The notes under the pieces were generated by a model. That model made no database searches. It saw only the letters and a list, made by a program, of their open reading frames with translations, and had not been told where the DNA came from. Position numbers and translations under genes: made by a program. Below are positions 1-31,104 of a stretch of 31,104 nt of DNA, one piece after another (position 1 is the stretch's first letter; each line of letters begins with the position of its first letter). The stretch spans positions 1-31,104 of the IMG/VR virus record IMGVR_UViG_3300032301_000205; one strand, given 5' to 3'. The stretch comes from a virus. Lineage: Duplodnaviria > Caudoviricetes.

Positions 1-64
1 AAGTACCCGACTGCTCACCAGTCCCGATGAGTTCTATTTTTAGTGCGCTATATGTAGATGCCAT
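1..64 (-). CDS. 5' end of a putative tail/tail-fibre protein (runs off the window)
   Basis: ATG at 64 reads MASTYSALKIELIGTGEQSGT with an open frame to the window edge. It directly follows the 320-aa gene, and this N-terminus is typical of virion proteins in such phages. Confidence 0.6.
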   Translation of the reverse strand, partial: MASTYSALKIELIGTGEQSGT

Positions 65-66
65 GT

Positions 67-1029
67 TTATCCTTGACTATCATCAATTTGGGTCCAACCC
101 GCAGATTGAGTATCATTTATTGCTGTCCAAGTAGATCCCTGAGTATTCTGTATAGCAGCCCAGCTTGCTGTTTGGTTGTCATTAATTTTAAACCAACCTC
201 GTGCAGAAGCAAAGCTTGTTAATACCATAATTTCGCTGATTATACCAATAAACTGGGCTTGAACGACTTGAGAATCCGTTAATCCAACACTTTCACTTAT
301 TGAAGATACAAAAGCTGCATTGGCTGCCTGTACCTCTGTCAGTGTCAATAACTCAGATACCGTGCCAAAGAAGGTAAACGAGGCATCTTCCAAAGCCGTT
401 AAAGTCATACTTTCAGACCTAGAAGCAACAAAAGCCGCTATAACGTCCTGCACGTCTGTAAAGGTCTGAGATTCGCTGACGGATACTGGGTAGTTAACAT
501 TACCTGTCTGAGCGTCCGTAAGTGTCTGTAGCTCAATAATAGAAGCTAGGAACGTTGCTAAACCAGTCTGAACCTCAGTTAAAGTCATGGACTCACTAGT
601 GTCTACTGGATAAGTAGCATTACCAGTCTGGGAGTCTGTTAGTGTCTCGCTCTCTGATACGGATACAGGGTAAGTCGCATTGCCAGTTTGATCATCCGTT
701 AGGGTCTCTGTTTCACTGACGGCTACAAGGAAATTAGCATTTCCTGTCTGTTCATCTGTTAATGTCTCAGTCTCAGATACTGCTACGGCGAAGGTAGCGT
801 TGCCAGTCTGGGCATCAGTAAGGGTCTGAGATTCGTCTATAGAAGCTGAGAAAGCTGCAATGACAGATTGAGCGTCCGTTAAGGTCTGAGATTCTGATAC
901 TGCTCCCGCAAAAGATGCTATTACGCTTTGTGAGTCGGTTAAAGTCTCTATCTCTACAACAGAAACCGCATATGCCGTGCCGCCTAAAGTATCAAACGGA
1001 GCTTGTGAGAACGCTACAATGCCAAACAT
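67..1029 (-). CDS. Acidic 20-aa-repeat protein, putative tail fibre/beta-solenoid virion protein
   Basis: About 12-13 copies of VSESxTLTDxQxxxAxF/Y followed by four 11-aa WxxIxxxQ repeats. Located in the tail region. Confidence 0.65.
   Translation of the reverse strand: MFGIVAFSQAPFDTLGGTAYAVSVVEIETLTDSQSVIASFAGAVSESQTLTDAQSVIAAFSASIDESQTLTDAQTGNATFAVAVSETETLTDEQTGNANFLVAVSETETLTDDQTGNATYPVSVSESETLTDSQTGNATYPVDTSESMTLTEVQTGLATFLASIIELQTLTDAQTGNVNYPVSVSESQTFTDVQDVIAAFVASRSESMTLTALEDASFTFFGTVSELLTLTEVQAANAAFVSSISESVGLTDSQVVQAQFIGIISEIMVLTSFASARGWFKINDNQTASWAAIQNTQGSTWTAINDTQSAGWTQIDDSQG
215..960 (-). repeat. 60-bp-period degenerate coding tandem repeat
   Basis: Units line up vertically in the 60-column print (e.g. 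agggtctctg / aatgtctcag / agggtctgag) and encode the 20-aa repeat. Confidence 0.85.
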
Positions 1030-1533
1030 CTACTGTACCAGCCATCTACTACCACTAGGAATCGTTACGGCAACACCACTAGAAACTGTTACTGGACCAA
1101 CTGAGTTTGCAGAATACCCGCTTGGGATAGAGTAAGAAGTACCAACAGTCATATTGTTAACAAACAAGCCATTGGTTGCCGAAAACTCTGGAGCTGCTGC
1201 AGCATTACCTAGTTCACTATCCCAATAGACCGACTTACCAGCAGGGTAAGTAACAAATACGTCTTTAGTACCAGCGGAGAAGTTAACTAATGAGCCTGAG
1301 TTAGAAGACGCAAGAACAGTGGTTCTAGATAAAGTTGTGCCTGATGATGTGTATGTACCAATGCCTACTTCCCACTCAGACGTGCCCTGTCCTGCTACGG
1401 TGTAGTAGGTCTGATTAGCATTGCCCACAGCAGCAAAAGACTGAAAGCCATCCGAAGCACCTAAGAGCGTGACTGTACCCGTACCAGCCGTAGTGGTAGT
1501 TTCCTTAACACGGTCTTTTAATACCAGAGCCAT
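1030..1533 (-). CDS. Putative tail structural protein
   Basis: MALVLKDRVKETTTT...FSAGTKDVFVTYPA, T/S/G-rich, AAGGAG RBS, structural context. Confidence 0.65.
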   Translation of the reverse strand: MALVLKDRVKETTTTAGTGTVTLLGASDGFQSFAAVGNANQTYYTVAGQGTSEWEVGIGTYTSSGTTLSRTTVLASSNSGSLVNFSAGTKDVFVTYPAGKSVYWDSELGNAAAAPEFSATNGLFVNNMTVGTSYSIPSGYSANSVGPVTVSSGVAVTIPSGSRWLVQ

Positions 1534-1543
1534 TTAAGGCTCC

Positions 1544-2104
1544 TTACGCTGCAGTAGCAGTATAGGTAACGCTCAGTGTATCGCCAGAAGTAACAGTCTT
1601 GGAACCAGCAGTAAAGTCACCAGCTGAGAACAAAGTACCAGTAGTGTTATCTTTAGTTGAGGAACCACCAATGTTAATAAAACAGCCAGCTACAGTACCA
1701 GAAGACGTAATAGCAAAAGTTACTGCTGAAGAAGTAGTCTTAGCACCAGAAGAAGCTGCACTGAAAGTAGGAGTAGGACGGTTACCTGTATAAGCAGGAG
1801 CATTCGTTCCGCCAACTTCTAGCCAACCAGCGTGTGAAGCCTGTGTATCGCCAACAGCCGCTGTACCAGTACCTTTTAAACCCATTACAACAGCACCGCC
1901 AGCAGTATTGCCTAATACGGTATCCATCGTAAAGTTCTTACCAACGGTAGTTACTAAGTTATGGATGTCATCTTTCCACTTTAGCTGACCATTGTTTAAA
2001 CACTCTACGGTGTAATAGCCGTGAATGCTGGTAGCTTCTTTATGGCTTGCGCCACGATTAACAGATGCTTCGCAAACATCCGCTATTTGTACATTATCTT
2101 GCAT
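1544..2104 (-). CDS. Putative tail structural protein
   Basis: T/G/A-rich beta protein with NLVTTVG and GDTLSVTY motifs, AAGGAG RBS. Confidence 0.65.
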   Translation of the reverse strand: MQDNVQIADVCEASVNRGASHKEATSIHGYYTVECLNNGQLKWKDDIHNLVTTVGKNFTMDTVLGNTAGGAVVMGLKGTGTAAVGDTQASHAGWLEVGGTNAPAYTGNRPTPTFSAASSGAKTTSSAVTFAITSSGTVAGCFINIGGSSTKDNTTGTLFSAGDFTAGSKTVTSGDTLSVTYTATAA

Positions 2105-2113
2105 AAAAACTCC

Positions 2114-2539
2114 TTAATTAGAAAAACGAATAATAGCGTTTGCTGCATTCGCTGTAGGGAAGGTGATTGTAAAAGTGCTAGTAGGGGTTTTATCTGCCCC
2201 AAAATTAAGCACTGCAACAGCAGCTCCAGTGGTGCTATTGTAGATTAAAGCCCCTCTGGTCGTAAAGGAAGCTGGACTCCAAGTCACATTGGCAAACGAT
2301 ATATAAGCTGTCAAGTCTTCGGTAGCTGGGGGTATAACGGTTAGCGTCTTTCCGCCCGCTGTATAGCCCGTACCAGTGATTTCGCCAACAGTCGTATATG
2401 CAGTCGTTTCGTAAGATAGATCCGCATTAGCCGTATATAAAGCAATCTTATAAACATAAGGAGTCCCAACGGCAAAGTTTTCCAAGCCGCTTAAGCAGTT
2501 TTTCTTAAAGATGGTGGTTTGACCCTGAGAAATTGTCAT
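2114..2539 (-). CDS. Putative tail structural protein
   Basis: YKIALYT...GTGYTAGG...GALIYN...FTITFP pattern common in phage tail proteins. Overlaps the upstream stop codon. Confidence 0.65.
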   Translation of the reverse strand: MTISQGQTTIFKKNCLSGLENFAVGTPYVYKIALYTANADLSYETTAYTTVGEITGTGYTAGGKTLTVIPPATEDLTAYISFANVTWSPASFTTRGALIYNSTTGAAVAVLNFGADKTPTSTFTITFPTANAANAIIRFSN

Positions 2540-3234
2540 GTGACCACGCTACCTTTAAGGTTTGTATTAAGCTTAGTTTGACCATCACGGTATGCATCGC
2601 CACGCTCTAAGCCATCTCCTAAGCGTTTTAAGAGCGATAGGGCTTCCATATAGCGATCTTTGTAGTAGGTGATCATATCGGTATCAGACTTCATGTAGGC
2701 TGCAGCTTCTAGCAATGAACCATATAGCAATACGGTGTCAAAGTTATCGCCAAGCCAGCTTGTGCCAGAGGTAACGATAGACTCTGGATAGTAGAAATAA
2801 TGCAGTTCTACGGTATAGGAGCTATTGGGAGTGGGTCCAATAATAAAACTTAGCTCATTTGGATAGGTATATTGCGGTCCAAATAATGCATAGTAATAAG
2901 GAGAACCAGTATCTGCTGGGGTCGGATATGCTTCACGAATGAAGTTAACGTCTTTATTTAACAAATAAAAGTAAGTCTCAGTAGCCGTACCAGGATTGGT
3001 TATAACGGCTAAAGAGTATGTAGCCAAATAATCATTTGGGGCTGACAAGTACTTATTGCCAGCGGTCAAAGATCCAGTTACATTCTTGCGTAATGAAGGA
3101 ATCTGAACGCTGTTATAGATACGCTGCTCTGCCTGTTTAACAAACACAGGGATATTCTCTACGAAACCACCAGTACCAGTGTCGTAGTTTTCAGAATAGG
3201 CTTCAATAGCCGCAACAAGTTCAGAATAATTCAT
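2536..3234 (-). CDS. Head-tail adaptor / tail tubular-type protein
   Basis: MNYSEL...FVKQAEQRIY...GPTPN..YTVELHY...LLYGSLLEA is an adaptor-like signature. Confidence 0.6.
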   Translation of the reverse strand: MNYSELVAAIEAYSENYDTGTGGFVENIPVFVKQAEQRIYNSVQIPSLRKNVTGSLTAGNKYLSAPNDYLATYSLAVITNPGTATETYFYLLNKDVNFIREAYPTPADTGSPYYYALFGPQYTYPNELSFIIGPTPNSSYTVELHYFYYPESIVTSGTSWLGDNFDTVLLYGSLLEAAAYMKSDTDMITYYKDRYMEALSLLKRLGDGLERGDAYRDGQTKLNTNLKGSVVT

Positions 3235-3246
3235 TAGGGTTAACCC

Positions 3247-3528
3247 TTAAGCCATCGGTCCACGAGAAGTAAAACCTTTGGTTGCAGCGCCAGATCCACG
3301 TTGCTTGATGCCGTCTGTCTTTACATCATCACGATTTGGATCGCCAGCACTTACACGCATAGCACCACTCTTAGGGGTGACTTCACGAGCTGACAATGTG
3401 TTTGGATCACGCATTACTGTACTTGGTTCTTTAGCATTCACGGCTTTACCCTTCATATCATGCGGCTTGGCATAGGTTTTGGCATCGCCAACTTCCTTGC
3501 CCATCATTTTTTTGCTGAATGTAGCCAT
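3247..3528 (-). CDS. Small basic hypothetical protein
   Basis: K/G/M-rich, C-terminal RGSGAATKG..SRGPMA, in operon context. Confidence 0.7.
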   Translation of the reverse strand: MATFSKKMMGKEVGDAKTYAKPHDMKGKAVNAKEPSTVMRDPNTLSAREVTPKSGAMRVSAGDPNRDDVKTDGIKQRGSGAATKGFTSRGPMA

Positions 3529-3530
3529 GA

Positions 3531-3728
3531 TTAACGACCTCTTCCAGCCGATTTTTGTAACATAGCACGAGCCATGTTGCGACCGACTTGTTTCATTTTC
3601 ATGGAAGTAACGCCAGCAGAAGCTGTTCCGCCCTTATTACCCATGACCTTTGGACCGCTGTCACCAAGGTTCTTACCATCGGTTTTACCTTGTTTAGCGA
3701 TTCCGTCTGCTGATTTCTTGAATCCCAT
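3531..3728 (-). CDS. Small basic hypothetical protein with ADGxAxxGKT motif
   Basis: ADGIAKQGKTDG is shared with three genes at 5600-6765. AGGAG RBS. Confidence 0.7.
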   Translation of the reverse strand: MGFKKSADGIAKQGKTDGKNLGDSGPKVMGNKGGTASAGVTSMKMKQVGRNMARAMLQKSAGRGR

Positions 3729-3737
3729 TTTCTACTC

Positions 3738-4163
3738 CTAAGTTGATGTTGTTACTGTACCCGTTTGCCCAATTGCAATCAAGTAATTTGGCGTTAAAAC
3801 CGTATCAAAACTACTTGCTCCACCAACGGGACTCCAGCCCCATTGAATTACTCTACTACCATCACTTTGATACCCATTCTCTTCAACGCTGTTATTAGTG
3901 CCAGCTTGAATTTGCAATCCACTCACACCAGATGCTAAATAGCTTGTATCTGGTCTTGGTTCCCTAACCGCTTGAGGATCATCTACTGGATACATACCCA
4001 GTGATAACTGCGGTTGATCTGGATTCCAGCACTCAGGACAAGCCTTAATGTTCTTTATCTGCTGCTTAACTACCAGCTTTCTTAATTCTTTCAGTTTGTA
4101 CCGTTGCCCGCAAATATCGCATTCCGCAATTGAGTACTTACCACTACTAAATTTGTTAGACAT
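3738..4163 (-). CDS. Zn-binding (CxxC...CxxC) hypothetical virion-module protein
   Basis: CDIC...CPEC followed by DPQAVREPRPD. Confidence 0.65.
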   Translation of the reverse strand: MSNKFSSGKYSIAECDICGQRYKLKELRKLVVKQQIKNIKACPECWNPDQPQLSLGMYPVDDPQAVREPRPDTSYLASGVSGLQIQAGTNNSVEENGYQSDGSRVIQWGWSPVGGASSFDTVLTPNYLIAIGQTGTVTTST

Positions 4164-4165
4164 GA

Positions 4166-5089
4166 TTAACTATAAAACAAGGTTCTAGGTACAAAGCGCA
4201 CAGCTGCCTTTTCCCTATCTTCTGTAGATGCCATTGCCCATTGTTCTTCGTATTCAGATTTTAAAAACGATAATCTTGGTTGTGCTTCTGCAATCTTTTG
4301 ACCCATATAGAAGGCTAATCCAGCCACTAGGCAAGGCAACAAACGGAAAGGAATGTCCTGCTCAGTCGTACCGTTTCCAGCGTCTTGTAGACGGCGTAAA
4401 CGCCAGTAAACAAAGGTGTATGGAGCACCACCAGCATCAGGTGCGGGCCAGACGTTTATCGAATTCAAGTTCTGGACCGCAACAGCAGCACCAATTGCAT
4501 GGGAAGTAGCGGTTGTACCGTTCTGACCACGATAGCAATTTGTTAAAGTATTGCCTATTACGTTTGCATAACCAATGGTTTCATTACCAATCTTGACAAA
4601 CCCACCACTAGCTAGCTGACTGGAATCATCTACGGTAATTGAGGTGTCTGTAGAATTAATAGCGGCAGTCAATACGACTGAAGTGGTGTTTGTTTGTGCG
4701 CTTTGACGATTGATCCAAACCTGAATTGGTCTACCAGTAGTCAGCTTGTTGGGAATAGTTGAGTAGGTAGACTCAGAAATGCGAGTGATATTGATGTCAA
4801 TCTGGTTGCTAGGTGAACCATTGTTCTGCCTAACCACTGTATCCAACAGATCAATTGTGTCGTTCGGTATAGGATATAACGTTTGTCCAGTTACAAGGTT
4901 GACTTGACCTTGTTCAATAGTCCAAAGGTTAATACCTCTATTTGCCCACTCAATGGTTAGCAAGTTTAAACTTCTACGTGCTGTACGCAAGTCATATCCA
5001 GAGCGCAGCTGTGAACCACAACGCTCAAAAGCCTCTTCTACGAGGTTATTGAGATCTAAATTAAAAGCTGTGGTTCCTGATGTGCTCAT
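4166..5089 (-). CDS. Tail tubular/adaptor-type structural protein with an inserted beta domain
   Basis: ARRSLNLLTIEWANRGINLW N-terminus and VAGLAFY C-terminus, with a T-rich insert (RGQNGTTATSH). Confidence 0.6.
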   Translation of the reverse strand: MSTSGTTAFNLDLNNLVEEAFERCGSQLRSGYDLRTARRSLNLLTIEWANRGINLWTIEQGQVNLVTGQTLYPIPNDTIDLLDTVVRQNNGSPSNQIDINITRISESTYSTIPNKLTTGRPIQVWINRQSAQTNTTSVVLTAAINSTDTSITVDDSSQLASGGFVKIGNETIGYANVIGNTLTNCYRGQNGTTATSHAIGAAVAVQNLNSINVWPAPDAGGAPYTFVYWRLRRLQDAGNGTTEQDIPFRLLPCLVAGLAFYMGQKIAEAQPRLSFLKSEYEEQWAMASTEDREKAAVRFVPRTLFYS

Positions 5090-5334
5090 ATCTTCCTAAA
5101 CGGCTTTACTTTTTCTTTGACTTTTTTTGGCTGGGGGACGAACTGCTTTCCCGCTGCTTTCCCCGCTCGCTTTGCTTTTGTTGTTGCTGCGTACTCCTGC
5201 GGGCTTAACGCTTGTATTGCTTTTTTTGGCAAGTATCGCTCGCCTGTTTCGGACGACTTTTTTCCCGACTTGGTTGTCCACTTTTGGTCGCCCCAAGCTT
5301 TTAAAGAACGTTGCGATTTTGCCAATCCACTCAT
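5086..5334 (-). CDS. Small basic hypothetical protein
   Basis: QRSLKAWGDQKWTTKSGK...ERYLP, very Lys-rich, ATGA coupling at both ends. Confidence 0.7.
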   Translation of the reverse strand: MSGLAKSQRSLKAWGDQKWTTKSGKKSSETGERYLPKKAIQALSPQEYAATTKAKRAGKAAGKQFVPQPKKVKEKVKPFRKI

Positions 5335-5603
5335 TTATATCCACCACCAGCCGCCTTATATTTTTTAGCTACTAATTGGGCTTTACGAGCCGACCACTGA
5401 CCTGCGCCAGTACCATGTGTTGCAGCAGCTTTAACCTGAGAAACAATCCTTTTACGCAAGCTAGGCTTGGTGTAGTTACCAGCAGCATTTACTTTTCCGC
5501 CCTCTTTAAACTGGGTGAAGTCAGTATCATCCCTGCGTGGCTTCTTCTTGCCAGTAGGCATCTTAGAAGGGGCTATTGCGCCCATGCCACGAGAGGATCT
5601 CAT
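5331..5603 (-). CDS. Small basic hypothetical protein (start moved to MRSSRG)
   Basis: ATG at 5603 overlaps the upstream stop. Contains FKEGG and QWSARKAQ. Confidence 0.7.
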   Translation of the reverse strand: MRSSRGMGAIAPSKMPTGKKKPRRDDTDFTQFKEGGKVNAAGNYTKPSLRKRIVSQVKAAATHGTGAGQWSARKAQLVAKKYKAAGGGYK

Positions 5604-5941
5604 GCTCTTGTCTTTCCACGAATAGCGCATCCATCTGCACGTTTAGAAGCAGATTTAGACTTTTTGACAGAGCCGCCTTTTTTATAATTCCCACCATCCA
5701 GTGGTCCGCTGCCATAAGTTAATCCACCGCCTGTTTCGCCCAATTCATTTTTAATATTCTGTAAAGAGCTTCTTACTTGACCTGCGCCTTGATCAATATT
5801 TTTTAAACCGCCATATGCACCGCCGCCGCCCATTGGGTTGGCAGGAGTTACGCCCGTTGGATAATTTGGAGCTATGGTTAGGGCATTTGGTGTAAACAAA
5901 CCATTTAAACCACCAACAGCAAATTTTTTAACTTTTTTCAT
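5600..5941 (-). CDS. Small Gly/Lys-rich protein with xKxGG and RADGCA motifs
   Basis: FAVGG, YKKGG and ASKRADGCAIRGKTRA. Confidence 0.7.
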   Translation of the reverse strand: MKKVKKFAVGGLNGLFTPNALTIAPNYPTGVTPANPMGGGGAYGGLKNIDQGAGQVRSSLQNIKNELGETGGGLTYGSGPLDGGNYKKGGSVKKSKSASKRADGCAIRGKTRA

Positions 5942-5943
5942 TT

Positions 5944-6429
5944 TTAAGCACCTTTCATCTTAATCATTGTGCCCCTGGTTTTACCTTTAGTAGCACAGCC
6001 ATCAGCACGTTTGGAGGCAGATACTGAACCACCAGACTTCATATTCTTGGATGAAAACGCTTTCTCAACCATTGCTATGCGTTGAGGCTTGGTAGTAACT
6101 TTACTAACAATTGCTTGACGCTCTGACTTAGTTTTATTCTTGTCATAAAATCCAGCTTTTTGCATATCTGCTTTAGATACGCTACCGCCTTTTTTCATAC
6201 CTTTTGCGCCCAATGCTTCAAGCATAGTTTGTGCGTTTCTATTCCTAGGACGAGCCATCTCACCACCAGATACAACGTCACCCATAGGGTTTACCATAGG
6301 AATGTTTTGCTCGGTAGTTCCAAACATCTGGTAATCACGCTTGGCTTCTTGCTCAATGCCACGCTCACGATTGCCTTTTTCGTAAGCCTTACGTTTAACC
6401 TTTTCAGCACCAGTCTCAGTAAATGGCAT
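5944..6429 (-). CDS. Basic protein with xKxGG and RADGCA motifs
   Basis: MKKGG, MKSGG and ASKRADGCATKGKTRG. Confidence 0.7.
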   Translation of the reverse strand: MPFTETGAEKVKRKAYEKGNRERGIEQEAKRDYQMFGTTEQNIPMVNPMGDVVSGGEMARPRNRNAQTMLEALGAKGMKKGGSVSKADMQKAGFYDKNKTKSERQAIVSKVTTKPQRIAMVEKAFSSKNMKSGGSVSASKRADGCATKGKTRGTMIKMKGA

Positions 6430-6432
6430 GAT

Positions 6433-6765
6433 TTAGCACATCCCGCCAGATTTCATCTTGACCATTTTGCCTTTTGTATGACCCTTCATAACGCATCCGT
6501 CTGCACGGGTTACGCCGCCTTTAGCCATTTTATGCATTGATTTTTCGTGGGCTTTAACTGCTTGCTTAGCCACTTTCTTCATCATTGGCATATCTTCTTT
6601 GATGTCTGAATGTTTCATAATTCCACCTTGTTTAAACGTTTTGCCTTTGTCGGCTTTAAGAAATTCCTCCCCAACGGAGGACTTAATACCAACCTTTTTG
6701 GCAAAGGATGGATTTTTGGCAATTGCTGCCATAAAATTGTGTTGCTTTTTGGACACGCTAGGCAT
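6433..6765 (-). CDS. Basic protein with xKxGG and RADGC motifs (start MPSVSKK)
   Basis: ATG at 6765 is coupled to the upstream TAA. Contains FKQGG, MAKGG, MKSGG and RADGCVMKGHTKG. Confidence 0.7.
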   Translation of the reverse strand: MPSVSKKQHNFMAAIAKNPSFAKKVGIKSSVGEEFLKADKGKTFKQGGIMKHSDIKEDMPMMKKVAKQAVKAHEKSMHKMAKGGVTRADGCVMKGHTKGKMVKMKSGGMC

Positions 6766-7010
6766 TATTTGTGCCCCCAATATCCAGCAATAAAACCAGC
6801 TATTCCAGTTACAACGCTTACAAAGCCACCAATAGCTGCCAATGTTTTCCAGCCGCCCTTGGCTTCAGACAAAGTCTTCTCAATGCTTTGAATGGCTGTT
6901 TTAATTTCAGACATCTCCTGCACCAACTTATCCATATCAGCCTGTAAATGTTGAATATCGTTAGCATGGGTAGCTAACTCTCTAGCGGTTTCAATTGTTA
7001 TGTCGTTCAT
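6765..7010 (-). CDS. Coiled-coil protein with a C-terminal TM helix (possible holin/XhlA-like)
   Basis: Heptad-rich segment followed by hydrophobic TLAAIGGFVSVVTGIAGFIAGYW. Start taken at MNDIT. Confidence 0.55.
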   Translation of the reverse strand: MNDITIETARELATHANDIQHLQADMDKLVQEMSEIKTAIQSIEKTLSEAKGGWKTLAAIGGFVSVVTGIAGFIAGYWGHK

Positions 7011-7011
7011 T

Positions 7012-7272
7012 TTAACATTTCCATCTAGCAAGGCTTGCAGCTTTTCGAGTTGGTCTGCCCTTTTCATCTTTCATCGGTCCAGGCATACCTGACATACGGG
7101 CACAGAAAGATTTCTTCCTTGCTCCGCCTTCTGGTTGTGGGGCTTTTAAATTGCTGCCTGTTGCTGCATTGTATTTCGCTCTTCCTTTGGCAGTAAGACC
7201 AGCACCTTTAGAGACGGGTAATTTTTCACCACGACCTACAGCTAGAGAGGGAGTCTTTTTCTTGGTAGCCAT
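7012..7272 (-). CDS. Small basic conserved phage protein
   Basis: GLTAKGRAKY...RKKSFCARM...RWKC, TAATG coupling. Confidence 0.7.
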   Translation of the reverse strand: MATKKKTPSLAVGRGEKLPVSKGAGLTAKGRAKYNAATGSNLKAPQPEGGARKKSFCARMSGMPGPMKDEKGRPTRKAASLARWKC

Positions 7273-8030
7273 TATGCGGCTTCCTTTTTAGAGTCTACGG
7301 GACGAATCAGTGGGTATAAAAACTCTTCGCCGAAAGATCCTTCAAACTCATGAACGCCCATGTGACCTAGCTTGATAGTAGGATCAATCCATACCTCAAA
7401 GCCTTGTTCACGAGCACGGTCACAGAATAGATAATCTTCACCGATGTACTGTCCATCTTTTAACTCAAAGTCAAAGAAGCAGATAGTTGTATCGCCTTCT
7501 TTCTTTTCATCGTGGTAAACCCACTCTGGATGAGCTTCAGCAAGCTTTACAAACACTTCTTTGCGAATCATCATGAAGGCTGTAGCTACACGCTTGGCTT
7601 TTACTAGACCCATTTTATCCATCAGGATACTTTGATCATCGTCTGTATCTAGAGTAGAGAAATAGACCTGACCTTTTTTGCGAGCTACAGGAATGCCAGC
7701 AACAATGCCTTTTTTAGGGTCACTGTTCCACGCCAATAAACGGAAGATGTCTTCAGCTTCAAAGTTGATGTCTGAATCAATAAACATTAAATCAGTACAG
7801 TCTGAATTTAAAAAATTCGTTGCAATCAGATTGCGAACACGAGATACAACAGAACATCCAGAGATATTGCAAACTTCAATATCTACGCCGTGCTTGGTTG
7901 CTTGTACACAAAAAGAAGCCAGCGAAATCGCCAGCTTAGAAGATACTTTGTAATCGTAGGAGGGAAGACCAATCATAACCTTCCGACCTACTAGATTAAA
8001 AGAACCCTCTGTCTTGATTGGCTCTGACAT
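7272..8030 (-). CDS. Glycosyltransferase-like protein (GT-A/GT2-like fold)
   Basis: RNLIA...LMFIDSD (DxD), GEDYLFC and KLGH motifs. Confidence 0.7.
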   Translation of the reverse strand: MSEPIKTEGSFNLVGRKVMIGLPSYDYKVSSKLAISLASFCVQATKHGVDIEVCNISGCSVVSRVRNLIATNFLNSDCTDLMFIDSDINFEAEDIFRLLAWNSDPKKGIVAGIPVARKKGQVYFSTLDTDDDQSILMDKMGLVKAKRVATAFMMIRKEVFVKLAEAHPEWVYHDEKKEGDTTICFFDFELKDGQYIGEDYLFCDRAREQGFEVWIDPTIKLGHMGVHEFEGSFGEEFLYPLIRPVDSKKEAA

Positions 8031-8033
8031 TTT

Positions 8034-8543
8034 TTATCCGTAGTAAATATTTGCTGCGGTTAGGTTGGTTATATAGCCATATACGCCAGTATCGGCTCTT
8101 ACGCCTTCACCAGGAATAACTGGGGAATTGTTGTATGAGTCGCCAGCGGCTATATCATATGTCATCAACCATTTGCCAGTTGAATATACAAGCGTTGGTG
8201 AGGCAGTAATAGTACCGCTATTAATATCGGTTATGGTAAAGGAGTTTGCGTTTACAACAGTAATGGCATAGTTACCATTAGTAGCTGTTCCGCCTGTTCC
8301 TGCAGCAAAATCAATACCAATAACTTGCCCATTTGCCAATCCATGAGAAGTTTGAGCTATCGTAACAGTAGTTCCAGAACGACCATAAGTAGCCGTAGTT
8401 ACTGGGGCTGTAAGCGTATCAAATACAATTAATTGACCTGCAGTTGCAGTTCCAGTCAATGAAAGACCTTTAACACGAGTTGGTCCAACAACAAAAATAC
8501 CACTGCCGTTTAAATGCGCCTGTTTTACATCATATTGCATCAT
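8034..8543 (-). CDS. Virion structural protein (T/G-rich)
   Basis: Capsid-proximal, AGGAG RBS, with an inserted TVTIAQTSHGL...NSFTIT beta module. Confidence 0.6.
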   Translation of the reverse strand: MMQYDVKQAHLNGSGIFVVGPTRVKGLSLTGTATAGQLIVFDTLTAPVTTATYGRSGTTVTIAQTSHGLANGQVIGIDFAAGTGGTATNGNYAITVVNANSFTITDINSGTITASPTLVYSTGKWLMTYDIAAGDSYNNSPVIPGEGVRADTGVYGYITNLTAANIYYG

Positions 8544-8567
8544 AATTAATCTCCTAAGATGTTAAGT

Positions 8568-8590
8568 GGACTAGGGAAAACCCCTAGCCC
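8568..8590 (-). other. Intergenic stem-loop (processing/stability hairpin or weak terminator)
   Basis: CTAGGG(8571-8576)/CCCTAG(8582-8587) inverted repeat with no long U-tract. Confidence 0.45.
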
Positions 8591-8596
8591 GCCAGA

Positions 8597-9085
8597 TTAA
8601 TTATTAAATGTAGTTTGGAACTGACCGCCATCAGTATTACGTACTACGTACTGACAAGTAACGGTAGCTGTACCGCCAGATGCTGTACCCGCACAAGCGT
8701 AAGTAACTGTAAGCGGTAAGTCCGCTGTACCAATATTGACAAAAGTAGCAATATTTGCGTCAGTAATAGTAAATGTTTGACGACCAACTGCTAGAGGAGT
8801 AGTAGTAGCGCCACCAACAGTACCTAGAATCGTGCTTCCTGCACGAATAGTAATGGTGTTGCCAGTAGTACCAGCATAAGCGGTAGTAACGTCAACATAA
8901 ATAGCTAAAATTTGTGATCCTGCTGGAATCCAAAATTCTGTAGAAGCGGTAGTGTCAGCAACGGTGGTAACTCCAGACTGAGCAACAACGGTGCAACCTG
9001 TGTTACGAACTGTGCCAGCAGTAGTGCCAGTAGTGTTTTTAACGGTCCCTAGTAACCAGGGACCTAAGTGAGTAGCGAAACCCAT
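8597..9085 (-). CDS. Putative capsid decoration/minor virion protein
   Basis: T/G/A-rich, immediately downstream of the MCP, AAGGAG RBS. Confidence 0.6.
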   Translation of the reverse strand: MGFATHLGPWLLGTVKNTTGTTAGTVRNTGCTVVAQSGVTTVADTTASTEFWIPAGSQILAIYVDVTTAYAGTTGNTITIRAGSTILGTVGGATTTPLAVGRQTFTITDANIATFVNIGTADLPLTVTYACAGTASGGTATVTCQYVVRNTDGGQFQTTFNN

Positions 9086-9098
9086 AGTAATGCTCCTT

Positions 9099-9168
9099 AT
9101 GCAAAAGTTCCCTATACCATCATTGCATTGTCTGCTGGGGCAGTTGGTATAAGTTTAAACACCCAGAT
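9099..9168 (-). ncRNA. Pseudoknotted RNA downstream of the Mu-gpT-like capsid gene, likely the Mu-gpT-DE motif
   Basis: Minus-strand pairings CUGGG/CCCAG, CUUAUACCA/UGGUAUAGG and AUGCAA/UUGCAU. Its location matches the described Mu-gpT downstream element. Family assignment is from memory. Confidence 0.55.
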
Positions 9169-9174
9169 GTTCCA

Positions 9175-9203
9175 TTTATACACTGAATTTAAACGGCTTG
9201 CAA
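9175..9203 (-). promoter_or_regulatory. Sigma70-like promoter
   Basis: TTGCAA-17 nt-TATAAA on the minus strand, between the MCP terminator and the structured leader. Confidence 0.55.
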
Positions 9204-9214
9204 TCTTTTTATGC

Positions 9215-9242
9215 AAGAAAAAACCCCGCTTTTGGCGGGGTT
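9215..9242 (-). terminator. Rho-independent terminator after the MCP gene
   Basis: Minus strand AACCCCGC-caaaa-GCGGGGTTTTTTCTT. Confidence 0.8.
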
Positions 9243-9265
9243 CTTCATATTACACAGGTGGCTGA

Positions 9266-10180
9266 TTAAGCACCTGGTGATCCCCACATTCCGAGTGGAT
9301 CTGACCAACCGAAAGAATAACGCTCACGAGACTTGTAACGAACGTTACCAGTGTCGAAATCGCCGTCCATTGAGTTGCTTAATGGAGTACGCACGAAGTG
9401 CTTCATTCCATTAGGAACATCAGTAGTCAAGTAGTAACCGTTTGGATCTGTGAGGTAGTTATTAACTGTGTAACCTTCAGATACAGAACCGTTGTTCTTG
9501 ATAGCGTTGATGTCGTTGTCAGTTGTGCCAACACGCAATTCAGTTTCGAGCAAGCGAGTTGCAACGAACTGGAGTGCAGGAGGAACAACCAATTTCTTAG
9601 GTTTAGCAGCGATTAACAAGCCACGCTCGTCTGTCCACTGAGCGATTTGAATAACGGCAGCTTCCAAGGAAGTTTCGTTCAAATCAGCAGCAGTAGCTTG
9701 AGTGTTGCTGTTAGTACCACCAGACACTAATGGGTGTGCTGTAGAAAACAATGGAACGCCATCACCACCGTAATAAGCGGCAGAGTTAGTGAAACCGTTG
9801 TTCAATACTGCAGCGGCTTTAACCTGTTTGGTGTAAGCCATAGCACGAGCCAAAGCCTTAGTGTAGCGAGCTGACAAAGAATCGTAGAGGTTGTCTTCGA
9901 TTGCTTCTTCAGTCAAGCTAAAGCCAAGGGCAATAGTTTCGTGGTTGTAACGAGCTGTGAAAGCTTCTTGAGCATTGTCGTAACGAATAGCAGAGCCTTC
10001 GTTTTTAACAGGAGCTGCAGAGAAACCTGACAGTTTTGTTTCTTCTTCAAATGAACGCTCAGAGGTCTCAGTATCGTAGATCTCTTTATGCTGTTCGCCA
10101 TATGTTGCGTACTCAAGTCCAAACAAAGCGTTCAGTCCTGGGAGCAACTCTTTCAGTAGTTGTGCACGTGAAATAGCCAT
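9266..10180 (-). CDS. Major capsid protein (Mu gpT-like, HK97 fold)
   Basis: MAISRAQLLKELLPGLNALFGLEY...RERYSFGWSDP is a recognisable MCP family pattern. Position fits downstream of scaffold and portal. Confidence 0.9.
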   Translation of the reverse strand: MAISRAQLLKELLPGLNALFGLEYATYGEQHKEIYDTETSERSFEEETKLSGFSAAPVKNEGSAIRYDNAQEAFTARYNHETIALGFSLTEEAIEDNLYDSLSARYTKALARAMAYTKQVKAAAVLNNGFTNSAAYYGGDGVPLFSTAHPLVSGGTNSNTQATAADLNETSLEAAVIQIAQWTDERGLLIAAKPKKLVVPPALQFVATRLLETELRVGTTDNDINAIKNNGSVSEGYTVNNYLTDPNGYYLTTDVPNGMKHFVRTPLSNSMDGDFDTGNVRYKSRERYSFGWSDPLGMWGSPGA

Positions 10181-10193
10181 TTAAATGCTCCTA

Positions 10194-10808
10194 TTAAGCT
10201 GCAGTAGCTACACCAGTAGCGCTGTAGTAAGTGTGAGTACCGAAGTTAAATTTAACAATAACTTCTGTGAAAGAACCCGAAGCATTAACTGTTTCTGGAA
10301 TACCAGCAACTATACGCATAGGTAAAGTTGAAGTACTAGCTGTAGTAGCTGAAACAGATGCGTTTGAGTCACCTGTGGTTGTGCTGCCAGCGGTCAAGAT
10401 TAAAGCTGTATTTTGACCAATAGCTGCTTGTGTTACACCAGAAATTGTTGATGCGCCAGCAGCAGTTACGGCAACTTTGAACAATGCATCTGGATCATCC
10501 AAAACAAACGCTTGAATGTCAGAAGCCACTGTAGAAGCTGGGTAATACTGTTGTTGCAACAACTGTTTGGTTGTTGGGTTTGTGAACTGACAACCCAAGA
10601 AAATGCCAACTGCATCGGTTGCGGTAGCTGTGGTTGAAACCTTGCTTAATGTACCACCTGTGTTCAAACGTACGACATCACCGTAAAAAATCGATGTGCC
10701 AGAGCCAGAGGCGATAGGGAAAAAGCGAGTTGAACCAGCAAATACCTGACCGCCGATCAAATTGATCGGTTGAAATCCGTAAGGACCTGAAACGGTAGGA
10801 TAAGCCAT
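10194..10808 (-). CDS. Capsid cement/decoration-type protein
   Basis: YGFQP...IFYGDVV...GIFLGC...DDPD, directly upstream of the MCP. Confidence 0.6.
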   Translation of the reverse strand: MAYPTVSGPYGFQPINLIGGQVFAGSTRFFPIASGSGTSIFYGDVVRLNTGGTLSKVSTTATATDAVGIFLGCQFTNPTTKQLLQQQYYPASTVASDIQAFVLDDPDALFKVAVTAAGASTISGVTQAAIGQNTALILTAGSTTTGDSNASVSATTASTSTLPMRIVAGIPETVNASGSFTEVIVKFNFGTHTYYSATGVATAA

Positions 10809-10830
10809 TTAAAACTCCTAATTAATAAAA

Positions 10831-11277
10831 TTAACCTTTGCCAAAGCTAGTCGTGGATTTGTTCTCTTTAAAGAGCGGCATCCTTGGGTCGCTTTGACGC
10901 ATTAAATTATTGTCTACAGCCTCTGTCTGAGCGTCCGCTTGTAATTGATAATGTTGATTACGTTGCTGAACAAATTCAGTTGGAGTCTTGCAAAGCAATA
11001 ACCCGCCAACCTCAACTTGGTCTTTATATCGACTGTTGGGATCAACTAACAGTTGGAAATGCGGTTGTTCCTCAATTGATACTGGCTCCCAGCCCTCTCT
11101 CATTTTTGATGAGACATTGCGTGGATCTGCAGCATTCAATGTTGAAACACGAATCCATCGATACGCATACCCAGGCTGTTTATCTGGCTCAGGTAGTAAT
11201 TCCGCTGGCATCCACTGCTTGGGACGTTCATTGGTTGTACGGGTATCAACTTCACGGGTAGTTCTATTCGTAGACAT
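10831..11277 (-). CDS. Conserved head-module hypothetical protein
   Basis: GYAYRWIR...REGWEPV...GGLLLCK, between scaffold and capsid genes. Confidence 0.7.
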   Translation of the reverse strand: MSTNRTTREVDTRTTNERPKQWMPAELLPEPDKQPGYAYRWIRVSTLNAADPRNVSSKMREGWEPVSIEEQPHFQLLVDPNSRYKDQVEVGGLLLCKTPTEFVQQRNQHYQLQADAQTEAVDNNLMRQSDPRMPLFKENKSTTSFGKG

Positions 11278-11278
11278 T

Positions 11279-12196
11279 TTAAGACTCCATTTTCATAAGT
11301 TCACGGGCGTATTGCTCAGGTGTAAGTCCTAACCTCTTAGCAATGTTTTGCTGGGAAGTGTTTAGCTTTATCTTTTTCGAAGATGTGCTACGGCTTGCTG
11401 AGGCGACAACAGTACTCGGTTTCGTACGAGGCTTGTCTTCTTCTGCGTCCTCGAAATTCTCAGGGAATCTCTTACGCATTGTGTCGTCAATGCGTTTGTA
11501 ATACTCATCAGTCGTAGCATAAGCCATACCATTTTCTTTGACAAGCTTTTCGTGCAAGCCAAGTGCAAGGCTGGTCATTTCGTCATCCTGCCCAAACCAA
11601 GAGTTTCGCTCTTGCCATGTTGCGGCTTTAGAATCACGAACAGGCTGTTGCTGACGCTGTTGTGGTATTTGTACTTCATTTTCTCGCTCTTGTAAAGCCC
11701 TACGTTGACTAACGCTTTCTGCAGCGTTTATTGCCTTATCCATCTTGATCTTGGCGGAGGTCATTTTTTCCTGTGCTTCTACCAATTTCTCGGAGTCGCC
11801 AGCCTCATAAGCTTCACGATACTCCTTCTTAGCCATAGATAATTCTTGCTCTGCAGTCACCTTATAAGAATCAACGGCAACTTTTTCAGTGCTGTTTACA
11901 CGACCTTTTAAGGCTTTGTTTTCCTCAAAAAGCGTTTTAGCTAAATTAATAGCCTCTTCACGCTCACGGTCAGCCGCTTCTTTGGCTCTCCGCTCGTCAT
12001 GATAGATCTTGCGAAACCCAGCAATCTTCTGCTTTGCCGCCTCAGAATACTCATCTAGCTCGTCTTTCTCCATCTGTTCGACAAACTCAGGCTCTGAAGG
12101 CTTTCTACCTTTATCCGCTGGCGGGGTATCGTCTTCAATTTCAATCTCAACGTTATCCTCGACTTCATCGGGAAACTTGAATTCTTCTTTATCCAT
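11279..12196 (-). CDS. Capsid scaffolding protein
   Basis: Acidic coiled-coil protein with C-terminal IAKRLGLTPEQYA, in canonical position. Confidence 0.7.
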   Translation of the reverse strand: MDKEEFKFPDEVEDNVEIEIEDDTPPADKGRKPSEPEFVEQMEKDELDEYSEAAKQKIAGFRKIYHDERRAKEAADREREEAINLAKTLFEENKALKGRVNSTEKVAVDSYKVTAEQELSMAKKEYREAYEAGDSEKLVEAQEKMTSAKIKMDKAINAAESVSQRRALQERENEVQIPQQRQQQPVRDSKAATWQERNSWFGQDDEMTSLALGLHEKLVKENGMAYATTDEYYKRIDDTMRKRFPENFEDAEEDKPRTKPSTVVASASRSTSSKKIKLNTSQQNIAKRLGLTPEQYARELMKMES

Positions 12197-12208
12197 CTCG
12201 TCTTCTCC

Positions 12209-12613
12209 TTATTTTCGTTTAATACCACGTGGATCATCTACTACACCTTCCACAGAATCATCGTTGATCATGCGAAATTCTCTGCCATGAATCACTAGTC
12301 GGCTTCCAGCGTATGGTCTGACAAGGATAAAGTCACCCTGTTTACACCATGCACCGCTAGGAAAACGCTTGTCATCCTTATAGCAATCGGGTCCAAGCTC
12401 AACAACAAATAAGACTGTGGTCAACGTTTCTTCGTTCTGAACTGTTGAATCTGCCTTAAGAATGCCGCTCTCGTACTCTTTTTCAATATCTGGAATGGCG
12501 CATAGAATGCGGTATCCAGAAGGTTTTGGTAGTTGTCTTGCTTTTTCGTCTGCTTCTTTATTCATCACAGCTGATAAGTCGACAGCTTGCGATAAATTAA
12601 TTGGATTATTCAT
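12209..12613 (-). CDS. groES: GroES-like co-chaperonin
   Basis: PSGYRIL...SGIL...VVELGPD...GDFIL...GREFRMINDDSVEGVV follows the Cpn10 pattern. Confidence 0.8.
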   Translation of the reverse strand: MNNPINLSQAVDLSAVMNKEADEKARQLPKPSGYRILCAIPDIEKEYESGILKADSTVQNEETLTTVLFVVELGPDCYKDDKRFPSGAWCKQGDFILVRPYAGSRLVIHGREFRMINDDSVEGVVDDPRGIKRK

Positions 12614-12794
12614 CCGATCTCTCCATTCGATCTCTGAGGTCTAATACGTATCCCCTAGCGATCAGCAGACCTCGAATCTCACCGCAGGTTTTTTTGTAAT
12701 CCTCGAACTTTTCAAAGTTGCCAGTAGCGGTGGCATCCTTAAGTTGTTCGATCTTTTCGTTAAATTGAATTACCAAGACCTCTAGTTCGGTCAT
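12606..12794 (-). CDS. Small hypothetical protein
   Basis: Coupled to the portal stop, GGAGG RBS, YKKTCGEIRGL motif. Confidence 0.7.
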   Translation of the reverse strand: MTELEVLVIQFNEKIEQLKDATATGNFEKFEDYKKTCGEIRGLLIARGYVLDLRDRMERSDE

Positions 12795-15229
12795 TGATTG
12801 CCTCCTCTGTTACGTGATTTAGCGATGTCAATCCCCATACGGGTAGCTTCCATCTCATCTAGGCGGTTCATCTTGTCTTTGTCGTATGCGACTTTGATGC
12901 CTAGTTTTGTACCCTCAATGTTTTCCATAGAGGCGATCCGCTCCCGCTCAATCTGAAGTTGCTCTTGTTTGAGTTGGACATCGGCTTGATCTTTTTGCGC
13001 TTTACGTTGTACGTCTTGCGCTTTGATCTGCAATTCCTGTTGCTGCATTGCGATAATTGGATCTTGCGCCTGTTGCTGGGCAATGTCCTGAGCCGCTTTC
13101 TTCTGATTGATAAGCAGAAGTTGTGAGCTGGCATCGGCAACCAAGCGAGAGATCTGTACTTCGTATTCCTCTGGAATCTGCTCGTTTTCTTCGCTGTCTG
13201 GATCGTATGCTGGCAATGGAGCGCCCAATTGCTGTTCGATAAGCTGACGGTATTTAAATCCGTAGTGCTCTGCGATGTGCGCTTGGAGCGCTGCGGTAAT
13301 TTGCTGCGCCATTGGGTTTTGACCAATAATCTGAGCAGTCAATGGATCTTGCAAGAAATTGGTATGAGACAGGATATGAGCGTCTTGATTCTGGTAAGAG
13401 AAAGCCTTGACGGGTTTGCCAACCAATACCGCCATATTTTCACTAATCGGATCTTGTGGCTTCTTGTCATCCTCTAGCTGAACTAGCTTTTCCGCATTCT
13501 TAATTCCAAGAACTTCTAACATCTGACGATGTAGTAATGGAAGGTTATAAAGCTGTGGCGCTTGCTGGGCTAACTGCAGTACAGCTTGGTACTGAACAAT
13601 CTTTTGCGCCATCGTAGCGGCATTGGGATCTGACACAGGAATAACAGCAACCAATTCATAGTCTGTCTTCTTGGCACGAGGACGACCATCGACTGGCTCG
13701 TAGTCATATTCTTCTGGGGTGTAATCCCGAATAATATCTTTTAAAAGACCTAACTCTTGCTTCATTGAGTAATGAACACGGGCTTGTACCGCACTCATTA
13801 CTTTGAGGGTTCTTTCTAAAATTGCCAGCGTAGTTCCAACTGGGGAGTTGGCAGACATATCGGCAATCTTCATATCCGCTGCTGAAGCGAATCTGCGACC
13901 TTCTTCTACGATTGTGCCGAGCAATGAATACAATACTTGGCTTGGCTCTTTGTACGGAAGTGGCAGAATGTTGTCACGCATTGCTCCACTTGGTACATCT
14001 ACATCTCTAAATTCACCTGGGGAGATTGGAGTGTCGTCTCCCTTTATCCGCATACCCCTAGTTTTGAAACCACCTGGAAGATTTGACAGAGTTCCTGCAT
14101 CCACCAGCTGCCTAATAAGGGAAGTACCAGACTTAGCAAAAGCGCCCACAAGATGAATAAGACCAAAACAATAAAAGCCAAAGCCTGGAACATATCCATA
14201 ATGGACGAAATGCTGACGCTTTTGTTTGGTTTCATCTTCTGGTCTCCAGTTACGTCTAATTGCTAGAACTTCTTGAGTACTTTTCTCAATGGTGACAACA
14301 TATGGCAGGGCAATTCCAGTCTCTTCCCCGTCTTCTTCGTCTTCATATCCAGGCAAGTCTAGGTTGACGTGCATTTCTAAAATCTTAAAGCGGTCATCAG
14401 ATGTAGCTCTAAAGCCCATCTTCTCCGCAATTTTTTTCTCTACTTCATCTAAAGCTGTTGAAGGCTCTCCCAAGTCAACGTCTCGGTAGAATCCAGAAAA
14501 CTGTAGTCTCTTTAATTCATTCTCGGTCTTACGCATGACGTGAGTAACACGCTCTGCTGACTGAAGACTAGAAGCGCCATAAGGAACCACGATGTCCTCG
14601 GCTGGCACAAACATGGAGACCTGACGATCCAATTGCGGATCAAAATAGACTTTCTTAAAAGCGTTACCAGAAAGACCTAAGCCCCAGATCATTCTTTCGT
14701 GCTCAGGACGGAACTCAGTCATCACGTCCGTCAGCTGGTAGTTCATATCATCTTGAACTCTTAATGCGGCATCCCTTTTCTCTTGGGTGTCTTTACCGAT
14801 AATCTGGGTCTTGACTGGTCCAGCGGCAGGGAAAGTATCCATGATTGTCTCAGCTTGGAATTTAACCAGCGCTTCACTGAGTAATGGATGGTAGACTCCA
14901 CAAGCCCCCTCCCAAGGTTCTGTTCTTTCTTCAATCTTCATTCCTAGTAATTCAAGACCGTCAACATACGTTTGAATCCAGTCTTTACGGGCGGAGATGT
15001 CGTCTTCAAAATCGCCTAGCAAGTCACCAGCAATTTCAGTTAATTCACGGTCAGTTAAATATTCTGCAAGGTTGTCGTTGAAGGTATCGTCTTCTGGCTC
15101 AAGATCAAGCTCAACCCCATTAATACTGACAGACTCTGGATCTTCGATTTCGATCTCAATAATAGGTTCTTCCGTTGGAAGGGAATCCAGTCCGACTGGG
15201 GCTTGGTATAGACTTTTTTCAATTGACAT
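12791..15229 (-). CDS. Portal protein (P22-like, long Gln-rich C-terminal coiled coil)
   Basis: 812 aa immediately after TerL, with GNAFKKVYFD and a helical C-terminal barrel region. Confidence 0.85.
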   Translation of the reverse strand: MSIEKSLYQAPVGLDSLPTEEPIIEIEIEDPESVSINGVELDLEPEDDTFNDNLAEYLTDRELTEIAGDLLGDFEDDISARKDWIQTYVDGLELLGMKIEERTEPWEGACGVYHPLLSEALVKFQAETIMDTFPAAGPVKTQIIGKDTQEKRDAALRVQDDMNYQLTDVMTEFRPEHERMIWGLGLSGNAFKKVYFDPQLDRQVSMFVPAEDIVVPYGASSLQSAERVTHVMRKTENELKRLQFSGFYRDVDLGEPSTALDEVEKKIAEKMGFRATSDDRFKILEMHVNLDLPGYEDEEDGEETGIALPYVVTIEKSTQEVLAIRRNWRPEDETKQKRQHFVHYGYVPGFGFYCFGLIHLVGAFAKSGTSLIRQLVDAGTLSNLPGGFKTRGMRIKGDDTPISPGEFRDVDVPSGAMRDNILPLPYKEPSQVLYSLLGTIVEEGRRFASAADMKIADMSANSPVGTTLAILERTLKVMSAVQARVHYSMKQELGLLKDIIRDYTPEEYDYEPVDGRPRAKKTDYELVAVIPVSDPNAATMAQKIVQYQAVLQLAQQAPQLYNLPLLHRQMLEVLGIKNAEKLVQLEDDKKPQDPISENMAVLVGKPVKAFSYQNQDAHILSHTNFLQDPLTAQIIGQNPMAQQITAALQAHIAEHYGFKYRQLIEQQLGAPLPAYDPDSEENEQIPEEYEVQISRLVADASSQLLLINQKKAAQDIAQQQAQDPIIAMQQQELQIKAQDVQRKAQKDQADVQLKQEQLQIERERIASMENIEGTKLGIKVAYDKDKMNRLDEMEATRMGIDIAKSRNRGGNQ

Positions 15230-15238
15230 ACGTCATCC

Positions 15239-16735
15239 TTAGTAATATGCCGCTTTTTTGCGTGGCATAATTTCATCTTGCTCATCAGAGTTTAAACGGA
15301 TAAACCCGCCCTGACGAAATCTTAACAAAGCTTGGCTGGTTGAGTCCACTAAGTCGTCATGGTCGCCGTTAGGGAAAGAGGCACATTCTTCCATGACTTC
15401 ATCCGCCCAGCGAGTATCTGGACACCAAACAAAACCAGAAGCAAATAAATCTGATATAGCGTTTACACGAGCTATTTTATCCGAACCTTTGCCTGGGGTA
15501 TAGTCCTGCAAGGGGATGCCCATCCTTCTCATCTCATAAATCAATGGAGCACCCGCAGCTTTCTTCTCCACGATACAGGCATCAGGCTCCCATTCTTTAT
15601 AAAGCTCTAGCGCTTTTTGTTTTAGCTCAGGGAACTCTAGCCGCTCCTTGTATGCGTCTAGCAAAATGATATGAGCAACTTCAAATCCGCCTGAATCAAT
15701 TTTAAAAAAGACACCCCACGTAGTACACGCTGAGTAGTCGGCACGATTTGACTTTTCAAACGCAGTGTCCCATGATTGGATTATGAATTCACATTTCGGA
15801 GGGGTATCTTTGTCCCAAATTTTCCACATCTCCCTCTTTATGATTGCGCCTTCTTCTGATGTGGGGTTCTGTTGGTACTGAGCTTCCCATTTGCCTACAG
15901 GGATCTCCGCTTTAATCGCCTCTAATTCAGATTGTTTCCAGAATTCTGCCCATAATGGCTTGCCAGAAGGTAAAAGTGCAGGAAATTCAATGGTTTCCCA
16001 CTCATCTCCGTCCCTTTTGATGGAGTTTTGGATGATTTGCCCTGTTAAATCCCGTTTTGACCAGCGTGTCATCACCACAATGATCGCCCCGCCAGGTTGG
16101 AGACGCTGACGAGGACCCGATGAGTACCATTCATACACCCGATCGTAGACCAATGGGTTGCCTTGCATCGCTTCTTGCTCAGAATGCGGGTCATCAATGA
16201 TTAAAACATCAGCGCCTTTACCCGTTACAGCTCCGCCGACACCGATAGCGAAGTAATCACCACCCTTATTGGTGTTCCAACGACCCGCTGCCTTACTGTC
16301 TGAGGATAGTTTGATCGGAAAGACCTTCTGGTAGTCGGGCGAATTGACTAAATTCCTGACTTTTCTTCCGAATCCAGTTGCTAATTCAGCGGTATGCGCT
16401 GTTTGAATGATCTTCTTCTCAGGATACTTACCCAAAAACCAAGCGGGGAATAGGAAAGAGGCGAACTCGGACTTAGTATGGCGAGGAGGCATATTAATAA
16501 TAAGTCTTTTGAGGGATCCATTTGCTACCCTTTCAAAGGCATCCGCCATAATTGCGTGGTGTCGACCAGGAATGAAGGCAGACCACATCTGCCGCACGAA
16601 GGGCATGAAGTTTTCCTTACATCGGTCGGTCTTATCCGCATCCAATAATTGATAAATCTTCGGAATCTGCGGTGAGTCCTTTGGTAGAACGTCCAATAAG
16701 GCGATGTACTGTTTGACTTCATCTTGGGTTAGCAT
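15239..16735 (-). CDS. terL: Terminase large subunit
   Basis: Walker A-like MPPRHTKSE, Walker B IIDDPH, nuclease SWDTA...HDDLVDS. Start at MLTQ (16735) or at 16744. Confidence 0.93.
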   Translation of the reverse strand: MLTQDEVKQYIALLDVLPKDSPQIPKIYQLLDADKTDRCKENFMPFVRQMWSAFIPGRHHAIMADAFERVANGSLKRLIINMPPRHTKSEFASFLFPAWFLGKYPEKKIIQTAHTAELATGFGRKVRNLVNSPDYQKVFPIKLSSDSKAAGRWNTNKGGDYFAIGVGGAVTGKGADVLIIDDPHSEQEAMQGNPLVYDRVYEWYSSGPRQRLQPGGAIIVVMTRWSKRDLTGQIIQNSIKRDGDEWETIEFPALLPSGKPLWAEFWKQSELEAIKAEIPVGKWEAQYQQNPTSEEGAIIKREMWKIWDKDTPPKCEFIIQSWDTAFEKSNRADYSACTTWGVFFKIDSGGFEVAHIILLDAYKERLEFPELKQKALELYKEWEPDACIVEKKAAGAPLIYEMRRMGIPLQDYTPGKGSDKIARVNAISDLFASGFVWCPDTRWADEVMEECASFPNGDHDDLVDSTSQALLRFRQGGFIRLNSDEQDEIMPRKKAAYY

Positions 16736-16944
16736 TAACCGCAAGCCTTATGTTCTCTACCTTGAACCTCACGGATGATGCAGCCATTCTCCCAACGAGG
16801 AGTGGGTTTTGGGCAACGCTTCTTTACATCGGGTGGAATATCGGGATCAGAACAAGCATATACCTTTGGCTCATCCCGCATATTGACAGTGATAAATGTG
16901 ACAAGCGCTATCGTCATTAGACAGATCATTAGCCAAGATCTCAT
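16735..16944 (-). CDS. Small membrane-anchored Cys-containing protein
   Basis: N-terminal hydrophobic helix, several Cys, coupled to both neighbours. Confidence 0.55.
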   Translation of the reverse strand: MRSWLMICLMTIALVTFITVNMRDEPKVYACSDPDIPPDVKKRCPKPTPRWENGCIIREVQGREHKACG

Positions 16945-17171
16945 AGCTTGGAGATCTCCTGTACCGATTTATCGATGACCTTGAGGGAGCGGACCATATG
17001 GGGTTTTACTTGGAGTAGTCCTTTATCCTTCAAATCATGTACCAGACGGTGGATATTAGACTTACTCCGCAACTTCAATCCTGTAGCAATGTCCATGTAG
17101 CTAGGGGGAAACCCCTTCATCTTGATGTACAGGTTAATAAAATCCAACACCATCTTCTGTCTCTCAGTCAT
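16941..17171 (-). CDS. LexA-type winged-HTH DNA-binding protein (no peptidase domain)
   Basis: MTERQKMVLDFI...GFPPSYMDIA..L.LRSKSNIHRLV..L..KG matches the LexA N-terminal domain. Confidence 0.8.
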   Translation of the reverse strand: MTERQKMVLDFINLYIKMKGFPPSYMDIATGLKLRSKSNIHRLVHDLKDKGLLQVKPHMVRSLKVIDKSVQEISKL

Positions 17172-17316
17172 TACTCTCATCCTCACGCTTGATTTGCTCT
17201 AGCATTTTGTTAGTGTCATAGGTTTGTTTAAACATCGCTATGAACTGTTGGCGATCCGCATAACTCATACTCATGTATTGGCGGAACAGTTGGTTAGCTG
17301 TCAAGCTCATGGTCAT
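17164..17316 (-). CDS. 50-aa hypothetical protein (not in ORF track)
   Basis: Hand translation MTMSLTANQLFRQY...EDESND. The stop overlaps the HTH gene start. Confidence 0.5.
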   Translation of the reverse strand: MTMSLTANQLFRQYMSMSYADRQQFIAMFKQTYDTNKMLEQIKREDESND

Positions 17317-17458
17317 CCCATCCAGTTAATTGATAAACCATATCTATGCACGATGAGAGACAGGTGGGGCAAAAAGCAATAGGTAGTTTGCCAAAGTTAC
17401 CAACTACACCACCTTCCTCTTCGAGGGAGTAGTCTTTATCACAGATAGTGCAATTCAT
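17294..17458 (-). CDS. 54-aa zinc-ribbon protein (not in ORF track)
   Basis: Hand translation MNCTICDKDY...FCPTCLSSC..., AAGGAAG RBS. Confidence 0.6.
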   Translation of the reverse strand: MNCTICDKDYSLEEEGGVVGNFGKLPIAFCPTCLSSCIDMVYQLTGWDDHELDS

Positions 17459-17513
17459 TTACTTCCTTTGTTAAGGGGGGTACTCACGTTCCAAACAACG
17501 CTTTCCCCGATGG

Positions 17514-17657
17514 TCATTTCAATAGTTCCATTGCTTTACGGACAGACGCTATAGCGCTACCCATTTCTTCACGCTCTTGTCCCCGCATTTCTGCTTGGAG
17601 TGCCATGAGGCTTAGTACCACATTCTTTAGTTTGCTAATCAATAATTCATTCTTCAT
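17514..17657 (-). CDS. 47-aa hypothetical protein (not in ORF track)
   Basis: Hand translation MKNELLISKLKNVV...AMELLK. Confidence 0.45.
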   Translation of the reverse strand: MKNELLISKLKNVVLSLMALQAEMRGQEREEMGSAIASVRKAMELLK

Positions 17658-17783
17658 CTAAAACAAGCTTTCTTGTAATACTGTTGGCTCTATCCATCGA
17701 TACGTAGTTATTTCTTTTTCTTCTATGTAGCGTACCTTCTGCTCAAACGACATTCCCCTGTAACCCCTGAACATCTTTGCCAT
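17658..17783 (-). CDS. Short hypothetical protein (3' part of track ORF 17658..17993)
   Basis: MAKMFRGYRG...QESLF abuts the next ATG. The upstream extension crosses G-run non-coding-like DNA. Confidence 0.3.
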   Translation of the reverse strand: MAKMFRGYRGMSFEQKVRYIEEKEITTYRWIEPTVLQESLF

Positions 17784-18056
17784 TGCTTTAGTAAATTCTG
17801 GATTCAGTTTGTCTGGTCGTGGTGCAAATTCAGTTTTCAATTTTATATACACCCCCGTAGGAACGAAAAGGAAACGTTCGGGGGGTAGTTTGCCATATCG
17901 TTTAAACGAAAGCAAGCGGGAAATTTGATAGGGGGTGGGGGTACAAATTTTATGACTACTGCACGTGGACAGGAAGGCAGAAAAAATATCCACTTGTCAT
18001 TTCCTTTGTCGTCTGCCTAGCTACCCCCATTGTAAAGTTTTGCAAAGTTATTGTAA

Positions 18057-18072
18057 TGTTTCACGTGGAACA
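18057..18072. promoter_or_regulatory. parS: Chromosomal-type parS (ParB-binding) site
   Basis: TGTTTCACGTGGAACA, whose reverse complement TGTTCCACGTGAAACA fits the widespread parS consensus TGTTNCACGTGAAACA. Confidence 0.75.
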
Positions 18073-18224
18073 AGAGAACGTTCGTATTGCTAAATAGTGT
18101 GTATGGGATGTGTGTTTTATAGCGTATAGCGTGTGGCGGGTGTGCGGTCGTATATGCTTGGTGGGGGGGTCGGTGGGGTCGATCAAAGCCGATTTGACGA
18201 TGCCGACCCATCGTGACGCATGAG

Positions 18225-18863
18225 CTATTGAATAGTGCTGACCTTCTTCTTGACGTTGTCTAACAGATGCAGATGGCTTTCCAGTTCTTTCTTTAGCGCA
18301 TCGCTATCAATCGTCTCAGTCACTTGCTCAACCCTGTCAGTAAACATACCGACTGCCTTACCGATCAGTTCTAGTGCTCTTAGCTTTCCGCTCTCACTTG
18401 TCTCTGCTTGGTTCACCTTGTCGAATAGTTCTTGCATGACGTATCGCCTTGCTGATGCATCACTCTCGACTACGTTTTGTTTTGTAGCCTCTAAGACTGA
18501 CTCTAGTTGCATACTGATTCTGCTGTCTCGCATTAGTCGGTTCGCATTGCCGATGATCGTTGCCCTTGTACTCCCCTTGCAGTCATAAGCAGTCTGATAG
18601 GCTGTGATGTGATCATTGCCTGACACTAGTAGGTTCACAAAGTGGATCATCTTGTTAGTCATTCGTTTATTGGTGCTACTGCTTGTTTCCTTTACTCTCA
18701 TCCCCTTTGGCTTACCGCTCTTAGTTCTCTTTACTTCTATAGCATCAATAGCTGACCGCATCCCTTCGGGGTCTCTGCCCGATCCTGTAATGCTTGCACC
18801 AGTCGCAATTGCATCAGTTGCATCACATTTAAGTGCATCGACAAACTCATTTCTGCTCTTCAT
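18225..18863 (-). CDS. terS: Terminase small subunit
   Basis: HTH-like FVNLL..G....AYQTAY and C-terminal KLRALELIGKAVGMF, upstream of TerL. Confidence 0.75.
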   Translation of the reverse strand: MKSRNEFVDALKCDATDAIATGASITGSGRDPEGMRSAIDAIEVKRTKSGKPKGMRVKETSSSTNKRMTNKMIHFVNLLVSGNDHITAYQTAYDCKGSTRATIIGNANRLMRDSRISMQLESVLEATKQNVVESDASARRYVMQELFDKVNQAETSESGKLRALELIGKAVGMFTDRVEQVTETIDSDALKKELESHLHLLDNVKKKVSTIQ

Positions 18864-18937
18864 TCTGTATTCCCCTTTGGTTACTACTCGTTAACATTCT
18901 GCCGATTGTCTTCGTTTAAACATGGTAAGTAAATGAG

Positions 18938-18964
18938 GTTCGCATTACGTTCGTTAACTGTTCG
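18938..18964. promoter_or_regulatory. Triple GTTCG direct repeat with 11-bp period (putative operator)
   Basis: GTTC-N7-GTTC-N7-GTTC at 18938, 18949 and 18960, upstream of terS. Confidence 0.5.
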
Positions 18965-19327
18965 CAACACTCATCGAAATTATTTTCGAGAGCACCCTGA
19001 CATTTTGCTTTTTGATTCGTCTCTGTATGTAAGACCCTAAGATTTTTTAGTGTCGATCGTCTTACTAATGCAGTCACTTACCACTGGAGAATCATCATCG
19101 AAAATCTAACCGCAAAACGTCTTAAAAATGCTTACCTGATAGCAAGGGAGATATTCCCTACATCTACCCCTAAGCAAGCAAGGTCTCTAGCTATAGCGCT
19201 GATCAGGGCATCCACTGCACTTCGTGCTGATCCCCCGCAGAGCCTGTTTAAATCAAGACCTGACTAGCTCATGACCTGAGCCTGTGGCAATAACCCTACG
19301 GATTAGTCGGGTTTAAAAAGAAAGTGT

Positions 19328-19358
19328 TTTACATAGGTTTAAACGTTCGTGCTAGTAT
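19328..19358 (+). promoter_or_regulatory. Putative early promoter (extended -10)
   Basis: TGcTAGTAT at 19350-19358. TTTACA at 19328 gives a long 19-nt spacer that contains GTTTAAAC. Confidence 0.5.
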
Positions 19359-19364
19359 TCGTTA

Positions 19365-19780
19365 TGTAGTAGATGCAAGCATCAAAAACGGTGAGTAACC
19401 ACCGACACGTCAGAGACCAGTGCGTGGATAAAGTAAAGGGTTGATCGCTGATACCAGTCAGATCTAAAACGAGGGTAGTCAATATGAGGACTTAAAACTC
19501 TACGTCAAAGGCTAGTAGGCTCTGCACCCTGATGGGATCATGCAACCGAACGAGATGCGAGACGAGGACGCAGACCTAGTAGATCGAACAATACTAGCGA
19601 GTTGACACTGTTCCGTAGCGATACGAGTTCTTTCTGACGTGCGAACCGAGAGCGTCAATAAACAAATGCGGGTAAACGTGCGATAGCAGAGCGTTGAAAA
19701 ACAAATGGCTCTTTAACGAGATTTAATCTCATGCCTCATTGCATACCAGTGAGGCAGAGGATGCAATCTCGCATCATTAC
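19365..19780 (+). ncRNA. Candidate large structured ncRNA / 5' leader
   Basis: No ORF of 60 aa or more. Nested helices CACGTCAGA/TCTGACGTG, AACTC/GAGTT, GTCAA/TTGAC, GCTAGTA/TACTAGC, a GCGA tetraloop hairpin and 3' hairpins. Confidence 0.6.
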
Positions 19781-19795
19781 TTGGAGGTTCAAACC

Positions 19796-19984
19796 ATGAC
19801 TATCAATTCATACAACGCAGTAGGTATTGCAGAGGGATTCATTGAGGCTGAATCGGAAGACCAAGTCATTGAGGCTTGGCAGTTTCTAGTTGACAGTGGT
19901 CTTGCTTGGCAGTTGCAAGGGTTCTTTGGTCGCACTGCGACTGATCTTATTGAGCGGGGAATTCTCTCTGCTCCATCAAACTAA
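19796..19984 (+). CDS. Small acidic early protein (start MTINSY)
   Basis: GGAGG RBS, AWQFLVDSGLAWQLQGFFGRTA motif. Confidence 0.75.
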   Translation: MTINSYNAVGIAEGFIEAESEDQVIEAWQFLVDSGLAWQLQGFFGRTATDLIERGILSAPSN

Positions 19985-19994
19985 GGAGGCTTTC

Positions 19995-20096
19995 GTGCGA
20001 CATCTATTTGATCTTGCAGTTGCAGTAGTTGTAGCAATCATTCTAGGCAACGTGGCGGTTGCCCTTACTAATCATTACCTTGGAGGTGCGCTTTGA
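19995..20096 (+). CDS. 33-aa single-TM peptide
   Basis: AAGGAGG then GTG at 19995, hydrophobic LAVAVVVAIILG, stop overlaps the next start. Confidence 0.55.
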   Translation: MRHLFDLAVAVVVAIILGNVAVALTNHYLGGAL

Positions 20097-20656
20097 GTAC
20101 ACGTGAAGACTGGCTTAACAATGCGGTGGTCGAGGTCAGACCAATCTTTGAATCAAAGGGATATCCGCTCCCGCAAAACATACGAGTGACGTGTGGTTTC
20201 CCATCCCGCCATGCTCGTTCCCTTAATCGTGCCATCGGTGAGCACTGGTCTTCCAGTGCATCGGACGATGCTACCCATGAGATCTTGATCTCCCCAGTGG
20301 TAGACGATCCGTTTGAAGTTTTTGGCATCCTGATCCATGAGTTGGCACATAGTGCTACTGACGGTGACGGTCATCGTGGTCGCTTTCCCCATTGCGTTAA
20401 AGCCCTGTGGCTTGAGGGCAGACCGAGTAGTACATCGGTGGGCAAAGTGTTTCGAGATAATCTTAGCGATTTGATTGATTCACTGGGGGCTTATCCCCAT
20501 GCCCGTTTAAACGTGGGGCTTAATCGCAAGACGCAGAGCACTCGTATGCTTAAAGCGTGTTGCCCGCAGTGTGGTTACACCATTCGGTTGTCAAACAAGT
20601 GGGCTGATGTCGGTCTACCTGATTGCCCTGTCGATGGTACGCAGTTCGTTCTTTAA
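20093..20656 (+). CDS. SprT-like zinc metalloprotease with C-terminal Zn ribbon
   Basis: HELAH...GH..F motif and CPQC...CPVD. Confidence 0.75.
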   Translation: MSTREDWLNNAVVEVRPIFESKGYPLPQNIRVTCGFPSRHARSLNRAIGEHWSSSASDDATHEILISPVVDDPFEVFGILIHELAHSATDGDGHRGRFPHCVKALWLEGRPSSTSVGKVFRDNLSDLIDSLGAYPHARLNVGLNRKTQSTRMLKACCPQCGYTIRLSNKWADVGLPDCPVDGTQFVL

Positions 20657-20679
20657 TCTTTTTTTCGAGGCTCAAAATC

Positions 20680-22152
20680 GTGAATACAAATACACAACGT
20701 CAGTTATCCCTTATCCCACTAGGTGTTTTGAAGACTGCTCTTGCTCAAAACAACCTTCCTATAACGAACGATAAAGCTGAGGCGGTTAACGCTCTCATTC
20801 CACTGGTTGACAGTGGTGTCGTGTCTCTTGATTCAATCAAGGCAAACAAGGCTACTGCAGTGGGTAGCCCTGTGATCCCTGATGAAGTTCGCAAGTCTAT
20901 TGCTGATGCAGTCGTGCAGTCTCAGACCGCAGTCAAAGATGTCAACACCTTGCGTGATGCAGTTAGTCGTTTGCTTGATGAGACATTGAAAACTCAGAGC
21001 GGTATTGAGCATGACTTCAAGGAGTTGTCTACCAAGTTGACTGCTAAGGCTGATTCGATTCAACGTCCAGTAGTTGACCAAGATGCAATCACTGCAAGCA
21101 TTCAGTCTGAGGTGTCCAAGTTGTTTGATTCATTCCGCAAGACTGTGCCCAAGGCAAAGCTTGAAGAGATCGCTCAGTCTGTTCCCGCTTTACAGTTGCG
21201 TAAGGTTCGTGACGTGTTCACTGGTTGCCAGTTGTCGTATGACGTAGGCGGTGAGCACATCGACTTTAGCGACTTGGAAGTTGGTGTATGGAACGATGCG
21301 AACGCACCTAAGTTGGTTGATGACTACATCTTCAACCCTCAGCACTTGCATCAAGCTTTGGTTGCGCTTGATAACCCATTGCCTGACAACGTGTGGCTTG
21401 CGGGTGAACGTGGCACAGGCAAGACTGAGTTCGTAACGCAGTTGGCATCACGTCTTGGTCGTAGGTTGTACAAGGTCAGCTTTGATGAGGCTCTTGAACG
21501 TGCTGAGTTCATCGGTGGTAACACGATCGAGAACGGTAACGTGGTGTGGAAAGCGGGTGTCATTACCCAAGCAATCTCTCACACTGGTGCAATCGTTCTG
21601 CTTGACGAGATCGGTTTCGCTAGAGCACAGAACCTTGCAGTACTTCATGCAGTGACTGAGCACTCGCCTCATCGTGCACTTGTGATTGCTGAGACTGGTG
21701 TACGTTTTCCTGTTGCCTCGCACGTTGCATTCTTTTGCGCTGATAACAGTAACGGTCATGGTGATGCATCGGGTAACTTTGCGGGTGTTCGTGATCAGAA
21801 CACTGCATTCATTGATCGCTTTAGTTACACCTTGCAGTTCGAGTACTTGCCACAAGCCGATGAAGTTGCATTGATCTGCAAGCGCACAGGGTTACCAGTT
21901 GATGCGACTGAGATCCTTGTGAAGTTTGCTAACGTGGCACGTGAGAAAGCAAGAGCGGGAATACTTACTCAGCCACCTAGTCTACGTCAGTTGTTTGCAT
22001 GGGCTAGAGCAATTCAAAAGGGTATACCGATTGGTGTTGCATTCTCGAATGCAATCGTCAACAAGTTCCCCGCTGATTGCGAGAGCGAGTTGCGTGGTGT
22101 GTTCTCTGCCACGATTGATGTAACTAATTTGAAATCTTTCTTAACCAAATAG
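20680..22152 (+). CDS. MoxR/CbbQ/CobS-family AAA+ ATPase with N-terminal coiled coil
   Basis: GERGTGKT, VLLDE, DNSNG, AFIDRF and SLRQL motifs. GTG start at 20680 after GAGG. Confidence 0.85.
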   Translation: MNTNTQRQLSLIPLGVLKTALAQNNLPITNDKAEAVNALIPLVDSGVVSLDSIKANKATAVGSPVIPDEVRKSIADAVVQSQTAVKDVNTLRDAVSRLLDETLKTQSGIEHDFKELSTKLTAKADSIQRPVVDQDAITASIQSEVSKLFDSFRKTVPKAKLEEIAQSVPALQLRKVRDVFTGCQLSYDVGGEHIDFSDLEVGVWNDANAPKLVDDYIFNPQHLHQALVALDNPLPDNVWLAGERGTGKTEFVTQLASRLGRRLYKVSFDEALERAEFIGGNTIENGNVVWKAGVITQAISHTGAIVLLDEIGFARAQNLAVLHAVTEHSPHRALVIAETGVRFPVASHVAFFCADNSNGHGDASGNFAGVRDQNTAFIDRFSYTLQFEYLPQADEVALICKRTGLPVDATEILVKFANVAREKARAGILTQPPSLRQLFAWARAIQKGIPIGVAFSNAIVNKFPADCESELRGVFSATIDVTNLKSFLTK

Positions 22153-22162
22153 TGGGGGGCAT

Positions 22163-23149
22163 ATGCTCGGAATTCATGCAAAGCGTGGGATCGCAACAAC
22201 CCTTGAACGTGTATTCAAAAACACTGGCAATGCGTTCAATAAGCTTGAAGTACTTTGGACTGGCAAGACTGCGGGAATCATCTTTAGTCGATACGATAAC
22301 AACGTGATCGATGCTAAGTTGATCTTCCCCGCAATCGATGAGACTGTTGAGATCTCTAACAGTAAGTTCAGTAACCTCATCGGGTATGCATTGCACGAGT
22401 TAGGTCATGCTTGGTTTACTACCAACAAACCTTGGGATCTTGCTCGTGAAAAGCATGGCAAGTTTGTCAGTAATTTGATCAACGGTCTTGAAGATCCTCG
22501 CATCGAGCGTAAGGTAATCGAATCAGGCTACGCACCTAACAGTCGTGCTCTGTTCGTTGACCTGATTAATTCGGTGTTATCCAAAGACGGTTACGTTGAT
22601 CCCGCTGAGAAATGTCAGATCCCTTTCATCCTCGCTGTTGAGGGTAGACGTTTAAACGGTTATGACATTAACGTGCCAAACATCATTGATCAATCGCCTT
22701 ATGCCAAGCATTTGCACTGGGCTTTAGATCGTGCTCGTATTGCTACTAGCACCGCTGACATTGTGAAGATCGCTCTGAAGTTGTTTGATCTTTTGAAAGA
22801 GCAAGATCAGCAGAGTGAGGGGCAAGACGATGGTGATGGTGAAGAGGGTCAGCAAGGCAACGAGAAAGGCGATCAGCAAGGCGATCAGCAAGGTGACGGT
22901 GAGGGTGCTGAGGGTAACAAGCCAAGCGATCAGCAAGGCGATCAACAAGGTGACGGTGATGGTGACGAACCTAGCGACAAGCCTAGCAACAAAGGCAAGG
23001 GCAAAGGTAGTTACGATGACAAAGGTCGTGACGTTGAACCCACTAGCTTTATCGAGGATGAATTAAAAAACGAATCAAGTACTGTTGATGACAGACGTGC
23101 TCGTCCGATAGTGCTTAAACCAGTGGTACAAACTTTTGATTGGAGGTAA
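22163..23149 (+). CDS. CobT-like N-terminal protein (HExxH domain plus acidic linker)
   Basis: LHELGH...NGLEDPRIE and a D/Q/G/E-rich tail, following the AAA gene. Confidence 0.75.
   Translation: MLGIHAKRGIATTLERVFKNTGNAFNKLEVLWTGKTAGIIFSRYDNNVIDAKLIFPAIDETVEISNSKFSNLIGYALHELGHAWFTTNKPWDLAREKHGKFVSNLINGLEDPRIERKVIESGYAPNSRALFVDLINSVLSKDGYVDPAEKCQIPFILAVEGRRLNGYDINVPNIIDQSPYAKHLHWALDRARIATSTADIVKIALKLFDLLKEQDQQSEGQDDGDGEEGQQGNEKGDQQGDQQGDGEGAEGNKPSDQQGDQQGDGDGDEPSDKPSNKGKGKGSYDDKGRDVEPTSFIEDELKNESSTVDDRRARPIVLKPVVQTFDWR
22850..22990 (+). repeat. GATCAGCAAGGC-type coding repeats (DQQG linker)
   Basis: DQQGDQQGDG occurs twice, 57 bp apart, and KPSD/KPSN is repeated. Confidence 0.7.
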
Positions 23150-23152
23150 GTC

Positions 23153-23959
23153 GTGAACCTTAATAAATTAGAATGCGAACAACGATTCGCTTTGCATTTC
23201 GGTGATCAGCCTGTTGGCTTAGGTGCTACTCGTGCAAACATCACGAGGTTGTTGCGCTCAGTTGACTTGGTTGGTTGGTCTTCACATGAGGAATCAGGAC
23301 GTGTCGATCGTAAAGCGTTTACACGCTTTGCTACTGGCAGTACTGCGGTCTTCTCTAAACGTCAGCACGTTGAGGCTACCAAGTCTGCGGTGTCTATCTT
23401 GGTTGACTGCTCAGGATCTATGAATGAGTACGGTCGCATTCAGACTGCTCAGGCAATCGTGATTCAGTTGTCTCGCATCCTCGATAAGTCGGACGTTTCA
23501 TTCAACGTGACTGGGTTCTACGGTCGCAGTGCTGAGACTGCTCTAAGGGCTACTGGTGCTACCCCATTGAATGACGTTGCCTTGGTAGAGCAAGCAGTGT
23601 TTGTGCCATTCAAGACTTGGAAAGAGAACCTTGCTCGTGCATCATCTAAGCTTGGATCTTTAAACCAGTGGGCGCAGAAATCAACACCTGACTACTCAGC
23701 ATTATCGATCTCGATCGAGGAGTTAAGCAGACGTGAAGAGGATCGTAAGATTCTATTCTTGATCACTGATGCAGACGGTTACAACAAGGCGCACATCAAG
23801 CATCTGCAAGACTTAGCTGACAAGTTGAATGTGAAGATCATTGCGATTGGTATCGGTGACACTGACGTGCCAAAGGTATTCAAGAGCGGTGACAACGTAC
23901 TCAACGTAGCAGACCTTGCATCCGCATCGTTTAACAAACTACTTAAGGAGTTGAAATAA
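23153..23959 (+). CDS. von Willebrand factor A domain protein (CobT C-terminal-like)
   Basis: MIDAS DCSGS, STPD and ITDADG motifs. GGAGG RBS and GTG start. Confidence 0.85.
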   Translation: MNLNKLECEQRFALHFGDQPVGLGATRANITRLLRSVDLVGWSSHEESGRVDRKAFTRFATGSTAVFSKRQHVEATKSAVSILVDCSGSMNEYGRIQTAQAIVIQLSRILDKSDVSFNVTGFYGRSAETALRATGATPLNDVALVEQAVFVPFKTWKENLARASSKLGSLNQWAQKSTPDYSALSISIEELSRREEDRKILFLITDADGYNKAHIKHLQDLADKLNVKIIAIGIGDTDVPKVFKSGDNVLNVADLASASFNKLLKELK

Positions 23960-24300
23960 TGACTGATACAAACTATGACTGGGAGAAAGAGTTAGATTCT
24001 TGGGAGGATAAGTATCAACCCATCAAGAATCATATTGCTAGTGAAAAAGGTGAAGACGATGATAAGTTCGAAACCTTTGGAAGAGAGCTAGAGTATGTTC
24101 TTAGCATAGCCAATTCCGAACCCAATAGGGTTTGGACTTTGGTTGATGGCGATGATGGTAACTTGTACATCGTCAACGGTTATCACCTTATTAATAGGAT
24201 TAATTATTTCATTACGACTAATGCATTCGAGGGCGAGTTTTTAGAAGTGCCTTACTACATATTTGAAGAATCAGAAGAGGAGGAGTTGAGTTATGAATAA
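23959..24300 (+). CDS. Acidic hypothetical protein
   Basis: FETFGRELEYV...RVWTLVDGDDG...G.H.INRI.Y pattern, TAATG coupling. Confidence 0.75.
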   Translation: MTDTNYDWEKELDSWEDKYQPIKNHIASEKGEDDDKFETFGRELEYVLSIANSEPNRVWTLVDGDDGNLYIVNGYHLINRINYFITTNAFEGEFLEVPYYIFEESEEEELSYE

Positions 24301-24478
24301 TAAATTTGGTGACTTGGACTTAGCATACGCAGTGGATCTACTGGGTAGGCTTACAGAATCCATCGAGACATACCTTGATGATGATCGATGGGATGGTATT
24401 GATGTAATGCATGACGAGATCAAAGAATCCAATCGACTGATAAAGAAGTACTACAAACTTATTAAGGAGGTAGCATGA
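24293..24478 (+). CDS. Small acidic hypothetical protein
   Basis: GGAG RBS, coupled in the operon. Confidence 0.7.
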   Translation: MNNKFGDLDLAYAVDLLGRLTESIETYLDDDRWDGIDVMHDEIKESNRLIKKYYKLIKEVA

Positions 24479-24636
24479 CTTACGAGCAATTGAAAGACTT
24501 GGTTGGTGAAGACAATGCGATTAGGGTGTATGACTACTTCATTGAGTTCACCGTTGATAATCTTGTGCAGTTGGTACTGGATGGCTTTACACCCAGTCAA
24601 TTACTTAATTTAGCAAAGGAGTTAAATGATGACTAA
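24475..24636 (+). CDS. 53-aa hypothetical protein (not in ORF track)
   Basis: AAGGAGG plus ATG, hand translation MTYEQLKDLVGEDNA...KELNDD. Confidence 0.65.
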   Translation: MTYEQLKDLVGEDNAIRVYDYFIEFTVDNLVQLVLDGFTPSQLLNLAKELNDD

Positions 24637-24910
24637 TCCCGACCGTTGGTTACAGAGTTGTGCCGAGGACGCAATGGATGATGAAGATTATCCTGAGCGG
24701 TTGCATGAGGAGTGCTGTGACATCGAGCAGAGTATTGCTAAGAATGGCATCGATGATTCTGAGCATGACTTCTCTGACACGATCTGCAATTACCAATCCC
24801 GAATCATGCAAGCGATTGCACAGGGTGATGACGTGATGACCTTGATGCTTGTCAAGGAAGTCTATGACATTGAATTAAAAGCTATGGCAGAAAGGAACAT
24901 AGGAGATTGA
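24626..24910 (+). CDS. Very acidic hypothetical protein
   Basis: AAGGAG RBS, D/E-rich, last gene before the terminator. Confidence 0.7.
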   Translation: MMTNPDRWLQSCAEDAMDDEDYPERLHEECCDIEQSIAKNGIDDSEHDFSDTICNYQSRIMQAIAQGDDVMTLMLVKEVYDIELKAMAERNIGD

Positions 24911-24959
24911 TGAAACTAAGGAGGGAAAATCGAACCAGTTCCCTCCCCTCCCCAAGGGA

Positions 24960-24997
24960 ATTCCCCCAAAGCTTTCGAGCCGAGGGGGATTTTTTTT
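24960..24997 (+). terminator. Rho-independent terminator of the early operon
   Basis: TCCCCC...GGGGGA stem followed by T8, between convergent genes. Confidence 0.7.
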
Positions 24998-25070
24998 GCC
25001 TACAAAACCTACGCCAGAAAGACTTAGGTCGTTTAAACGCTTTACCTGCTGATACCTGCCGATACCTATT

Positions 25071-26777
25071 TCAGAACTGATCCTTGGTTTCGTAATATGT
25101 TCCAGTCACCTTGTTGTACCCAAGAGTGGTTTCCCCTTGTGTACCAACCCAACGAAACCTACACTTCCAAACCGCAATCTCCACGTCATTCGTTTTGGTA
25201 CGATGGATCGTCAGACCGCAATCTGCCTTAGCCCACCATGCCATTGAACCCGAGATAGCCATACCATCAGGACGTGGTAAATCCATGCCTGAGCGGGTGA
25301 TCTTGGATGGGTGAGCCACGAACCATATGTGTACCCCATAAGCCTTGGCAAATGCTTGCATTCTCGTCAGCATTGAAGAGATAAACTCGTGCTCTGCCTG
25401 TCCACCCTTGTTCTCAATGTAGTTGTATGGATCGATTACCAATCCCCTGATCCCCGTTCTCGCTACTGCAACCTTGGCACGATCCAATATGGAATCGATA
25501 GTCGAGGGTTCTGCTCCCTCTGAATCCATAAACATAAAGTGATTCTCTACCCATTCGAATGCCTCAGTCTTATCCGTATCGGTCATGCGGTTTGAACCTT
25601 CAAAGAACCGCTTTTCCTTATAAATTTCCATGAGTCTAGAGATGTGAATCTCAGGCTGATTTTCAAATGAGCACAACGCAAACTTCCAATCATGAGCCTT
25701 AGCTAAGTTGACCATGAGTTGGTCGACAAAGTTGGACTTACCGCAAGATGGATAACCTGTAACAATACTGAGTTGACCTTGGGCAATTGTGTAAATCTCA
25801 TCTACGTTGGAGTAACCTGTTGAGACTCCTTTACCTGTGCCTTTACCCCATAGGTCGTTTAAACGCTCAGAGAACTTGCTGGCGGATGAGAGTCCCGCTA
25901 CTGGATACGGCTCGGCAGTCTCAATTATTTGTTTAACCGCATCCGCTCCCTCAGCAAGAAAAGCCTCATTCAAATCCTTGAAACTAAATTTGGCTACACG
26001 ACACTTGTCCTTGCCGATACGTCTTGCTAATTCCTCAGCCAATGCCTGTCCCGCAGTATCAGTATCAGTTGCGATCGTGACGTACGGTGCTTTCTCTAGA
26101 ATGTCGAATGCATTCCACACAAAGCTGAACTTCTTATCCTCGGAGGCATCAACCTTTCCATCTGAAACTTTAATTGGTGCGCCACTTGGAACTGAGACTA
26201 CGTTTTCTATTCCGCATTCCATTAGTGTTAACGCATCGATCTCGCCCTCCACGATGACTACTGGTTTAGTTGGATCCACCTTATCAATGCAAAAGAAATC
26301 TTGCGCCCCGCCCATATCTTGGGTAAAGTCTTTTGATTCAATACTCCGATACTTTGCGGAGATGAACTTACCATTTTTGAAATACGGAAAGCCAATTGCA
26401 TCAGTCTTTTTATTTAATCGCTGAAAGTATTTTTCAGCGGGGAATAGTTTCATCTCATCAGCAATGCGCTCAGAGATGCCTCTTGTCTTTAAGAAATCGT
26501 AATGTTGCGTTTCTAATTTTATTTCGTCAAATTTTCTTAGTGCGACTACGGTGTTCATAGAATTCTCCATGCGTGGGATAGGTTTTAAATTTTTTTTGAA
26601 TGGCACAAAACCGCTGATGTTGCAATGATGGCAATAGTATGCCCATCCATCGGATTTGGTTTTGATATCTAGATCTTGCTGATTGTATTTTTTCCGCTCG
26701 TGTGAGCATTCGGGGCACGTCACCCTACTATGATTATTAACGTGCAAAGACGAAACGAAATCTTCTACTGCTATCAA
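25071..26777 (-). CDS. Primase-helicase (T7 gp4/Twinkle-like)
   Basis: Zn finger CPEC...CHHC, TOPRIM EGEIDAL/DTD/KDLNE, SF4 helicase GYPSCGKS and VIDPY. AGGAGG plus TTG start. Confidence 0.92.
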   Translation of the reverse strand: MIAVEDFVSSLHVNNHSRVTCPECSHERKKYNQQDLDIKTKSDGWAYYCHHCNISGFVPFKKNLKPIPRMENSMNTVVALRKFDEIKLETQHYDFLKTRGISERIADEMKLFPAEKYFQRLNKKTDAIGFPYFKNGKFISAKYRSIESKDFTQDMGGAQDFFCIDKVDPTKPVVIVEGEIDALTLMECGIENVVSVPSGAPIKVSDGKVDASEDKKFSFVWNAFDILEKAPYVTIATDTDTAGQALAEELARRIGKDKCRVAKFSFKDLNEAFLAEGADAVKQIIETAEPYPVAGLSSASKFSERLNDLWGKGTGKGVSTGYSNVDEIYTIAQGQLSIVTGYPSCGKSNFVDQLMVNLAKAHDWKFALCSFENQPEIHISRLMEIYKEKRFFEGSNRMTDTDKTEAFEWVENHFMFMDSEGAEPSTIDSILDRAKVAVARTGIRGLVIDPYNYIENKGGQAEHEFISSMLTRMQAFAKAYGVHIWFVAHPSKITRSGMDLPRPDGMAISGSMAWWAKADCGLTIHRTKTNDVEIAVWKCRFRWVGTQGETTLGYNKVTGTYYETKDQF

Positions 26778-26793
26778 GTGAGCCTCCTAGTTG

Positions 26794-27069
26794 TTACTTC
26801 TTAGACTTGTTTACTTTAACCGTGTGATCGCTATTGCGGGTAAAGGAACGGTTGTTTGTTGGTGATTTTAATTTTAAGTTACTGGGTTTATTTGTTCCCC
26901 CTTTAGAGAGTGGAATGACATGATCAATGTCTTTGCCTTGTCTGTCAACACCTTTCTTATCTAATGCGTAACGTGCTCTAGCACGTGCATTACGTGAGGG
27001 TTGCTCTCCACGTTCTTTTTCTTGTTGATATTCTTTTTTGTATGGACGTGGCTTGGTTGTGTATGGCAT
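26794..27069 (-). CDS. Small HNH endonuclease-like protein
   Basis: DIDHVIPLSKGGTN...NL......NR. Confidence 0.75.
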   Translation of the reverse strand: MPYTTKPRPYKKEYQQEKERGEQPSRNARARARYALDKKGVDRQGKDIDHVIPLSKGGTNKPSNLKLKSPTNNRSFTRNSDHTVKVNKSKK

Positions 27070-27124
27070 AAAAAAAAACTTTCTTTTTGTATGTAGCTAT
27101 TCGTATAGTTACTCATCGTATTCG

Positions 27125-27317
27125 TTCTGCCCTTTGGAGAGGGCAGACCTAGCCCTACCTAGGTTTGCCTTAACAACTTCTGCCCAATGGTTTCAGTTGA
27201 CCCGCCAGTCTTTCGAGATACGGGCACTAGCTTCGCCACCCGATGTGCTATTTCAATCTCTTACCCTTCTAGTAACACTATCCTCTTTAATCGCTACGAT
27301 GTCGTTAGAGCCGCCAA
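27125..27317 (-). ncRNA. Candidate structured RNA between the two HNH genes
   Basis: Five stems plus a possible GAGAU/AUCUC pseudoknot. Most G-U pairs favour the minus strand. Confidence 0.45.
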
Positions 27318-27719
27318 TTAAAGAGTAAAACTATTAGACTTCTTTCTATTCTCTGATGCTTTTGTAATTCTTAAATTTGTTGCAATATGTAATCCGCTTA
27401 CTAACTTTCCATTCAATGGAATTATATGATCAACCTCATACTTTCCTTGACCGCCCTTGTTTAGTTCAAAACATCTAGCGTACACATCCTTAATCTCTTT
27501 TACATCAGCCCACTTCGGCATTGTTGCTTTAATTTTATTTCTTCTTTTTGCTCCATCATGCAATGCTTGCACATGATGTTTTTTACACTTCCTTGTTTCT
27601 TCTGTGTGATAAACACAAGCATCCCACTTGCCACGACCCCAAGCACCTTGGTTTTTGCGTTCTAATTTTCCACGCTTAGACCTTTTGTAATTGGATAAAC
27701 AATCGGGGCATATCTTCAT
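27318..27719 (-). CDS. HNH endonuclease (start MKICPDC)
   Basis: PKWAD...EVDHIIPLNGKLVSGLHIATNL......N..KSN. Confidence 0.75.
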   Translation of the reverse strand: MKICPDCLSNYKRSKRGKLERKNQGAWGRGKWDACVYHTEETRKCKKHHVQALHDGAKRRNKIKATMPKWADVKEIKDVYARCFELNKGGQGKYEVDHIIPLNGKLVSGLHIATNLRITKASENRKKSNSFTL

Positions 27720-27965
27720 AAGGATTCCATTGTAAATTTTTAACAAAGATTTGCAAGGAGTTTTGGTGCAAGCACGTACAAACACGTACGAACATATGTT
27801 TAAACTTTATTGTTGTTCCTGGAAGCGGCTGCTGCTTCTGGCTGCCAAAAAAAAAGAGAGAGTGTTTAAACTCTCTCAAAGTACTACCTCACACGGAAGG
27901 AACTACAAAGTAACCAATCTATTTTATTCGTAAAATTAAATAACGCAAGCAAATCGTAGGGGTTG

Positions 27966-27994
27966 TTGACAAGCCTTGGCTTACTGTATAATAT
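27966..27994 (+). promoter_or_regulatory. Near-consensus sigma70 promoter driving the sRNA
   Basis: TTGACA(27966)-17 nt-TAATAT(27989), with an overlapping TATAAT at 27987. Confidence 0.8.
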
Positions 27995-28000
27995 TGCCTT

Positions 28001-28077
28001 AGTTGAATGCGAATTGAGCCTCCAATCAATCAGACCAGTAGGTCGGAGAACCACCCTTAAAAAAGGTGGTTTTTTTT
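28001..28077 (+). ncRNA. Candidate trans-acting anti-RBS small RNA
   Basis: Bounded by a promoter and a terminator, no ORF, three hairpins. Seed UUGAGCCUCCAAUCAA is complementary to several phage RBSs. Confidence 0.7.
28049..28077 (+). terminator. Rho-independent terminator (possibly bidirectional with rusA)
   Basis: AACCACC...GGTGGTT followed by a T-run. Confidence 0.8.
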
Positions 28078-28435
28078 ATTCCCTTTTAGATACTTCTATC
28101 TCGCACCGAGGGTTCTCTTTATCCACACCCATCCAGTAGATATGTTTCTCTTTTACTTGTCTATCATTTTGATAGGCTACCTCTTGTAGTAGATCAAGGA
28201 TCAAACTTTCATCTAAATCAGGTCTGCGGGATGCGTACCAAATGCGAATCGTTACTACGACATCATCCTGAAAAACTTCGCTGGGAGCTATAACGCACTG
28301 CTGTTTAAACGCTTTAGCATACGCTAACGCCTTCTCGGACTTGATAAACATTGGCTTCCCACGGATGTATACCATTTTGCGTGAATTTGCTTTGCTGGCT
28401 GGCTCGCCAAATATTTTTAATAAAAGTGTTTGCAT
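28076..28435 (-). CDS. rusA: RusA-like Holliday junction resolvase
   Basis: GEPASKAN...RRPDLD...D.L....Y.NDRQV...PRCEIEV. Confidence 0.8.
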   Translation of the reverse strand: MQTLLLKIFGEPASKANSRKMVYIRGKPMFIKSEKALAYAKAFKQQCVIAPSEVFQDDVVVTIRIWYASRRPDLDESLILDLLQEVAYQNDRQVKEKHIYWMGVDKENPRCEIEVSKRE

Positions 28436-28476
28436 TTTGTAAAAAGTAGTATTAGTATGATGGTTCGCATACGAAC
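28430..28476 (+). promoter_or_regulatory. Putative promoter and inverted repeat for the recombination operon
   Basis: TTGCAT-17-TAGTAT (28430-28458), followed by GTTCG-cata-CGAAC (28463-28476). Confidence 0.5.
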
Positions 28477-28485
28477 GAGGCTCAC

Positions 28486-29379
28486 ATGAAGATCACAAAT
28501 AAGTTTAACGTACCTGAGACTTTGGTTGCTTTAGCTACTAGAGATTACTACACAAAAGGTGATGCAGACTTTTCTGTCACCGAAATCATTTCTCCACCCC
28601 GCATTCAGCGGTTGCGTAGGAAACACTACGATGAGATGGAGCAAGACGTTGCTGATATGTTATGGATGTTGCTAGGTACTGCCTTGCACGTTGTAGCAGA
28701 GCGTTCCGAGGTCGTTGGTCATACCAATGAAGAACGTCTATCAGTTGCCATAGATGATGTTATCCTGTCGGGCGCAATTGATTTACAAAGGAACGACAAA
28801 GATGGCACAGTCATCACCGACTACAAGTTCACATCAGCATGGGCAATCATGAACGATAAGCCTGAGTGGGAACAACAACAAAACATTTACAAGTATTTAG
28901 TTGAGCGTGTTAAGAAACAACCAGTCAAGAAACTGGAGATCTGTGCGCTCATTCGGGATTGGTCTCGTAGAGATGCAATGTATAAAGCAGACTATCCACA
29001 AGCACCGATTCAAGTAATCAACATTCCTATATGGACACATGATCGTGTTGAACATTTCATTAGGGAGCGGATCAATTTACATCGTGATGCCAAGGTCAAT
29101 GCGGATTGGGAAGAGGAGCTCCCATTGTGTACCGAGGAGGAGCGTTGGGTTCGTGAAACTAAATATGCAGTTAAGAAAGAAGGTCGTAAAACTGCAGTAA
29201 GAGTTTTTGATTCAGAAGAAGAGGCATTGGGCTTGCTTTCAGAGATGCCCGAAAAAGATAAAGGGTTCATAGAAATCCGCAAAGGTGAGGCAGTACGTTG
29301 CACTGGCAATTTCTGCGGTGTAAATCAATGGTGTAGTCAATATCAACAATCGTTACAGGAGGAATCAAATGTTAACTGA
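28486..29379 (+). CDS. PD-(D/E)XK exonuclease (Cas4/RecB-like)
   Basis: GTALH, SGAID, DYK and C-terminal C....C.....C cluster, upstream of ERF. Confidence 0.8.
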   Translation: MKITNKFNVPETLVALATRDYYTKGDADFSVTEIISPPRIQRLRRKHYDEMEQDVADMLWMLLGTALHVVAERSEVVGHTNEERLSVAIDDVILSGAIDLQRNDKDGTVITDYKFTSAWAIMNDKPEWEQQQNIYKYLVERVKKQPVKKLEICALIRDWSRRDAMYKADYPQAPIQVINIPIWTHDRVEHFIRERINLHRDAKVNADWEEELPLCTEEERWVRETKYAVKKEGRKTAVRVFDSEEEALGLLSEMPEKDKGFIEIRKGEAVRCTGNFCGVNQWCSQYQQSLQEESNVN

Positions 29380-29608
29380 AGAGCAACAACAGAGATTAAA
29401 GTCCGCAAGTAGAGGACAAAATCACATCATGTTTGGAGTGATGAATCAAGAGTTAGACGATGTCATAGCGGATGTGATGAGGCAAAACCCATCAGCCTAC
29501 TATGCAAGGCACGAGTTAAAGGATCGTAATTTTTACCATGAGCCTAGACAGTTACTGGAGTACAAGTCGTTTGTAATTCCATGTGTTCGTTTTGCTCACA
29601 CCAATTAA
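29369..29608 (+). CDS. Hypothetical protein
   Basis: AGGAGG RBS, in operon. Confidence 0.65.
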   Translation: MLTEEQQQRLKSASRGQNHIMFGVMNQELDDVIADVMRQNPSAYYARHELKDRNFYHEPRQLLEYKSFVIPCVRFAHTN

Positions 29609-29621
29609 AAGGAGAATTAAA

Positions 29622-29795
29622 GTGAAAACTAGACAAGAGATGATTTATGACTTTATGTTGGCATTAACTAGTGGCGGTGAAACAGTTTTTGAATTACTGC
29701 CATCAGATTTGTCGTTAAATAATTATGAGGCACACGAAGCTATCTATGTAGTTGCTAATAAATTAGCGGATCAATTTTTGGATAATGCACAATGA
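29622..29795 (+). CDS. Hypothetical protein (GTG start, MKTRQEMIYDFMLAL)
   Basis: AAGGAG RBS, ATGA overlap with ERF. Confidence 0.65.
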   Translation: MKTRQEMIYDFMLALTSGGETVFELLPSDLSLNNYEAHEAIYVVANKLADQFLDNAQ

Positions 29796-30421
29796 AAGTA
29801 TATAAAAAACTAAGCGATGCTCGCATCCAATTACAAGGAACTGAGTTAACAAAATCAGGTCACAATAAGTTTGCGGGATACAAGTACTTTGAGTTGGGAG
29901 ATTTTCTCCCCGCAGTTCAATCAATCTTTAACAAAGTTGGATTGGTTGATGCTATTTCTTTTACCGAAGATCTAGCTACTATGGTGGTATACGATGTGGA
30001 AGATGGAAGTTCAGTTACCTTTACTTCCCCTATGGGTTCTGCGAATCTCAAAGGCTGTCATGAAGTCCAAAATATAGGTGCGGTTGAAACCTACCAACGT
30101 AGGTATTTATATGTTACCGCCTTGAGCATTGTTGAACATGATGCGCTTGATGCGGTTACAGGATCTGCGCCAGCAGAACCAAAGAAAGCCGAAGTAAAAA
30201 AGCCTGACGTTAAGAAGGATGCCGAGCCTAGCCCTGACGATATTTTGTTGATCGAATCATTGGTCAATTTCGGTGAGACTTGCGAGACGATGTCTGAGTT
30301 AACTGGTCTTTGGAAACAAAATCAGAAACAGATAGATGGAATCAAAGCAAGCAACAAAGAGTTGTTTAACACGTTGCAAACTAAGTTTGCGGAATACAAA
30401 GCCAAATTCAAGGAGGAATAA
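29792..30421 (+). CDS. erf: ERF-family single-strand annealing protein
   Basis: G.NKFAGYKYFELGDF...GAVETYQRRY...D.D. Confidence 0.85.
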   Translation: MKVYKKLSDARIQLQGTELTKSGHNKFAGYKYFELGDFLPAVQSIFNKVGLVDAISFTEDLATMVVYDVEDGSSVTFTSPMGSANLKGCHEVQNIGAVETYQRRYLYVTALSIVEHDALDAVTGSAPAEPKKAEVKKPDVKKDAEPSPDDILLIESLVNFGETCETMSELTGLWKQNQKQIDGIKASNKELFNTLQTKFAEYKAKFKEE

Positions 30422-30422
30422 C

Positions 30423-30692
30423 ATGGCATTCGAACTAAGACCCAATAGCGGTGCAATCTTTGCAGTTAAAAGCAAAAAGAATCCCGCACAACCTGACTAT
30501 CGTGGTGATCTGTTAATTGATCTCAGCGCATTTGAGGTTGTTGACAACAAGATTACTGTCTCGTTATCGGGATGGAAAAAGCCAATGAGCGGGGGCAGTA
30601 CATTCCTATCATTGCAAGCACAGAAACCCTATGTAGCAGAAGGTCAAGCACAATCTAACGATGGAGGCATGGACGATGACATCCCTTTCTGA
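30423..30692 (+). CDS. SSB-like protein
   Basis: QPDYRG motif and acidic DDDIPF C-terminus, AGGAGG RBS. Confidence 0.75.
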   Translation: MAFELRPNSGAIFAVKSKKNPAQPDYRGDLLIDLSAFEVVDNKITVSLSGWKKPMSGGSTFLSLQAQKPYVAEGQAQSNDGGMDDDIPF

Positions 30693-31038
30693 AAACCCAG
30701 TAGCTAAAAAGCGTGGCAGACCAGCTGGTTCCAAAAATAAACGTGTTAGAACAGTTGCTGGCAAAGAGTACGCCTTTAAGGATAAAGCGTTTAAACGCAG
30801 AGGTAGACCCAGGTTAACTGAGTTGCCTTTGGGTGCAAGCAGTTGGCAAGACGCTTATAACAAAACATTTAAGAACCTTGAACGTGCTTATGAGCGTTTG
30901 GTGGAGTTCCATGATGTTCACACAAAGTTAGAACAAGCAGAGAATGACATTGTTGGAATGGCTACGATTATTAACTACCTAGAACTTAAGCTTGAAGAAG
31001 CTAAACAAAAGGCAAATGATGAACGCACTTCAATTTGA
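30676..31038 (+). CDS. AT-hook plus coiled-coil protein
   Basis: KKRGRPAGSKNK and KRRGRPR motifs. GGAGG at 30663 supports the ATG at 30676. Confidence 0.65.
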   Translation: MTSLSENPVAKKRGRPAGSKNKRVRTVAGKEYAFKDKAFKRRGRPRLTELPLGASSWQDAYNKTFKNLERAYERLVEFHDVHTKLEQAENDIVGMATIINYLELKLEEAKQKANDERTSI

Positions 31039-31104
31039 GGCAGTCAAGATTGCTCTAAAGCAAGACAAGACTGGATTCGTGTTGACGTTAAACATTCACC
31101 CTGA
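31016..31104 (+). CDS. Hypothetical protein, 5' part (runs off the window)
   Basis: MMNALQFEAVKIALKQDKTGFVLTLNIHP, open to the edge. Confidence 0.55.
   Translation, partial: MMNALQFEAVKIALKQDKTGFVLTLNIHP

Follow-up and report, generated by a model that had tools for sequence, protein, structure and literature searches.

A predicted phage small RNA with a seed complementary to ribosome-binding sites of the phage's own early and replication genes

In phages P1 and P7, RNase P releases the antisense RNA C4 from a longer RNA; C4 carries two loops and has one antirepressor operon as its target. According to the accessible part of its description, it is ~77 nt long, folds into three stem-loops, partly occludes a ribosome-binding site (RBS) with a loop and changes its specificity together with that of its target (PMC5320573). 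Other phage RNAs that control development by pairing with phage mRNAs (P22 sar, lambda OOP, aQ and STnc6030 of phage BTP1) are each described as antisense to a single target gene, and the accessible part of the source mentions no short seed shared among operons (PMC12197685). In phage T4 the agent is a protein: RegB, helped by S1, turns off early mRNAs by cutting GGAG within an extended Shine-Dalgarno (SD) motif, and late mRNAs escape (PMC3014915, accessible part). Extended SD sequences, termed Start Associated Sequences, are also found before non-structural genes of Cluster K mycobacteriophages and Cluster EF Microbacterium phages (PMC3203893, PMC11373665, PMC7302621). In the accessible parts of these papers, they are described as conserved beyond 16S pairing, with a role stated as unknown in both 2011 and 2024 (PMC3203893, PMC11373665); one inverted copy located away from gene starts is reported for four K1 phages (PMC3203893), and no partner RNA is described in any of the three papers.

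The locus presented here encodes a predicted trans-acting small RNA (sRNA) of a tailed phage. It resembles C4 in its length, its three stem-loops, the predicted occlusion of RBSs and the joint changes of specificity in RNA and target, but it has its own promoter and terminator, a single seed, and targets in three transcription units. As with RegB, early mRNAs would be turned off via an extended SD motif while late ones escape, except that recognition would be by base pairing. The likeness to Start Associated Sequences lies in an extended SD on non-structural genes and in one inverted copy, which here is the seed; the sequence and the hosts are different, and the tag found in this study, GGAGGCTYA, does not match the 13-bp Cluster K consensus GGGATAGGAGCCC, which is accompanied by upstream ESAS repeats. 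Multi-target sRNAs with C-rich anti-SD loops are also known from bacteria, e.g. RNAIII and RsaE. A further example is 6C RNA, which uses an exposed C-rich seed to pair with SD regions in several mRNAs (PMC6486639, accessible part). These RNAs are host-encoded and unrelated in sequence, whereas here the partners are the phage's own genes and the tag tracks the seed.

The inverted Start Associated Sequence copy itself was inspected in Cluster K genomes. In Anaya (JF704106, 59870-59882) and Adephagia (JF704105, 58682-58694) it forms the 10-nt loop CUCCUAUCCC of a long GC-rich intergenic hairpin on the plus strand. The stem around it differs between these two close genomes and still folds, and no clear promoter or terminator accompanies it. 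Positions 30000-61147 of Pixie contain no inverted copy.

Searches of Rfam matched no family to the predicted sRNA, either in the window defined below or in 19 related loci; identity with C4 was rejected, as C4 gave no match at the gathering score or at E-values up to 10 in the window, and none in the 19 related loci. Literature searches, conducted largely outside subscription papers, returned no description of this RNA, and the searchable part of the PMC10690425 supplement contained no match to it. The RNA may nevertheless be listed as an unannotated motif in the supplement of PMC10690425 or of PMC5737381.

The sRNA unit and its genomic setting

The analyzed stretch of DNA (31,104 nt, IMG/VR record IMGVR_UViG_3300032301_000205), hereafter the window, is approximately half of a tailed-phage genome (the virus record is 51% complete). 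The structural and packaging genes occupy its minus strand between 18863 and 67. On the plus strand, an early operon starting at 19796 comprises the DUF7417 gene and those of an AAA ATPase, a CobT-like protein and a vWA protein; HNH and primase-helicase genes follow on the minus strand (27069-25071), and the exonuclease, erf and ssb genes lie on the plus strand from 28486. Between the latter two groups lies rusA, encoding a Holliday junction resolvase (28076..28435, minus strand, no SD), the convergent neighbour of the sRNA gene.

Several other elements of the window deserve mention. A GroES-like co-chaperonin gene (12209-12613, minus strand) is located between the portal and capsid genes. The ~930 nt between the terminase small subunit gene and the first early gene (18864-19795) contain no called gene and end in hairpins placed directly before the first RBS (GATGC-N6-GCATC, 19760-19775); similar hairpins occur in four related genomes (G001, G005, G007 and G009), and this gap is possibly a leader or antitermination RNA. 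The rusA and exonuclease genes diverge across 50 nt (28436-28485), in which the exonuclease RBS is directly preceded by an inverted repeat (GTTCG-N4-CGAAC, 28463-28476). Positions 27200..27324 (minus strand), which lie upstream of the HNH-primase genes, match the Betaproteobacteria-1 RNA (Rfam RF02932), a match also present in 13 of 19 related loci. This is a separate neighbouring element, and RF02932 was thus rejected as the identity of the sRNA; as a guess, it may mark a replication origin or be a primer RNA.

No close relative was found among cultured phages (best exonuclease match 40%). A genome-contig search gave 18 matches, the two close ones being on short MAG contigs, one of them labelled as an uncultured beta proteobacterium. 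This label and the RF02932 RNA hint at Betaproteobacteria as the host.

The initial annotation of this DNA had placed a promoter, a seed and a terminator in the intergenic region next to rusA. A sigma-70-type promoter (27966..27994, plus strand) was indeed recovered by promoter listing; its -35 box TTGACA (27966-27971) and -10 box TAATAT (27989-27994) are separated by 17 nt and match the consensus at 10 of 12 positions. An alternative -10 box, TATAAT, lies at 27987-27992 with a 15-nt spacer, and promoter-like sites as such are not above chance in this region (14 found versus a shuffle mean of 23.8). The predicted RNA, UUGAGCCUCC, of ~77-80 nt and three hairpins (28001..28077, plus strand), has its start site predicted from the -10 box. 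The presence of a promoter directly upstream suggests a primary transcript.

A weak 5' hairpin (28002..28030) formed by GUUGA (28002-28006) and UCAAU (28026-28030) surrounds the seed UUGAGCCUCCA (28014..28024), which complements an SD plus spacer; the longer stretch 28014-28029 annotated initially as the seed reads exactly as given. It is followed by a short internal hairpin GACC-AGUA-GGUC (28033..28044), the stem of which covaries while its loop is variable, and by an intrinsic terminator (28049..28077; stem 28049-28055/28065-28071, U run 28070-28077). The terminator was found by folding, a simple terminator scan having failed to list it, and its end overlaps the rusA stop codon. Positions 28001-28080 fold with z = -2.56 (4 of 200 shuffles equally stable). 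Two details of the first reading did not hold: an AUUG/CAAU stem exposing the seed is absent from the minimum-energy fold and possible in 1 of 75 homologues, and the unit, described as devoid of ORFs, contains a 17-codon ATG ORF at 28007-28060.

On the opposite strand, a terminator for rusA-strand transcripts (27856..27877, minus) lies beyond the sRNA promoter; rusA read-through to this point would therefore yield a transcript fully antisense to the sRNA. In relatives, the loop of this terminator often holds GTTTAAAC, which occurs 17 times in the window.

The RNA family in related phages

Searches with RusA and with an exonuclease alignment gathered 139 unique loci containing both genes. The unit (promoter, seed TTRAGCCTCC, hairpin, terminator) is present in 105 of them (102 detected automatically and 3 by hand), antisense and just behind rusA. 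It is absent from 18 loci, from at least three lineages, that offered enough sequence; another 16 were left out as too short (<250 nt beside rusA). In the positive loci the unit is placed on the opposite strand between the rusA stop codon and the rusA-strand terminator, with one exception (L156), in which it is ~1 kb away. The detector required [AG]GCC[TC]C[CT] and a promoter-like site, so that more divergent seeds would be missed; extra loci from a scan with a looser pattern scored low with the model and were not counted as family members.

The seed consensus of the family is U(A/G/U)AGCC(U/C)CC, in which AGCC(U/C)CC is fixed (most of these letters were required by the detector) and the flanks are variable. 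With the same reservation, as a promoter-like site was part of the detection filter, TTGACA came out as the best -35 box for 43 of the 75 unique homologues, and in 72 of the 75 a distance of 17-25 nt separates the end of the -10 box from the seed. The RNAs have a median length of 81 nt, and two hairpins follow the seed on its 3' side in 73 of 75. These 3' stems covary, with two-sided changes at 11 of 14 pairs and 97.8% of stem cells paired versus 77.8% in shuffled sequences, in an alignment that was fitted to the model and leans in its favour. The 5' hairpin has at least four enclosing pairs in 51 of 57 homologues, versus 19.6 expected with swapped 5' arms. Each 5' hairpin is weak when taken alone: in a ranking test, the RNA's own arm was among the top 3 in 7 of 64 cases and beat shuffles at the 5% level in 9 of 64. 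The seed has a median unpaired probability of 0.78 (at least 0.6 in 66 of 75 homologues), and the rusA-strand terminator lies beyond the sRNA promoter in 46 of 70 homologues, versus 4 of 70 with such a terminator on the other strand.

An ORF comparable to that of the window occurs in 15 of 73 homologues, in two frames, and the spacers of 7-12 nt break the frame, which argues against a small peptide gene. Thus, the family combines its own promoter, an intrinsic terminator and no conserved ORF with a conserved accessible seed complementary to translation initiation regions, as is usual for trans-acting sRNAs. The cis-encoded antisense type (sar, OOP) does not apply, as the RBS targets lie 0.4-8 kb from the sRNA gene and only rusA read-through would overlap the sRNA.

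Individual variants were also seen. In the sRNA of L013 (genome G001) an extra short hairpin between the promoter and the seed hairpin gives a 103-nt form. Within the 75 nt that precede the seed, 38 of 75 homologues contain the motif GAACG, often immediately ahead of the -35 box (e.g. L113, L149 and L130); it is a candidate site for a conserved LexA-type DNA-binding protein, encoded in the window at 16941-17171.

A search of seven RNA-negative records (52-89% complete) with model R1 gave no match, and no clear case emerged when a different private tag accompanied by an inverted copy was sought. One of these records (G025, L338:8268) contains, after a promoter-like site, an intergenic CTCCGGG complementary to CCCGGAG at three early RBSs, possibly an unrelated second seed or a product of chance.

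Seed complementarity to early ribosome-binding sites

Five RBS matches to the seed had been proposed in the window, and all of them read exactly as annotated. They precede the first early gene (DUF7417, ATG 19796; 19781..19792, plus strand, 12 bp with one G-U), the AAA ATPase gene (GAGGCTCAA, 20667..20675, plus, GTG start 20680), the vWA gene (TTGATTGGAGG, 23136..23146, plus), the primase-helicase gene (GGAGGCTCA, 26779..26787, minus, TTG start 26777) and the PD-(D/E)XK exonuclease gene (GAGGCTCA, 28477..28484, plus, ATG 28486). Weaker matches near 19985, 20080 and 30662 are likewise present, the first being the RBS GGAGGCT of the second early gene (19985..19991, plus, GTG 19995). The primase-helicase and ATPase sites are conserved targets in relatives and the exonuclease site is a conserved, looser one. 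The vWA match is correct in sequence but specific to the window: the portion of the seed opposite its 5' extension is variable, and the extension is not conserved.

Comparison of the seeds with the RBSs of the same phages revealed that the two change together. The exact 7-mer complement of a phage's own seed is present at the primase RBS in 53 of 57 unique cases and at the ATPase RBS in 33 of 34; at the exonuclease RBS, the cognate 7-mer was found in 36 of 75 cases and the 6-mer in 59 of 75. Phages with the seed UUAAGCCCCC carry AGGGGCTTAA at the primase and ATPase RBSs. L146, with the seed AUUGGCCUCC, has GGAGGCCAA at its primase and exonuclease RBSs, L169 (AUGAGCCUCU) has AGAGGCTCA at the primase RBS, and L174 (UAGAGCCUCC) has GGAGGCTCTA at the ATPase RBS. 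Sorted by seed class, the sites of 24 genomes form a diagonal table (GAGGCTC 28, GGGGCTT 18, GAGGCTA 17 and GAGGCTT 41).

These changes are recurrent. On an exonuclease tree of 84 rows (39 of 123 sequences were dropped as near-identical; a quick tree with SH-aLRT support only), CCUCC changed to CCCCC twice, in the clade of L113 (whose natural RNA variant is CUAAGCCCCC) and in L220. AGCC to GGCC in L146 and CCUCC to CCUCU in L169 are separate seed changes, and in all these cases the RBSs follow. The seed variants other than CCCCC nest among other seed types. Since pooled counts from related genomes are not independent, paired contrasts were used: in 12 of 14 non-overlapping pairs of nearest loci that differ in seed, the primase site of each member fits the seed of its own phage. 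At the level of clusters, the primase site matches the seed in 27 of 31, versus a mean of 8.1 and a maximum of 18 in 20,000 label shuffles. Moreover, tag and RNA are lost together: in the 18 loci without the RNA, the tag is missing from all 17 primase, all 8 ATPase and all 18 exonuclease RBSs. The covariation that the initial annotation suggested looking for in relatives is therefore present, and pairing of the sRNA with the phage's own early RBSs is strongly supported by these comparisons.

A chance complementarity of the terminator region has in its favour that any CCUCC pairs with SD sequences and that the promoter-like sites are no more frequent than expected; the conservation of the seed against variable flanks, the covariation and the joint loss speak against it. 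Together with the peptide gene considered above, this explanation is largely refuted and would be most surprising.

The same data bear on a protein-binding site, GGAGGCTYA being read by a phage DNA- or RNA-binding protein and the intergenic copy acting as an operator or as a site on the rusA read-through RNA. The gene with a LexA-type DNA-binding domain is conserved, a transcript of the rusA strand would carry the motif in sense, and a test based on G-U wobbles does not separate RNA pairing from protein binding. Yet the copy is inverted and sits in the hairpin loop of a promoter-terminator unit with covarying stems, the specificity of the protein would need to change with every seed change, and where the unit is gone the tag is gone too, although the LexA-type gene is kept (4 copies in seven RNA-negative records). 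We consider this explanation very improbable.

The distribution of the tag between gene classes was examined in 30 related records, in which genes were called and the arms labelled early or late (by family and position) with our own script; together with the window, this gave 24 RNA-positive genomes and 7 RNA-negative ones. Pooled over the 24 genomes, which are related so that the counts are not independent, 104 of 810 early RBSs carry the cognate 7-mer, compared with 5 of 764 late ones. CT follows the GRGG core at 144 of 371 early versus 22 of 170 late RBSs in the RNA-positive genomes, and at 3 of 77 early and 3 of 45 late RBSs in the RNA-negative ones. With the anti-SD core held fixed, the true 5-mer on its 5' side ranked in the top 5 of 1024 for early RBSs in 19 of 24 genomes and for late RBSs in 0 of 24, i.e. 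the early enrichment persists once SD similarity is controlled for, as the initial annotation anticipated (G006, with rank 341, shows no enrichment). RBS windows, which make up 1.3% of positions, contain 109 of the 265 cognate 7-mers.

In the window, 4 of 21 early RBSs contain GAGGCT and none of the 34 late ones does; the true 5-mer ranks 2 of 1024 for early and 385-576 for late sites. Whole-set duplex energy was rejected as a discriminator, as its early/late split (p 0.0075) is no better than that of the 16S tail (p 0.013). The initial annotation overstated the contrast with late RBSs: by duplex energy, the pairing of two late genes, with starts at 12794 and 6765 (-15.7 and -16.0), is no weaker than that of the exonuclease RBS (-15.0). 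Furthermore, 22 late RBSs in the 24 genomes carry GRGGCT.

The regulon suggested by these sites is limited. The number of tagged early genes per genome has a median of 6 (range 1-12), erf, ssb, rusA and the HNH gene are almost never tagged, and the share of targets that are first in their unit is only somewhat higher (38 of 104 versus 178 of 701). The term "master switch", used in the initial annotation, therefore overstates the reach of the RNA. Its claim that one trans-acting sRNA co-represses three transcription units is strongly supported, by conservation, covariation and joint loss, as far as pairing with RBSs in three units is concerned, with repression as the probable consequence.

Whether pairing would harm or help translation, and whose, can be judged from the position of the sites. 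The core CCUCC of the seed copies the 16S anti-SD, and host mRNAs are thus potential partners, so that the sRNA might mainly damp host translation through SD pairing; the RBSs that track the seed are, however, the phage's own. Conversely, pairing might help the tagged phage mRNAs, as local folding leaves the target sites partly paired (mean unpaired 0.35-0.55), but in most of the tagged RBSs 4-7 nt separate the GRGG core from the start codon, and a duplex over the SD and spacer leaves no room for the 30S subunit. Either effect seems improbable as the main one.

Predicted role and significance

From these comparisons we infer that the RNA is transcribed, pairs with its targets in the cell and represses them at a certain time of the infection, and we regard an early lytic shut-off, in which the predicted sRNA represses the tagged early and replication genes, as the probable role. 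Host sigma-70 polymerase would make the RNA from phage entry onward. Protected by its terminator, the RNA would build up as time passes and genome copies multiply, and thereby provide a delayed negative feedback; a constitutive-looking promoter by itself gives no timing. By the established logic of sRNAs, pairing of the seed with the SD and spacer by the start codon would block the 30S subunit, and the primase-helicase, the AAA ATPase, the exonuclease and the first early genes would be shut down, while the structural genes, with mostly AAGGAG-type sites, would escape. Read-through from rusA, being fully antisense, could neutralise the sRNA.

The same pairing and repression could instead serve immunity or dormancy, with the resident genome kept quiet and superinfecting phages of the same tag silenced, in a carrier state or by plasmid-like copy control via primase translation; the seed variants would then be immunity groups. 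Seed and targets diverged together many times, as did the specificity loop of P1/P7 C4 in the accessible part of PMC5320573; seed changes are also possible by drift via G-U intermediates. Neutralisation of the RNA by rusA read-through would offer a switch. A tyrosine recombinase gene is found in 5 of 30 relatives, all of them RNA-positive, but this gene, for a product of 264-268 aa, belongs to the middle operon and points in the same direction as its neighbours in the three cases inspected (L314:7928-8734, L323:2759-3553 and L326:5181-5975), and no integrase was found in the complete RNA-positive genomes G001, G005 and G015 or in the 90% complete G006. The 18 genome-contig matches include no integrated prophage. 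All five near-complete relatives lack CI-like and partition genes (no HTH_3, S24, ParB or serine-recombinase resolvase genes), which weighs against classical lysogenic immunity. The repressor/antirepressor context of C4-type immunity was rejected on the same grounds (no HTH_3 or S24 in 5 of 5), the conserved targets being primase, ATPase and exonuclease. Immunity thus appears unlikely as the principal role; early shut-off is favoured over it, and the two are not exclusive.

The element is real and conserved, and comparison among relatives strongly supports its pairing with early RBSs of the same phage. A broader reading, possible but rather doubtful, is that it belongs, as one family among others, to a widespread and so far undescribed class of phage regulons, in which a private RBS tag on early and replication genes is read by one sRNA. 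Such an RNA would stand in for a protein repressor, serving as timer, copy-number control and superinfection lock, with rusA antisense read-through as the off switch and seed variants as immunity groups, and the Start Associated Sequences of Cluster K might work likewise via their single inverted copy. The natural seed-RBS allele pairs provided by covariation make a reporter test possible without culturing the phage. The finding would also offer a direct test for the role of the Cluster K Start Associated Sequences (PMC3203893, PMC11373665, accessible parts); Anaya and Adephagia, in which a hairpin loop holds the inverted copy, can be grown on a laboratory host. If early shut-off by this sRNA is true, the developmental program of these phages would be run partly by one RNA that reads a tag in the phage's own RBSs, a base-pairing counterpart of T4 RegB.
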